DNA of 64,000 bases from Rhodospirillales bacterium (lineage in GTDB: Bacteria; Pseudomonadota; Alphaproteobacteria; Rhodospirillales; Magnetospirillaceae), in assembly GCA_019455065.1 (NCBI GenBank), contig JACFNC010000008.1, forward strand, positions 30,277 through 94,276. Reading direction: 5' to 3'. Shown here piece by piece: positions 1-64,000 of the stretch. The translations under genes and the position numbers were made by a program. The notes under the pieces were generated by a model, which was given only the letters and a program-made list of their open reading frames with translations, was not told where the DNA came from and searched no databases. Numbering within the stretch: position 1 is the first letter of the stretch; every line of letters starts with the position of its first letter.

Positions 1-978
1 ACCGATCCGTCGGGCATCGGCACTGCGGTCGAGACCGGCCGTATCAGTGTCGGCGATGCGGCGATGATCGCCGAGGAGGACTTGGTCAAGGGCGTCGTCT
101 ACGCCCTCAACACCTTCCGGAACAGCGCCGAGTTGAACCTCAGGGACCTTGCCGACAGCATGACCATACTGGTCGACAAGACGGTAACGCAGATCGGCGC
201 CTTCAAGGTTCTGGTCAGCCGCAGCGACTTCACCGTGGCTCTGCAGCCGATCGTCGACGTCCGCACGGGTCGCGTGCACCATTTCGAAGCCTTGTGCCGG
301 TTCAACACGGGCGATACGGGGGACTCGCCCTACGCCCTGATCTCGTTCGCGGAAGAGACGGGGCTGATTCACCGCTTTGATCTCGCGATGGCCCGCAAGG
401 TGGTGGAATGGTTAGCCCTTCAACCCCGCAACAACCGGCGCTACCGGGTCGCCGTGAACGTGTCCGGCTACTCGATCGGGCAGCAGGAATACGTCGACGG
501 GCTGATGAAGCTGCTTGCGGAACACGAATGGACGCGTGGCCGGCTGCTGTTCGAAATAACCGAATCCAGCCGCATGAGCGATCTCGGCCAAGCGAACGAA
601 TTCATACAGAAGTTGCGGCAACTCGGCTACGAGGTGTGCCTTGACGACTTCGGTGCCGGCGCGGCCAGCTTTCAGTACCTGAGCGCCCTCGAGGTCGACG
701 CGGTGAAACTGGACGGCAGCGCCGTTCACAATGCGCAGGTCACCATCAAGGGACGCGCCTTCCTGTCCGCCCTGACCGAGTTGTGCCGGAGGCTCAACGT
801 GTACACCGTCGCCGAGATGGTCGATGCCGCGGAATCGCTGAACTTCGTGCGTGAATGCGGCTGCGATTTCGTCCAGGGCTATCTATTCGGCAAGCCCTCC
901 ACCAACCTCGAGGATTTCTATCCACTGCCGAACGGCAAGCTTTTCAAGGCCAAGAGGTCGCCCGTTCACCGCTGGTAG
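1..978 (+). CDS. EAL-domain c-di-GMP phosphodiesterase, 5'-truncated by the window edge
   Basis: The frame of ORF 64..978 stays open back to nt 1, so the gene starts upstream of the window. EAL motifs are present: FEALCRF, EITES, DDFGAG, QGYLFGKP. Confidence 0.85.
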   Translation, partial: TDPSGIGTAVETGRISVGDAAMIAEEDLVKGVVYALNTFRNSAELNLRDLADSMTILVDKTVTQIGAFKVLVSRSDFTVALQPIVDVRTGRVHHFEALCRFNTGDTGDSPYALISFAEETGLIHRFDLAMARKVVEWLALQPRNNRRYRVAVNVSGYSIGQQEYVDGLMKLLAEHEWTRGRLLFEITESSRMSDLGQANEFIQKLRQLGYEVCLDDFGAGAASFQYLSALEVDAVKLDGSAVHNAQVTIKGRAFLSALTELCRRLNVYTVAEMVDAAESLNFVRECGCDFVQGYLFGKPSTNLEDFYPLPNGKLFKAKRSPVHRW

Positions 979-1055
979 ACCGTGATAGCCGTCACTGACC
1001 AAATCGCCTTTCGCCGCTAAGAGCGAGGAAGATAAAGTGGGCGCGGAGGCAAGCC

Positions 1056-1244
1056 ATGGTTGAGACAAGGCGATCCGCAGGCACCATGCCATGTCCCTAC
1101 TGCGACACCATCGGCGAACACGACGTCGTCGAAACGGAGAACGGCGCGCGGCTTGCTTGGTGTCATGTCTGCCGCCGCGTCCATCCCATCGAGAGGCGCG
1201 ACGCAGATCGCGAAGAGGCGCCCTCGAAAAACCCCTTGGATTAG
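1056..1244 (+). CDS. Small four-Cys zinc-ribbon protein (62 aa) with an acidic tail
   Basis: GGAGG lies 6 nt upstream of ATG 1056. The pattern CPYC-x19-WCHVCRRV is present. It is a clear paralog of ORF 22248..22442. Confidence 0.55.
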   Translation: MVETRRSAGTMPCPYCDTIGEHDVVETENGARLAWCHVCRRVHPIERRDADREEAPSKNPLD

Positions 1245-3481
1245 GCGCCGCCCACGGTGGTCGGCGGTGCGGCAAGCGATCGCTCGAGATGGCGCGCGGC
1301 CTCGCTGAAGGCCGGCTCCAGTTGGCCGACAAGGAGGCCGACGGCGGCCGGGTTCTCATCGTGGCATGCCCTCTCCACGGCCGCCGCGGCCTGGGACAGC
1401 CTGCGAAACCCGAAGTTGCCCGCCGTGCTCTTGAGATCATGGGCGAGCGCCCGGATTTGATCCAAAGACGCGGACGGCGCGGTCGCCAGGGCCTCGACCT
1501 TGCGCGCCGCGTCGGCCAGGAATTCTCGCAAGAGAGCCTGCGTTTCCTCATCCCCCAGGGCGTCGGTCATGGCACGAAGCTGGCCGGCATCGACGGCGTC
1601 ATCGTCACTCGGCAGCCCCTCGCCACGGACGTTGCGAGCCAGCGCCGCAGACAGCGCCTCGGGACGAATCGGCTTGCTGACATAGTCGTTCATGCCTGCG
1701 GCCAGACAGCGCATCTCGTCGCCGGCCATGGCGTTGGCGGTCAGGGCGATGATCGGAAGCTCGGAAAGGCGGCCGCCGAGGTCCCGGATGGCCCGGGTGG
1801 CCGCCAAGCCGTCCATCTCCGGCATTTGCATGTCCATCAGCACCAAGTCGAAGGTACCGTCCCGCACCGCCTGAACCGCCTTGCGGCCATCCTCCACGAC
1901 GGTCACCTCATGGCCTTGGCGGCCCAACAGAGTGGTGACGACCTTCTGGTTGATGGCGTTGTCTTCCGCCAGCAGAATACGCAGCCGCGGAAGACGGGGA
2001 ATGGCGGTCGGCTGGAAGTGACGGGAGACGGTCGCGGCGAGTGGACCGGCGGTCTCGAAAGCCACCGTGAACCAGAAGGTGCTGCCGGCACCGGGCGCGC
2101 TGTCCACGCCGATCGTCCCGTCCATCAGCCCGATGATGCGCTTGCAGATGGCCAGCCCCAGCCCGGTTCCACCATAACGGCGCGCTATGGTGGCGTCGGC
2201 CTGCGTGAATTCCGTGAACAGCTGGGTACGCACCTCTTCCGTCATGCCGATCCCGGTGTCGGCGACCGAGAAACGCACGACCAGCGCCTGACCGTGGCGT
2301 TCGACCGGCACGGCGGCGATCACGATGCCGCCCCGCTCAGTGAATTTCACGGCGTTGCTGGCCAGGTTCAGCAACACCTGGCGCAGGCGCGTCGGGTCGC
2401 CGACCAGATGATGCGGAAGATCTTCATGTAGCCGGATCTCGAGGGAAAGCCCTTTTTCGGCGGCTCGGCCGGCGGTCAGCGCCTTCACGTCGGCGATCAC
2501 CCGCGACAGGTCGAACGGCACGCGCTCGAGTTCCACGCGGTCGGCTTCCAGTTTCGAAAAATCCAGCACATCGTTCAGGATGGAGAGCAGGCTTTCCGCC
2601 GAACTCCCGATCGTATCGACCCATTCGCGCTGATCCGGGTCGAGGCGGGATTCCCCGAGCAGGTGAACCATGCCGATGATCCCTGACATCGGCGTGCGAA
2701 TCTCGTGGCTCATCATCGCGAGAAAGGTGGACTTCGCACGCACGCCGGCTTCGGCCTCCTCGCGCGCCCGTCGCATCGCCTCCTCCTCGACCCGCAGCCG
2801 CTCGCTCACGTCGCGGACGATGCCGAGGAACAGGCGCCCCTCTTCAGACCTCCAGCTGGACACCGTGAGTTCGACCGGGAACTCGCTGCCATCCTTGCGC
2901 AGGCCGTGAAGCTGGGCGGCCTTGCCGTCCAACAGGCTGACCCCCGTCCGGACCGCGCGCGCCAGACCCTCGGCATGACGGGCGCGATAGCGATCCGGCA
3001 TGATCGTCAGCAAGGGCTGACCGACCATCTCCTGCGCCGTGTAGCCGAACATCCGCTCCGCCCCCGGGTTCCAGGTGAGCACGATACTGTGTTCATCGAT
3101 GGTGATGATCGCGTCGGCTGCCACGGCGGCCACCGACTGAAACCGTTTTTCGCCTTCGCGCAGGCGGATCGTGCTGCGCAGGGTGCTGACCAGCCCGATG
3201 AACAGGAGGGTGTTGCCGCCGATGTAGCCGACGACTCTCTCGATGAGATCCTTTGCGGGCGTCGGCCCGACGACCATAAAGCGGGCGAGAGCGGGAAAAT
3301 TGTCGGTGAGGTCGAGGGCGGCTCCGAAGGCCACCAACCCGAACCCGGCGACCACGAGGCGCCAGCCACGACCGTCGCCAAGGCGGTTGTGACGGCCGAC
3401 GAACCACGCAAATACGGTCACCCCGATGAGAAGCGCCGCCCGTGCGGATTCAAGAAGGACGTTCGGATGCGCATCCATCAC
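1241..3481 (-). CDS. Hybrid sensor histidine kinase / response regulator with C-terminal HPt domain
   Basis: N-terminal TM helices and a PAS domain ([13 protein letters not shown]). H-box SHEIRTPM. ATPase motifs DTGIGM and GGTGLGLAI. Receiver domain ([21 protein letters not shown]). HPt motif [11 protein letters not shown]. Confidence 0.9.
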
Positions 3482-3657
3482 GGTCGATCCCGGAACGCCC
3501 GTTGTCTTCCAACGAACATTCTATTAGCTTTCCGTCATTTGGCAAAGATTATGATTCCCCGATCAGGATTGCCGCCGCGGCGAACCTGGCGAAGCGGCTG
3601 TTGCCGGCCAACCATCGCAGGGTGTATGGCGGTCCTCGCAACGGCAAGGAACCCAGC

Positions 3658-4077
3658 GTGACCGTCCATCTGATCAAGCTCGCCGTCGGGATCGAGGACA
3701 TCGATCATTTGCGCCGTATTCAGGAACGCCGCCTGGCCGACCACGGAATGGTCTTCCATCTGACCCGGATGGTGCCGAAGCGGGCCGACGAACTGGCCGC
3801 CCGCGGATCGATCTACTGGGTGATCCGGGGAGTGGTGCAGTGCCGCCAGGCGGTCCTCGCCGTGCATGAGGAGGCCGACGGCGAGGGCCGGCGTCGCTGC
3901 CGCCTGGAACTCGACCCGCTTCTGGTGCCGGTGCGCCGCGAGCCGTGCAAGGCCTTCCAGGGCTGGCGCTACCTGGCGCCGGAGCAGGCACCGCCTGACG
4001 TCGCGGACGGCAGCGACGATCTCGCCGACATGCCGCCCGACATGTACGCGGCGCTCAAGGAGCTCGGCCTCATCTGA
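3658..4077 (+). CDS. DUF1489-family protein
   Basis: Conserved-looking core VHLIKLAVG ... IYWVIRG ... FQGWRYL. The best start is GTG 3658. The upstream part of ORF 3442.. looks non-coding. Confidence 0.65.
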   Translation: MTVHLIKLAVGIEDIDHLRRIQERRLADHGMVFHLTRMVPKRADELAARGSIYWVIRGVVQCRQAVLAVHEEADGEGRRRCRLELDPLLVPVRREPCKAFQGWRYLAPEQAPPDVADGSDDLADMPPDMYAALKELGLI

Positions 4078-4105
4078 CGGGGGCCCGGGGTCGCGCATCC
4101 TTCGC

Positions 4106-4133
4106 TTGCCCCGCCCCGCCGTTTCCCTATACT
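4106..4133 (+). promoter_or_regulatory. Putative sigma70-type promoter of argG
   Basis: TTGCCC, a 16-nt spacer, then TATACT, ending 26 nt upstream of the argG ATG. Confidence 0.3.
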
Positions 4134-4158
4134 GCGCCGCCAGTTTTCGCGAGCAGCG

Positions 4159-5382
<1,224 letters not shown>

Positions 5383-5464
5383 GGCGCGGGGTCTCCTCGG
5401 GCGGATTGACAGCGCCCGCCTGACCGCCCAAGTGGCAGGGCGTGGAACAGCAGGAGTCCGCGCC

Positions 5465-6007
5465 ATGCCCGACGCCATCGAGGGGGCCAAGATCGCCATT
5501 CTCGTCGCCAACGGCAGCGACGAGGTCGAAACCGCGGTCATGCTCAAGGTGCTCGAGGACGCGCGGGCCGCGCCCGTTCTCGTTTCGGTCAAGAAGCACG
5601 AGGCGCGCGGCTGGCGGAATACCGAGTGGGGCGGAACTTTCGCGGTGGACGTCGCCATACTGGATGCCGACGCGGAGGAATTCGGAGGCCTGCTGGTTCC
5701 CGGAGGAGTAATCGGCGCTGATACGCTTAGGGCGGACGCCTATGCCGTCGATTTCGTGCGCAATTTCCTGAACCAACGCAAGCCGGTCGGCACCATCGGC
5801 CACGCGCCCTGGCTGCTCGTCGAAGCCGGAGCGGTCAGGGGCCGGCGGCTAACCTCGATCCCCGCCATCCGCAACGACCTCATTCACGCCGGAGGCCAGT
5901 GGATCGACGCCCCGGCCGTGCGCGACGGCCGACTGGTCACCGGCCGCACCCATCACGATCTGCCGGAGGTGGTCGCCCGGTTCGTCGAGGCTGCGATACT
6001 CAACTGA
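5465..6007 (+). CDS. DJ-1/PfpI family protein (type 1 glutamine amidotransferase-like)
   Basis: KIAILVANGSDEVE start region and a GHAPWLL nucleophile-elbow-like region. ATG 5465 is preferred over the GTG at 5432. Confidence 0.8.
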   Translation: MPDAIEGAKIAILVANGSDEVETAVMLKVLEDARAAPVLVSVKKHEARGWRNTEWGGTFAVDVAILDADAEEFGGLLVPGGVIGADTLRADAYAVDFVRNFLNQRKPVGTIGHAPWLLVEAGAVRGRRLTSIPAIRNDLIHAGGQWIDAPAVRDGRLVTGRTHHDLPEVVARFVEAAILN

Positions 6008-6010
6008 TCG

Positions 6011-6592
6011 TCAGCTGCCGGGGCCGCCGCCGAACGCGGCCCGAACCTTGGGCCCGTTGGCCTGCAGCCACCTGGGGAACATTCCGCGCGTCGCCTCGTC
6101 GGCAAATCCCCTCTCGGCGACGAAGACGAACCCGGCGAGGTAGAAATAGGGGTTGAAGTAGCCGGGCATGCGGAACAGCTCCTTGCCGTCGGCGTCGAAG
6201 AAGATGGTGGTCGGGGTGAAGCTGACCTTGTGTTTGAAGGCCAGATCCTTCTCCGGCATCACCTCGCCGTCGAAATCCGTCACCGGCACCTCGCCGAACA
6301 TGTTCATCACCATCACGCTGAACCGCCGGCCGATATAGTCGGCCAGCTTGGGGTGCTGGAAATTCACCTCGTGCAGGCGCTGGCAGGATCCGCAGCCGGG
6401 CTGCTCCCAGATCACCACGAACCCCTTCTCCTGGGCCACCGCGTCCCGCGCGTCCTCCTTCAGCTCCATGAAGGACTGGTTGTTGAACCAGTCCTCGGTG
6501 TGCACGCCATCCTCGCGGTGGATGGTTGCCGCCGATGCGGGCCAGGCGATGGCCGCCACGAGCAGGAGCGAGGCAAGGCGCAGCGGGAACAT
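6011..6592 (-). CDS. Periplasmic thioredoxin-fold protein (SoxW-like)
   Basis: Signal peptide MFPLRLASLLLVAAIAWPASA and a CGSC redox motif in thioredoxin-like context. Confidence 0.7.
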   Translation of the reverse strand: MFPLRLASLLLVAAIAWPASAATIHREDGVHTEDWFNNQSFMELKEDARDAVAQEKGFVVIWEQPGCGSCQRLHEVNFQHPKLADYIGRRFSVMVMNMFGEVPVTDFDGEVMPEKDLAFKHKVSFTPTTIFFDADGKELFRMPGYFNPYFYLAGFVFVAERGFADEATRGMFPRWLQANGPKVRAAFGGGPGS

Positions 6593-6656
6593 AGGCCCTC
6601 CAGGTGCGACGTTTCCCGCAACGATAGCGAGATAGCGCTCCGTCGATCAAGGGTCG

Positions 6657-7346
6657 CTAGAAAACCAGCGGATCGATGCCGATGACGTAGGGGTGAAGGA
6701 GGATGAGAACGAGGTACAGCGCGACGCCGCCCGCCAGCCGCCCGATCCCCACCTCGGAAAGCCGCACCGTCGCCGGGCGGCTGGTGGGCGCCGCCAGCCG
6801 CGCCCATTCCGCGGCGCCCAAGGTGCGCCGACGCTTCCGCTCCATCAGCGCCGGCCCGGCGAGGGCCAGTATCAGCAAGGGGCCGAACAGGATCAGCGAG
6901 GCAACGTCACCGTTGGGCGGAATATGCCCGCCGGCCCACAAGGCCAAACCCCACAGCACCGGATGACGGGTCAGACGCAATATGCCGGGGCGCGCCGGGT
7001 CGTAACCGCGCCCCCCCGGTCCCAGCGAGAACGGGTTCGGCGTGGCAAAACCGGCCACGATCAGAATGCAGGAGGCCAGCATGGCAACCAGGGTGACCCA
7101 GCGCAATCCCGGCTGGTACGGCCAGACCTCGATGTAGGGGGCGTCGGCGTAGGCGAAGCCCAGCCACACCACCACCGCCAGCGACATGATCGAATAGGCG
7201 ATGACATAGCCCACCTCGCCCAGGCGGCGCGTGCCCGTGGCGCGCCAGTTGGGGCGGGCCGGAAGTCCGTGACTGAGCAGGAAGACGATCATGGCGGCCA
7301 CGAGGTGGCCGATGGTGCCGGTGAACATCGAAGCCGTCACACCCAT
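6657..7346 (-). CDS. NnrU family membrane protein
   Basis: Only the C-terminal 229 aa of ORF 6657..7814 is hydrophobic and protein-like ([17 protein letters not shown]). ATG 7346 overlaps the folD stop by 10 nt; ATG 7328 is an alternative. Confidence 0.7.
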
Positions 7347-8236
7347 TCGTCGCAGGCCGGCGCCTTGAGGCGATGCTGGCGACAGGCGGCCAGCAGGGTG
7401 TTGCGAAGGAGCACGGCAATGGTCATCGGGCCGACGCCGCCGGGCACCGGCGTGATGGCGCCCGCCACCTTCACCGCCTCGTCGAAGCGCACGTCGCCGA
7501 CCAGCTTGCGGCCGCCGTCGGGCTTGGTGACGCGGTTCATGCCGACGTCGATCACCGTGGCGCCCGGCTTTATCCAATCGCCGCGCACCATCTCGGCGCG
7601 GCCCACGGCGGCGACCAGGATGTCGGCGCCGCGGCACTCGGCCGGCACGTCGCGGGTGCGCGAATGGGCGATGGTAACGGTGCAGTTCTCGCGCAACAAG
7701 AGCTGCGCCATCGGCTTGCCGACGATATTCGAGCGCCCAAGCACCACCGCCTTCAGGCCCTCGAGTTCGCCAAGCTGGTCGCGCAGCAGCATCATGCAGC
7801 CCAGCGGCGTGCACGGAATCATCCCCTTGCCGCCGGTGGCCAGCTTGCCGACGTTCCAGGGGTGAAAGCCGTCGACGTCCTTGTCGGGATGAATGGCTTC
7901 AATCACCTTGGTCGAGGAGATGTGCGGCGGCAGGGGAAGCTGGACCAGGATGCCATGCACAGCCGGATCATCGTTGAGACCCTCGATCAGGGTGAGCAGT
8001 TGCTGCTCGGTGATGTCGGACGGCAGGACGTGCTCGAACGATTCCATCCCGATCTCGACCGCGCGGCGGTTCTTGTTGCGGACGTAAACCTGGCTGGCCG
8101 GATCGTCGCCGACCAGGACCACGGCCAAGCCGGGCGTCACATGGTTGTAGTCGCGGATCTCGCGGACGTGCTCGGCGAGCGTGTCGCGCAGGCCGGCCGC
8201 GAAGGCATTGCCGTCAATGATCTTGGCTTCGCTCAT
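7337..8236 (-). CDS. folD: Bifunctional methylenetetrahydrofolate dehydrogenase / methenyl-THF cyclohydrolase
   Basis: Motifs [22 protein letters not shown] and [10 protein letters not shown]. Start taken at MSEAKIIDG (8236). Confidence 0.95.
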
Positions 8237-8571
8237 GATGTTTTCATCCATTCGTCGAGTCGGCGGCGCAGGTCGTCCGGGTCGCCGCTGAGGTGAAGTA
8301 CTTTTCGCCGGTCCGTGGCGCCGGCGACGATGGTGATGGCGGACTTGGGCATTCTCCAGGCCTTTGCGAGCAGCTTCACCAGGGCGGCGTTGGCCTTGCC
8401 GTCCTCGGGCACGGCGGTCACCGCCGCCTTGAGAACCAGGGTGCCGTCCGCCTCGGCGACAATGCCGTCGATGCGCTCACGCGAGGCCTTGGGCGTGAGG
8501 CGAACCGGCACGCGCAGACCGTCGGCCACGGCGGTGAATGGGGATGTGCCGTCAGACGAGGCGGTAGACAA
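8233..8571 (-). CDS. DUF167 (YggU) family protein
   Basis: [14 protein letters not shown] ... VPEDGKAN ... Its 4-nt overlap with the folD start suggests one operon. Confidence 0.8.
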
Positions 8572-8851
8572 GGTTTCGCAGGACGCCCTGGATGAAATAC
8601 AGAATGAGGATCAGGACCAGGGGCGACAGGTCGATCCCGCCCAGATTCGGCAGAACCCGCCGGATCGGGCGCAGGGCCGGCTCGGTGATGCGGTCGAGAA
8701 AATCGCCCACCGTCCAGACGAAGCGGTTGCGGGTGTTGACGACGTTGAAGGCGACCAGCCAGCTCAGCACGACCGAGATGATCAGCGCCCACACGTAAAG
8801 CTCGATGGCGATGGAGATCACCTGCAGGAGGGGTATGAGGATGACGTCCAT
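8552..8851 (-). CDS. YggT family membrane protein
   Basis: The hydrophobic 99-aa product starts at MDVILIPLL (ATG 8851). The upstream Arg-rich extension of ORF 8552..9034 was rejected. Confidence 0.8.
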   Translation of the reverse strand: MDVILIPLLQVISIAIELYVWALIISVVLSWLVAFNVVNTRNRFVWTVGDFLDRITEPALRPIRRVLPNLGGIDLSPLVLILILYFIQGVLRNLVYRLV

Positions 8852-8998
8852 CTCCCAAGGCCTCGTATCGGCTGTCGAATCCGGGTAACCTAGCGGCACC
8901 GAAGGCGGCGCGCAACCCCGCCTTGCGGGCCACCGGCCGCGCATTGAGGGCGGCGCGCGGCCCCCTCGCGACCGCCGGAGAACCGCCCGTGGCGGCGC

Positions 8999-9027
8999 TT
9001 GACAGAAGCGCGGCCGTTCCGCATTAT
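8999..9027 (+). promoter_or_regulatory. Putative promoter of tRNA-Ala
   Basis: TTGACA, a 17-nt spacer, then CATTAT, followed by a GC-rich discriminator about 14 nt before the tRNA 5' end. Confidence 0.4.
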
Positions 9028-9041
9028 CGCGCACCTCTTGG

Positions 9042-9117
9042 GGGGCCGTAGCTCAGTTGGGAGAGCGCCTCGTTCGCAATGAGGAGGTCAGGGGTTCGAT
9101 TCCCCTCGGCTCCACCA
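9042..9117 (+). tRNA. tRNA-Ala (anticodon CGC)
   Basis: 76-nt cloverleaf folded by hand. Acceptor GGGGCCG/CGGCTCC has the Ala-identity G3:U70 pair. Anticodon loop TTCGCAA, T-loop GGTTCGATTCC, encoded CCA. Confidence 0.93.
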
Positions 9118-9174
9118 TCCCCCAGTAGACAAGACCTTCGTTTCCCCATCCGTCGCTCGACTTATCGTATTCCT

Positions 9175-9190
9175 ATATTCCTGGAAATAT
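9175..9190. promoter_or_regulatory. Candidate ArsR operator 1 (imperfect palindrome ATATTCCTGGAAATAT)
   Basis: 6 of 8 palindromic pairs, 40 nt upstream of the arsR-like ATG. A near-identical copy lies at 9562..9577. Confidence 0.4.
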
Positions 9191-9229
9191 CGTTTGATAC
9201 TTAGGGGTCCGGACTCTAGGTTGGTGCCA

Positions 9230-9532
9230 ATGAAACTCGTGGATGCGGCACGCCGCCTGGAGGCCCTCGGCAACGGTACCAGGCTCGAGATATTCCGGTT
9301 GCTGGTCCGGGCCGGGGGCCCCGGGCTGTCGGTGGGCGATGTCCAGGACCGCACCGGCGTCGCCCGGTCCACGCTCTCGCACCATCTGCACCGTCTGATC
9401 GCGGTCGGGCTGGTCGCGCAGGAGCGTCACGGCACCACCCTGATCTGCCGGGCCGACTTCCAGGCCATGCGTGAGACGCTGGCCTTTCTGGTGAAGGAAT
9501 GCTGCGTCGAAGCGGCACGCGAGCCCTCCTAG
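9230..9532 (+). CDS. ArsR/SmtB family transcriptional regulator
   Basis: Winged-helix motif LGNGTRLEIFRLL ... STLSHHLHRL. ATG 9230 is preferred over TTG 9194. Confidence 0.85.
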   Translation: MKLVDAARRLEALGNGTRLEIFRLLVRAGGPGLSVGDVQDRTGVARSTLSHHLHRLIAVGLVAQERHGTTLICRADFQAMRETLAFLVKECCVEAAREPS

Positions 9533-9561
9533 CAAGGCCTTTTTTTTTCGCCTATTTGTCG

Positions 9562-9577
9562 ATATTCCTGGGAATAT
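9562..9577. promoter_or_regulatory. Candidate ArsR operator 2 (ATATTCCTGGGAATAT)
   Basis: 7 of 8 palindromic pairs, 12 nt upstream of the permease ATG. Preceded by a T9 run at 9540..9548. Confidence 0.45.
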
Positions 9578-9588
9578 AGAAGATTTAC

Positions 9589-10608
9589 ATGTCCTCTCTT
9601 GCAGCGACGTTCGTTCGCACCGCGCGAAGCCTCGACCGCGTCTGGCTCGCCATCCTGCTGACTTTTTCCGTGCTGGTCGCAGGCGTCCCCGAGCAGGCCG
9701 CGAGCAGCCTCGCATTCACGCTGGACAGCATGTTGACCATGCTCCCGTTCCTGCTCCTGTCCGTGGCAGCCGCCGCCTACGTCAAGGCATCGGGCGCCGA
9801 GAGCCTGGTAGCCCGGGCCTTCCAGGGGCGGATGCTGCCGATGATTGGCGCCGCCGCCGTGCTCGGCGCGCTGTCGCCCTTCTGTTCGTGCGGCGTGATC
9901 CCGCTGGTCGCCGCGCTGCTGGCGATGGGGGTGCCGCTGCCGCCGGTAATGGCCTTTTGGCTCGCCTCGCCGCTCATGGATCCGTCGATGTTCATGGTCA
10001 CCGCCGGCACGCTCGGCCTTCCATTCGCCGTCGCCAAGACGGCGGCCGCCGTCGGCGTCGGGCTGCTGGGCGGGCTCGGCACCGCGTTCCTGGTAAGAAG
10101 CGGGCGGCTGCGCCAAGCCCTTCGCCCGGAGGTACGGCAGGCGGCGGACGGCCGCACCCTGCCGTCCGGTCGCGTCGCCTGGCGGTTCTGGTCCGACGCC
10201 GCCCGGCGCGCCGCATTCGCGGAAGGCGCACTGCGCAACGCCAAGCTTCTCGCCAAGTGGCTGACCCTCGCCTTCCTTCTCGAAAGCCTGATGGTCGCCT
10301 ACGTGCCGGCCGAGATCGTGGCGCGCGCCGTCGGCGGCGAGGGCGTGGTTCCCATCGTTGTCGCGACCCTGGTCGGCATTCCCGCCTATCTCAACGGCTA
10401 CGCGGCCTTGCCCCTCGTCGCCGGGCTTGTCGGACAGGGCATGTCACCCGGCGCGGCAATGGCCTTCCTGGTCGGCGGCGGCGTCACCAGCATTCCCGCC
10501 GCCCTGGCCGTACAGGCGCTGGTCCGGTGGCCGGTGTTCCTCGCCTATCTCGGCTTCGCGCTGGGCGGCTCCGTAACCGTCGGGCTGACCTACGGCCTCA
10601 TCGCCTGA
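9589..10608 (+). CDS. Permease of the UPF0718/ArsP-like family
   Basis: Polytopic membrane protein with the family-typical SPFCSCGVIP motif. Sits directly downstream of the ArsR regulator. Confidence 0.75.
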   Translation: MSSLAATFVRTARSLDRVWLAILLTFSVLVAGVPEQAASSLAFTLDSMLTMLPFLLLSVAAAAYVKASGAESLVARAFQGRMLPMIGAAAVLGALSPFCSCGVIPLVAALLAMGVPLPPVMAFWLASPLMDPSMFMVTAGTLGLPFAVAKTAAAVGVGLLGGLGTAFLVRSGRLRQALRPEVRQAADGRTLPSGRVAWRFWSDAARRAAFAEGALRNAKLLAKWLTLAFLLESLMVAYVPAEIVARAVGGEGVVPIVVATLVGIPAYLNGYAALPLVAGLVGQGMSPGAAMAFLVGGGVTSIPAALAVQALVRWPVFLAYLGFALGGSVTVGLTYGLIA

Positions 10609-10628
10609 CCTCGGATTTCCGGAGCCGC

Positions 10629-12152
10629 CTACCCGGCGGCCCCGGGCGCGTCGTGGGCGGACCGCAGCCGCACCTCCTTGAGGAACAGGATCACGACGAA
10701 GGTCAGCGCCGCCATGCCGGCGGCGGCCAGGAACAGGCCGTCGAACGAGGCGCCGAAGGCGGCGACCACCGCATCGCGCGCCGCCGCGGGCAGCATGCGG
10801 ATGGCCTCCGGCCCCTGGTCAATGACGCTGCCGAGGTCGAGGCCGGCGGCCGCGGCCATGTCGGTGCGCAACCCGCGCTCCGCCCCCGAAGCCAGGATGG
10901 TGCCGAACAGGGCAATGCCGAGCGAGGCCCCGAGCGAGCGGAAGAATCCCACCGCCGAAGTGGCGGCACCCAGGTCGCGGCGCTCCACCACGTTCTGGAC
11001 GACGATCATCGTCACCGGCATCACCGTGCCCGCGCCCACCCCGATCACCCCCAGGACGAACAGATAGGGGAGCTCACCGAGGGATTCGGCCAGCGCCAGG
11101 GTCGCGTAGCCGCCCCCGGCCAGGATCATGCCCAGCAGGGGCCATGGCTTGTACCGGCCGGTGCGGGTCACCAGCCGGCCGCTCGTGGTGCCGCCCACCA
11201 CCACCCCCATCATCAGGGGCAGCATGAACAGGCCGGATCGCCCCGCGCCCACCTCGCGCACCAGTTGGAGGTGCAGCGGCATGAACACGATGCCCACGAA
11301 CATCACGGCGGCACCGAGCGTGGCGCCCAGGCTGCACACCGCGACGATCGGCGACCGGAACAGGCGTGGCGGGAGGATTGGCTCGGAGGCGCGCAGCTCC
11401 TGCAAAACGAGCAGAACAAGCAGGACGACCGCCGTGCCGACGAGGCCGAGAATGACCGGAGAGGTCCAGGCATAGGCCCGGCCACCCCAGGTCAGGGCCA
11501 GCAGCAGGCAGACGATGGCGCCGACCATCAGCGCGGCGCCCGGATAGTCGATCTCCAGTCCCTGCCGCCGCTTGGCAAGTCTGGCCAGGGCGCGGCTTAT
11601 CATCGCGTAGGCGGCAAGGCCGATCGGCACGTTGATCAGGAAAATCAGGCGCCACGACAGGTATTCCGCCAGGAACCCGCCGAGCACCGGGCCGGTGACG
11701 CTGGAGACGGCGAACACCCCGGCGATGTAGCCCTGGTAGCGGCCGCGTTCGCGGGGGGCCACGACGTCGGCGATCACGGTGAAGGCCAGCACCATCAGGC
11801 CGCCGCCGCCGATGCCCTGCAATCCCCGGAACAGGACGAGCTGGGTCATCGACTGCGCCGACCCGCAAAACACGGACCCGACCACGAAGATGGCCACCGC
11901 CGCCTGCATCGGCCGCTTGCGCCCGTAAAGGTCGCTCATCTTGCCGAACAGCGGCGCGGTCGCCGTCGAGGTCAGCAGATAGGCCGTCACCACCCAGGAC
12001 AGCCCTTCGAGCCGGCCGAAATTGCTGGCGATGGTGGGCAGCGCCGTGGCGACGATGGTCTGGTCCAGCGCCGCCATGAACATGCACAGGACCACGCCGC
12101 TGAGGACGGTTAGGATTTCGCGGTGCGTGAAGGTCTCGGGCTGGGGTTGCAT
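10629..12152 (-). CDS. MFS transporter, DHA2 (EmrB/QacA-like, 14-TMS) family
   Basis: 507 aa with MFMAALDQTIVATALPTI and GKMSDLYGRKR motifs and about 14 hydrophobic segments. Confidence 0.88.
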   Translation of the reverse strand: MQPQPETFTHREILTVLSGVVLCMFMAALDQTIVATALPTIASNFGRLEGLSWVVTAYLLTSTATAPLFGKMSDLYGRKRPMQAAVAIFVVGSVFCGSAQSMTQLVLFRGLQGIGGGGLMVLAFTVIADVVAPRERGRYQGYIAGVFAVSSVTGPVLGGFLAEYLSWRLIFLINVPIGLAAYAMISRALARLAKRRQGLEIDYPGAALMVGAIVCLLLALTWGGRAYAWTSPVILGLVGTAVVLLVLLVLQELRASEPILPPRLFRSPIVAVCSLGATLGAAVMFVGIVFMPLHLQLVREVGAGRSGLFMLPLMMGVVVGGTTSGRLVTRTGRYKPWPLLGMILAGGGYATLALAESLGELPYLFVLGVIGVGAGTVMPVTMIVVQNVVERRDLGAATSAVGFFRSLGASLGIALFGTILASGAERGLRTDMAAAAGLDLGSVIDQGPEAIRMLPAAARDAVVAAFGASFDGLFLAAAGMAALTFVVILFLKEVRLRSAHDAPGAAG

Positions 12153-12238
12153 GGCCGCACGTTAGCCGCGAGCGCCACGGCAGGCCAGAGCCTCGTTCGC
12201 AACCCCGGCATTCGCCCTGCGCGGCAGGCCGCACGGCC

Positions 12239-13174
12239 TCAGCCGCGGGCGCCCCGCTCGATGGTCAGCGGGCGCCGCCGGCCGCCGTGCACAACAAGCT
12301 CGACGACATCCGGCCGGGCGTAGTGACCGGCCGAATCGACGACCATCTTCATGTCCACGATCCGGTTGAAATCGAGATCGGCATAGAGGATCGCCTCGCC
12401 CCCGGTTTCCGGGCCGGCAAGATAGTCGCCCCGCGGCCCGAGAATGGCCGAATGGCCGCCCCCCGGCTGCAGGGTCGCGAGCTTGCCGCCTTCGCCCATC
12501 GCCGCAATGGCGGCTTCCGTCAGCACCGCCGTCACGCTGATCACGAAGCACTGCGCCTCGAAGGCGTAGTGGCGGGTGGCGGCGTCGATGATGCCGTTGA
12601 TGCCCGGCAGGCCGCCGGGCCAGCACGCGACGTGAATCTCCTCGCCCTGAGCCTGAATGGCGTAACGATAGAGCGGGTTCGAATGCTCGTAGCAGATCAG
12701 CCCGCCCAGCCGTCCGATCGGAGTCTCGAAGAGCGCCAGATCGGCCCCGTCACCGCGGCCCCAGACCATTCGCTCGTGGCTGGTCGGCATCAGCTTGCGG
12801 CGGCGCCCGAAGATCTCGCCGTTCGGGCCGATGAACAGTTGGCTGTTGAACAGGGTGCCGCCTTCCCGCTCGTTGATGCCGACGACCGAATACACTCCCG
12901 CCTCGCGGCAGGCGGCGCACAGCCGGTCGCTGGCCGGCGACGGCACGGCGACCGCGTTGTGGAACAAGCGGCGATTGAGGGCGTTGATCGACACCGGCTC
13001 GAGGAACATCGCCCAGTACGGATAGCCGGGTACGATACTTTCAGGAAACGCCACCAGTTCGGCGCCCGCCCTTCCCGCCTCTCTTATGACGTCACAAACC
13101 TTGTCGATGGTGGCGTCGCGATCGAGCATCACCGGCGCGATCTGTGCCGCCGCCACCCTGACCGTCGCTGGCAT
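12239..13174 (-). CDS. Nitrilase / carbon-nitrogen hydrolase
   Basis: VAAAQIAPV start, FPESIVPGYPYW with the catalytic Glu, RRKLMPT with the Lys, and ICYEHSNPL with the Cys. Start taken at MPATVRV (13174). Confidence 0.85.
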   Translation of the reverse strand: MPATVRVAAAQIAPVMLDRDATIDKVCDVIREAGRAGAELVAFPESIVPGYPYWAMFLEPVSINALNRRLFHNAVAVPSPASDRLCAACREAGVYSVVGINEREGGTLFNSQLFIGPNGEIFGRRRKLMPTSHERMVWGRGDGADLALFETPIGRLGGLICYEHSNPLYRYAIQAQGEEIHVACWPGGLPGINGIIDAATRHYAFEAQCFVISVTAVLTEAAIAAMGEGGKLATLQPGGGHSAILGPRGDYLAGPETGGEAILYADLDFNRIVDMKMVVDSAGHYARPDVVELVVHGGRRRPLTIERGARG

Positions 13175-13329
13175 GAGCGCCTCCTGTCGCTGCGCACGCC
13201 GGGTGCTGCCGGCCCGGTGAATCCGAAGATGGGATGGGCGTCGGTCGACGGCCATCAGCAATGTGAAGCAGGCGCCGGGCGAGCGGCCTATGCCGAATGG
13301 ATTCCCGAAAAGCCTTGCATCGAGCGAAA

Positions 13330-13345
13330 ATATGCATTTGCATAT
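13330..13345. promoter_or_regulatory. Perfect inverted repeat ATATGCA-TT-TGCATAT in the nitrilase/iorA divergent region
   Basis: 16-nt palindrome 22 nt upstream of the GGGAGG SD of iorA. Candidate operator, for example for the operon-terminal MarR. Confidence 0.35.
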
Positions 13346-13367
13346 ATTCCCGACGGGAGGAAGCCGA

Positions 13368-15488
13368 GTGGAACGTTCCTACGCCAAGGAAATCGCCCTA
13401 CTGCGCTTGGGCGAGGGCGAGATGTTCGAGGGCGAGGGCATTCTCGCCATCGCCAAGGGCCTGTTGCAGGCCGGGGTCAGCTATGTCGGCGGCTACCAGG
13501 GCGCGCCGGTGTCCCACCTCATGGACGTTTTCGCCGACGCACGCGGCCTGCTGGGCGAGCTCGGCGTGCATTTCGAGTCCTGTGCCAACGAGGCCGCCGC
13601 CGCCGCCCTCCTGGGCGCCTCGATCAATTACCCCCTCCGCGGCGCCGCCGTGTGGAAATCGACCGTCGGCACCAATGTTGCCTCCGACGCCTTGTCCAAT
13701 CTGGCGTCGGCCGGGGTGGTCGGCGGCACCGTCATCATCCTCGGCGAGGACTACGGCCAGGGCGCCAGCATCATCCAGGAGCGCACCCACGCCTTCGCCA
13801 TGAAGTCGCAGATGTGGCTGATCGACCCGCGGCCCGATCACGCCCGGTTCGTCGACCTCATCGACGAGGCCTTCGCCCTGTCCGAGGCGTCGAGCACGCC
13901 GGTCATGATGGAATTCCGGATCCGCGCCTGCCACATGCACGGGCGCTTCGCCTGCAAGGACAACCGGCCTCCGGCCGTCTCGCACCACAGCCCGCTGCGC
14001 GAACCGGTCTACGATTACGGACGCATCTGCCTGCCGCCCTCCACCTATGCGCAGGAAAAGCACAAGATCGAGGTCCGGCTCCCGGCCGCGCTCGATTTCA
14101 TCCGAAAACGCGGGCTCAACGAGATCTTCCCGGGCAGACACGACGACATCGGCATCGTCGTACAGGGCGGCCTGTACAACACCGTGGTTCGCGCCCTCCA
14201 GCAACTGGACCTGGCCGACGCCTTCGGCGGAACCGACGTGCCGATCATGGTCCTCAACGTCACCTACCCCCTGGTCCCCGACGAGGTAAGCGATTTCTGC
14301 GCGGGCAAGCGCGCCGTCCTGCTCGTCGAGGAAGGCCAGCCCGACTACCTGGAACAGGCGCTGAACGCGATCCTGCGGCGGGCCGGCAGCGACACCGCGG
14401 TGGTCGGCAAGGCGGTGCTGCCGATGGCCGGCGAATACACCGCCGAGGCGGTGCTGACCGGGGTGGTTCGGTTCCTGGAGGGGAGCCTGCCCAAGGGCGT
14501 CGACCTTACCGCCGCCATCCGGGTGCTCGACCGCGTGGTCGCCGCCAAGTCGCGGGCCGCCGATCTGATTTCGGGCGAGTTGCCGCGCCGACCGCCCGGC
14601 TTCTGCACCGGCTGCCCCGAGCGCCCGGTGTTCAGCGCCATGAAGCTGGTGGAACGCGAGGTCGGCAAGGTGCACGTCTCGGCGGACATCGGATGCCACA
14701 GCTTCTCGACGCTCGAGCCGTTCAACCTGGGCAACACGATCCTGGGCTACGGCCTGGGGCTGTCGGGCGCGCCGGGGGTGGGGGCGAACTTCGACCGCCG
14801 GGTGGTCAGCGTCATGGGCGACGGCGGGTTCTGGCACAACGGGCTGACCTCGGGCGTTGCCGGGGCGGTGTTCAATGACACCGACGGCGTGCTGCTGATC
14901 GTCGAGAACGGCTACACCTCGGCCACCGGCCAGCAGCACATTCCCTCGTCGGAGGCGCGCCGCGACCGTTCACCCGTGTCGATCGAACGTGCGGTGCGGG
15001 CCATGGGGGTGCGGTGGGTGCGCACCGCGCGCAGCTACGATCTTGGCCGCATGCGGAAAATCCTGCGCGAGGCCATGACGACGGCGGAAAAGGGACTGAA
15101 GGTGATCGTCGCGCGCGGCGAATGCCAGCTCGCCCGCCAGCGCCGCATCAAGCCGCTGACCCGCCGGCGACTCGCCGCCGGCCAGCGCGTGGTGAGGACG
15201 CGCTACGGGGTCGACGAGAGCGTATGCACCGGCGATCATTCCTGCATCCGCTTGTCGGGCTGTCCTTCGCTCACCCTCAAGGACAATCCCGACCCGCTGC
15301 GGCGCGATCCCATCGCGCACGTCAACGACGACTGCGTCGGCTGCGGCCTGTGCGGCGAGGTCGCCGACGCGGCGCGCCTGTGCCCGTCGTTCTATCGCGC
15401 CGACGTCATCCGCAATCCGGGCTGGTGGGACCGGCTGCGCGACGGCCTCCGGAACCGGCTGGTTCCGGCCCTGCGGGGGGTGGAATGA
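13368..15488 (+). CDS. iorA: Indolepyruvate/arylpyruvate ferredoxin oxidoreductase, alpha subunit
   Basis: The GTG 13368 start has GGGAGG upstream. TPP-binding region GDGGFWHNG and C-terminal ferredoxin-like CVGCGLCGE motif. Confidence 0.85.
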   Translation: MERSYAKEIALLRLGEGEMFEGEGILAIAKGLLQAGVSYVGGYQGAPVSHLMDVFADARGLLGELGVHFESCANEAAAAALLGASINYPLRGAAVWKSTVGTNVASDALSNLASAGVVGGTVIILGEDYGQGASIIQERTHAFAMKSQMWLIDPRPDHARFVDLIDEAFALSEASSTPVMMEFRIRACHMHGRFACKDNRPPAVSHHSPLREPVYDYGRICLPPSTYAQEKHKIEVRLPAALDFIRKRGLNEIFPGRHDDIGIVVQGGLYNTVVRALQQLDLADAFGGTDVPIMVLNVTYPLVPDEVSDFCAGKRAVLLVEEGQPDYLEQALNAILRRAGSDTAVVGKAVLPMAGEYTAEAVLTGVVRFLEGSLPKGVDLTAAIRVLDRVVAAKSRAADLISGELPRRPPGFCTGCPERPVFSAMKLVEREVGKVHVSADIGCHSFSTLEPFNLGNTILGYGLGLSGAPGVGANFDRRVVSVMGDGGFWHNGLTSGVAGAVFNDTDGVLLIVENGYTSATGQQHIPSSEARRDRSPVSIERAVRAMGVRWVRTARSYDLGRMRKILREAMTTAEKGLKVIVARGECQLARQRRIKPLTRRRLAAGQRVVRTRYGVDESVCTGDHSCIRLSGCPSLTLKDNPDPLRRDPIAHVNDDCVGCGLCGEVADAARLCPSFYRADVIRNPGWWDRLRDGLRNRLVPALRGVE

Positions 15489-17011
15489 CCGGCGACCGCC
15501 CGATCGGCGTTCTGATCGCCGCCCTCGGCGGCGAGGGTGGCGGCGTGCTCACCGACTGGATCGTGCGCGCGGCGATGCGCAGCGACCTGCCGGTGCAGAG
15601 CTCCTCGCTTCCCGGCGTCGCCCAGCGCACCGGCGCCACCACCTATTACGTCGAGATCTTTCCCCGCACCCACCGTGCGTTGGAAGGGCGGCGGCCGGTG
15701 CTCGGCCTCTATCCGGTCGCCGGCGCCATCGACCTCATGATCGCCACCGAACTGCTCGAGGCGGGGCGGGCGATGCGCGAGGGTTTCGTGTCGCCCGAGC
15801 GCACCACCCTCGTCGCCGCCACGCACCGCGTCTACGCCACCGTCGAGAAGATGGCCATGGGGGACGGCCGGGCCGCCGCCGAGCCCATCCTCGATGCGGC
15901 GCGCCGCATGCCGGCCACCGCCATCCTGTTCGATCCCGGCGCCGACGACCGGGCGCGGTCCCTTCCCCTAAACGCCATCATGCTCGGCGCCGCGGCGGGC
16001 AGCGGCACCCTGCCCATTCCCGAGGACGCCTTCGCCCAGTCGATCCGCGACAGCGGCATCGCCGTCGAGGCCAATCTCGCGGGCTTCGACCTAGGCCTCC
16101 GGCTGGCCCGGGGCGAGGTGGTGCTGGCGGCGCCGAAGTCCCCCGCGCCAACCGAAGCGGTGGCCGAGGGCTGGCCAGCCGATCTGGCCGCGGCACTCGA
16201 TGGCCTGCCGGGGTTCATGAGCGACCTCGCGGCCGCCGGCGTCCGGCGCCTGGTCAATTACCAGGACGCGGACTACGCCCGCCTCTACCTGGCGCGCCTT
16301 TCGCGGCTGGCGGCCGAGGTGCGGGATCAGGCGGCGTTGCGCGAGGCCGCCCGCCACCTCGCCCTGTGGATGGCCTATGACGACATCGTGCGCGTCGCCG
16401 ACCTGAAAAGCCGTCCCGACCGCTATCGCCGTGTGCGCGACGAGGTGGGGGCCAAGGCGGGCGAACCGGTGCGCGTGGTCGAGCATTTCTCGCCCGGCGT
16501 CGAGGAGGTGAGCGCGCTGCTCACCCCGGCCCTCGGGAAGCGGCTCTTTGCCTGGGCCGAGCGACGCAACCTGCTCGACCGCCTGTCGATCTCGCTGCAC
16601 GTCGAAAGCACGTCGCTGAGCGGCTATTGGCGCCTGCGGCTGCTGGCCGGCCTGCGGCGGTGGCGGCGGCGAACGTGGCGCTTCGCCGAGGAACAGGCCC
16701 TGATCGAACGCTGGCTGGGGGCAATCGGCGCCGCCGCCGAAAAGCATCCGCGCCTCGCCCGCGAGGTCGCCGAATGCGCCCGTCTGGTGAAGGGCTACGG
16801 CGACACCCACCGGCGGGGGCACGGAAACCTGCTGCGCATCCTCGATGCCGTCGCGGCCGGCCGGCTGGATGCCGACGGCGTTGCGCGCGCCCGCGAGGCG
16901 GCCTTGGCAGATCCCGATGGCAAGGCCATCGGCAGGGTGCTCGACCAACGAGCGAATTCGGTAACGTTTTCAACCAATCCCGCCGCAAGGCGGGAGCCAC
17001 AGGGAGGGTAG
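15485..17011 (+). CDS. iorB: Indolepyruvate ferredoxin oxidoreductase, beta subunit
   Basis: ATGA start/stop overlap with iorA. N-terminus IGVLIAALGGEGGGVLTDWI is typical of the IorB gamma-like domain. Confidence 0.82.
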   Translation: MTGDRPIGVLIAALGGEGGGVLTDWIVRAAMRSDLPVQSSSLPGVAQRTGATTYYVEIFPRTHRALEGRRPVLGLYPVAGAIDLMIATELLEAGRAMREGFVSPERTTLVAATHRVYATVEKMAMGDGRAAAEPILDAARRMPATAILFDPGADDRARSLPLNAIMLGAAAGSGTLPIPEDAFAQSIRDSGIAVEANLAGFDLGLRLARGEVVLAAPKSPAPTEAVAEGWPADLAAALDGLPGFMSDLAAAGVRRLVNYQDADYARLYLARLSRLAAEVRDQAALREAARHLALWMAYDDIVRVADLKSRPDRYRRVRDEVGAKAGEPVRVVEHFSPGVEEVSALLTPALGKRLFAWAERRNLLDRLSISLHVESTSLSGYWRLRLLAGLRRWRRRTWRFAEEQALIERWLGAIGAAAEKHPRLAREVAECARLVKGYGDTHRRGHGNLLRILDAVAAGRLDADGVARAREAALADPDGKAIGRVLDQRANSVTFSTNPAARREPQGG

Positions 17012-17012
17012 C

Positions 17013-17975
17013 ATGAGATTCAAAGTGGTCGCGTCGTTGCTGGCGCTGGGTATCGGCATGGCGGGGGCGGCGCACGCCGCCGAGGTCACGCTGCGCGGGG
17101 TCAACGCGTTCCAGGAGGGAACCGCCTTCGCCAAGCCCTTCGAGGACTTCATCGGCAAGGTCAACGAGGACGGCAAAGGCCTGATTCGCATCAATTACAT
17201 CGGCGGACCGCGCGCCATGCCGCCCTTCGAGGTGGGCAACGCGGTCAAGACCGGCGTGGTCGACATCGGCAACGTGACCAGCGCCTTCTACACCAACCTG
17301 ATGCCCGAGGCGGAGTCGCTGAAGCTCGCCACGCGCACCATCCAGGAACAGCGCAAGAACGGCGCCTGGGAATTCCTCAACGACCTCCACGTCAAGCGCA
17401 TGAACGCCTATTACCTCGCCCGCACCGGCGACGGCGTGCCCTTTCACCTCTATCTCAACAAGCCGATCGACAAGCCCGATCTCAAGGGGCTGACCATCCG
17501 GGTCACCCCCATCTACCGGGCGTTCTTCGCCGATCTCGGCGCCAATCTGGTGCAGACGGCCCCCGGCGAGGTTTACACGGCGCTCGAGCGCGGCGTAGTC
17601 GACGGCTATGGCTGGCCGGTCCAGGGCATCTTCGATCTGGGTTGGCAGGAGCGCACGAAGTTCCGCGTCGATCCCGGCTTCTATCAGGTTGACGTCAACA
17701 TCCTGGTGAACAACGATGTCTGGAAGAAGCTGACCGACGAACAGCGGGCCGTGCTGACCAAGACCGCCGCCTGGGTCGAGGAGCGCAACGCCCTCAACGC
17801 CGGCATCAACGCCAAGGAGATGGAGCGGCAGGCGGCGGCGGGGCTGAAGACCATCACCTTCGCCGGCGCCGAAAAGGAGCAGTGGCTGAAGGCCGCCGCC
17901 GAGGCGGGCTGGGCGTATGTCAAGAAGATCGCGCCCGACAACGCCGACAAGCTGCGCAGCCTGTTGGCCGACTGA
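17013..17975 (+). CDS. TRAP transporter substrate-binding protein (DctP family)
   Basis: Signal peptide ending AHAAE. Motifs GLTIRVTP, EVYTALERGVVDG and DVWKKLTDEQR. Confidence 0.85.
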   Translation: MRFKVVASLLALGIGMAGAAHAAEVTLRGVNAFQEGTAFAKPFEDFIGKVNEDGKGLIRINYIGGPRAMPPFEVGNAVKTGVVDIGNVTSAFYTNLMPEAESLKLATRTIQEQRKNGAWEFLNDLHVKRMNAYYLARTGDGVPFHLYLNKPIDKPDLKGLTIRVTPIYRAFFADLGANLVQTAPGEVYTALERGVVDGYGWPVQGIFDLGWQERTKFRVDPGFYQVDVNILVNNDVWKKLTDEQRAVLTKTAAWVEERNALNAGINAKEMERQAAAGLKTITFAGAEKEQWLKAAAEAGWAYVKKIAPDNADKLRSLLAD

Positions 17976-18030
17976 CGACCGGGGCCGCGCCCGCCCGGTT
18001 GCGGGCGCGGCCTTCGCGCATGGGGGGGAC

Positions 18031-18516
18031 ATGCGAGCATACGCGCTGATTCTCGACGCCTTCGGCCTGCTCGCCGGGCTGGGCTACGCCACGGCGGCGG
18101 CGGTGACCGCGATCGACGTGGTGTTGCGCAACAGCGGCGGCGACAGCATTCGCGGGCTGGTCGACCTCATCGAATACGGCCTGTTCGCCAGCACCTTCCT
18201 CGCCGCCCCCTGGGTCCTTTACAAGAGCGCCCACGTGCGCGTGGATTTCGTCGTCGACGCCCTGCCCAGAGCCGCGCGCGGCGCGGCCGGGCTGCTGACC
18301 AACCTGGCCGGCCTGGGCATCGCCCTGGTCATGCTTTACTACTCGGTGCGCGTGACCCTGCAGGCCCGCGAACAGGGCTATCTGGTGCTGAAGAGCGTGG
18401 TGTTTCCCGAATGGTGGGCGCTTGCGGTCATTCCCGTCGCCAGCGCCATGCTGGCCGTCGAGTTCGGCCGCCGCCTGTTCGCCGCCGCCCAGCCGGGCGG
18501 CAGGGCCGAACTTTGA
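18031..18516 (+). CDS. TRAP transporter small permease (DctQ family)
   Basis: 161-aa, four-TM protein between the DctP and DctM genes. ATG 18031. Confidence 0.72.
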   Translation: MRAYALILDAFGLLAGLGYATAAAVTAIDVVLRNSGGDSIRGLVDLIEYGLFASTFLAAPWVLYKSAHVRVDFVVDALPRAARGAAGLLTNLAGLGIALVMLYYSVRVTLQAREQGYLVLKSVVFPEWWALAVIPVASAMLAVEFGRRLFAAAQPGGRAEL

Positions 18517-18531
18517 CGGAGGGCGGCGGCG

Positions 18532-19848
18532 ATGGAATGGCATGAGGCGCTGATCCTGCTGCTCGGCCTGCTGTGCGGCCTGCTGGTTTTCGGGCTGCCG
18601 GTCGCCTTCGCCTTCTTCGCGGTCAACATCGTGGGCGCCGTCGTCTTCCTGGGCGGGGGACCGGGTCTCGAGCAGATGATCCGCAATTCGCTCACAGCGC
18701 TCACCAACTACTCGCTGGCGCCCATCCCGCTGTTCATCCTGATGGGCGAGATCCTGCTGCATTCGGGCGTGGCGTTCCGCGCCATCAACGCCATCGAGAA
18801 GCTGATCGCCAAGGTCCCCGGCCGCATGCCCATCGTGTCGGTGGCGGGGGGCACCGTGTTCGCCGCCCTGTCCGGGTCGTCGATGGCCAACACCGCGATG
18901 CTGGGCAGCGCCCTGCTGCCCGACATGCTGCGCAAGGGCTACGATCCCCGGCTGGCGATGGGGCCGATCATGGCCACCGGCGGCATCGCAATGCTGATTC
19001 CGCCCTCGGCGCTGGCGGTGCTGCTCGGCAGCCTGGCGGGAATTTCGATTTCGGGACTGCTGATCGCCGGCATCCTGCCGGCGCTCGCCCTGGCGGTCCT
19101 GTTCGTCGGCTATATCGTCGGCCGCTGCCTGCTCGACCCGAGTCTGGCGCCCACCGAGGACGCGCCGGCGGAGCGCGGATGGTCGCGCATCCTTCCCTTC
19201 GTGCGCGACGTCCTGCCGCTGTCGATCATCTTTCTGGCGGTGGTCGGCAGCCTGGTGGCCGGCTTGGCGACCCCGACCGAGTCGGCGGCCCTCGGCTGCG
19301 TCGCCTCGGCGGCGGCCACCATCGGCTACGGCTCCTTCGACCGCAACAAGATGACCGTCGCGCTGCTGGAAACCGCCAAGGTCAGCGTGATGATCCTGTT
19401 CATCATCGTCGCCTCGGTGACCTTCGCCCAGATTCTTGCCTTCTCGGGCGCCACCGACGGCCTCATACGGCTGGTCACCGGCTTCGAACTGACGCCGCTG
19501 GCGGTGCTGGTGGCGATGGTGCTGCTGCTGCTGTTCCTCGGCTGCTTCGTCGATCAGGTGAGCATGCTGATGATCACCGTGCCCTTCTTCATCCCGCTGG
19601 CGCGCAGCGTGGGCATCGACCCCCTGTGGCTGGGGGTGATCTATCTGCTGAGCATGGAGATCGCCTTCCTTACCCCGCCCTTCGGCCTGTTGCTGTTCGT
19701 GATGAAGGGGGTGGCCCCGCCCGGCATCACCCTGGCCGACGTCTACCGCGCCGCCCTGCCGTTCCTCTTGCTCGAACTGCTGGTGCTGGCGGCGGTGGTG
19801 GCGGTGCCCGAATTCGGCACTTGGCTGCCCACGCAGATGGTCCGATGA
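18532..19848 (+). CDS. TRAP transporter large permease (DctM family)
   Basis: 438-aa polytopic protein with IPLFILMGEIL and FFIPLA motifs. Confidence 0.9.
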   Translation: MEWHEALILLLGLLCGLLVFGLPVAFAFFAVNIVGAVVFLGGGPGLEQMIRNSLTALTNYSLAPIPLFILMGEILLHSGVAFRAINAIEKLIAKVPGRMPIVSVAGGTVFAALSGSSMANTAMLGSALLPDMLRKGYDPRLAMGPIMATGGIAMLIPPSALAVLLGSLAGISISGLLIAGILPALALAVLFVGYIVGRCLLDPSLAPTEDAPAERGWSRILPFVRDVLPLSIIFLAVVGSLVAGLATPTESAALGCVASAAATIGYGSFDRNKMTVALLETAKVSVMILFIIVASVTFAQILAFSGATDGLIRLVTGFELTPLAVLVAMVLLLLFLGCFVDQVSMLMITVPFFIPLARSVGIDPLWLGVIYLLSMEIAFLTPPFGLLLFVMKGVAPPGITLADVYRAALPFLLLELLVLAAVVAVPEFGTWLPTQMVR

Positions 19849-20327
19849 CGGCGCCCGACGATCCCGGCGACGAGCGGCCCCTCGAGGAGCTACTACCCTA
19901 CCTGATGAACAGGCTGGTGAACCGCCTGAACCGGAACCTGTCGGCCCGCCTTCGCCGCGAGGGTCTGACGTTTCAGCACTGGCGCGTGCTTCTGGTCCTG
20001 GCGACGCGGGGGCCGCGCAACCTGTCGGAGCTGGCCGAGGACACGCTGATACCGCAATCGACGCTGAGCCGTCTGGTGATGCGCATGGCCGAGGACGGCC
20101 ATCTGCGCCGCGAGGTCGACGGCGACGATTCGCGGGTGCTCAACGTCGATATCGAGCCGAAGGGGCGGGAGGCCTTCGACCGCGCCTATCCGCTCGGCCT
20201 CGACGAGTACCGCAGCGCGGTGGCGTTGCTCAGCCCCGAGGAGGAGCGCCTGTTCGCCGGGCTGCTGACGCGCATGGTGCAGCGCGTGTGCGGCAGCGTC
20301 ACCCCAATCGACCGCCGCAAGCGCTGA
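19845..20327 (+). CDS. MarR family transcriptional regulator
   Basis: ATGA overlap with the dctM stop. GLTFQHWRVLLVL ... LSELAEDTLIPQSTLSRLVMRMAEDGHL winged helix. Confidence 0.85.
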   Translation: MTAPDDPGDERPLEELLPYLMNRLVNRLNRNLSARLRREGLTFQHWRVLLVLATRGPRNLSELAEDTLIPQSTLSRLVMRMAEDGHLRREVDGDDSRVLNVDIEPKGREAFDRAYPLGLDEYRSAVALLSPEEERLFAGLLTRMVQRVCGSVTPIDRRKR

Positions 20328-20333
20328 TCCCGT

Positions 20334-21317
20334 TCAGGGCAGGGCCGGCCAGGACGGGCGGTGGCGGGCCACGTGCCGAGCCAGTTCGGGGGGCGACAGC
20401 ACCTCGACGGCGTCGCCCCAGGTGTAGAGGTGCCAGGCCATCTCCAGCCAACCCCCCGCGGTGAACCGCACCGTCAGCGAGCCGTCGTCCTCCCATGTCT
20501 TCCGCTGGTCGGGATGGAAGACGAAGCTGGCCGCCTCCTCGGCCGCCTGCGGCAGGAACCGCCACGCGACCTCGACCGGGTTCTCCTGAAACACCCCGAA
20601 GCTGCGGCGCGCGAAGGCGGCGAGGGAGAATTGCGGGTCGCGCACGAAGCCCTCGCCGAGCAACCGCGCCTCGCCGATGCCGGCCAGGCTGAACAGCTTG
20701 TGGAGCCCGTCGTTCGGATCGAGGGCCACCAGATAGTGCCGGTGGCCGTAGAGAAAGCCGTAGGGATGCACCTGCCGGCGCTGCGGCCGTCTGGCGCCCC
20801 GCTTTCGGTATTGGAAGGAGACCTGCCGGCAGGCCTTGATGGCTTCGCGCAACGCTTCGACGACGTCGAGATCGATGGCCGGACGCGGACCGGGCCGGAA
20901 GGCCAGCCCCTCGGCCTCGAGCAGCGCCTCGATGTCGGGCGCCACCCGACGGGCCAGCTCGGGGCGCATCAGCGCCTTGATCTTGGCCGCCACCTCGCCC
21001 AGCCGCGCCGCGGCGTCGGGGCGGTTCTGCTCCTCCATCAGCCGCGCGGCGCCTTCGAGGTCGGCGATCTCGTCGGGCGAGAAGGCGACAAGCCGGTCGA
21101 GCGTGCCGGGCGGGATGTGCCAGCGTTTGATGCGGTCATCGCCCACCCGCTCGACGACCTGGGGGAAGTTGCGAAGCAGCGCGTCGCGCATGCGCATCGC
21201 CGTCCGACGCCCGACGCCGCAGCGCTCCTGGATGTCGGCCAGCGACAGCCCGCCGCGCGCCGCCTGCATGTCGAGCGCCAGTTGCATCAGGTTGTCTGCC
21301 TTTTCATACCGGACCAT
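20334..21317 (-). CDS. WYL-domain transcriptional regulator (HTH - WYL - WCX-like C-terminal domain; YafY/PafBC/BrxR-like)
   Basis: N-terminal HTH (LSLADIQERCGVGRRTAMRMRDAL). Central WYL-type region (VSFQYRKRGARRPQRRQVHPYGFLYGHRHYLVA). C-terminal extension. Divergent from the operon at 21459..23499. Confidence 0.85.
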   Translation of the reverse strand: MVRYEKADNLMQLALDMQAARGGLSLADIQERCGVGRRTAMRMRDALLRNFPQVVERVGDDRIKRWHIPPGTLDRLVAFSPDEIADLEGAARLMEEQNRPDAAARLGEVAAKIKALMRPELARRVAPDIEALLEAEGLAFRPGPRPAIDLDVVEALREAIKACRQVSFQYRKRGARRPQRRQVHPYGFLYGHRHYLVALDPNDGLHKLFSLAGIGEARLLGEGFVRDPQFSLAAFARRSFGVFQENPVEVAWRFLPQAAEEAASFVFHPDQRKTWEDDGSLTVRFTAGGWLEMAWHLYTWGDAVEVLSPPELARHVARHRPSWPALP

Positions 21318-21404
21318 GCGGCGCCCCCGAATTCCCGCGAAGATTGTCGCATGCGAGGGGTGACGGGAAAAGCCTGGGGCCGCGGAACAAAACGAGACCG
21401 TTTA

Positions 21405-21428
21405 TGTCACATTTGTCAATTGTACTGT
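21405..21428. promoter_or_regulatory. AT-rich repeat block TGTCAC-ATT-TGTCAA-T-TGTACT-GT (candidate WYL-regulator operator or promoter)
   Basis: TGTCA is repeated at a 9-nt offset and followed by TGTAC. It is the only AT-rich segment in the 141-nt divergent intergenic region. Confidence 0.25.
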
Positions 21429-21458
21429 GGGCGTGCAGGAACAGACCTCGGAAACCAC

Positions 21459-21782
21459 GTGGCCACGCCGCTCTACCGCTTCACCGATGACGCCCTGATC
21501 GAGCTTTCCGACCGGGGCGTGAGGGTGTTCGGGCGTTGGGATCGGCGGTTCGGATGCTGGCGCCTGGAGGGTGGCACGTTCCGCCCGACCGATCCGGGCC
21601 GGGTCCTCGACGCGCGCGGAATCTGGCTGTCGCCCTGGCCCGACTCCGGCGCCGCCGCCGTCGCCGCCTATTTCACCCTGATCCCCCTGCCCGTCCGCCG
21701 CCGCGCCGCACCGCACGGCCCCGACCAGTGGCGGGCGCTGCAGGCGGCGTGGCAAGCGAGCCGGGCCACCCCCTCAATGTGA
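21459..21782 (+). CDS. Hypothetical Trp/Arg-rich protein (107 aa), first gene of the HIRAN/ARH operon
   Basis: Strong GC3 bias in this frame. The start is uncertain; GTG 21459 was chosen. I recognise no family. Confidence 0.45.
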   Translation: MATPLYRFTDDALIELSDRGVRVFGRWDRRFGCWRLEGGTFRPTDPGRVLDARGIWLSPWPDSGAAAVAAYFTLIPLPVRRRAAPHGPDQWRALQAAWQASRATPSM

Positions 21783-21838
21783 CCGAAACCGTCATCCACT
21801 CGGGTTAAACCGGTCCTCAGGATCGAAGGACACCCGAC

Positions 21839-22255
21839 ATGGACACGCAAACACGCTTCATCAGCATCGACCGCAGGCGATTCCTGGCCCTGAGCACCGG
21901 CGGCGCCGCCGCAACCGCACTTCCGGCCGCCCCGGCGCGACCGGCGGCACCGCCGCTGTTCCTGCTGGAAACCCACGTCGCCGGCACGGCGTATTATCAG
22001 GCGGACGAGGTGCGCGAAACCTTGCGTATCGGCCAAGCGCTGATCCTCGGCCGCGAGCCGGCAAATCCACATGACGCCCTCGCCATCGAGGTTTTCACGT
22101 CCGAAGGCGTCAAACTCGGTTATGTGCCGCGCGTCAGAAACCCGCCGTTCGCCCGACTGATGGACGCCGGCCGCACCGTCCTCGCCCGCGTGGCCGCGAC
22201 CGGCCCTCGCGAATGGGACGACATCAGGATGAAACTGCTGCTCGCCGATGACTGA
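21839..22255 (+). CDS. HIRAN-domain protein with N-terminal twin-arginine (Tat)-like signal
   Basis: GAAGGA SD 8 nt upstream. Signal-like DRRRFLALSTGGAAATALPAAPA. HIRAN-like core VAGTAYY ... LGREPANPHDALAIEV ... KLGYVPR. Confidence 0.78.
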   Translation: MDTQTRFISIDRRRFLALSTGGAAATALPAAPARPAAPPLFLLETHVAGTAYYQADEVRETLRIGQALILGREPANPHDALAIEVFTSEGVKLGYVPRVRNPPFARLMDAGRTVLARVAATGPREWDDIRMKLLLADD

Positions 22256-22442
22256 GGACGTAACCACCGCCCCTTGCCCGCACTGCCGGGCCCAGGCCGA
22301 GCATTCCGTGCATCGCTGCGGCACCGAGGTTTTGCTCTGGTGCCGGCGATGCCGCCGCGTGAGAATGAAAGAAAACGAGACCGCTCATGACACAGCCGAC
22401 GATTACGACACCCCCGACACCAGGCTGCCCGGACGATTTTGA
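22248..22442 (+). CDS. Small four-Cys zinc-ribbon protein (64 aa) with an acidic tail
   Basis: The ATG overlaps the HIRAN gene end by 8 nt. CPHC-x18-WCRRCRRV. About 14 of 31 core residues are identical to ORF 1056..1244 by hand alignment. Confidence 0.5.
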   Translation: MTEDVTTAPCPHCRAQAEHSVHRCGTEVLLWCRRCRRVRMKENETAHDTADDYDTPDTRLPGRF

Positions 22443-23499
22443 GGAACTCCTCGCCGCCATCCCATCCCTCGGCGACGATGCCTTCGCCGAGCGCGCCCTT
22501 GGCTGCCTGTTGGGCGGCGCCTTGGGCGATGCCTTCGGCTATCTGGTCGAGTTCGACGAGCTGCCGCGGATTCGCGCGCGCTTCGGGCCGGACGGGCTGA
22601 CCGAATTTCCCGACGGCCGGCTGATCGTCTCCGACGATACCCAGATGACGCTGTTCACGCTGGAAGGTCTGCTGGAGGCGGGATTGGCGGCGCCCGTCGC
22701 GGCCAAGGTCCAGGCCATCCGCCGCGCCTATCTGGATTGGTACGCCACCCAGCGCGGCAGCCGACCGGACCGCGACCAAGGCTTGCGGCGCTATCCCGAG
22801 CTGTGGGCCACGCGGGCGCCCGGCAACACCTGCCTGGGGGCGCTTCGGGCCGGCGGCCGGGGCACGGTCACCCAGCCGGTCAACGACAGCAAGGGCTGCG
22901 GCGGCGTCATGCGGGCGGCCCCTATCGGGCTTGTCCGCGCCGACGACCCCGAGACCTGCTTCCGCATCGCCGTCGACGCGGCGGCGCTCACGCATGGCCA
23001 CCCCTCGGGCTACCTGCCGGCCGGGGCGATGGCGGCGATGGTTCGGCTGATGATCGACGGCATGCCGCTGGCCGAGGCGGCGAATCGGACCCTGGCGATG
23101 CTCCGCGGATGGCCGGGCCACGGAGAAACGTCGGCCGCCATCTCAGGGGCCCTGAAACGCGCCGCCGCACCCCGTCCGGACAGGGACATCGCCGCGCTGG
23201 GCGAGGGCTGGGTCGGCGAGGAGGCGTTGGCCGTCGGCCTTTACAGCGCGCTTGTCGGCGGGGACCTCATGCGCACCCTGGTGTTGGCCGCCAACCACGA
23301 CGGTGATTCGGATTCGACCGCCTCGATCGCCGGCCAGCTTTACGGGGCCGCCCGCGGCCTGTCCGACATTCCCGAGCGGTGGTGTGGGCGCCTCGACGTC
23401 GCCGCGCCCCTGGCGTGGCTGTCGCGACGGCTGCTGGCGGCGCAGGCGGGCGTGATCACTCGGGCGCCGACGCCCGCCACTCCGGCCAGCCATTCTTGA
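22387..23499 (+). CDS. ADP-ribosylglycohydrolase (ARH/DraG superfamily) protein
   Basis: GCLLGGALGDAFGY, SDDTQMTLF and NHDGDSDSTASIAGQLYGA metal-binding motifs. The only in-frame ATG start overlaps the zinc-ribbon ORF by 56 nt. Confidence 0.88.
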   Translation: MTQPTITTPPTPGCPDDFEELLAAIPSLGDDAFAERALGCLLGGALGDAFGYLVEFDELPRIRARFGPDGLTEFPDGRLIVSDDTQMTLFTLEGLLEAGLAAPVAAKVQAIRRAYLDWYATQRGSRPDRDQGLRRYPELWATRAPGNTCLGALRAGGRGTVTQPVNDSKGCGGVMRAAPIGLVRADDPETCFRIAVDAAALTHGHPSGYLPAGAMAAMVRLMIDGMPLAEAANRTLAMLRGWPGHGETSAAISGALKRAAAPRPDRDIAALGEGWVGEEALAVGLYSALVGGDLMRTLVLAANHDGDSDSTASIAGQLYGAARGLSDIPERWCGRLDVAAPLAWLSRRLLAAQAGVITRAPTPATPASHS

Positions 23500-24103
23500 G
23501 ACGGCGCGCCCGGAAGCCGGCGCCGCGCAGCGTGGTGACGGCGTCGAAGGCCAGCACGCAGTAGGGTCCCCGGCAATAGGCGACGATCTCCTTGTCCCGC
23601 GGCAACTCCGCCAGCCGCCGCGACAGTTCGCCGGCCGGAATGTTGACGGCGCCGGGTATGTGGCCGGCCTCGTACTCCGCGGTCGGGCGCACGTCGATGA
23701 CCACCGCCTCGCCGCGCCGCACGAGGCGCAGCAGGTCGGCGCGGCGCACCGCCTCGAGGCCGTCGCGGCTGCTGAAATGCTCGCGCGCCACGCGCTCGAC
23801 CTCGGCGATCTGGCGTTCGGCCACCCGGCGGATGCTGGCGACCAGCCGCACCACCTCGTCGTCGGCCAGCCGGTAGATGATCTGCACGCCCTCGCGCCGC
23901 GAGGCAACGATGCCGCCCTCGCGCAGCACCTGTAGATGATGCGAGGCGTTGGCGATGGGAATGCCGACGGCGCGGCCCAGTTCCTCGACGCTGCGCTCGC
24001 CCTGCCCCAGCGCCTCGACCAGTTCGAGGCGGATGCCGTTCGCCAGCGCCTTGGCGACGCGGGCAAACAGGTCGGACATCTCGCGCTTGGGACCGTTGTT
24101 CAT
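23456..24103 (-). CDS. ArsR-family HTH fused to a rhodanese domain
   Basis: HTH LELVEAL ... ASHHLQVLREGGIV, then a rhodanese domain with active-site loop YCRGPYC. Its 3' end overlaps the ARH gene 3' end by 44 nt (convergent). Confidence 0.85.
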   Translation of the reverse strand: MNNGPKREMSDLFARVAKALANGIRLELVEALGQGERSVEELGRAVGIPIANASHHLQVLREGGIVASRREGVQIIYRLADDEVVRLVASIRRVAERQIAEVERVAREHFSSRDGLEAVRRADLLRLVRRGEAVVIDVRPTAEYEAGHIPGAVNIPAGELSRRLAELPRDKEIVAYCRGPYCVLAFDAVTTLRGAGFRARRLKNGWPEWRASAPE

Positions 24104-24114
24104 CTCCCTACCTC

Positions 24115-24798
24115 CTAACCGACCGAGCCGGGCTTGTCGCCGGCCACCGCAAGGAAGGCCGCCCCGAACGCCGTGACGCGACCCATGGCGGGGTCGAGCG
24201 GGGCCGCCATCCTGGCCACCCTACCGACGGGTGGGTAGTACACGGCGCCCCGTACCGGACCGGCGCGCAACCCCACCGACGTCAGCAGACCGCGCAACGC
24301 GCCGGGCCCCCAGAAGGTGGCGGCGCGCCACGGGCTGCCGCCCGACAGGCCGCGCAGCCGCCGCCACAACGCCCACAGGCTCCACCGCCCCAGCTCCCCC
24401 AGAACCACCCGGCCGCCCGGTCGGGTCACCCGCGCCATCTCGGACACCGCCCGGACGGGATCGGATACCAGGCACAGCAGGGTCATGGCCACCACCACGT
24501 CGAAGCGATCGTCGGCGAAGGGCAGGCGACAGGCGTCGCCGACCATCAGGGTGACCGGCGCCTGTCGCGCCCGGGCGGCGGCGACGGCGGCGGGATCCGC
24601 ATCGACGGCCGTGACCATCGCGCCGCGAGCGGCGAGATGGTCCGCGAAGGCGCCGTCGCCGCACCCGACGTCCAACACGCGGCGCCCGACCAGCGGGCCG
24701 GCAAGATCGACCATCAGCGTATATTCGAGCGCGTCAGTCGCCCGGCCCAGTTCCGACGCGCGCCACGCGGCATAGCGGCGAGGATCGACGGCGGTCAC
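24115..24798 (-). CDS. Class I SAM-dependent methyltransferase
   Basis: Motif I VLDVGCGDGAF and post-I VTAVD. GTG 24798 with a GGAGAG SD is preferred over the longer ORF start. Confidence 0.78.
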   Translation of the reverse strand: MTAVDPRRYAAWRASELGRATDALEYTLMVDLAGPLVGRRVLDVGCGDGAFADHLAARGAMVTAVDADPAAVAAARARQAPVTLMVGDACRLPFADDRFDVVVAMTLLCLVSDPVRAVSEMARVTRPGGRVVLGELGRWSLWALWRRLRGLSGGSPWRAATFWGPGALRGLLTSVGLRAGPVRGAVYYPPVGRVARMAAPLDPAMGRVTAFGAAFLAVAGDKPGSVG

Positions 24799-24881
24799 CT
24801 CGCGCTCTCCTTCACTCGTTTGCGAAACTGACCTTGGGGGTGTCGGGAGCGCCGCGTCAAGCCCGTCGGCAAGCCGCGCCC

Positions 24882-25178
24882 CTATCCGCACGAGGTATAC
24901 AGCAGCCCGGCCCCGAGCCACACCGTCGCCACCAACGCGAGGCCCGCCAGAATCGCCGCGGCCTGCCGGGTGACGGCCTCACCCTCGCCGCGTCGCGCGG
25001 CCCACAGAATCCAGGCCTCGCCCGCCAAGGTCGCCGCGCACAGCAGCAGCATCGCCGAAATCGCAGGCCAGTACGGCCATACGCCGGCGCAGGCGAACGA
25101 GACGGCGAGGTAGGCGAGGCCGAAATAGGCCATCAAGAGGGCTGGCCCGGCCACCAGCAGGACGATGGGCCCGCGCAT
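24882..25178 (-). CDS. Small hydrophobic membrane protein (98 aa, about 3 TM) downstream of the oxidase gene
   Basis: Hydrophobic tail of ORF 24882..27716. ATG 25178 lies 8 nt after the oxidase stop. Possibly a subunit-IV-like partner. Confidence 0.5.
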   Translation of the reverse strand: MRGPIVLLVAGPALLMAYFGLAYLAVSFACAGVWPYWPAISAMLLLCAATLAGEAWILWAARRGEGEAVTRQAAAILAGLALVATVWLGAGLLYTSCG

Positions 25179-25186
25179 CCGGCACC

Positions 25187-27691
25187 TCACCCCAAGGCCT
25201 CGCCGAAGGCGGCGAGCCCCAGGCTGGCCAGTCCGATGGCCACGGTGTAGTGCCATGAAAGGGCGGTCAACTCGACCAGCATGCGGCGCTCGGGGGTCAC
25301 CAGTCCCAGGGCCAGCCGCAACAGGGAAAAAGCCACCATCGCCACGCAAAACGCGATATGGACGACGACGAAGAAGGTCATCGCCCACAAGGTTGCCGGA
25401 TAGGAATGGCCCTGCGGGTCGAGCCCCGATCCGGCCAGCAGCATCAGGGTTGCCAGCGAAGCGCCGGCACCGACGGCGCTGGCGGCGACCAGGCCGGCGG
25501 CGGCCCTTCGCATATGTCTCAAGGCCATCGCGCGGCGGCCGGCCTCGGCAAGCGCGGCGGCGAGGGCCAGACCGGCTGCCAGCCAGGCCAACACGGACGG
25601 GGGCAACATCCCCGCGAAGTCGGGCGGCGGCCATGCCGGCTTCACCAGCCACAGGAAAACGTAACAGCTGGCCAGCCCCGCGTAGGCCGAGCCGCTGATC
25701 AGCGCGGCCACCACGCCCCCCCACCAGGCATGGCTGCCGCGGTCGTTCCCGTAGGTGGGCAAAAGGACGCCGCGACCTGCGTCGACTTGGTCGGCCGACG
25801 GCCTGCGATCGGACGACCAGCCCCAGGCGGCGAGGAAGGCCGCCGCGGCCGCCCCACCCGCCAGGGCGAGCGCGACCTGATCGTACAACAGGGCGGTGAC
25901 CACGACCGCCGTGAACACCGCCGCCACCAGCGGCTTCCAACTCGGACCGGGAAGCGCCACCACCTGCTCGGGCGCGCCGGTCAGGACGCCGATGCGCAGG
26001 GTCTCGCGTCCGCCGGTGGCGGGGCGCGCCAGATAGTCCAGCCCCCCCGCGGCCCGCTCGATGGCCGCCGGCTCCTCCCACAGCGGATAGGCCGTGGCGA
26101 CCTCGGGCACGCTGACGGGGCCCGTCGCCGACAAGGGCGTGGCGCCCATCCATTCCAGCGTGCCCGCCTTCCATGGGTTGTCCGAAGCCGGCGCTCCGCG
26201 GGCGGCGCTGCGGAAGAGGTCGATGACGAAAAGCAGCGTTCCAAGCGCCATGACGAAGGCGCCGACGGTGGCGATCAGGTTCAGCCCGTCGAATCCCAGC
26301 CCCGGCAGGTAAGTGTAGACACGCCGCGGCATGCCGAGGAGTCCGAGGATGTGCAAGGGAAAGAACGTCAGGTTGAAGCCGACGAACAGCAGGCCGAACA
26401 CCCAGCGCGCCAAGCGTTCGTCCATCATCCGGCCGGTCGCCAGCGGGAACCAGTAGTACAAGGCGCCCAGCAGGGGAAACACCATCCCGCCGACCAGCAC
26501 GTAATGAAAGTGGGCGACGACAAAGTGGCTGTCGTGCACCTGCCAGTCGAACGGCACCGAAGCGACCATCACCCCGGTCAGACCGCCGGCCACGAAGATG
26601 AACAGAAAGCCCAGGATAAACAGCATCGGCGGCCGCAGAGCCGGCCGCGTGCCCCACAGCGTCGCCAGCCAGGCGAACACCTGAATGCCGCTGGGTATCG
26701 CCACCGCCATGCTGGCGATGGAAAAGATGCTCATCGACACGTGCGGCAGGCCAACCGCGAACATGTGGTGGACCCACAGGGCGAAGCTTATGACCCCGGT
26801 GGCCACGGTGGCCGCGATGACCCAGCCATGCCCGACCAAAGGCCGGCCGGCGAAGGCCGGAAGCATGGTGGACACCATCCCCGCCGCCGGCAGGAAGATG
26901 ATGTACACCTCGGGGTGGCCGAAGAACCAGAACAGGTGCTGCCACAGCACCGGGTCGCCGCCGCGCTTGGGGTCGAAAAACGGGACGCCCAGCGAGCGCT
27001 CGGCCTCCAGCAGGATGTCGCCGACGAGCAGGGGCGGAAAGGCGAAGACGATCATCCAGGCGACGACGAGATAGGCCCACGCCACGATCGGCATACGGCC
27101 GAGCGTCATTCCGGGGGCCCGGAACTTCAGTACGCCGACGGTGATCTCGATCGCCGCCGACAAGGCGGATATCTCGACGAAGGTGAGGCCGAGCAGCCAG
27201 AAATCGGCGCCCTTTCCCGGCGAATATTCCTTGCCCGACAACGGCGTGTACATGAACCAGCCGGCATCCGGCGCGCCGCCGAGAAAGAAGCTGGACAACA
27301 CCAGCAGCCCACCCAGGACGTAGCACCAGAAGCCGTAGGCCGACAGCCTCGGGAACGGCAGGTCTCGCGCCGCCAGCATCTGTGGCACGACATAGATGCC
27401 GACACCCTCGAGAATTGGCACGGCGAAAAGAAACATCATGGTCGTGCCGTGCATGGTGAAGAGCTGATTGTAGAGGTCGTGACCGAGGAGGTCGTTGGCC
27501 GGCACGGCGAGCTGAAGCCGGATGAGCATGGCCATGATCCCGCCCGCCAGGAAGAAGAACAGGCCGACCAGGACGTACCAGACCCCGATGGTGGTGTTGT
27601 TGACCTCGGTGAGGATGGCGATGCCGGACGGCGGCCGCCATACTTCTCGAAGGGTCGGACGAGCGGCGCCGGCGGACATGGTGTCCACCAT
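25187..27691 (-). CDS. Heme-copper oxidase subunit I fused to a subunit-III-like C-terminal domain
   Basis: Motifs WFFGHPEVYIIFLP, HHMF and AHFHYVL. About 280 aa of extra C-terminal TM helices. No subunit II gene nearby. Confidence 0.88.
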   Translation of the reverse strand: MVDTMSAGAARPTLREVWRPPSGIAILTEVNNTTIGVWYVLVGLFFFLAGGIMAMLIRLQLAVPANDLLGHDLYNQLFTMHGTTMMFLFAVPILEGVGIYVVPQMLAARDLPFPRLSAYGFWCYVLGGLLVLSSFFLGGAPDAGWFMYTPLSGKEYSPGKGADFWLLGLTFVEISALSAAIEITVGVLKFRAPGMTLGRMPIVAWAYLVVAWMIVFAFPPLLVGDILLEAERSLGVPFFDPKRGGDPVLWQHLFWFFGHPEVYIIFLPAAGMVSTMLPAFAGRPLVGHGWVIAATVATGVISFALWVHHMFAVGLPHVSMSIFSIASMAVAIPSGIQVFAWLATLWGTRPALRPPMLFILGFLFIFVAGGLTGVMVASVPFDWQVHDSHFVVAHFHYVLVGGMVFPLLGALYYWFPLATGRMMDERLARWVFGLLFVGFNLTFFPLHILGLLGMPRRVYTYLPGLGFDGLNLIATVGAFVMALGTLLFVIDLFRSAARGAPASDNPWKAGTLEWMGATPLSATGPVSVPEVATAYPLWEEPAAIERAAGGLDYLARPATGGRETLRIGVLTGAPEQVVALPGPSWKPLVAAVFTAVVVTALLYDQVALALAGGAAAAAFLAAWGWSSDRRPSADQVDAGRGVLLPTYGNDRGSHAWWGGVVAALISGSAYAGLASCYVFLWLVKPAWPPPDFAGMLPPSVLAWLAAGLALAAALAEAGRRAMALRHMRRAAAGLVAASAVGAGASLATLMLLAGSGLDPQGHSYPATLWAMTFFVVVHIAFCVAMVAFSLLRLALGLVTPERRMLVELTALSWHYTVAIGLASLGLAAFGEALG

Positions 27692-27739
27692 ATGAGGGGC
27701 GCGCCGGCCGCATCAATTCATGGGGACGGAGTAACGCCG

Positions 27740-29692
27740 ATGGCTCCTCCCGCCTGCCGGCCGATCCCTTGTCAAAGCGCCGCCGAGCGCCTTCATGCCA
27801 TTCATGAACGCCCGGAGGACCGCACCCTGACCGTCGCCGTCATCGGGCATGTCGATCACGGAAAGACCGCGCTCGTACGGGCCCTCACCGGCATCGAAAC
27901 CGACCGTCTCAAGGAGGAGCGCGAGCGCGGCATCTCGATCGTGCTGGGCTTCGCGCCACTGGTTCTCGATGCCGGAACCATCGACCTGATCGACGTGCCC
28001 GGGCATGAGAATTTCGTGCGCACGATGATCGCCGGCGCCGGCGGGGTGGACGCCGTGCTGCTGGTCGTGGCCGCCAACGAGGGGGTGAAGCCGCAGACCG
28101 TCGAGCACCTTGCCATCGCGCGCCTGCTTGGCGTACGGCGCGGCCTTGCGGTGATCAGCAAGGTGGATCTGGCCGACGGGCGGCCGGCGATGGAAGAGGC
28201 GGTGGCGCTGATGGCCCGGAACCGCATCGTCGGCCCCGCGATCGGCGCCTCGGCGCTGACCGGCGAGGGTGTCGCCGAGATACGCGGCGCGTTGGCGGTC
28301 CTGACAAAGGGCGCTCCGAGCCCCGCCGACTGCGGCTTCTGCCACCTGCCCGTCGACCGCGTGTTCTCGTTGCCCGGCCACGGTACGGTCGTCACCGGCA
28401 CGCTGCGGCGCGGCCCGATCGCCGTCGGCGACACCGTCGCGGTCGTTCCCGGCGGTCTCGCTGCCCGCGTGCGCGGCCTGGAACTGCATGGCCGGCCCGT
28501 CGCGAGCGCGCCTCCGGGGCGCCGGGTCGCGGTCAACCTGCGTGGTGTCGCCCGCGAGGCGGTGCCACGTGGCAGTACCCTGGCCACCCCGGGAAGCCTG
28601 CGGCCCGCGACGTGGCTGGACGTCGCGGTAACGGCCCTGGACGCCGCCCTGATCGACGGCGCCGAGCTGGTGCTGCTGACCGGCACCCAGGAGACGCCGG
28701 CACTGCTTCGGGTGCTCGGGAAGCGGGAGGTGCCGCCGGGAACGGAGGCGGTGGCGCAATTGCGCTGCCGCCGGTCGGTCTGCGCGGCAGCGGGGGATGC
28801 GTTCATCCTGCGGCGGGCATCGCCGCCGGCCACGCTGGGTGGCGGACGAATCCTCGATCCGGCCTCGCGGCGAAGGCGGCGCGACCACGCCCTCGCCGCC
28901 TATCTTTCCGGACTGGTCGGGGCGACGCCGGAGCAGGTGGTCGCGGCGAGGCTGGCATCGGGCCCGGCGCCGGTGGCCGAACTCGCGCGCCTTGCCGGCG
29001 TCGCCGCCGACCGTCTGGATCGATCCCTGCGCGCCGCCCGCGCGATCAAATTCGCCGACGGCACCATCGTGGCGGCGGCGGGGCTGGAGCCGCTGCTCCG
29101 GCGGGTACTTGCCACGCTCTCCGGAGCCGCGCGCAAGCCGGACACCATGCGCGGGCTGTCCCCGCCGGCGCTGCGGGCAGCACTGCCCGACATCCCCGGG
29201 GCGGTGGTCGACGGGCTGCTGGGCATTCTGCTGCGCAAGGGACTTGCCGAGCGCAACGGCCCTCTGGTTCGGCGGCCCGGGGCCGGCGGGGTAACGCTGT
29301 CGCAGCGCGAGCACGGCTTGGCCGAGCGCCTGGAGGCGGCCTGTCGGACCGGGGGCTTGACACCGCCCGCGGTCGCGACCTCGGGCGACCGGGCGATGGC
29401 GGCGGCCGTCGCCTATCTGGTGGGCAGCGGCCGGCTGGTCTGCGCGGTCGACCGCGTGCACAAGCGGCGCATCCTGTTCCACCGCGACGTCGTCGCCGAG
29501 GCGCGCCGGCGGCTGGCGCGGGCGTTGGAAACGATGCCCGAGGGCATCACGGTTTCGGAGGCCGGTAGCCTGCTCGGGATTTCGCGCAAGTTCTCGATCC
29601 CCTTGCTCGAGCATCTCGACGCGACGGGCGTCACCCGCCGGGTCGGGGACCGCCGCGTATTGGCCGAGCGGCGCTCTACCCAGATCGCCTGA
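27740..29692 (+). CDS. selB: Selenocysteine-specific translation elongation factor
   Basis: G-domain motifs GHVDHGKT, DVPGHENF and SKVDL, plus a long C-terminal winged-helix region. tRNA-Sec follows 36 nt downstream. The start (ATG 27740) is uncertain. Confidence 0.9.
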   Translation: MAPPACRPIPCQSAAERLHAIHERPEDRTLTVAVIGHVDHGKTALVRALTGIETDRLKEERERGISIVLGFAPLVLDAGTIDLIDVPGHENFVRTMIAGAGGVDAVLLVVAANEGVKPQTVEHLAIARLLGVRRGLAVISKVDLADGRPAMEEAVALMARNRIVGPAIGASALTGEGVAEIRGALAVLTKGAPSPADCGFCHLPVDRVFSLPGHGTVVTGTLRRGPIAVGDTVAVVPGGLAARVRGLELHGRPVASAPPGRRVAVNLRGVAREAVPRGSTLATPGSLRPATWLDVAVTALDAALIDGAELVLLTGTQETPALLRVLGKREVPPGTEAVAQLRCRRSVCAAAGDAFILRRASPPATLGGGRILDPASRRRRRDHALAAYLSGLVGATPEQVVAARLASGPAPVAELARLAGVAADRLDRSLRAARAIKFADGTIVAAAGLEPLLRRVLATLSGAARKPDTMRGLSPPALRAALPDIPGAVVDGLLGILLRKGLAERNGPLVRRPGAGGVTLSQREHGLAERLEAACRTGGLTPPAVATSGDRAMAAAVAYLVGSGRLVCAVDRVHKRRILFHRDVVAEARRRLARALETMPEGITVSEAGSLLGISRKFSIPLLEHLDATGVTRRVGDRRVLAERRSTQIA

Positions 29693-29728
29693 TGGCGGAA
29701 GGCTGCGGCCTGCCGCAAACTGTACGAC

Positions 29729-29821
29729 GGAGGCGATAGGGGTCTGGTGGCCCTCCTGGTCTTCAAAACCAGCGGTCCGTTCGCAGCGGATGGTGGGTTC
29801 GATTCCCATCCGCCTCCGCCA
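29729..29821 (+). tRNA. selC: tRNA-Sec (anticodon UCA)
   Basis: 93 nt. Anticodon arm CTGGT-CTTCAAA-ACCAG, long variable arm, T-loop GGTTCGATTCC, discriminator G plus CCA. Confidence 0.9.
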
Positions 29822-30118
29822 TCACAGCAGCGCACGCAGCGCCTTACGGGCCTCCTCGAGATGCTGCAGTTGAAACCGCGCGCGCGGATATTCGACGCTC
29901 ATCGCCATGCTGAGGGCCGAGTTGGCGACGTCGAGGCGCAACCGTGCCTCCTCCTCGCCGGTCTCGCGCAGCCGACGCACCAACTCGTTGCGGACATCGG
30001 CAATCGCCCGCACGGCGTCCACCATGCTTTGGTCGACCGTGCGCGGCCGCTCGCGGATGATCTCGTCGAGCGCCGCGATCGCCTTGCGGCCGAGGAGGCG
30101 CCACTCCTCCTCAGGCAT
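29822..30118 (-). CDS. Hypothetical helical protein (98 aa), last gene of the formate dehydrogenase operon
   Basis: High GC3. The ATG overlaps the upstream gene end by 8 nt. The stop codon directly abuts the 3' end of tRNA-Sec. Confidence 0.55.
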   Translation of the reverse strand: MPEEEWRLLGRKAIAALDEIIRERPRTVDQSMVDAVRAIADVRNELVRRLRETGEEEARLRLDVANSALSMAMSVEYPRARFQLQHLEEARKALRALL

Positions 30119-31100
30119 CGCCGGCGCCCCCGATCCTCTGGACGCCCCGCGACGGCTGGGTCAGGCGGAAATAGTCGCCGGGCCGGGTCGCCGACCTCTG
30201 GCCGGATTGGAGGAGATGCCCGCGCATTAACGCTTGGCCAACCAGCACGCTCAACGCCGCGGCCACGGAGACCCCCGGCGACGGCCGGCGGACTCCGGCG
30301 TTTAGCGCGTACAGACCAAGAGGGAGCGCGTGGGCCAGGGCGTAGGCGGAGAGGCGGCGCATCCGCTCCCCGCCGCGCGGCGCCTCCACCCCGGCCCGGT
30401 TCTTCGAGGCGTCCGCGGTCAGCGACAGGGCCAGATCCAGTCCGGTGGCCAGCAATGCCAGCCGGTCGAGCGTCTGGCCGGTCCCGCCGCGGCCGCCCGC
30501 CCGCTCGCCCAACGCCAACGCCGCCGCCGCCGAGGCCATGCCGGCCGAGGCCGTGCGCGCCCCCAGCAGCCGGGGCGACGCCGACCAGGCGGGGGTGCTT
30601 GTCGCCGCGAGCAACGCGCCCGTGTAGGTGGTCATCCCGACGCCGGCCAGCGCCGCCGGAACCTGTGCCGCCCGCGCCGCACGACGCCAGCCCAGCGCGT
30701 GGCCGGCCAGCGTCGCGGCGCTGAGGGTGCCGAAGCCGGTGAGAACGAAGGACCCCATGGACATCGGCGAGGTCGGCCGGAAGATGCGCAGCATGTTGTA
30801 CCAGCGGTTCGGCGTCTTGAGATCGCTGATCAAGAGAAGGCCGCCGACCGTCGCGTTGACGACCGCGACGGTGCGGGCATTTCGGACCATCCCGTCCCAT
30901 CGCCGGTCCTTCGAAGCCTCGCCCAGGGCGGCCAGAATCTGGGACCCGCCGGCCATTCCGGCGGCGAACATGTAGGCGCCGATGCGCCAATCCCAGGGGC
31001 TGTGCTTGACCGCCGCGCGGCCGTAATAGGTTTCGCCGCGATAGGCGGCCGGCGCGGCGGGCATGTTGGGGCGCCCATAAGGCAGCGGATGCCCGCTCAC
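30111..31100 (-). CDS. NrfD/PsrC-family membrane anchor subunit
   Basis: SPWDWRIGAYMFAAGMAGGS motif and multiple TM helices. GTGA overlap with the fdnH-like stop; ATG 31064 is an alternative start. Confidence 0.72.
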   Translation of the reverse strand: MSGHPLPYGRPNMPAAPAAYRGETYYGRAAVKHSPWDWRIGAYMFAAGMAGGSQILAALGEASKDRRWDGMVRNARTVAVVNATVGGLLLISDLKTPNRWYNMLRIFRPTSPMSMGSFVLTGFGTLSAATLAGHALGWRRAARAAQVPAALAGVGMTTYTGALLAATSTPAWSASPRLLGARTASAGMASAAAALALGERAGGRGGTGQTLDRLALLATGLDLALSLTADASKNRAGVEAPRGGERMRRLSAYALAHALPLGLYALNAGVRRPSPGVSVAAALSVLVGQALMRGHLLQSGQRSATRPGDYFRLTQPSRGVQRIGGAGDA

Positions 31101-31999
31101 GCCCGCCCCCCGCGCATGAGCGCCGCCGCCGCCAGCGTCAACAGCCCGGCGGTCGCCAATCCGGCCGCCAAAGCCGGTCGCACGCGGTTGGCGGCACGGC
31201 TGGGCGCCGCGGGGAGGTTGTAGACCTCGGGCCGCTCGGTCAGAAGGAAGAAGCAGTTGAGCCAATCCAGGCCGCCAGTCGCGCCGGGCGTTTCGGGCGC
31301 GCCGTACAAATAGGCTGCGGGCTGGCCCTGCGCGTGAAGCTCGAACACCCGAGTCTGGGCGCGGGTGACCAACCCCGACAACTCGCCGAACTGGATCGAA
31401 TCGGTGGGACAGGCCTTGGCGCAGGCCGGTTCCAGGCCGCCCTTCAGCCGGTCGTAGCAGAGCGTGCATTTGTGCGCCTTGCCATCCTGGTCGCTCACCT
31501 CGACGACACCGAACGGACAGGCCGGCACGCAATAGCCGCAACCGTTGCAGATGTCGGTCTGCACGACCACGGTGTCGAACTCGGTCCGGAAGATCGCCCC
31601 CGTCGGGCAGGCCTCGAGGCAGGGGGCGTTGTGGCAGTGCTTGCACACGTCGGACATCATCAGCCAGTTCGACTGATAGGGCGGCATGGTGGTCGAGTCG
31701 CCGCCGCGCCGGCCGATCCGCTCGATGAAGGCGACGTGCCGCCAGGTGTGGGCCGACAAAGCGCCGGTGTTGTCGTAGCTGTCACCCGTCATACGGTCCT
31801 TGTCGGCGGGCAGGTTGTTCCATTCCTTGCACGCCACCTCGCACGCCTTGCATCCGATGCACAGCGTCGTGTCCGTGAAGAAGCCGTAGGACTTCCCCGC
31901 CTCCACCCGTTCGCCGGCGGTGAGTTCGGCCTCGTCGGGGATGACGCCGTCGAGGAAGGGTTGCGGAAAGTCGAGGGCGCGCGGGTGGACCGACGTCAT
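31097..31999 (-). CDS. fdnH: Formate dehydrogenase iron-sulfur subunit (FdnH-like, 4x[4Fe-4S]) with C-terminal TM helix
   Basis: Cys clusters CIGCKACEVAC, CKHCHNAPC, CNGCGYCVPAC and CTLC. ATGA overlap with the alpha subunit gene. Confidence 0.9.
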   Translation of the reverse strand: MTSVHPRALDFPQPFLDGVIPDEAELTAGERVEAGKSYGFFTDTTLCIGCKACEVACKEWNNLPADKDRMTGDSYDNTGALSAHTWRHVAFIERIGRRGGDSTTMPPYQSNWLMMSDVCKHCHNAPCLEACPTGAIFRTEFDTVVVQTDICNGCGYCVPACPFGVVEVSDQDGKAHKCTLCYDRLKGGLEPACAKACPTDSIQFGELSGLVTRAQTRVFELHAQGQPAAYLYGAPETPGATGGLDWLNCFFLLTERPEVYNLPAAPSRAANRVRPALAAGLATAGLLTLAAAALMRGGRA

Positions 32000-34900
32000 C
32001 GCCGCACCTCCTTCAGCCGCCCTTTGCGCAACGCGCAGGTCAGGGCCTTGTTCTCGTGCATGCTGGTGTTGGGATCGGCGACGATGCTGGTGAGCACGTT
32101 GGCGATGTCGCCGGTGGCGTAGCCCTCCCAGCCGAAATGCCAGGGCATTCCGATCTGGTGGACGACCCTTCCGTCCACCCGGAACGGGCGCAGCCGGTCG
32201 GTCACCAGGGCCCGCGTCTGCACCTCGCCGCGCAGGGTCGACAGCACCACCCAGTCGAGGCTGCGGATGCCAAGTCGTTGCGCAAGTTCACTCGGAATCT
32301 CGGCGAAGCCCTCGGGTTGCAGTTCGGCGGTGACCGGAACCGAGCGCGTCGGCGAGCCGCCGGAATGATGCTCGGTCAGTCGGTAGGTGGTCAGGACATG
32401 CGGGAAGCGCGGGTCGGCCTCGTCGTGATAGGTATTGTCGAGGCGCGGCCACAGCTTGGCGGCGGGATTGCTCTGCGCCTTGTACAAGGGATTGTGGATC
32501 GGCGACTCGAAGGGTTCGTAGTGGGTGGGCAACGGCCCGTCCTCGAGCCCCGAGGGCGCGAACAAAGCGGCGCGGCCGTCGGCGATCATGATGAAGGGCT
32601 CGTGGCCGCCGATGGCTTCCATGCCCTTCACGTTGCCGCTCCAGTCCGGGCGGTAGTCCGGCGCCTTGGTTTCCTCGAAGTCGATCTCGTCGGCGCCGAC
32701 CCAGCGGCCCTCGGCGGGCTCCCACCACATCAGCCGCTTGCGCTCGGACCACGGCCGGCCATCGGGATCGGCCGAGGCGCGATTGCCGAGGATGCGCCGG
32801 TTGTTCGGCCATGCGAAGGCCCAGCCGAGATGCATGCCGGGGCCGTCGGGACCGTCCGGCCGCCGCTCGCGCGCCTTGTTGAAACCCTCCCTCGGAAACA
32901 CGCCCGAATAGATCCAGCAGCCGCAGGCGGTGGAGCCGTCGGCGCGGGTGTCCTTGAAGGACGACAGCAGGGCGCCATCCGCGACGCGGTAGCCGTTGAT
33001 CTCCTTCAGCACCGCTTCGGCGTCCGGTTCCTGCCGCCGCGCCTCGACCGGATAGTCCCAGGTCAGGGCCTGTATCGGTTGGTCGCGGGCGCGGTCGCTT
33101 CCCGCGTAGAGTTCCTTCAGGCGCCGGCCGAGATGGTAGACGAACCAGGTTTCCGAGCGGCTGTCGCCCGGGCTGTCGACGACCTGTTCGTGCCATTGCA
33201 CCAGGCGATGGGTGTTGGTGAACGATCCCGCCTTCTCGCCGGTGATGGACGCGGGCATCAGGAACACCTCGGTTGCGATGTCGGCGGGTTGCAGCCCGCC
33301 GTTGCGCACCGGGTCCCCCGCATACCAGAAGCTCGCCGTCTCGGTTTCGGTGAAGTCGCGGACCACCAGCCATTCGAGCCGGCCGAGCCCCTCCTGCACG
33401 AGGCGCGAGTTGCTGCCCCCGATGACCGGGTTCTGGCCGAGAACCACCAGGCCGCGCAGGACGCCATCGGCCATCGCCATCGTCATCGGCAGCTGCGAGT
33501 GGTCGCCGACCATCTTGGGTATCCAGCTATATCCAAAATCACCGGCCTCGTCGGCGGCGGCGCCGTACCAGGCCTTCAGCAGGCTGACCGCATAGTCCGG
33601 GAAGCTGAACCACCAGCCCGTCGGGCTCTGCTCGGTCGCCAGATAATCCTTCAGGGTGGCGTGCGGCTTGAAGGCGTGCGGCTGCGGCAGATAGCCGGGC
33701 AGCATGTCGTAGAGGGTGGGGATGTCGGTCGAGCCCTGGATGCTGGTGTGGCCGCGCAGGGCGAGAATGCCCCCGCCGGGCCGGCCGACATTGCCGAGCA
33801 GCGCCTGGAGGATGGCCGCGGCGCGGATGATCTGCACGCCCGTCGAGTGGTGGGTCCAGCCGACCGCGTAGCAGAACCCCGTGGTGCGCTCGCGACCGGA
33901 GTTCCGGCACAGGGCGTCCGCCACCTTGGCGAACACATCGCGTGGGCAGCCGGTCACGCGCTCGACCATGTCGGGAGTGTAGCGGGCGTAGTGGCGCCTG
34001 AGAATCTGGTAGACGCAGCGGGGATGTTGCAGCGACGGGTCGTTTGGCGGCGGTCCCTCGCTCATGTCCCTGACCTCCTCGGCGAAGGATTCGGTCGTGA
34101 GAACGTGGTGCTCGGCGAGCGAGGAGGGAACGTGCTGGCCCTCGTATTGCCAGGTATCGGCCAGATAGGTCTGCTCGTCCTCGTCCCAGCCGGAAAAGTG
34201 GCCGTCGAGGTCTTCGGGGTCGCGGTAGCCCTCGTGGATGATGGTGCTGAGGTTGGTGAAGCTCATCGCGAATTCGCGGAACCAGAGGTCGTTCTCGAGC
34301 ACGTGGCGGATCAGCCCGCCCAGGAACGCGATGTCGCTGCCGGCGCGCACCGGCGCGTAGATGTCCGCCATCGCCGAAGTCCGCGTGAACCGGGGATCGC
34401 CGTGGATGAGGGTGGCGCCACGGGTCTTGGCCTGCATCACGAAACGGAAGGCGATGGGATGGTTCTCGGCCATGTTCGAGCCCATGACGACGATACAGTC
34501 GGCGTTCGCCAGGTCCCATTGCGGCATGGTCGCCGCGCCGCGGCCGAAGGTGGCACCCAGACTGGGCACCGAGGAGGAGTGTCAGACGCGGGCCTGGTTC
34601 TCGATCCAGGCGGCCCCCAACCCGCCCGAGAACAGCTTCTTGATCAGGTAGTTCTCCTCGTTGTCGAGGGTCGCGCCGCCCAGGGCCCCGAGCCCCAGGG
34701 TGTGATTGACGACGGTGCCGTCGGGCAGGCGCTCGACGAAGGTTTCGTCCCGGGTGCGCTTCACCAGCCGGGCGATGCGGTCCATCGCCCAGTCCAGCGG
34801 CCGTTCCTCCCAGCGGTCGGAATGGGGGGCCCGGTAGAGCACCCGCGACAGCCGCCGCGGGCTGGTCATCCAGTCGAGTGTCGCCGCGCCCTTCGGGCAC

Positions 34901-35169
34901 AGCGTCCCCTGGTTTATGGGGCTGCGCGGATCGCCCTCGACCGCGATCGGCCTCCCGTTCCGGGCGTAAATGAGCTGGGCGCAACCGACGGCGCAATAGG
35001 GGCAGATGCTGGAACCAACCTTGTCCGCCCGCTCCAGCCGCGGCCGCAATGTTTCCGACATGCGCGACCGCGCCGCCTCGGCCATCGCGTCCCGCCCCGC
35101 AAGCTGGCGGGGAATCGACCATTCGCGAAAAAAGTTCCGGCTCCTGGCCACCGGTCCGCGACGCCTCAT
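31996..35169 (-). CDS. fdnG: Selenocysteine-containing formate dehydrogenase catalytic subunit (FdnG/FdoG-like molybdopterin enzyme); UGA-Sec at 34582..34584
   Basis: Track ORFs 34582..35169 and 31996..34569 share one frame (3174 nt). The junction IENQARV-U-HSSSVPSLGATFGRGA matches the FdnG Sec site. CPYCAVGC FeS motif. Confidence 0.92.
34552..34570 (-). promoter_or_regulatory. Putative bacterial SECIS hairpin
   Basis: GGUGCCCA-GUC-UGGGUGCC (8 bp including G:U pairs) starts 11 nt 3' of the UGA. The GU-containing apical loop resembles the E. coli fdhF SECIS. Confidence 0.5.
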
Positions 35170-35402
35170 CCTGGCCTCCCTGGCAATTCGCGAATGTCGT
35201 GGGCGATCGCCGCGATCAGGCTTGCATCCTCGGTGTAGTGCACCTCGACCCGCCGCCGCGTTTCGGCGAGCGCCGGCAGATCCTGCGGCTCCACGGGCGC
35301 GTCCGGGGAAAGGAGAAACAGCATCGGGGCCCGTTGCGGGGTGGGGTCCAGCCGAAACCGGCTCTCCTGAACGATGGTGACGATGCCCGTGATCCGCTTC
35401 AT
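35166..35402 (-). CDS. Hypothetical 78-aa protein translationally coupled to fdnG
   Basis: ATGA stop/start overlap with fdnG. Only the last 78 codons of ORF 35166..36095 look protein-like. Confidence 0.45.
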   Translation of the reverse strand: MKRITGIVTIVQESRFRLDPTPQRAPMLFLLSPDAPVEPQDLPALAETRRRVEVHYTEDASLIAAIAHDIRELPGRPG

Positions 35403-35516
35403 CCCTGCGCCTCTCTTTCTCGCGCCAACAACGGGCGGCGCATCGGGTTCCCAGGCATCTTTCCCAACAAGTGCGGTTGAGGAACTTCCCGCCCGGCCCG
35501 CCGTTGACTGGAGCGT

Positions 35517-36089
35517 ATGGATGAAACGGAGGGTGGTATGGCGAACAGATTGATCACCTTTGCCGGAGGCGCATCGCTCGGCTTCATCGCGAGCCGAATT
35601 CTGCCACCGCTGGTGTCGCAGACCGTCGCCTCCTGGAATACGGCCCGGGGGCACGATCCTTTCCAGTATCTGGCAGAGGACCACGACCGCTTCCGGCGCC
35701 TGTTGGCGGAGATGGAGGAAAGCCGAGGCAAGGGCACATTCCACCGCACCCAGCTTCTGGCGCGGCTGAAGCGCGGCCTGGCCGCCCACGCGATGGCCGA
35801 GGAGGACGTGATCTATCCGCTGATTCACGACGAGGTAGGGGCCGAGGTGGCGGCGGAGCGCCTGTATTCGGAACACGGCATGATCAAGACCCATCTCTAC
35901 GCGCTGGAACGGACCATGGGCGACGAGGTTGCCTGGCTCGATCGCGCCGCCGCCCTGCGCCGACTGCTCGACGCCCACGCCAGACAAGAGGAGGAAGTGG
36001 AGTTCCCGCGCCTGCGGGGACTGCTCGACCACGACGCCTTGGCCCGCACGGCGCGCCACATCCGGCGGGAAAAGGCGATGATGCTCTAG
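35517..36089 (+). CDS. Hemerythrin-like (HHE cation-binding) domain protein
   Basis: LAEDHDRFRRLL, HAMAEEDVIYP and HARQEEEVEFP His/Glu motifs. Confidence 0.78.
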   Translation: MDETEGGMANRLITFAGGASLGFIASRILPPLVSQTVASWNTARGHDPFQYLAEDHDRFRRLLAEMEESRGKGTFHRTQLLARLKRGLAAHAMAEEDVIYPLIHDEVGAEVAAERLYSEHGMIKTHLYALERTMGDEVAWLDRAAALRRLLDAHARQEEEVEFPRLRGLLDHDALARTARHIRREKAMML

Positions 36090-36091
36090 CC

Positions 36092-36751
36092 TCACGGGGA
36101 TCGGGGCGACGGCCGCGACAGGTGATCGAGGAACCAGGCCTGGGCCAGGCGGACGACCTCGTCGAGCGTTCCGGGCTCCTCGAACAAGTGGCTGGCGCCC
36201 TCGACGACGGCCAGCCGCTTCTCGCAGCGCAGAGCATCGTAAGCCTCGCGGTTGAGGTCGACCACCACGTCGTCATCGCCACCGACGATGAGGAGCGTCG
36301 GTGCCGTCACCGCGCCGAGAGCCCGCATCGCCAGGTCGGGCCGGCCGCCGCGCGACACGATGGCCCCCACCTGCGAGCCGGGCAATGCCGCCGCCGCAAG
36401 CGCGGCCGCGGCTCCCGTGCTCGCGCCGAAATAGCCCATGCGCAGGCCCGCGGTTTCAGCGCACTCCCGAGACACCCAGTCACTCGCGGCGGCCAAGCGA
36501 ACAGCAAGCAGGCCAACGTCGAACACGTTGCTACGCACCTGCTCCTCATCGGGACTCAGCAGGTCGAACAGTAAGCTCGCCAGTCCCGCCTCGGCGAGGC
36601 ATTGCGCCACGTAATTGTTGCGTGGACTGCGTTTGCCGCTGCCGCTGCCATGCGCGAACAGCACCAAACCCTCGGCGCCCTCGGGATGCCGCAGAATGCC
36701 GTCGCGGGCCAAAGGCGGCAGCGGGAAATCGCGTGCTTCGACGGCGGCCAT
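36092..36751 (-). CDS. Dienelactone hydrolase-like alpha/beta hydrolase
   Basis: LVLFAHGSGSGKRSPRN, GYFGASTGAAAAL nucleophile elbow and GASHLF. Start at MAAVEARDF (36751). Confidence 0.78.
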   Translation of the reverse strand: MAAVEARDFPLPPLARDGILRHPEGAEGLVLFAHGSGSGKRSPRNNYVAQCLAEAGLASLLFDLLSPDEEQVRSNVFDVGLLAVRLAAASDWVSRECAETAGLRMGYFGASTGAAAALAAAALPGSQVGAIVSRGGRPDLAMRALGAVTAPTLLIVGGDDDVVVDLNREAYDALRCEKRLAVVEGASHLFEEPGTLDEVVRLAQAWFLDHLSRPSPRSP

Positions 36752-36937
36752 GGCACGACCCCTAACAGTTGCGGACGTCCAGGGTGCGTGTCGATTCGGC
36801 CGCCGGCAAGAGGGTCGCCGCGCCTCTATCCCGAATCGTCCGCCGCACGCTCGCGGTCGCCCGCACAAGCCCGCGCCCCCCCGGAACACCGGGGATGCCG
36901 CCCGTGTTATTCCCGTGCCCACGGCGCGGCTGCCCAA

Positions 36938-37462
36938 ATGAACGATCCTTCCCCGCCCCCCGACGCATTCGAACGGCCGGCGCTGGAAATCGGCGAGGAC
37001 TTGAAGTTTCAGCGTCGCACTTGGCGGGTCCAGAGAATTGGGTGGGCAATCATGGTGCTTCTGGTCGGCGCCGCGGTTTCCGGGGTGTTCGCGTCAGGGC
37101 CGCTGAGCGAGGCCGAGACCCACGATCCCGACGGGACGGTCGTCGTCGAGTACGAACGCTTCATTCGACGAATGGCGCCCACCACGCTCCGCATCCGGTT
37201 CCTGGGCCCGGTTGCCAATGCCGACCCTGTCGCCATCGAGTTCCGCAATTCCTTCGCCGAGGATGTGGATATCGAGACGGTCAGGCCGGAGCCCGATCAC
37301 ATGGCCGCGATGCCGGACGGCGTTCGGATGGCGTTTCGCCTGGCGCAAGAGGGTGGAGCGGTCACTCTCAGAATCAAACCCCAAGCCGTCGGCTTGCTAC
37401 GCGGCGAGGTGAGCATCGTCGGGCGCCGGCCGGCGCGGCTGTCGCAAATCGTCTATCCGTGA
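36938..37462 (+). CDS. Hypothetical single-pass membrane protein
   Basis: One N-terminal TM helix (IGWAIMVLLVGAAVSGVF) followed by a soluble domain. GC3-rich. I recognise no family. Confidence 0.5.
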   Translation: MNDPSPPPDAFERPALEIGEDLKFQRRTWRVQRIGWAIMVLLVGAAVSGVFASGPLSEAETHDPDGTVVVEYERFIRRMAPTTLRIRFLGPVANADPVAIEFRNSFAEDVDIETVRPEPDHMAAMPDGVRMAFRLAQEGGAVTLRIKPQAVGLLRGEVSIVGRRPARLSQIVYP

Positions 37463-37476
37463 TCGGAGCACAAGGC

Positions 37477-37965
37477 ATGGACGCGTTTTTCCGAGCGGCC
37501 ACCATCTACATGGCCCTATGGGTCATCTTCCGCATCGCCGGGCGGCGCACGCTGGCCGAAATGACCACCTTCGATTTCGTGCTGCTTCTGATCATTGGCG
37601 AGGCCACCCAACAGGCGCTGCTCGGCGACGACTTCTCGATCACCAACAGCCTGATCATCATCGTCACCCTGCTGCTCATCGACGTTCTGGTGTCGCTGGC
37701 CAAGCGGCGTTCGCAGACCGTGGCGAAATGGGTCGACGGCGTACCGACGATCATCGTCTCGGACGGAAAGCCACTGTACGACCGCCTGCGCATGGCGCGC
37801 GTGACCGAGGACGACATCATGGAGGCGGCCCGCCGGTTGCAGGGTCTGGAACGCATGGACCAGATCAAATACGCGGTCATGGAGGTGAGCGGCGGCATTA
37901 CCGTAATCCCGCACGCCGCCGAACCGGACGCCGGCACAGGCAGGCCGCCACAAGGGGCGGAATGA
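37477..37965 (+). CDS. DUF421 (YetF-like) membrane protein
   Basis: FFRAATIYMALWVIFRIAGRR, FDFVLLLIIGE and EDDIMEAARRLQGLE ... IKYAVMEVSGGITV. Confidence 0.72.
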   Translation: MDAFFRAATIYMALWVIFRIAGRRTLAEMTTFDFVLLLIIGEATQQALLGDDFSITNSLIIIVTLLLIDVLVSLAKRRSQTVAKWVDGVPTIIVSDGKPLYDRLRMARVTEDDIMEAARRLQGLERMDQIKYAVMEVSGGITVIPHAAEPDAGTGRPPQGAE

Positions 37966-38066
37966 TCCCTAGCCCGGATGGGATACGCCGATTGCGCCTC
38001 CCGAACGAGGTGGCAACCCATGTACCTTGGGCCCGCGACGCGAGACGCCTGAGAGGAGTTGAGAGT

Positions 38067-38417
38067 ATGACGGCACGCACTGAGAGAACTGCTTCGAAAG
38101 TCGAAACCCGCGCAGACGACCGGATGACGGAATTCCCGGCGCCCGACCTCATGAAGATGACGACAACCCTGATGAATGGTTGGACGGAACTGAACACCCA
38201 TTTGCTTTCATTCGCCCAAACGTCGATCAGGAACAACTTGGATGCGGCGCAGGAACTGCGCAATTGCCAATCGCCGCAGGAAGTTTTGGACACACAGATG
38301 CGGGTCGCGCGGAAGACCTATGAAGACTATCTCGAAGAAGCCCGGAATATCGGCAACCTGATGGCCCGGATGTCGAACGACGCCGTGCAGTGGCTGTCCC
38401 CGAACGGCCGCGCCTAG
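38067..38417 (+). CDS. Phasin-family (PHA granule-associated) protein
   Basis: GAGAGGAG SD. Phasin_2-like helix pattern ... CQSPQEVLDTQMRVARKTYEDYLEEARNI. Confidence 0.65.
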   Translation: MTARTERTASKVETRADDRMTEFPAPDLMKMTTTLMNGWTELNTHLLSFAQTSIRNNLDAAQELRNCQSPQEVLDTQMRVARKTYEDYLEEARNIGNLMARMSNDAVQWLSPNGRA

Positions 38418-38718
38418 CAGCCGTTCACTCGCTCACCCGTCATCGCCGGGCCTGACGAAACCATCGACGAACAAGTCTCGGGGTAAGACCAAAACTGGGA
38501 TTTCGCTGGGAAGTCCGGGTATCCTGCTACCCGGGCTACCCGGTATCTGTCGCCATTCCAATGCGCACCCCCTCGTTCGGGTGGGAGAACCACCACCCCG
38601 CCGGACTCCACCCCTTCACTCTCCGGGGTATTCCGCAGGCGTTGCGTTCCCGCTACAAGAAGTTCCGTCCGCTTTCCAGTCAGGGAGTCGAGCGGGCTGG
38701 AGAGAGGGAACGAAAGAA

Positions 38719-39633
38719 ATGTCGCGCAAGCATCCCGTGATCGCCGTGACCGGCTCATCCGGTGCGGGGACGAGCACCGTCAAAGAGGCTTTCTCCCACA
38801 TGTTCCGTCGCGAAGGCATCAGGGCGGCGGTCATCGAGGGAGACAGCTTCCATCGTTACGATCGGGTGGAGATGAAGCGGCGCACTGCCGAGGCGGAACA
38901 GCAAGGCTGCCGAAATTTCAGCCATTTCGGCCCCGAGGCCAACCTGTTCGCAGACCTCGAGGCCCTATTCCGTTCCTACGGCGAACAAGGCACCGGCAAA
39001 CGTCGTCTCTACCTGCACAACGACGAGGAGGCCCGCCCCTACGCCCATCTTGGATTGGGGGCAGGCCAGTTCACGCCCTGGGAGGACATCCCGCCGGGAA
39101 CCGACCTGCTGTTTTACGAGGGCTTGCATGGCTGCGTGGTCGACGAGGCATCGGGGGTGAACGTTGCCCGGCACGTCGACTTGAGGATCGGCGTGGTGCC
39201 GGTCATCAACCTGGAGTGGATCCAGAAAATCCACCGCGATACCAGCCAGCGCGGCTATTCCGAGAAGGCGGTGATGGACACCATCCTGCGCCGCATGCAC
39301 GACTACGTGCACTACCTTCTGCCGCAATTCAAACAGACCGACATCAATTTCCAGCGCGTCCCGGTGGTCGACACCTCCGACCCCATCATCGCCCGCGACA
39401 TCCCCACCGCCGACGAGAGCCTGGTCGTGATCCGGTTCCGCAAACCCGACCGGTTCGGGATTGACTATCCCTATCTATTGCAGATGCTTCACGGCTCCTG
39501 GATGAGCCGGCGCAACACCATCGTCGTTCCGGGCGGCAAGACGGGGCTGGCCATGGAGTTGATCCTCACTCCGATCCTGCGACACATCCTGAACGAACGG
39601 TACGAAGCGGAAAACACGCCGGCGCCGGCTTAA
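38719..39633 (+). CDS. prk: Phosphoribulokinase
   Basis: P-loop VTGSSGAGTST, EGDSFHRYDR, FYEGLHG and INLEWIQKIHRD. Full length, about 304 aa. Confidence 0.93.
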   Translation: MSRKHPVIAVTGSSGAGTSTVKEAFSHMFRREGIRAAVIEGDSFHRYDRVEMKRRTAEAEQQGCRNFSHFGPEANLFADLEALFRSYGEQGTGKRRLYLHNDEEARPYAHLGLGAGQFTPWEDIPPGTDLLFYEGLHGCVVDEASGVNVARHVDLRIGVVPVINLEWIQKIHRDTSQRGYSEKAVMDTILRRMHDYVHYLLPQFKQTDINFQRVPVVDTSDPIIARDIPTADESLVVIRFRKPDRFGIDYPYLLQMLHGSWMSRRNTIVVPGGKTGLAMELILTPILRHILNERYEAENTPAPA

Positions 39634-39636
39634 CGG

Positions 39637-40866
39637 TCAAACGGCCTCTTGCGGCGCCTCGGCAAGCGCCTCTTCGATTACCCGCCGAACCTCGGCCGCG
39701 TCGAAGGGCTTTTCGATGCAGGGGCGCCGCGTCTGGCGCAGAAAACCGGCGGCCGTCGTGCCGAGGGTGTCGCCGGTAATGAAAATGGTGCGCGCGGCGA
39801 GATCCGGACGCTTGCGCAGGAGGGCGCGGTAGAGACCCGGTCCGTCGAGGTTCGGCATCCGGATGTCGCTGACGATCAGGTCGTAGTCGGTATCGCCAAG
39901 GCGGTCCAAGGCGGCCTGGCCGCTGTCGACGACATCGACCACATGGCCCGCCGAGGACAATATTTCCGCCAGGACCTGGGCGATCTCGGGTTCGTCGTCG
40001 ACGATCAGCAGCCGGCGGCCGCCGCTTGCGGAAGGCGTGTCGACTTCGCCTTCCGCGCAAACGGGCGGCGCCACCAACGGCAAGGTCACCACGAAGCGGG
40101 CGCCGCCGCCGGGCTCGTCCTCGACAGAGACCGTTCCTCCATGGGCCTCGACCACGCCATGGCAGACGGAGAGTCCGACGCCGGTGCCAATTCCCATCGG
40201 CTTGGTTGTGAAGAAGGGCTCGAAAATGCGCGAGCGCATCTCCGGGGGAACTCCGGGGCCATTGTCGCTCACCACGACCCGCAGGTGTCCCGCCGACGGA
40301 TCGGCGGAGGTCGTCACCTTCAGCCGCCGCGGCTCGGCCACGTCGAGCAAGGCATGCTGCGCGTTCACCAGAAGGTTGGTCATGACCTGGTTGAGCTGGT
40401 CCGGATCGGCCCAGATGTCGGGGATACCCTCGGCAAGGTCGAGTTCGACCTTGATGTCCGCCGTGTGCAGCCCGTAGCCAACCAGTTCCAAAGCGGAACG
40501 TACGACCTCGTTGAGGTCGACCGCGGCCCGCTCGGGCTGTCGTCGCCGCGCCATCGCCAGGAAGGTCTTGACGATTTTGGCGCAGCGGTCGGCGGCGGCG
40601 CGGATTTTCTGACCGCGCGCAGCCGTGCGCGGATCGGGCGCCGTTTCCTCCAGAAGGGTCGCCTGCCCCACCACCACTGAAAGCGGGTTGTTCAGTTCGT
40701 GTGCGACCCCGGCCAGCAACGATCCGAGAGCGGTCAGCTTCTCGCTGTGGTAAAGCTGCTCGCGCTGGCGCGCGATCTCACGCTCTGCTCTCTTCGTCTC
40801 GGTCAAATCGCGCAGATAGGCCGTGAACACTCGTCCCGAGGACAACGGAACCTCCGTCACCGTCAC
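39637..40866 (-). CDS. Histidine kinase core plus receiver (C-terminal part of an interrupted hybrid sensor kinase)
   Basis: H-box AHELNNPL, ATPase motifs (DNGPGV, GTGVGLSV) and a receiver (LLIVDDE ... DLIVSDIRMPNLDG). Same frame as 40897..43560, separated only by a TAG. Confidence 0.8.
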   Translation of the reverse strand: MTVTEVPLSSGRVFTAYLRDLTETKRAEREIARQREQLYHSEKLTALGSLLAGVAHELNNPLSVVVGQATLLEETAPDPRTAARGQKIRAAADRCAKIVKTFLAMARRRQPERAAVDLNEVVRSALELVGYGLHTADIKVELDLAEGIPDIWADPDQLNQVMTNLLVNAQHALLDVAEPRRLKVTTSADPSAGHLRVVVSDNGPGVPPEMRSRIFEPFFTTKPMGIGTGVGLSVCHGVVEAHGGTVSVEDEPGGGARFVVTLPLVAPPVCAEGEVDTPSASGGRRLLIVDDEPEIAQVLAEILSSAGHVVDVVDSGQAALDRLGDTDYDLIVSDIRMPNLDGPGLYRALLRKRPDLAARTIFITGDTLGTTAAGFLRQTRRPCIEKPFDAAEVRRVIEEALAEAPQEAV

Positions 40867-40896
40867 CTCGGCCGGAAAGACCGACCCGTCGGCACG

Positions 40897-43560
40897 CTAT
40901 CCTTCGAGTTCGATACGCCGGTCGAGATCGCTTGGAAGGCCGCCCGTCAGATGCGCGTCGAAAAGCTTGCGGTTGTGGTCATGCAGATGGGGCGGCAGGA
41001 TTCGCTCCATCGGTTGCCCGAGAATCTGGTCGCGGGCATAGCCGAACGCCTTTTCGGCGGCGGGATTGAATTCCAGGATTCGGCGATTGTCGTCCACCAT
41101 CACGATCGGATCGGCGGCCGTCTCGACGATCGCGCGCACCTGCCATTCGCTCTCGCGCAGGGCGACCTCGGTGCGTTTCAGCGCGCTGATGTCGATGATG
41201 CCGACGAGCAGCGCCGGCTGGCCGAGATGGGTCATCGGCCGAGCCGACAGCAGTGCCCAAAACCGGCTACCGTCGTGGCGCCTCATCTCGACTTCGAGGT
41301 TCTCGATCCAACCCTTGCTCTCCATCTCGCGAGCCAGGCGCGGACGAGAGACCTGCGGATCGGCGTAGTAGTCGTCGGGTCGAATTCGCACCGCCGCATC
41401 GACGGGCAGGCCGAACATGGTCGCCGCATGGGCGTTCGCGAACACCAGTTTGTTCTCGGCGACCTCGATGATGACGATGGGAATGGGAACGGCCTCGGCG
41501 ATGGCCCGGAAGCGTTCCTCGCTCTCCCGCAGGGCCTGCTCGGCGCGCTTGCGTTCGGTGATGTCGCGAACCGTGACGACGCGGAGTGTCCGGTCCCCAT
41601 AGGTCACATGCCGGAAGTTCAGATCGACGGGCGCCCGGCTGCCGTCCTTGCGCAACGCGACCGCCTCATATGCACGCTCGTCCATCGCCGCGACACGCTC
41701 GCGGGCGAAATCCCTGTACTCCGGCGCAAGAAGCGTGAGGCTCGACTTGCCGATCAGGTCGGCGGGCTCGTAACCGCCCATCTCCAGCATGGCGCGGTTG
41801 CAATCCACGATGACGCCGTCATCAAGGATCAGCAAACCTTCGAAGGTGATTTCGGACAGGCGCCGAAAACGCTCCTCGCTGGCGCGGAGAGCCTCTTCCC
41901 GATCTTTGAGCTCGGTGATGTCCGAGCGGATGCATAGCGCGCCGCCATCCTCGGTCCGGTAGTCGGCGACCCGCAGCCACTGGCCGCTGGTCATGCGGTG
42001 CTCAAAGGGCGCGCGCGGATTGCGCAGCCGCGCCATGCGCTCCGTCACGAACTCCTCGACATGGCCCACGGCCTCGGCGATTTCGCCCAGCTCCGCCTGG
42101 TTGCGCAGGAACTCCTCGTAGGGGCGGCCGGGCTCCAACAGATGCGCCGACCGGGGATAGATTTGGCGCATCCGCTGGTTTACGAGAACGATGCGGTCAT
42201 TCTGATCGAGCAGGGCGAAACCGTCCGGGATCGATTCGATGGCTTCGGCCAACCGGCGCCGAACCTCGCGCCGGTGCCGCTCCTGCTCGCGCTCCGCCAC
42301 GAGCCGGTCGCGCTCGTCCAGGCTGTCGCGGAACATGACGAGCGCCCTGGCGATGTCGCCGATCTCGTCGCCGCGCGGCACCAGCGGCAGTTTCGCCCTG
42401 CGATCGCCGCTGGCCAGCCGGCCGACGGCGGCGGTCACCGCGCTGAGCGGCGCGACGACCACCCACCGGGTCACCGCGACGCCGAGCAGCGCCACCAGAC
42501 AGGCGAGCAGCAGCCCGTTCACGACCGCGCGCTCGCGCATGCGCTCGACCGGCCCGTAGACCTCGGCGAGGTCAGCCGTCACGACGATCGCCCACCGGGT
42601 GCCCAGAAAGTCGAGTGGCGCATAGGCGGCCAGGATGTCGTGGCTGCCTTGCGGGGGATGGTCCTCGCGGCTCGCCATCAACCCGGAGCGGCCGTCGAGT
42701 GCCGCGCGAACAGGATCGGTCTCGACCCTCCGCGAGAGGATGGTGGACCCCGCGTCGCTTTGCCAGTCGCTGCGCGTCAGGAAATCGGGGCCGATAAGCA
42801 GCGCCTCGCCGGTGCGGCCGAGCCCCGCGGACACCTGCATGACCTGATTGATACGGTCAACCGGCATCTCGAGCACCACGGCGCCAATGATCTCGTCCAA
42901 TTCGTTGCGGAGCGCCGCCCCGACGAAGCCCGTGGCGCGGCCCTCGCTCGGCCCGTAGCGTTCGAAATCCGAGAACGCCTCGCCGGCGGCGGCCGCGGTC
43001 GCTGCCTCGAACACTCTTCCCAGGCCGGTGTCGCCATAGGGGCCGTGGACGAGGTTGGTCGCGAAATCGGCCTTCTTCATCACCGAGTAGACGACGTTGC
43101 CGTCACGGTCGACAAGCAGCAGGTCGCGATAGCCATACCGCGCCGTGAACGCCCGCAGCCTGGGGTGGAACCGATGATGGCCGAGACTGTAGATGGACGG
43201 ATCGCCGGCATGGTCGAGCAGGCGCCGCTCGCCCGAAGGGTGCGGGTTGGCGGTGTGGTAGAGGTTGCGCATCGTCGCGGCGGCGCCGGGGCCGAGTTCC
43301 TCCCACCCGACGAGGAAGGCCTGAAACGACTCGACGAGAAACGGGTTTTCGGCCTGGCTGCGGAGGTCGCGCCGTATCGAATCCAGGTAATCCTCGATAG
43401 CCGCCTTCCGCGCTTCGAGCAGAGCGCCTAGCTTGGCCTCGGCAGCCTCCCTGAGTTCGCGCGAGGCCTGACTGTAATCGGCCAACCCCACGGCCAAACC
43501 CGCCAGCAGGGCGGCGAAGGCCACCAGCGAGGTTATCTTGTGGGAGAGTTTCAGCCGCAC
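40897..43560 (-). CDS. Sensor part of the hybrid histidine kinase: periplasmic Cache-like domain, TM, HAMP, about four PAS domains; ends at an in-frame TAG
   Basis: TM-flanked periplasmic domain. HAMP (LASGDRRAKLP ... DEIGDIARAL). Repeated PAS signatures. The last PAS domain is cut by the stop at 40897..40899. Confidence 0.8.
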   Translation of the reverse strand: MRLKLSHKITSLVAFAALLAGLAVGLADYSQASRELREAAEAKLGALLEARKAAIEDYLDSIRRDLRSQAENPFLVESFQAFLVGWEELGPGAAATMRNLYHTANPHPSGERRLLDHAGDPSIYSLGHHRFHPRLRAFTARYGYRDLLLVDRDGNVVYSVMKKADFATNLVHGPYGDTGLGRVFEAATAAAAGEAFSDFERYGPSEGRATGFVGAALRNELDEIIGAVVLEMPVDRINQVMQVSAGLGRTGEALLIGPDFLTRSDWQSDAGSTILSRRVETDPVRAALDGRSGLMASREDHPPQGSHDILAAYAPLDFLGTRWAIVVTADLAEVYGPVERMRERAVVNGLLLACLVALLGVAVTRWVVVAPLSAVTAAVGRLASGDRRAKLPLVPRGDEIGDIARALVMFRDSLDERDRLVAEREQERHRREVRRRLAEAIESIPDGFALLDQNDRIVLVNQRMRQIYPRSAHLLEPGRPYEEFLRNQAELGEIAEAVGHVEEFVTERMARLRNPRAPFEHRMTSGQWLRVADYRTEDGGALCIRSDITELKDREEALRASEERFRRLSEITFEGLLILDDGVIVDCNRAMLEMGGYEPADLIGKSSLTLLAPEYRDFARERVAAMDERAYEAVALRKDGSRAPVDLNFRHVTYGDRTLRVVTVRDITERKRAEQALRESEERFRAIAEAVPIPIVIIEVAENKLVFANAHAATMFGLPVDAAVRIRPDDYYADPQVSRPRLAREMESKGWIENLEVEMRRHDGSRFWALLSARPMTHLGQPALLVGIIDISALKRTEVALRESEWQVRAIVETAADPIVMVDDNRRILEFNPAAEKAFGYARDQILGQPMERILPPHLHDHNRKLFDAHLTGGLPSDLDRRIELEG

Positions 43561-43570
43561 CCCTTTGGCC

Positions 43571-44323
43571 TCAGTAGATGCTGAATGGAAAATATCGGGC
43601 GTTGATGCGGTCGTAGGTGCCGTCCGAGCGAATGCGCACCAGGGCCTGATTGAACCGTCTCAGCAATTCGATGTCGGTCGGCCGCAAGGCGATGCCGATT
43701 CCCTCGTCCACAAGGATCGGTTCGCCGATCAGGGCCACATCCTGCCGCCCCTTGACGAAGCTCCACATCACCAGATGATCGGCGAGGATCAGATCGGCCT
43801 TGCCTTCCAGCAGGGCCGCGTTGACGTTGTCCTGGCCCGGGATGAGGACCATGTCGACGATCCCCCGCCACCGCTCGGTCACGTAGGCGTGCGCGGTGGT
43901 GGCCGGGCTCACCGCCACGCGGACACCTTTCAGCCCTTCAACGGTCAGCGGCCGGTCGAACCCCTTGCGCGCCACGAACTGCATGGGCGTGCGGTAGTAG
44001 CGGTTCGTGAAGGCCACGAGCCGCTTGCGGTCCTCGGTTATCGACATGCTGGCGACCACCGCGTCGACGCGATTGGAAAGCAACGCCGGAATGCTGTCTT
44101 CCCAGTTCACCCGGACGAGGGCGCAGGCGGCGTCCATCGCCGCGCACAGCGCGTGGGCGATATCCACGTCGAACCCGGCAAGTTGCCCCTTCTCATCGAG
44201 GTAGTTGAAGGGGGGGTAGTCTCCATTGGTGGCTATGCGCAGCGGCTCACCCGATGCGTTCGTGGGCAGGAACGCGAGGACCGAAAGCAGCAGCGTGGCG
44301 ATCGCGGCATAGCGCTCAAGCAT
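43571..44323 (-). CDS. Periplasmic solute-binding protein (family 3, amino-acid type), upstream of the sensor kinase
   Basis: Signal peptide. Motifs LRIATNGDYPPFNY, GFDVDIA and DAVVASMSITEDR. Confidence 0.83.
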   Translation of the reverse strand: MLERYAAIATLLLSVLAFLPTNASGEPLRIATNGDYPPFNYLDEKGQLAGFDVDIAHALCAAMDAACALVRVNWEDSIPALLSNRVDAVVASMSITEDRKRLVAFTNRYYRTPMQFVARKGFDRPLTVEGLKGVRVAVSPATTAHAYVTERWRGIVDMVLIPGQDNVNAALLEGKADLILADHLVMWSFVKGRQDVALIGEPILVDEGIGIALRPTDIELLRRFNQALVRIRSDGTYDRINARYFPFSIY

Positions 44324-44456
44324 CGTGGTTCCCCTGAAACCACCGATTGCAGTCTATCACCACTCGGCGTGCGTAAAAATCCGGAGAAAAGTATGCCAGG
44401 CATTTCGCCCAGGGGGCTAAAAGACCCCGTTTGGGCAAACGAAAGGCGCGCGGAGG

Positions 44457-44480
44457 GGGCGGGCGGTGTCCCGCCCGCCC
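44457..44480 (-). terminator. GC-rich hairpin just downstream of gltD (possible terminator)
   Basis: A 10-bp perfect stem GGGCGGGCGG/CCGCCCGCCC with a 4-nt loop, ending 7 nt from the gltD stop. There is no clean U-tract on the gltD strand. Confidence 0.35.
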
Positions 44481-44486
44481 TTTCGG

Positions 44487-45902
44487 TCAACGTGGAAGGT
44501 CGGAGTCGCCCATGAGGAAGGCGTCGACCGCGCGCGCCGCCTGACGTCCCTCGCGGATGGCCCACACCACCAGCGACTGGCCGCGACGCATGTCGCCGCA
44601 GGCGAAGACCTTGCCCTGCGACGTGCGATAGGCGTCGGTATCGGCCTTGACGTTGCCCCGCCCGTCGAGTTCGACGCCCAACCCCGAGATCAGCCCCTCG
44701 TGGACCGGGTGCACGAACCCCATCGCCAGCAGAACGAGATCGGCCCGCAGTTCGAATTCCGAGCCGGCAACATCCTTGAACTGGGGATCTACCTTGACGC
44801 ATTGCAGGGTCGTGACGCGTCCGTCGACACCGACGAAGGCCTTGGCGGTCACGCTCCACATGCGCTCGCAGCCTTCGTCGTGCGAGGTCGAGGTGCGCAG
44901 CTTCAGCGGCCAGTGCGGCCAAGACAGGGCCTTGTTCTCCTTCTCCGGCGGCCGCGGCATGATTTCGATCTGGGTGACCGACAGCGCACCCTGGCGGTTG
45001 GAGGTGCCGACGCAGTCGGCGCCGGTGTCGCCGCCGCCGATCACGACGACATGCTTGCCGGTGGCCAGGATGTCCGGCTCGCCGAGTGGCTCGCCGGATA
45101 CGCGACGGTTCTGTTGAGCCAGAAAGCGCATGGCGAAGTGGACGCCGTCCAAGTCGCGCCCGGGAATCGGCAGGTCGCGGGGTTTCTCCGAGCCCCCCGA
45201 CAGCACGACGGCGTCGAAGTCCCGCTCCAGGTCGGCGACCGGAATATCCATGCCGACATGGCTGTCGGGACGGAACGCCACGCCTTCCGCGGCCATCTGC
45301 TCCATGCGCCGGTCGATGACCCGCTTTTCGAGCTTGAAGTCGGGAATTCCATAGCGCAGCAGACCGCCGATCCGCGCGTTTTTTTCGAACAGCACCACGT
45401 CATGGCCGGCCCGCGCCAGTTGCTGCGCGCAGGCCATGCCGGCAGGCCCGGAGCCGACGACGGCGACACGCCGCCCGGTCTTCACCGCGGGCACCTCGGG
45501 CTTGATCCAGCCCTCCGCCCAGCCCCTCTCGACGATGGCGTGCTCGATAGATTTTATCGTCACCGGCTCGTCGATGATGTTCAGCGTACACGCCGCCTCG
45601 CACGGGGCCGGACAGACCCGGCCGGTGAATTCGGGGAAGTTATTGGTGGAATGCAGCGCGTCCAGCGCCTCGCGCCAGCGGCCGCGGTATACGAGGTCGT
45701 TCCAGTCCGGGATCAGGTTGTTTACCGGGCAGCCGGAATGACAGAACGGAACGCCGCAGTCCATGCAGCGCGCGCCCTGCCGTGACATCGTGGCCTCGTC
45801 GGGGGCAACCGTGAATTCGCCGTAGTGGCGCAGACGCTCCGCGACCGGGGCGTATTCCGCCGTCTCGCGAGGGATCTCGAGAAAACCTGTCGGCTTGCCC
45901 AT
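44487..45902 (-). CDS. gltD: Glutamate synthase (NADPH) small subunit
   Basis: MGKPTGFLE start, [23 protein letters not shown] and [11 protein letters not shown]. Confidence 0.95.
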
Positions 45903-45905
45903 GCC

Positions 45906-50543
<4,638 letters not shown>

Positions 50544-50806
50544 AGACTGCTTCAATTCCCCTGGCCTGTGGAGGAACACCTATCCCCCGAACAAAAGGAT
50601 TTCATGATTAGCAAGGTTGCCTCGGCATTGCCAAGCGATTCCTCCGCAACAATACGGAGGCACGCCGGAAGGGACGCGCCTATTGTTTGTGATGCGGATG
50701 GACAGCCCTTCGGTGGGATCGGGGTATGGCGGCCGGATAGGTGCGAAAGCCGGCCGGAAGGCAATACCTCGGAGTAATCGGCAGTTGCGTGGGAAGGAGT
50801 GACGAG

Positions 50807-51706
50807 ATGGCCGACGTGGGTTTCATCGGCACGGGCATCATGGGCCGCCCCATGGCGGGGCACCTGCAGGCGGCGGGCCATCGAATGTTCCTCGGGCGGC
50901 ACCGCTCTGCGCCGCCGCCCGAACTGCTGGAAAAGGGAGCGGTCGAATGCGCGACCTGGGCCGAGGTGGCGCGGCGGTCGGAGGTGGTCATCGTGATGGT
51001 GCCCGACACCCCCGACGTCGAGGCCGTGCTGTTCGCGCCGGGCGGCGTCGCCGAAGGGCTGAGTGCGGGCAAGATCGTGGTGGACATGAGCTCTATCTCA
51101 CCCACCGCCACCCGCGATTTCGCCCGGCGCATCAACGACTTGGGCGCGCCCTATCTGGACGCTCCCGTCTCGGGAGGCGAGGTGGGGGCCAAGAGCGCAT
51201 CGCTGACCATCATGGTCGGCGGCCCCGTGAGCGCCTTCGAGTGCGTGCGGCCGTTGTTCGAAGTCATGGGCAAGAACATCACGCACATCGGCACCGCCAA
51301 CGGCGACGGTCAGACCTGCAAGGTGGCCAACCAGATCGTCGTCGCGCTGACCATCGAGGCGGTGGCCGAGGCCCTGGTGTTCGCCTCAAAGGCTGGAGCC
51401 GACCCCGGCAAGGTGCGCGAGGCCCTGCTGGGCGGCTTCGCCGCGTCGCGAATCCTCGACGTGCACGGCAAGCGAATGATCGAGCGCGCGTTCCAGCCGG
51501 GCTTCCGGATCGAACTGCACCAGAAGGACCTCAACCTGGCTCTGCAATCGGCCCGCGACCTTGGCGTGGCCCTGCCCAACACCGCCACCTGCCAGGAGTT
51601 GTTCAACGCCTGCCGGGCACGCGGCGGCGGCGCCTGGGACCACTCGGCGCTGGTGCGGGCGATAGAGGTTCTTTCGGATTACGAGGTGGGAGCCGGCCGG
51701 GCATGA
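50807..51706 (+). CDS. glxR: 2-hydroxy-3-oxopropionate (tartronate semialdehyde) reductase-like beta-hydroxyacid dehydrogenase
   Basis: VGFIGTGIMGRPMA Rossmann motif, DAPVSGGEVGA and GDGQTCKVANQ. Confidence 0.85.
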   Translation: MADVGFIGTGIMGRPMAGHLQAAGHRMFLGRHRSAPPPELLEKGAVECATWAEVARRSEVVIVMVPDTPDVEAVLFAPGGVAEGLSAGKIVVDMSSISPTATRDFARRINDLGAPYLDAPVSGGEVGAKSASLTIMVGGPVSAFECVRPLFEVMGKNITHIGTANGDGQTCKVANQIVVALTIEAVAEALVFASKAGADPGKVREALLGGFAASRILDVHGKRMIERAFQPGFRIELHQKDLNLALQSARDLGVALPNTATCQELFNACRARGGGAWDHSALVRAIEVLSDYEVGAGRA

Positions 51707-52968
51707 GCGGCCGCCCCCTGCTCGAGCGCCTGTTCCGTGCCGCCGTCGACGCCACCGCGCCGGCGCGTTGCGTGCCGCCCGCGCTTCCCCCTCCGCCCGC
51801 CGGACGAACCGTTGTCGTCGGTGCCGGCAAGGCTTCGGCGGCCATGGCCCGGGCGGTCGAAGACCACTGGGCGGGGCCGCTGTCGGGACTGGTGGTGACA
51901 CGGTACGGCCATGCGGTAGCCTGCGAACGCATCGAGATCGTCGAGGCCGCCCATCCAGTTCCCGACGACGCGGGGCGCCGCGCCGCCGAGCGCATCCTGA
52001 GGATGGTGGGCGGCCTGTCCGCGGATGACCTGGTCCTGTGCCTGATCTCGGGCGGCGGCTCGGCGTTGCTGTCGCTGCCGGCCCCCGGGATCGGCGCCGG
52101 GGACAAGCGGGCAGTGACGCAAGCTCTCCTGCGCTCAGGCGCGACCATCGCCGAGATGAACTGCGTGCGCAAGCACCTGTCGGCGATCAAGGGCGGGCGG
52201 CTCGCCGCCGCCTGCGCGCCGGCCCGGGTGGTGGCCTTGATGATCTCCGACGTCCCGGGGGACGACCCGGCGGTGATCGCATCCGGCCCCACGGCCGCCG
52301 ACCCCTCCACCTTCGCCGAGGCCCGGGCCGTTCTTGCGAAATACGGCATCGAGCCATCGGCGGCGGTGCGCGAGCATCTCTTGCGGGGGACCGAGGAAAC
52401 CCCGAAACCGGGCGATCCGCGCCTGGCGCGCGTGGACAACCGTTTGGTGGCCACGCCCCAGATGGCCCTGGAGGCGGCGGCCGCGGTGGCGCGACAGGCC
52501 GGCTATGCGCCGCTGATCTTGGGCGACGCGATAGAGGGCGAGGCGCGGGAGGTGGCGGCCGCCCATGCCGGCGTCGCCCTGCAAGCGCGCCGCCACGGTC
52601 AGCCGGCGCCCCCGCCTTGCGTCCTGCTGTCGGGGGGCGAAACCACGGTGACGGTGCGCGGATCGGGGCGCGGCGGCCGCAACACCGAGTTCCTGCTGGC
52701 GCTGGCGCTGGCGCTCGAGGGCGCCCCGGGCATTTCCGCTCTCGCCGCCGACACGGACGGCATCGATGGCACCGAGGACAACGCCGGCGCCCTGGTGTTC
52801 CCGGACACCCTGGCCCGAGCGGACGCGGCCGGCCTCGACGCACGAGACCGGCTGACCGACAACGACGGCTACGGCTTCTTCGCGGCGCTCGGCGACCTTG
52901 TGGTCACCGGGCCGACCCTGACCAACGTCAACGACTTCCGCGCCATCGTCGTCGACCCCCTCGGTTAG
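51703..52968 (+). CDS. Glycerate 2-kinase / hydroxypyruvate reductase-like (TtuD/GckA family)
   Basis: ATGA overlap with the preceding gene. Motifs VVGAGKASAAMA, LISGGGSALL, GGETTVTV and GRGGRN. Confidence 0.83.
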   Translation: MSGRPLLERLFRAAVDATAPARCVPPALPPPPAGRTVVVGAGKASAAMARAVEDHWAGPLSGLVVTRYGHAVACERIEIVEAAHPVPDDAGRRAAERILRMVGGLSADDLVLCLISGGGSALLSLPAPGIGAGDKRAVTQALLRSGATIAEMNCVRKHLSAIKGGRLAAACAPARVVALMISDVPGDDPAVIASGPTAADPSTFAEARAVLAKYGIEPSAAVREHLLRGTEETPKPGDPRLARVDNRLVATPQMALEAAAAVARQAGYAPLILGDAIEGEAREVAAAHAGVALQARRHGQPAPPPCVLLSGGETTVTVRGSGRGGRNTEFLLALALALEGAPGISALAADTDGIDGTEDNAGALVFPDTLARADAAGLDARDRLTDNDGYGFFAALGDLVVTGPTLTNVNDFRAIVVDPLG

Positions 52969-53921
52969 CTCCGTCCGGAAGCGAGGGTGAGCCACAGCAT
53001 CCCGGCGACGACGCCCACCGCCATCAGGCAAGCCACGGCATAGATCGACAGTGCCTGCCGCACCTGCGGCGCGCCCGGGCGGGCGCCGGTCGCGAACCGG
53101 TCATCGGCCGCAAGTCCAAGCGCCCCCACCATCGCCGCCTCGGGCCACGACCGTCGCGCCGCCGCCGCCATCCGCAGCGCCCGTGCCGGGCGCGCCGCGG
53201 GAACGAACGCGGCGGCGGCGGCGACCACGAAGCCGGCCAGACAGGTCGTAGGGGCGGAAAACCAGCCGAAAAAGACGACTGCCGCCCGGCCGAAGGCCCG
53301 CGATTTCGGGCCCGAGCGCCCCAGTCCGGCGTCGAGTCCGGCGGCGGCCTGATAGGCGAGCAGGCCGGGAAGGCCGGTCAGCGCATACCAGACGACCGGT
53401 GCCAGAACGCCGGTCGCGAACCCGGCGCCCGCCCCGCGCACGGCGGCACCGGCCACCGGCGCCGGTTCCAGCCGAACGTTCTCAGCCCCGGCATCAAGGG
53501 TGGCGAGCCCCCGCCGGGCCACGTCGATCTGTCCCTTGCCCAGGGCACGGCCGATCTCGCCGACCGCACGGTAGACGCGCCTCTGCCCCAGAAACGCCGC
53601 CACAACCATCGCCTCGAACAGCCACAGATGCGGCACGGCATGGGAGGCGAACGTCACCGCCACGCCCGCCAGGGCCGCCCCCGCCACCATCACCGCCACC
53701 ATCATGCCGCCGCGGACGCGCCGGTCGGCGAGGCTGCGTCGAGGACGATCGAGCTTGGCCGCGCCAACGCGAATCAAGCGGCCGATAACCGCCTTGGGGT
53801 GGGGAAGGACGGAGAACAGGATGGCCCGGTCGCCGAATACCGCCTCGACCGCCATCGCGAGAAGAAGCAGAAACAGAGGATTCGGCGAATGTCCTGATCC
53901 GAAAAAGGCGAGCGGCAGCAT
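52965..53921 (-). CDS. cobD: Adenosylcobinamide-phosphate synthase (CobD/CbiB family)
   Basis: Polytopic membrane protein with the family-typical N-terminus LLLAMAVEAVFGD ... HPKAVIGRLI. Confidence 0.82.
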   Translation of the reverse strand: MLPLAFFGSGHSPNPLFLLLLAMAVEAVFGDRAILFSVLPHPKAVIGRLIRVGAAKLDRPRRSLADRRVRGGMMVAVMVAGAALAGVAVTFASHAVPHLWLFEAMVVAAFLGQRRVYRAVGEIGRALGKGQIDVARRGLATLDAGAENVRLEPAPVAGAAVRGAGAGFATGVLAPVVWYALTGLPGLLAYQAAAGLDAGLGRSGPKSRAFGRAAVVFFGWFSAPTTCLAGFVVAAAAAFVPAARPARALRMAAAARRSWPEAAMVGALGLAADDRFATGARPGAPQVRQALSIYAVACLMAVGVVAGMLWLTLASGRS

Positions 53922-53963
53922 CGGCCGAGGATGCGGCCACCCCGCCCCGCGGTCAACTGCGGC

Positions 53964-54794
53964 TCACTCCGCGCCCGGCGCAACGCCTTCCGACGCGACC
54001 GGGAGGATGCCGGGCGGGGGGGCTGCCGCACCCGCCGGCCTGGACATGCGGTCCGGCACGCCCGCCGAAGGCCCCTGTCGCGCTGCCGCGTAGACCTGTT
54101 CCGCGAGGGCTTGCAGCCGGTCGGCAGGCATGTCGCCGGTAAGGGCGAACACGACGGGGCCGTTGGTCCAAGACAACAGCCCGCGCCCATCGGCCTCCTC
54201 GTAGCGGAATTGCGCGTCATCGACCCTCGGCTGCAGGAACAGGTCGATGCGTTGGTTACCCTCGTCAGCGAAGGTGAGCTGCACGGTCGGTTTGTTCGGA
54301 CCGCCGACGACGCTTTGACCGACCAGCCGGAGCCCCGCCGAACGTAGGTCCGGCAGGCGTATGTTGGCGCTCACGTGGCTGGCGAGCCAGTCGACCGCAT
54401 CCGTATCGTCGGCCGCCGCCACCAAGCGTGCGCCCCCGGGCGCCTGCTGCGCGGCGGGCATCGCCACGGGAAGGTCGCTTCGACCCGCCCACCAGCCGCC
54501 GCCCAGCCCAACCGCCCCCAGGACGAGGGCGATCGCGGCGGCGACCGAAACCGGGACGGCGGGCCGCCGCGTCTCCAACGCCTCCGTAAGGTGGGCCGGA
54601 GGCGTCTCCAGGTAGCTGTCGCGAAACAGACGGCGTATCCCGTCGTTTATGGCGATATCGGCGGCCACCCGCCGCGCGTCGTCGGGATGGGTGGCAAGCC
54701 ATGCTTCGACGATCCTCTGCCGGGCGGGTTCGAGGTGGCCATCGACATAGGCCAGCAGATCGAGCTCGGTCACCGGGTCGTCGCGGCCGTTCAT
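53964..54794 (-). CDS. Anti-sigma factor (single-pass, zf-HC2-like N-terminal domain)
   Basis: N-terminus LLAYVDGHLEP ... and a central TM helix. ATGA overlap with the ECF sigma gene. Confidence 0.75.
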   Translation of the reverse strand: MNGRDDPVTELDLLAYVDGHLEPARQRIVEAWLATHPDDARRVAADIAINDGIRRLFRDSYLETPPAHLTEALETRRPAVPVSVAAAIALVLGAVGLGGGWWAGRSDLPVAMPAAQQAPGGARLVAAADDTDAVDWLASHVSANIRLPDLRSAGLRLVGQSVVGGPNKPTVQLTFADEGNQRIDLFLQPRVDDAQFRYEEADGRGLLSWTNGPVVFALTGDMPADRLQALAEQVYAAARQGPSAGVPDRMSRPAGAAAPPPGILPVASEGVAPGAE

Positions 54795-55312
54795 TTGACC
54801 CTCCTCAAGCGCGGCGCGCCCTTCGCCGCGACGCCCACGCGGCCGGCAAGCGCCCCGCGCAACGCGCTTCGCCCTCGCGACAGTCGCGAACGCACCGTCC
54901 CGATGGCGATTCCCAGGACTTGGGCAACCTCGTCATAGCGCAGTCCTTCGAGGGCGACCAACAGGACCACATCCCGCTGTTCCGGCGGCAACTCCTCAAG
55001 CGCCCGAGCGGTCTCGGACAACTCCAGGCCGGCGGAGGCGTCAGCGATCGCGGCCGGAGCCGCGAGTTCGTCATAGGGAACGAAATGCGGCATCCGTCCG
55101 CCCCTTCGAAGGGCGCTGAGGTGAATGTTGTAGAGCATCCGGAACAGCCACGCCCGGATGTTGGTACCCCGGCACCAGAGGGCATGCTTGCGGAGCGCCC
55201 GTTCGACGCAATCCTGCACGAGATCGTCGGCCCCGGCGTCGCCGCGCAGGGCGCGGGCATACCGCCTGAGGCGCGGCAGCTCGCGCGCGATCAGCCACCT
55301 TACGTCATCCAT
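54791..55312 (-). CDS. ECF (sigma-70 family) RNA polymerase sigma factor
   Basis: Region 2 (ADDLVQDCVERAL) and region 4 (EVAQVLGIAIGTVRSRLSRGR). ATG 55312 is preferred over TTG 55339. Confidence 0.9.
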   Translation of the reverse strand: MDDVRWLIARELPRLRRYARALRGDAGADDLVQDCVERALRKHALWCRGTNIRAWLFRMLYNIHLSALRRGGRMPHFVPYDELAAPAAIADASAGLELSETARALEELPPEQRDVVLLVALEGLRYDEVAQVLGIAIGTVRSRLSRGRSALRGALAGRVGVAAKGAPRLRRVK

Positions 55313-55486
55313 CGCGACCGCCCCTTGGCCGCCCGACAAGTCTCCAAAAAACCAACCGAGAACATCGCGGCCTCGCCTTGAACTTGCGGGATAGCGAGAA
55401 AGGAATGCGTTTGCGCAGGCCCATGTTCCGCCGATTACACCAAAGGGACAGCGCGCAGAGGGGTTATCGGCCTCTCTTTTGCGCAG

Positions 55487-55945
55487 TCAGCGGGTACCCC
55501 ATGGATTGGGCTCCCCCTCGGTGGGAAGGGTGGCGATCTGGTCGACCACCTGCTGGCGGAGCACCTCGTCGGAACTGGCCGCCACATAGATCTCGTTGTA
55601 GCGCGGCACCGTAAGCCCGTTGCTGGCGATCGAGGTGCGCATCTGGGACAGGGCTTCGGAGCGCAGGCGCCGGATCTCCTCGGGATCGTTGGTGGCCACT
55701 ATCCGACGGTTGTACTCCTCTTGAAGGTCGACAACGGATGCATGCGCCCGTGCGAAAGCCCCGATGTCGGCCGCACTTGGCGGGGTCGAGGCTGACGGGG
55801 CCACGGCAGCCGGAGCCGGCCGTTCGCGGGCCCCGCCGTCGGAGGTGAGTTGCCTGTCGGTGGCGGATTCATATCCGAGGGCACCCAGCATGGCGACCCC
55901 GACTCCGGCATAGATCGCGGCGAGGGCGGGAATGAAGACGAACAT
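55487..55945 (-). CDS. Hypothetical exported/anchored protein (DUF4168-like)
   Basis: N-terminal TM or signal segment, an Ala/Pro linker, then a helical domain. The family call is tentative. Confidence 0.45.
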   Translation of the reverse strand: MFVFIPALAAIYAGVGVAMLGALGYESATDRQLTSDGGARERPAPAAVAPSASTPPSAADIGAFARAHASVVDLQEEYNRRIVATNDPEEIRRLRSEALSQMRTSIASNGLTVPRYNEIYVAASSDEVLRQQVVDQIATLPTEGEPNPWGTR

Positions 55946-56074
55946 GGCGAGCCTCTTGGATTGAGTGCATCGCAATTAATAACCCCTTGCAGGCGGCTTG
56001 TTCCCACGTCACCGAAAAAGCTTCCCGCCGCGCGGTTCCCTTGCGGCCGGCCGCGCCGCCTGTATAGTCGCGCC

Positions 56075-56908
56075 ATGACGTCAGGCCCGCCCTTCGCATT
56101 GCCCCCCTTCGCGCCCGGTTCGGTATGGCTCGTCGGGGCCGGTCCCGGAGACCCGGGCCTCCTCACCCTCGCGGCGGCGCATGCCCTGGCGCATGCCGAC
56201 GCGATCGTCTACGACGCCCTGGTCGACGATTCCGTGCTGGCCCTGGCGCCGGCCACCGCGGTCCGCGAGTTCGTCGGCAAGCGCGGCGGCCGGCCATCGC
56301 CGCGCCAGTCGGAGATCACGGCGCGCCTGGTCGCGTTGGCCGGCCAGGGCTTGCGCGTGCTGCGGCTGAAAGGGGGCGACCCCTTCGTGTTCGGCCGCGG
56401 CGCCGAGGAGGCGCTGGCGCTGGCGGCGGCGGGCATTCCTTTCCGCATCGTCCCCGGCGTGACCGCCGGCATCGGCGGCCTTGCCTATGCCGGCATCCCG
56501 GCCACGTCGCGCGACACCAACTCGGCGGTGGCCTTCGTGACCGGCCACGACGCTTCCGGCGGCCTGCCCGACGACATCGACTGGCCGGCGCTTGCCCGCG
56601 GGGCGCCGGTGATCGTTCTGTACATGGCCATGCGTCAACTCGCGGCGTTGACGGCGGTCCTGACCGAGGCGGGCCGCCGCCCAGACGAGCCGGTTGCGGT
56701 GGTGAGCCGCGCCACCACCGCTGGGCAGCGCGTGGTGCAAGGCACCCTCGCGACAATCGCCGACCGGGTGCGCGCGGCGGGCGTCGGGGCGCCGGCGGTA
56801 ATCGTGGTCGGCGAGGTCGTGCGCCTGCGCGACCGGCTCGCCTGGGTGCCCGGCGACGTCGCCCCCGCCCTTGATCCACCCCCCGATGGCGCCACATCCG
56901 AGGCCTGA
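56075..56908 (+). CDS. cobA: Uroporphyrinogen-III C-methyltransferase
   Basis: [27 protein letters not shown] and VPGVTAG motifs. Confidence 0.9.
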
Positions 56909-56926
56909 CCTGCAAGGTTGAAACGG

Positions 56927-57478
56927 ATGGTTCCGCTTTCCCGGCTGCTGGCGGTGATCGGCTTGGCCTTGGCGGCCGGCTGCTCCGGCCCCGTCATCAG
57001 CCACATCGACGATAGAAGTCCGTCTATCGCCAGCTATTTCCGCTATTACGCCCGTGACGGCGCGGTGGCGGCCGAGGTGCATGGCGCGCCGCCGGGGGTC
57101 GCGCCCGCGGATTTCGCCGCCGCGGTCGCCGATGCCCTCAGCCCGCCCGCCGGGTATCCCCCGGCGCGCTTCGTGGCGACGGCGGAACCGCGCGGCTTCC
57201 GCATGGTCCTGATGTTCGGCGCCCCGCCCGCGGTGAGCGGCAGCGACGCATGCGCAAACGCCGCCGGCATGGGCCTGTGGCCGACCGCCAGGCCTTTTCG
57301 GGTGCAGGGCGCGATGTGCCAGGGCGCGCGAGTCCTGACCGAAGCGGTGGGAACCTTGCCTGTGCCGCCGGCCGGTCCCGGGGACCAGCGCTTCCGGGCT
57401 CTGCTGGACCAACTGTCCTGGACCCTCCTGCCGATGCCAAGGCCCGAAAACGGGTTCGAGCTGCGCCCCCTCGGATGA
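56927..57478 (+). CDS. Hypothetical lipoprotein
   Basis: Lipobox LALAAGC after a signal peptide. ATG 56927 is preferred over TTG 56918. Confidence 0.55.
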
Positions 57479-57556
57479 GGTGGCGGGGAAAACGGGTCAC
57501 GGCTTGATTCGCCGGGCTGCCGAGGCCTATTCTGCGCCCGGATTGCGGGGAATTCC

Positions 57557-58315
57557 GTGGACCAGGCAACCCTTCTGCTGGCCGCCCTGGGGGCCGGCCT
57601 CCATCGATGCGAAACGGTGTTCGTCGAGGACGGCGGGCTGATGCTCGGCCTGTTGACGACCGGGCTCGTGGGCGGCCTGACTCATTGTACAGGCATGTGC
57701 GGCCCGTTCGTGCTGTCGCAGGTTACGGCTCGGCTGGAGGCGCGGCCCGCCAGCGGCATGCGCGAGTGGCATCGCCTGGCCGGCGCCGCCCTTGTGCCCT
57801 ATCACCTTGGCCGCGCCACCACTTACGCCTTCCTGGGCGCCGTGGCGGCCGGACTTGCCGGTACCCTGATCGACGGCGCCGGTCTGCGCTGGCTGTCGGC
57901 GGCGCTGCTGCTCGCGGCGGCGGCGTTCATGCTCGGCCTTGCGGTGCCCGCCCTGCGCGTGGCGGTGAGCGCCGGTTCCGGCTGGTGGTCGGCGACGGTG
58001 GGACGGTGGGCGCGGCCGCTGTTCGCGGCACCGACCGGCCTGCGCGGCTGGCTGCTCGGCGTGGCGCTGGGATTCATCCCGTGCGGCCTGGTCTACGGGG
58101 CCGTCGCCGCGGCGGCGGCGCCCGGAGATCCCCTGACCGGGGCCTTCGCCATGCTGGCGTTCACCCTGGGCACGGTGCCCAGCCTGTTCGGCGTCGGCCT
58201 GCTCGGGCACATGGCGGTGCGCCGCTGGCGCGGGTTCCTGCCACGCTACGCGCCGCTTCTCCTTGTCCTCAATGCCGGGGTGCTGACATATTTGGCCTGG
58301 CAAGTGATCGCCTGA
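57557..58315 (+). CDS. DsbD_2 / UreH-like transmembrane protein (sulfite-exporter TauE-like annotation family)
   Basis: Polytopic membrane protein with GGLTHCTGMCGPF and FIPCGLVY motifs. GTG start. Confidence 0.65.
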   Translation: MDQATLLLAALGAGLHRCETVFVEDGGLMLGLLTTGLVGGLTHCTGMCGPFVLSQVTARLEARPASGMREWHRLAGAALVPYHLGRATTYAFLGAVAAGLAGTLIDGAGLRWLSAALLLAAAAFMLGLAVPALRVAVSAGSGWWSATVGRWARPLFAAPTGLRGWLLGVALGFIPCGLVYGAVAAAAAPGDPLTGAFAMLAFTLGTVPSLFGVGLLGHMAVRRWRGFLPRYAPLLLVLNAGVLTYLAWQVIA

Positions 58316-58330
58316 CAGCAAAGAGATCCG

Positions 58331-58927
58331 ATGACCATCAGAAGCATCATCGCCGCGGTGGCCGGCGTCATCCTCATCGCCGCCATTGCCCTTGGCGCGC
58401 GCTCGCTCATCGTCGCCGCGCCGGAAAGCCCCGTCGCCTCCTCGCGGGCGATGCCGACCATCGGCGGCCCGTTCAGCCTGACCGACCATGACGGACGGGC
58501 GGTCACCGACGCCGACTTCCACGGCCGCTACATGCTGGTCTATTTCGGCTACACCTACTGCCCGGACGTCTGCCCGACCAGCCTGCAGGTGATGACCGAC
58601 GCGCTCGACCTGCTGGGCGCCAAGGCCGACGCGGTGACGCCCGTCCTCATCACCATCGACCCCGAGCGCGACACCGCCGAGCTGCTGCGCGACTACGTGG
58701 CCAATTTCCATCCGCGCACCGTCGGGCTGACCGGCACGCCGGAGCAGATCGCCGCGGTCGCCAAGGCCTACCGGGTGTACTACGCGAAGGCGGAACAGGA
58801 AGGCACTTATCTGATGGACCACTCGTCCATCGTCTACCTGATGGGCAAGGACGGAAAGTTCCTAACCCATTTCAGCCACAACACCCCCGCCGACAAGATG
58901 GCCGAGGGCATCCGCAGGCACCTTTAA
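58331..58927 (+). CDS. SCO1/SenC family copper chaperone / thiol-disulfide oxidoreductase
   Basis: N-terminal anchor, the YFGYTYCPDVCP CxxxC motif and a downstream His (DHSS). Confidence 0.9.
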   Translation: MTIRSIIAAVAGVILIAAIALGARSLIVAAPESPVASSRAMPTIGGPFSLTDHDGRAVTDADFHGRYMLVYFGYTYCPDVCPTSLQVMTDALDLLGAKADAVTPVLITIDPERDTAELLRDYVANFHPRTVGLTGTPEQIAAVAKAYRVYYAKAEQEGTYLMDHSSIVYLMGKDGKFLTHFSHNTPADKMAEGIRRHL

Positions 58928-58953
58928 GAAAAGGCGGCCTCCAAGGCACTAAC

Positions 58954-59646
58954 CTACCCTAGCCCAGTTCGGCGACGGTCTCCTCCCCCGGGTGCGGCCA
59001 CCGGGTCTGGTCGCAGGGTGCGGAAGAAGGCGTCGAGGCAGCGCGAACCGGTTTCGACCATTTCGCTCCGGTCGGGGCGGGCGAGCCAGTGCGACAACAT
59101 GCCGGTCATCAGCCCGTGCAGGGCGAAGGCGGCTTCGCGTGGCTGCCAGAGCGACCCCAATTCGCCGCGGCGGGCGGCGCGCTGAAAATACCGCGTCAGA
59201 TTTTCGAGCATTTGTTCGCTGCGCAGGCGCATGCGCTCGGCCACCGCGTCCATATCTTCGACATACTCGCACCGATGGAACAGGATCGTGTAGACGCGTC
59301 CGCGCCGCTCGTCGTTCGCCATGACCCACAGGATTTCACGGCAGGCGTCGCGCAGGCGCTCCAGGCGATACGCGTCCGGCCCTTCCTCGCCCAGCAGGCA
59401 CTCGATGACGTCCTCCTGCGGCAGGCGCGCCCGCGCCTGCATGGCGGTGAACAGGTCGGCCTTGTCACGGAAATGCCAGTACACCGCGCCCCGCGTCACC
59501 CCGGCGGCGCGGGCGATGCCGTCCAGCGAGGTGTGGCTGACGCCGCGTTGGTGGAACAGATGTTCGGCCGCATCCAGGATGGCTTCCCGCGTCCGCTCGG
59601 CGAATTCCTTGGTGCGTCGGGCCAATGCGCGCCCCTTTACATGCAA
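58954..59646 (-). CDS. TetR/AcrR family transcriptional regulator
   Basis: HTH region REAILDAAEHLFHQRGVSHTSLDGIARAAGVTRGAVYWHF. The start is uncertain (TTG 59646 or TTG 59625). Confidence 0.85.
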   Translation of the reverse strand: MHVKGRALARRTKEFAERTREAILDAAEHLFHQRGVSHTSLDGIARAAGVTRGAVYWHFRDKADLFTAMQARARLPQEDVIECLLGEEGPDAYRLERLRDACREILWVMANDERRGRVYTILFHRCEYVEDMDAVAERMRLRSEQMLENLTRYFQRAARRGELGSLWQPREAAFALHGLMTGMLSHWLARPDRSEMVETGSRCLDAFFRTLRPDPVAAPGGGDRRRTGLG

Positions 59647-59657
59647 GCCTGTATGTA
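59638..59657. promoter_or_regulatory. Candidate TetR operator (TACATGCA-AGCC-TGTATGTA)
   Basis: Inverted repeat with 7 of 8 pairs in the AT-rich tetR/RND divergent region. It overlaps the putative tetR start. Confidence 0.35.
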
Positions 59658-59706
59658 TATATAAGCGACGGCATCCGCCATAAGCAATGTGTCATCGGCC
59701 GCGACC

Positions 59707-60879
59707 ATGAGCCAACCTACCCGCATACGCACCCTTGCGGCCGTGTTTGCCGCCGGACTTTCGCTCGCCGCCTGCGGCGACCAGCAGCAACAGCAGCAGC
59801 GGGCGGCCATGCCGCCGCCCGAGGTGGAGGCCATCGAGGTCGCCGCGCGGGACTTGCCGCTGACCTACGAATATGCCGGCCGCATCACCGGCTCGCGCGA
59901 GGTCGAGGTGCGCGCGCGGGTGGGTGGCATTCTGCTCGAGCGCACCTATGTCGAGGGACAGGCGGTGAAGCAGGGGGACGTGCTGTTCCGCGTCGATCCC
60001 GAACCCTACCGGGTCCAGCTCGCCCGCGCCGAGGCGCATTATCGCCAGGAAGAGGCCCGCCTCCTCCAGGCCGACCGCAATTGGAAGCGGATCGCCCCCC
60101 TGTACGAACGCGACACGGTGAGCGAACGCCAGCGCGACGAGGCGCTGTCGGCCCTCGACCTCGCCAAGGCCGGGGTCGCCGTCGCCCAGGCCGAGGTCAA
60201 CGCCGCCAAGATCAGCCTGGGCTACACCGAGGTGCGGGCACCGGTGAGCGGCGTCACCAGCACCGAGGCGGTGTCGGAGGGCAGCCTGGTGGGCACCGGC
60301 GCCAATGAGAGCCTGCTCACCCGCATCACCCAGCTCGACCCGCTGTACGTCAACTTCGCCATCCCTGATTCCGAGTGGACGACGCTGCAGGTGGCGATCG
60401 CCGAAGGGCGGATTCAGACCGAATCGGCCCGACTAATGCCGATCGAGGTGCGGCTGACATCGGGGGGCCCCGTGCAGCTCGTCGGCCAGCTCGATTTCAC
60501 GGAAAGCAGCGTCGACCCCGCCACCGGCACCATCCGCGCCCGCGCCGTGGTGCCGAACCCCGAAGGCCGGCTGCTTCCCGGCCAGTTCGTGCGCGTGACC
60601 TTGCGGGGTCTGACCCTGAAGGACGGCATCGGTGTTCCCCAGAAGGCGGTCATGCAAGGACCGCAAGGCGCCTTCGTCTACGTGCTGGCGGAGAAGGACG
60701 GGCAGGTGCAGGCCCAGGTGCGACCGATCAGGCTGGGACAGGCCGTGAACGACGCGTGGGTGGTCTCGCGGGGCCTGGCGAGTGGCGACCGGGTCGTCAC
60801 CGAGGGGATCATGAAGGTCCGCCCCGGCCAGCCCGTACGCGCCGCCTCCGGGCAAGCCCAGGCCGGGCAGCCCCGATGA
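59707..60879 (+). CDS. RND efflux periplasmic adaptor (membrane fusion protein, AcrA/MexA-like)
   Basis: Lipobox LSLAACG, coiled-coil hairpin region, and [12 protein letters not shown]. Confidence 0.9.
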
Positions 60880-63800
60880 TCTCGCGTTTCTTCATCGACC
60901 GCCCGATCTTCTCGTCCGTTCTCTCGATCGTCATCGTGCTGGCCGGCCTCGCGGCCATGAGGGTGCTGCCGGTCAGCCAGTATCCGCAGATCGTTCCCCC
61001 CGAGGTGCTGGTCCGCGCCACCTATCCCGGGGCCAGCGCCGAGGTGCTGGCGGAAACCGTGGCGGCGCCCCTGGAGCAGCAGATCAACGGCGTCGACGGC
61101 ATGCTCTACATGCGTTCGAGCGCGTCCAGCAGTGGCCTTCTGCTCCTGTTCGTCACCTTCGAAATCGGCACCGATCCCGACCAGGCGACCATCGACGTCA
61201 ACAACCGCGTCCAGGCCGCCCTGCCGCGCCTGCCCGAGGAGGTGCGACGCCAGGGCGTGCAGGTGGCCAAACGCTCCTCGGCCATCCTTCAGGTCGTCAC
61301 CATGTCGTCGCCGAGCGGCCGCTACGACCCGGTGTTCGTGTCGAACTACGCGCTGCTCAACGTCATCGACGACCTCAAGCGCACGCCGGGCGTGGGCGAC
61401 GCCTCGCTGTTCGGCGCCAAGGACTACTCGATGCGCATCTGGCTGCGGCCGGACAAGCTGGCGCAGTACGGGATGACGCCGAGCGACGTCGCCGCCGCGG
61501 TGCGCGAGCAGAACGCCCAGTTCGCCGCCGGCCAGTTCGGCCAGGAGCCGATGACCTCGCCGCAGGCCTACACCTACAGCGTGACCACGCCCGGACGGCT
61601 GCTGGACGCCGAGGAATTCGGAAACGTCATCCTGCGGTCGGATCCCGACGGCGCCAGCCTGCGGCTGAAGGACGTGGCGCGGGTGGAGCTGGGGGCGCAG
61701 GACTACGCCTTCTCGGCCACCCACAACGGCGCCCCGGCCGTCGCCATCGGCGTCTACCTCCAGCCCGGGGCCAACGCGCTGGCGACCGCCGAGGCGGTGC
61801 GCGCGACCATGGATCAGGTGGCGAAACGGTTCCCCGAGGGGATCGCCTATAGCATCCCCTTCGATACCACCAAGTTCGTCAAGGTGTCGATCGAGGAGGT
61901 CGTCAAGACCTTCATCGAGGCCTTGATCCTCGTCGCCGCGGTGGTGTTCCTGTTCTTGCAGAAGTGGCGCGCGGCGATCATTCCGCTGGTCGCCGTCCCG
62001 GTGTCGCTGATCGGCACCTTCGCCGGCATGTACCTGCTGGGCTTCTCGATCAACCTCTTGACCCTGTTCGGCATGGTGCTGGCCATCGGCATCGTGGTCG
62101 ACGACGCAATCGTGGTCATCGAGAACGTCGAGCGCATCATGACCGAGGACAAGCTGTCGCCCCGCGACGCCGCCTTCGAGGCCATGGAGGAGGTGAGCGG
62201 GCCGGTCATCGCCATTGTGCTGGTGCTGTGCGCCGTATTCATCCCGGTCGCCTTCCTGGGCGGTCTGGCCGGGCAGATGTACCAGCAGTTCGCCATCACC
62301 ATCGCCATCTCGGTGGTCATCTCCGGCATCGTCGCCCTGACGCTGACGCCCGCCCTGTGCGCCCTGCTGCTGAAGCCCGGCCACGATGCCCCGGCGCTGC
62401 CGTTCCGACTGTTCAACCGCCTGTTCGCCAAGGCCACCGGCGGCTATCTCGCCGGCGTGCGCTTCTTCCTGCGCCGCGCCGTTCTGGGCATGGCGGTGCT
62501 CGCGGTGATGATCGGGGTCACGGTGGCGATGTTCCAGCGCATCCCCGGCGGCCTGGTGCCCGAGGAGGACCAGGGCAGCGTGTTCGCGATCACCATGCTG
62601 CCGCCGGCCGCCGCCCTCAGCCGCACCGCCGAGGTGACGGGGCTTCTCAACGAACGGCTGCAGGGCCATCCGGCGGTGACCGACGTGGTGACCTTCACCG
62701 GCTTCGACCTGCTGTCGCAGTCCCAGAAGACCAATTCCGGCGTGTCCTTCGTGACCCTGGAGAACTGGGACGAGCGCCGGGATCCGGCGCTGGACTCGCG
62801 CGCCCTGACGCGAACCTTCATGGGCATGATGGCCGACGTCAAGGCCGGCCTCGTGCTGGCGATCAACCCGCCGCCGATCATGGGCATGAGCATGACCGGC
62901 GGCTTCGAGATGTACGTCCAGAACCGCGGCGGCGGCGGCAGCGGCGTGCTGATGGACACCACCAACCGCCTGCTCGCGGCGGCCACCAAGCGGCCCGAGC
63001 TGGCCGGCGTGCGCACCACCTTCTCGACCTCGGTCCCGCAGTACCGCATCGCCGTCGACCGCGAGAAGGCGAAGGCCCTGGGCGTGCCGCTCAACCTGCT
63101 GTTCGACACGATGCAGAGCACCTTCGGCAGCCTGTACGTGAACGACTTCACGCTGTTCGGCCGCGCCTACCGGGTCAACCTGCAATCCGAACCGGAATTC
63201 CGTGAAAAGCCCGAGGATTTGCGGCACGTGTTCGTGCGCTCGCTGGCCGGCGAGATGATCCCGCTCGATTCCCTCGTCCGGGTCGAGCGCGTCGTCGGCC
63301 CCGACGTGGTCGAGCGCTTCAACGTGTTTCCCGCCGCCAAGGTGATGGGCGATCCCGCGCCCGGCTACAGTTCGGGGCAGGCGCTGGCGGCGATCCAGGC
63401 GGTGGCGGCGGAAACCCTGCCCGAGTCCTTCTCCTACGGCTTCATCGGCTCGGCCTTTCAGGAGCGGGCGTCGCAGGGGGCCGGCGGCATTGCCTTCGTG
63501 TTCGGCATCGTCATGGTGTTCCTGATCCTGGCCGCGCAATACGAGCGCTGGTCGCTGCCGCTGGCGGTGATCACCGCCGTTCCCTTCGCGGTATTCGGTG
63601 CGGTGCTGGCGATCTGGCTGCGCGGCCTGAACAACGACGTCTACTTCCAGATCGGGCTGGTCACGCTGATCGGGCTGGCGGCCAAGAATGCCATCCTGAT
63701 CGTCGAGTTCGCCGCCCAGCGCCGGCATGAGGGCCGCGGGGTCTTCGACGCCGCGATGGAAGCGGCGCGGCTGCGCTTCCGCCCCATCATCATGACCTCG

Positions 63801-64000
63801 CTGGCCTTCATCCTGGGCTGCGTGCCGCTGGCGGTCAGCACGGGGGCGGGCGCCGCCAGCCGCCACTCCATCGGCACCGGCGTGATCGGCGGCATGCTGG
63901 CGGCCACCTTCCTCGCCATCTTCTTCATCCCCCTGTTCTTCCGCCTGGTGTCGCGCGGCCAGGGCCGGCATCCGGTGGCGGCCCGGAAAACGAAGGCCCG
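60876..64000 (+). CDS. RND multidrug efflux permease (AcrB/MexB-like), 3'-truncated by the window edge
   Basis: ATGA overlap with the adaptor stop. [24 protein letters not shown] start. The frame is open for 1041 codons to the window end, which is why it is absent from the ORF track. Confidence 0.93.

Follow-up and report, generated by a model that had tools for sequence, protein, structure and literature searches.

The locus described here can be read, at a probability of roughly 0.65, as an ssDNA-induced operon of the DriD type to which an ADP-ribosylglycohydrolase of the ARG clade (ARH) would have been added. A gene for a WYL-domain regulator on the minus strand diverges from four co-directional reading frames, which encode a 107-aa Trp/Arg-rich protein (ORF107), a HIRAN-domain protein, a 64-aa Cys-rich product and the ARH (Table 1). 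The switch is of a known kind, and the puzzling parts are the apparently exported HIRAN protein and an ORF107 family locked to DriD-type regulation. The coordinates given for these genes in an earlier note on this DNA were exact on recheck, as was their spacing (a 56-nt gap between ORF107 and HIRAN, an 8-nt overlap of HIRAN with the 64-aa ORF and a 56-nt overlap of the latter with ARH), and its WYL, HIRAN and ADP-ribosylglycohydrolase calls proved solid, the regulator matching Pfam WYL at 8.8e-12 and WCX at 8.2e-11. The genes that flank the locus in the window, by which we mean the whole 64-kb stretch of DNA analysed, are ordinary housekeeping genes (TRAP transporter, MarR, ArsR-rhodanese, methyltransferase).

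Table 1. Features of the locus, in positions of the window.
Feature	Position	Strand	Basis or remark
DriD-like wHTH-3HB-WYL-WCX transcription activator, 327 aa, MBW7850946	20334..21317	-	Pfam and PDB homology
DriD box 1, ACGAGACCGTTTATGTCACA, AGAC-N7-GTCA, after conserved GAACAAAA tract	21392..21411	+	Predicted -35-overlapping activator site, ORF107 promoter
ORF107, small Trp/Arg-rich protein, 107 aa	21459..21782	+	GTG start; 17 homologue clusters
DriD box 3, ATGTGACCGAAACCGTCATC, TGAC-N7-GTCA, over ORF107 stop codon	21777..21796	+	Predicted internal DriD-dependent HIRAN promoter
HIRAN-domain protein, 138 aa, MBW7850948	21839..22255	+	Pfam HIRAN 1.3e-16
Twin-arginine (Tat-type) leader of HIRAN protein, residues 1-33, ..SIDRRRFLALSTGGAAATALPAAPA	21839..21937	+	TAT_signal and conserved RR/AxA
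64-aa Cys-rich ORF, CPHC..x17..CRRC	22248..22442	+	Possible small fast-evolving gene
DriD box 2, ACGAGACCGCTCATGACACA, AGAC-N7-GACA, over ARH ATG	22375..22394	+	Predicted, from likeness to box 1
ADP-ribosylglycohydrolase, ARG/ARH clade, 370 aa, MBW7850949	22387..23499	+	Pfam ADP_ribosyl_GH 1.8e-67

The regulator is homologous to Caulobacter DriD over its full length, with 40% identity, the same architecture and the same length of 327 aa (Gozzi 2022, PMC9186387; Schumacher 2023, PMC10853764), and DriD is its best match in the PDB (8tp8/9pfq, E 7e-60 over residues 2-312, phmmer). DriD is an ssDNA-activated transcription activator (PMC10853764; PMC9186387) which, in response to zeocin, switches on the operon divergent from its own gene (PMC13004042). 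When the ssDNA-contact residues are aligned (using PMC10853764), Y168, R176, R178 and Y192 are identical in the two proteins, R204K, W206F and Y240F are conservative swaps, and 4 of the 11 contacts are changed (S172R, R189H, R207S, R288L), so that the ligand of this regulator could differ from that of DriD. The recognition helix (GVGRRTAMRMRDA here, GVGRRTAERMRDA in DriD) retains Arg37 and Arg41, which read the bases, and has Met in place of Glu40.

We found three DriD-type boxes at the locus, all of the pattern xGAC-N7-GxCA. Box 1 shares 14 of 16 positions with GACCGTTTCTGTCGCA, the driD/CCNA_03891 box of Caulobacter, and from the end of its right half-site to the ORF107 GTG there are 50 nt, against 53 nt in Caulobacter, so that operator type, near-identical sequence and distance to the first gene of the divergent operon are all shared with the DriD operon (Sci Adv 2026, PMC13004042). 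This box is kept in 7 other loci (L083, L087, L088, L089, L090, L172, L173), and the 141-nt WYL-ORF107 intergenic region that holds it has no substitution relative to L081, whereas 179 are seen over 5146 nt in all. The two operons differ at box positions 1 and 15 (A/T here, C/G in Caulobacter), and all three boxes have lost C1/G15, which matches the exchange of Glu40 for Met in the regulator. They differ also in the distance from box to regulator start, which is about 75 nt here, 10 nt in Caulobacter and about 17 nt in 68 alphaproteobacterial DriD homologues (PMC10853764), and in the extra boxes found here before the second gene and on the ARH start codon. The former of these, box 3, has 3 mismatches to the Caulobacter 16-mer, and 45 nt separate the end of its right half-site from the HIRAN ATG; equivalents lie at the ORF107 3' end in L083, L088 and L173, 45-50 nt before the HIRAN start, the motif being retained among lineages both where it is part of the coding sequence and where it covers the stop codon, and it is present in L172 despite the deletion of HIRAN there. 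Box 2 agrees with box 1 at 20 of 23 positions, including the shared 12-mer AAAACGAGACCG, and the pattern common to both has 2 matches in 64 kb where 0 are expected; of the DriD consensus it retains G2, C4, G12 and C14, and it was not found in L172. The position of box 2 on a start codon fits no known DriD promoter geometry. A consensus sigma-70 scan of the locus returned no promoter, which is weak counter-evidence because DriD promoters typically have no -35 element.

We hypothesise that the regulator binds ssDNA arising from DNA damage or from the entry or replication of foreign DNA, which, by homology with DriD, would release its wHTH domains. The freed regulator would then bind the xGAC-N7-GxCA boxes and, from the -35 position 45-50 nt before the ORF107 and HIRAN starts, could recruit RNA polymerase, for which the divergent CCNA_03891/CCNA_01149 promoter of Caulobacter is the precedent (PMC13004042).

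The same ssDNA sensing could also belong to a module for defence against phages or mobile elements, in which the WYL protein would be a BrxR/CapW-like repressor released by ssDNA and ORF107 and HIRAN would be anti-phage effectors. WYL regulators in defence islands are usually repressors, and BrxR and CapW have the same domain architecture as the regulator described here. CapW is likewise reported to sense ssDNA (PMC11662680). Moreover, relatives of the locus adjoin defence genes in L083 (type III CRISPR-Cas, NERD/UvrD, PDDEXK), L089 (RT, GmrSD, type I RM S subunit, PIN) and L174 (Wadjet JetC/JetD), and in PADLOC the HIRAN domain hits the candidate PDC-M03B. However, the PDB search at E≤0.01 returned DriD and PafC and neither BrxR nor CapW, the operator lies over the -35 at the DriD distance and not over the core promoter, the 64-kb window itself is no defence island, searches of phages, plasmids and viral contigs brought up no relatives, and ORF107 and ARH had no PADLOC match. 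We consider a defence module doubtful and favour an activator of the DriD type.

What such an activator would control is best judged from the neighbourhoods. Of the inducible module proposed in the earlier note, the WYL-controlled unit stands, with its DriD homologue and its boxes before ORF107 and HIRAN, and the grouping of HIRAN, zinc ribbon and ARH as a conserved module was not upheld: among 80 HIRAN-family genome loci an ARH lay within 7 kb in 1 and the Zn-ribbon ORF and ORF107 in 0, and among 80 ARH-clade metagenome loci a WYL gene was found in 2 and HIRAN, ORF107 and the Zn-ribbon ORF in none. The conserved set is a DriD-like WYL regulator and ORF107, with or without HIRAN. The regulator diverges from ORF107 in 8/8 loci with upstream sequence, and HIRAN joins the pair in 7 of 9 lineages.

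ORF107, noted earlier as an open reading frame with no recognisable motif, has turned out to be a real gene of a rare family (17 homologue clusters among 5.8 billion), which, from the homologues compared, is new and occurs strictly with regulators of the DriD-like type. The product has 6 Trp, 15 Arg and a pI of 10.95, with the invariant motifs GRWDRxFGxW, LIP, RR and QW; its GC3 is 0.88, and a 96%-identical contig differs by 3 synonymous and 2 non-synonymous changes. None of 18 members matched Pfam, even at E≤10, and the AF2 model (pLDDT 87), a five-strand meander with two helices, brought up no neighbour when Foldseek searched PDB and BFVD. Comparison of lineages suggests that this protein, with its new fold, was the ancestral cargo of the DriD-like regulator and HIRAN its usual companion, and the two probably cooperate, since one lineage (L090) fuses an ORF107-like N-domain and PcfJ to HIRAN.

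The HIRAN protein is modelled by AF2 with pLDDT >90 over residues 40-138 and a low-confidence N-terminus, and Foldseek gave a TM of 0.91 to 3k2y and a probability of 1.0 to HLTF HIRAN-DNA complexes. HVAGTAYY and REPANPHDALAIEV in this protein correspond in the alignment to VVGLRYY and RDPNNPYDKNAIKV of HLTF, so that fold and YY, N and D positions are shared with the HIRAN of HLTF/Rad5 and with bacterial lp_0118 (4s0n, 5bnh, 3k2y). The conserved YY, N and D positions of HLTF HIRAN reportedly hold the 3'-OH end of ssDNA. Unlike HLTF/Rad5, the protein here is a stand-alone 100-aa domain under DriD-type control, with no helicase or ubiquitin-ligase partner, behind a twin-arginine leader. This leader matches Pfam TAT_signal at E 9e-4, under the Pfam cut-off, and its pattern of RR, uncharged stretch and AxA occurs in 52 of the 120 best HIRAN-family clusters and in all ORF107-linked small HIRANs. 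The HIRAN protein is thus apparently exported and, combining a 3'-DNA-end-binding fold with a twin-arginine leader, would most likely act outside the cytoplasm, in the envelope or periplasm; the L090 fusion has no leader, so export of HIRAN is not universal. Export is hard to square with any known HIRAN function. In Caulobacter too the first gene of the operon encodes a small uncharacterised protein and the second an envelope or exported protein, there a TonB-dependent transporter, whereas the cargo here is HIRAN with its Tat leader and ARH.

In the ARH the metal motifs SDDT and DGDSDS are invariant. Its nearest relatives (55-60% identity) are mostly DSP-PTPase + ARG fusions of about 520 aa, and the L172 orthologue (77% identity) still has the phosphatase domain; the ARH is, judged from these relatives, a derivative of a phosphatase-ARG fusion from which the phosphatase domain was lost. 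It accompanies the ORF107/DriD unit only in this lineage and in L172, being absent from 7 of 9 lineages, so it would be a lineage-specific addition. Its source would be a clade predicted to reverse foreign ADP-ribosylation by Iyer, Burroughs, Anand, de Souza and Aravind (2022, Viruses 14:1977, section 3.8; PMC9503650), who predicted ARG systems that lack an ART, have regulators of the WYL or Nudix type and include fusions to phosphatases, with HIRAN and WYL linked via ARPP. The earlier view that no such system had been described is thus partly wrong, since ARG-WYL and HIRAN-linked systems had been predicted (PMC9503650) and DriD with its divergent operon had been characterised by experiment (PMC13004042).

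The earlier note suggested an inducible module that recognises DNA ends and erases ADP-ribose marks. A reading along these lines and those of Iyer et al. would make the whole locus an ARG-centred conflict system countering ADP-ribosylation, with the WYL protein as a repressor sensing ADP-ribose-derived or nucleotide ligands, HIRAN reading ADP-ribosylated DNA ends and ARH erasing the marks of a foreign ART. What such systems share with this locus is indeed an ARG that belongs to the phosphatase-fused clade, has no ART and stands beside a WYL factor, with HIRAN nearby: WYL or Nudix regulators are given for 42% of them, and ARPP is paired with HIRAN and WYL (PMC9503650). Furthermore, two lineages keep ARH together with the DriD box/ORF107 unit, a DriD-type box covers its start, no ART domain occurs among Pfam-annotated neighbours in L081, and modules are gained and lost between close relatives, as is the case here (phosphatase) and in L172 (HIRAN). 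Yet the ARG that is central in those systems is peripheral to the conserved core here, given the seven lineages that do without it, and HIRAN and ORF107 are missing from 80/80 ARH-clade metagenome loci. The regulator, moreover, is a DriD homologue of activator type, with an ssDNA pocket and DriD-type operator geometry, and not the presumed ADPr-sensing repressor. The phosphatase partner has been deleted here, nor is any ARPP, chaperone, Macro or NADAR component present. ORF107 is not ARPP-1, as PF20208 hits one ARG neighbour (2e-98) and none of the 18 ORF107 members at E≤10. Finally, there is an export leader on HIRAN and none on ARH, which argues against HIRAN acting at chromosomal DNA ends jointly with a cytoplasmic ARH. 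That the whole locus is an ARG-centred system seems to us quite improbable.

Two unrelated units could also lie side by side, a DriD-like/ORF107/HIRAN damage response and an ARH (with or without the Cys-rich ORF) that is independently regulated or constitutive. In the ARH clade the neighbourhood is not conserved, 81 Pfam families being represented among 120 neighbours; ARH itself follows a 131-nt spacer whose translation-initiation region is A-rich, and the flanks are housekeeping genes. However, ARH in L172 lies directly downstream of a DriD-box promoter even after the HIRAN deletion, box 3 there preceding a ZnR-like ORF and the phosphatase-ARG fusion; in our locus the spacer contains neither terminator nor significant structure, the genes all run in one direction and are closely spaced, and box 2 sits at the ARH start. 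Separate units are therefore unlikely, and in the DriD-type operon that we favour ARH would be read through from the HIRAN promoter, which would make ADP-ribose removal ssDNA-inducible in this organism.

As for the substrate, ARH1 (2e-15) and DraG (6e-15) come closest among solved structures, a weak argument that the enzyme is nearer to Arg-specific ARH1/DraG than to enzymes known for nucleic-acid ends, and its targets are probably Arg-type protein adducts. It falls well short of the equivalog cut-offs for DraG (78 vs 337 bits) and Tri1 (53 vs 490 bits). An eraser of ARH fold or equivalent is also found in DraT-DraG, DarT-DarG and Tre1-Tri1, but in contrast to these pairs no writer is encoded near ARH here.

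For the 64-aa ORF, called a zinc ribbon in the earlier note, the coordinates hold and the reading as a zinc-ribbon gene is weakly supported. The ORF was not called by PGAP, which numbered HIRAN and ARH consecutively, its exact sequence is absent among 15 billion proteins, no significant match was found among 1.84 billion representatives, YnfU profile matches fall under the cut-offs, and L172, the nearest relative, has lost the second CxxC. A possible small, fast-evolving gene is nevertheless suggested by a 62-aa paralogue at 1056-1244 (E 3e-7), by a GC3 of 0.77 in its frame vs 0.62/0.60 in the other frames, and by indels relative to L172 that are all in frame.

The five ORFs of the locus are all present where the earlier note had placed them, with the 56-nt gap and the 8-nt and 56-nt overlaps confirmed, on a 143.9-kb contig of a Rhodospirillales MAG (proteins MBW7850942-50; GC ~70%). 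By sequence comparison, the regulator of this locus is a DriD homologue: the WYL protein carries the Pfam WYL (8.8e-12) and WCX (8.2e-11) domains, its top matches in the PDB are structures of Caulobacter DriD (8tp8, 9pfq, 7tzv and 7u02; E 7e-60, residues 2-312), with PafC a distant sixth, and it is 40% identical to DriD, with which it has the full-length wHTH-3HB-WYL-WCX architecture in common. Through DriD-type regulators bacteria can sense ssDNA independently of SOS, a route that was defined only recently. When the alignment is read against the published DNA contacts of DriD (PMC10853764), the base-reading residues Arg37 and Arg41 are kept and Glu40 is replaced by Met; Arg36, Thr38, Arg43 and Lys62, which contact phosphates, are unchanged as well. 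Glu40 of DriD reads C1 of the operator (PMC10853764), and positions 1 and 15 are A/T in all three of the boxes predicted here (see table), which fits the replacement, so that the change is coherent, yet a departure from DriD. Among the 11 ssDNA-contact residues of DriD that were compared (Y168, S172, R176, R178, R189, Y192, R204, W206, R207, Y240 and R288), four are identical in the WYL protein, among them Y168 and R176/R178, mutation of which leaves DriD unable to activate (PMC10853764), three show conservative changes and four are different. The ligand would presumably be ssDNA, and the regulator would act by activation and not by repression.

Coordinates of features at the locus and at comparison loci, and gene order in the ORF107-family lineages
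Locus	Feature or gene order	Position	Remarks
Window	Box 1, ACGAGACCGTTTATGTCACA	21392-21411	core AGAC-CGTTTAT-GTCA; within the 141-nt WYL-ORF107 intergenic region
Window	Box 3 (Caulobacter 16-mer search)	21778-21793	overlaps ORF107 stop codon; 45 nt before HIRAN ATG
Window	Box 2, ACGAGACCGCTCATGACACA	22375-22394	AGAC-N7-GACA; exactly over ARH ATG; candidate third DriD-type site
Window	GAAC-N7-GACC	21385-21399	overlaps left half of box 1
Window	62-aa paralogue of the 64-aa ORF	1056-1244 (+)	PCPxC..EHxV..WCxxCRRV
Window	Ordinary tRNA	9042-9114	
Window	ArsR/SmtB HTH-rhodanese fusion gene	23456-24103 (-)	converges on ARH; 44-nt overlap with ARH 3' end
Window	tRNA-Sec gene	29729-29817	directly after SelB-containing ORF (end 29692)
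L083	DriD-type box, GACCGCGTTTGTCGC	3846-3860	47 nt upstream of 89-aa ORF
L083	89-aa ORF	3908-4177	far side of WYL gene
L087	ORF of same size and place	4585-4854	
L090	GACAC right-half variant	5964	
L013	J-domain gene + HIRAN gene	1147-1974 + 1974-2372	leaderless HIRAN type
L014	WYL gene with J-domain partner	4681-6864	leaderless HIRAN type
L014	DriD-like box	4656-4670	
L002	WYL gene with J-domain partner	4063-4548	leaderless HIRAN type
L173	SbcD/Mre11-like metallophosphoesterase	1618-2031	173 nt downstream of the ORF107-HIRAN pair
Window / L081	WYL, then ORF107, Tat-HIRAN, 64-aa ORF, ARH		housekeeping flanks
L083	WYL (63% identity), ORF107 (45%), Tat-HIRAN		beside type III CRISPR-Cas, NERD/UvrD, PDDEXK
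L088	WYL, ORF107, Tat-HIRAN		then Crp-family regulator and cytochrome c genes
L173	WYL (76%), ORF107, Tat-HIRAN		metallophosphoesterase as listed
L090	WYL, 475-aa fusion, free ORF107 paralogue		no defence genes among neighbours
L174	WYL, short HIRAN, ORF107-like		beside Wadjet JetC/JetD
L089	WYL, ORF107-like only		among RT, GmrSD, type I RM
L087	WYL, ORF107		contig ends
L172	same box, ORF107 (74%), box 3, 60-aa Zn-ribbon-ORF homologue, DSP-PTPase-ARG fusion		1620-nt contig

The DriD operator has the form XC1G2X3C4-N7-G12X13C14G15X with an AT-rich centre (PMC10853764). The core of box 1, upstream of ORF107, is identical at 14 of 16 positions to the box GACCGTTTCTGTCGCA of the Caulobacter driD/CCNA_03891 promoter, and the distance from the end of its right half-site to the ORF107 start is 50 nt, compared with 53 nt in Caulobacter. 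Box 1 is conserved in seven related loci, and in an alignment of their intergenic regions conservation is concentrated in this box and the GAACAAAA tract before it; the WYL-ORF107 intergenic region has 0 substitutions relative to a contig that is 96.4% identical overall. [quoted passage not shown] The window has the same architecture as this locus, with other cargo. Equivalents of box 3, upstream of HIRAN, lie at the 3' end of ORF107 in three further lineages (L083, L088 and L173), 45-50 nt from the HIRAN start, and its motif ATGTGACCG is kept as DNA, being coding in two lineages and running across the stop codon in the others. Given box 1 and the conserved box 3, ORF107 and HIRAN each appear to own a separate DriD-type promoter. 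The inducible WYL control that had been proposed for the locus is hence supported by a DriD homologue and by DriD-type boxes before ORF107 and HIRAN, and the homology, the boxes, their spacing and conservation and the linkage of the genes can all be read in the sequences themselves. As for box 2, it agrees with box 1 at 20 of 23 positions, including the A-rich upstream tract, and keeps G2, C4, G12 and C14 of the DriD consensus; the pattern common to both has two matches in 64 kb, with 0 expected. It was not found in the nearest relative, L172, and its position fits no known DriD promoter geometry.

Several further motifs were seen around these boxes. The GACAC right-half variant of box 2 also occurs in box 3 of L088 and in L090, and L083 has an additional DriD-type box before an 89-aa ORF with no Pfam match, which may be another small DriD target. 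Moreover, a GAAC-N7-GACC motif that overlaps the left half of box 1 is conserved in L083, L087, L088, L089, L172 and L173. The alphaproteobacterial LexA box is GAAC-N7-GAAC, with which this motif is alike at 7/8 positions; with 8 matches in the window against 3.9 expected it is not rare, and an alpha-CTD/UP-like A-tract for RNAP could explain it just as well.

Comparison of nine distinct ORF107-family lineages links a WYL gene to ORF107 in 8/8 loci with upstream sequence, and HIRAN is present, or was so recently, in 7/9. As far as gene order tells, the conserved core is the DriD-like factor with ORF107, and not the ARG. The 475-aa protein of L090 joins an ORF107-like N-domain (conditional E 3e-5), a PcfJ-like region and HIRAN, and in L172 a ~370-nt deletion has cleanly excised HIRAN except for its last codons and has spared box 3. 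Three of the relatives stand in a defence-island context, and we keep alive a reading of the locus as a BrxR/CapW-like defence system, with which this context is compatible. Returning to the DriD-type core, the window locus and its eight relatives define the ORF107 family as one locked to DriD-type regulators, with its own operator at a fixed distance, the sole universally linked DriD target being the gene divergent from the regulator, which is uncharacterised even in Caulobacter. ORF107 offers the DriD field a concrete candidate, be it as a core effector or in feedback.

ORF107 represents a real but rare gene family, since a profile search of 5.8 billion proteins returned 17 clusters only, across which the motifs GRWDRxFGxW, LxxxGxWLxP, YFxLIP, RR and QW are invariant. 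The 18 members have no Pfam match even at E<=10, ORF107 matches nothing in NCBIfam or PADLOC, and relatives on mobile elements were found neither by tblastn in 72,556 plasmids and 50,697 phages nor in IMG/VR. Its AF2 model (pLDDT 87, pTM 0.78) shows a five-strand meander followed by two helices, with no Foldseek neighbour at E<=0.001 in PDB or BFVD. The gene context resembles the fingerprint of ARPP (ARG/phosphatase, HIRAN, WYL), and identity with ARPP was considered and rejected: PF20208 (ARPP-1), which as a control detects a true ARG-neighbour protein at 2e-98, matches none of the 18 members at E<=10, and the published ARPP fold, a duplicated 4-strand meander with an inserted barrel (Iyer et al. 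2022; PMC9503650), is unlike the five strands and two helices of the ORF107 model.

The HIRAN gene matches PF08797 with 60.6 bits (cut-off 24.7; E 1.3e-16), and its AF2 model, confident from residue 40 on and poor for residues 1-30, fits L. plantarum lp_0118 (3k2y) with TM 0.91 at 1.5 Å and HLTF HIRAN-DNA complexes with a Foldseek probability of 1.0. The window HIRAN keeps the sequence motifs which, in HLTF, form the lining of the 3'-end pocket. The N-terminus reads DRRRFLA, 18 uncharged residues and APA, where a twin-arginine leader is expected to have an S/T-R-R-x-F-L-K-like motif, a mildly hydrophobic h-region and an AxA c-region, and Pfam TAT_signal scores it at 19.5 bits, below the cut-off of 22.7 (E 9e-4). 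An RR followed by at least 12 uncharged residues occurs in 52 of the 120 best HIRAN-family clusters, and the small-HIRAN family splits into two types: a leaderless one, in which a J-domain coiled-coil protein of ~275 aa stands before HIRAN at 67 of the 80 genome loci, and one with a putative twin-arginine leader that comes without this partner, and for which no conserved partner was seen in 10 genome loci outside the ORF107 lineages. The ~275-aa J-domain (HPD) gene and the ~131-aa leaderless HIRAN gene form a module of their own (comparison loci L001-L080), present across Proteobacteria, Verrucomicrobiota, Acidobacteriota, Firmicutes, Spirochaetes and others, of which the PADLOC candidate PDC-M03B matches the HIRAN half only. 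At two of these loci, L014 and L002, a WYL gene lies upstream of, or is fused in frame to, the J-domain partner, and the WYL-HIRAN association thus recurs outside the ORF107 lineages.

A large HIRAN clade with putative twin-arginine leaders is unexpected, as the only role of the domain known to us is to bind 3' ends of DNA at replication forks, and a putative export leader on a DNA-end-binding domain is the main tension of the mechanism that we propose. In this mechanism, which we favour, a DriD-type regulator, activated by ssDNA, would drive the two boxed promoters of ORF107 and HIRAN; ORF107 and HIRAN would be physical partners, and HIRAN would be exported. A further-reaching reading is that cytoplasmic ssDNA sensing triggers Tat export of the folded, 3'-end-binding HIRAN, with ORF107 either hitch-hiking or acting as a leader-binding chaperone. 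The exported protein could then extend a DNA-damage or foreign-DNA response into the periplasm or envelope, capturing or blocking DNA ends in uptake, conjugation or lysis. This further-reaching reading is unlikely, and we give it a probability of about 0.12. If it is true, the twin-arginine HIRAN clade, with at least 52 clusters, would form a class of DNA-end binders outside the cytoplasm that had so far escaped notice.

The ARH gene matches PF03747 (ADP_ribosyl_GH; 228.5 bits, E 1.8e-67), the metal motifs SDDTQM and NHDGDSDS are invariant in its alignment, and an ADP-ribosylated substrate may be presumed for its product. The nearest solved structures are ARH1 (2e-15) and DraG (6e-15), then Tri1 and ARH3, and the protein stays far below the NCBIfam equivalog cut-offs (DRAG 78.5 vs 337 bits, Tri1 52.7 vs 490 bits). 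The family is very large (7,982 of 8,000 scored candidates at E<=1e-30), and the closest relatives are mostly ~520-aa phosphatase-ARG fusions, with which ARH aligns over its first ~13 residues and then again from residue ~14 on; from this alignment ARH looks like a fusion that lost its phosphatase domain. The phosphatase domain of the protein P0139 has no tblastn match in the window. The L172 orthologue retains a phosphatase domain, and its ARG part shares 77% identity with ARH. The two loci show opposite losses, of HIRAN in L172 and of the phosphatase domain in the window. ART-less, ARG-centric systems with phosphatase fusions, WYL or Nudix regulators, chaperones and ARPP were predicted by Iyer et al. 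in 2022, ARPP pairing also with HIRAN and with WYL factors (PMC9503650, section 3.8). Since the window ARH belongs to this ARG-centric clade, the composition of the locus is not undescribed, although the earlier note knew of no such system. Like those systems, the window has a WYL regulator adjoining ARH (divergent, ~1.1 kb upstream), whereas it lacks both the coupled phosphatase and ARPP; the Pfam-annotated neighbours in L081 and L083 include no ART. Nor did the idea of a conserved HIRAN-ARH eraser module hold: in 80 genome loci of the small-HIRAN family, an ARH lies within 7 kb once, a WYL gene twice, and ORF107 or the Zn-ribbon ORF never, and 80 metagenome loci of the ARH clade have WYL genes in two and HIRAN, ORF107 or the Zn-ribbon ORF in none. 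All-against-all clustering and a Pfam census of 120 neighbours gave no recurrent neighbour of the ARH clade. ARH would be a lineage-specific passenger, reached by read-through across the spacer between HIRAN and ARH, in which no terminator or structured RNA was detected (z = -0.79, no U-tract hairpin). An ARG-clade ADP-ribosylhydrolase shuffled between two close lineages corresponds to the gain and loss of parts that conflict systems were predicted to undergo. The interest of the locus is carried less by the ADP-ribose idea than by the ORF107 family, locked to DriD-type regulators, and by the twin-arginine HIRAN clade.

The 64-aa ORF is present as claimed, but its identity as a zinc ribbon is not established, as it scores below the YnfU/Lar cut-offs (NCBIfam 26.4 vs 36 bits, Pfam 22.4 vs 27). 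Its second CxxC is not conserved in L172, and an exhaustive phmmer search for homologues gave three repeat-protein matches only, which is uninformative at a query length of 64 aa. The evidence is mixed, and the ORF is possibly a small, fast-evolving gene. Its 62-aa paralogue (E 3e-7) lies in the gap that separates an EAL-domain gene from a hybrid histidine kinase, and Logan assemblies include it among their called proteins. The flanks of the locus are ordinary, with a TRAP transporter and a MarR gene upstream and a convergent ArsR-rhodanese regulator, a SAM methyltransferase, cytochrome oxidase and SelB downstream. Synteny of the ArsR/SmtB-rhodanese gene extends to L081 and to none of the other related loci, and this gene probably has no connection with the operon. 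Rfam finds two tRNAs and nothing else in the window, an ordinary one and the tRNA-Sec that follows SelB.
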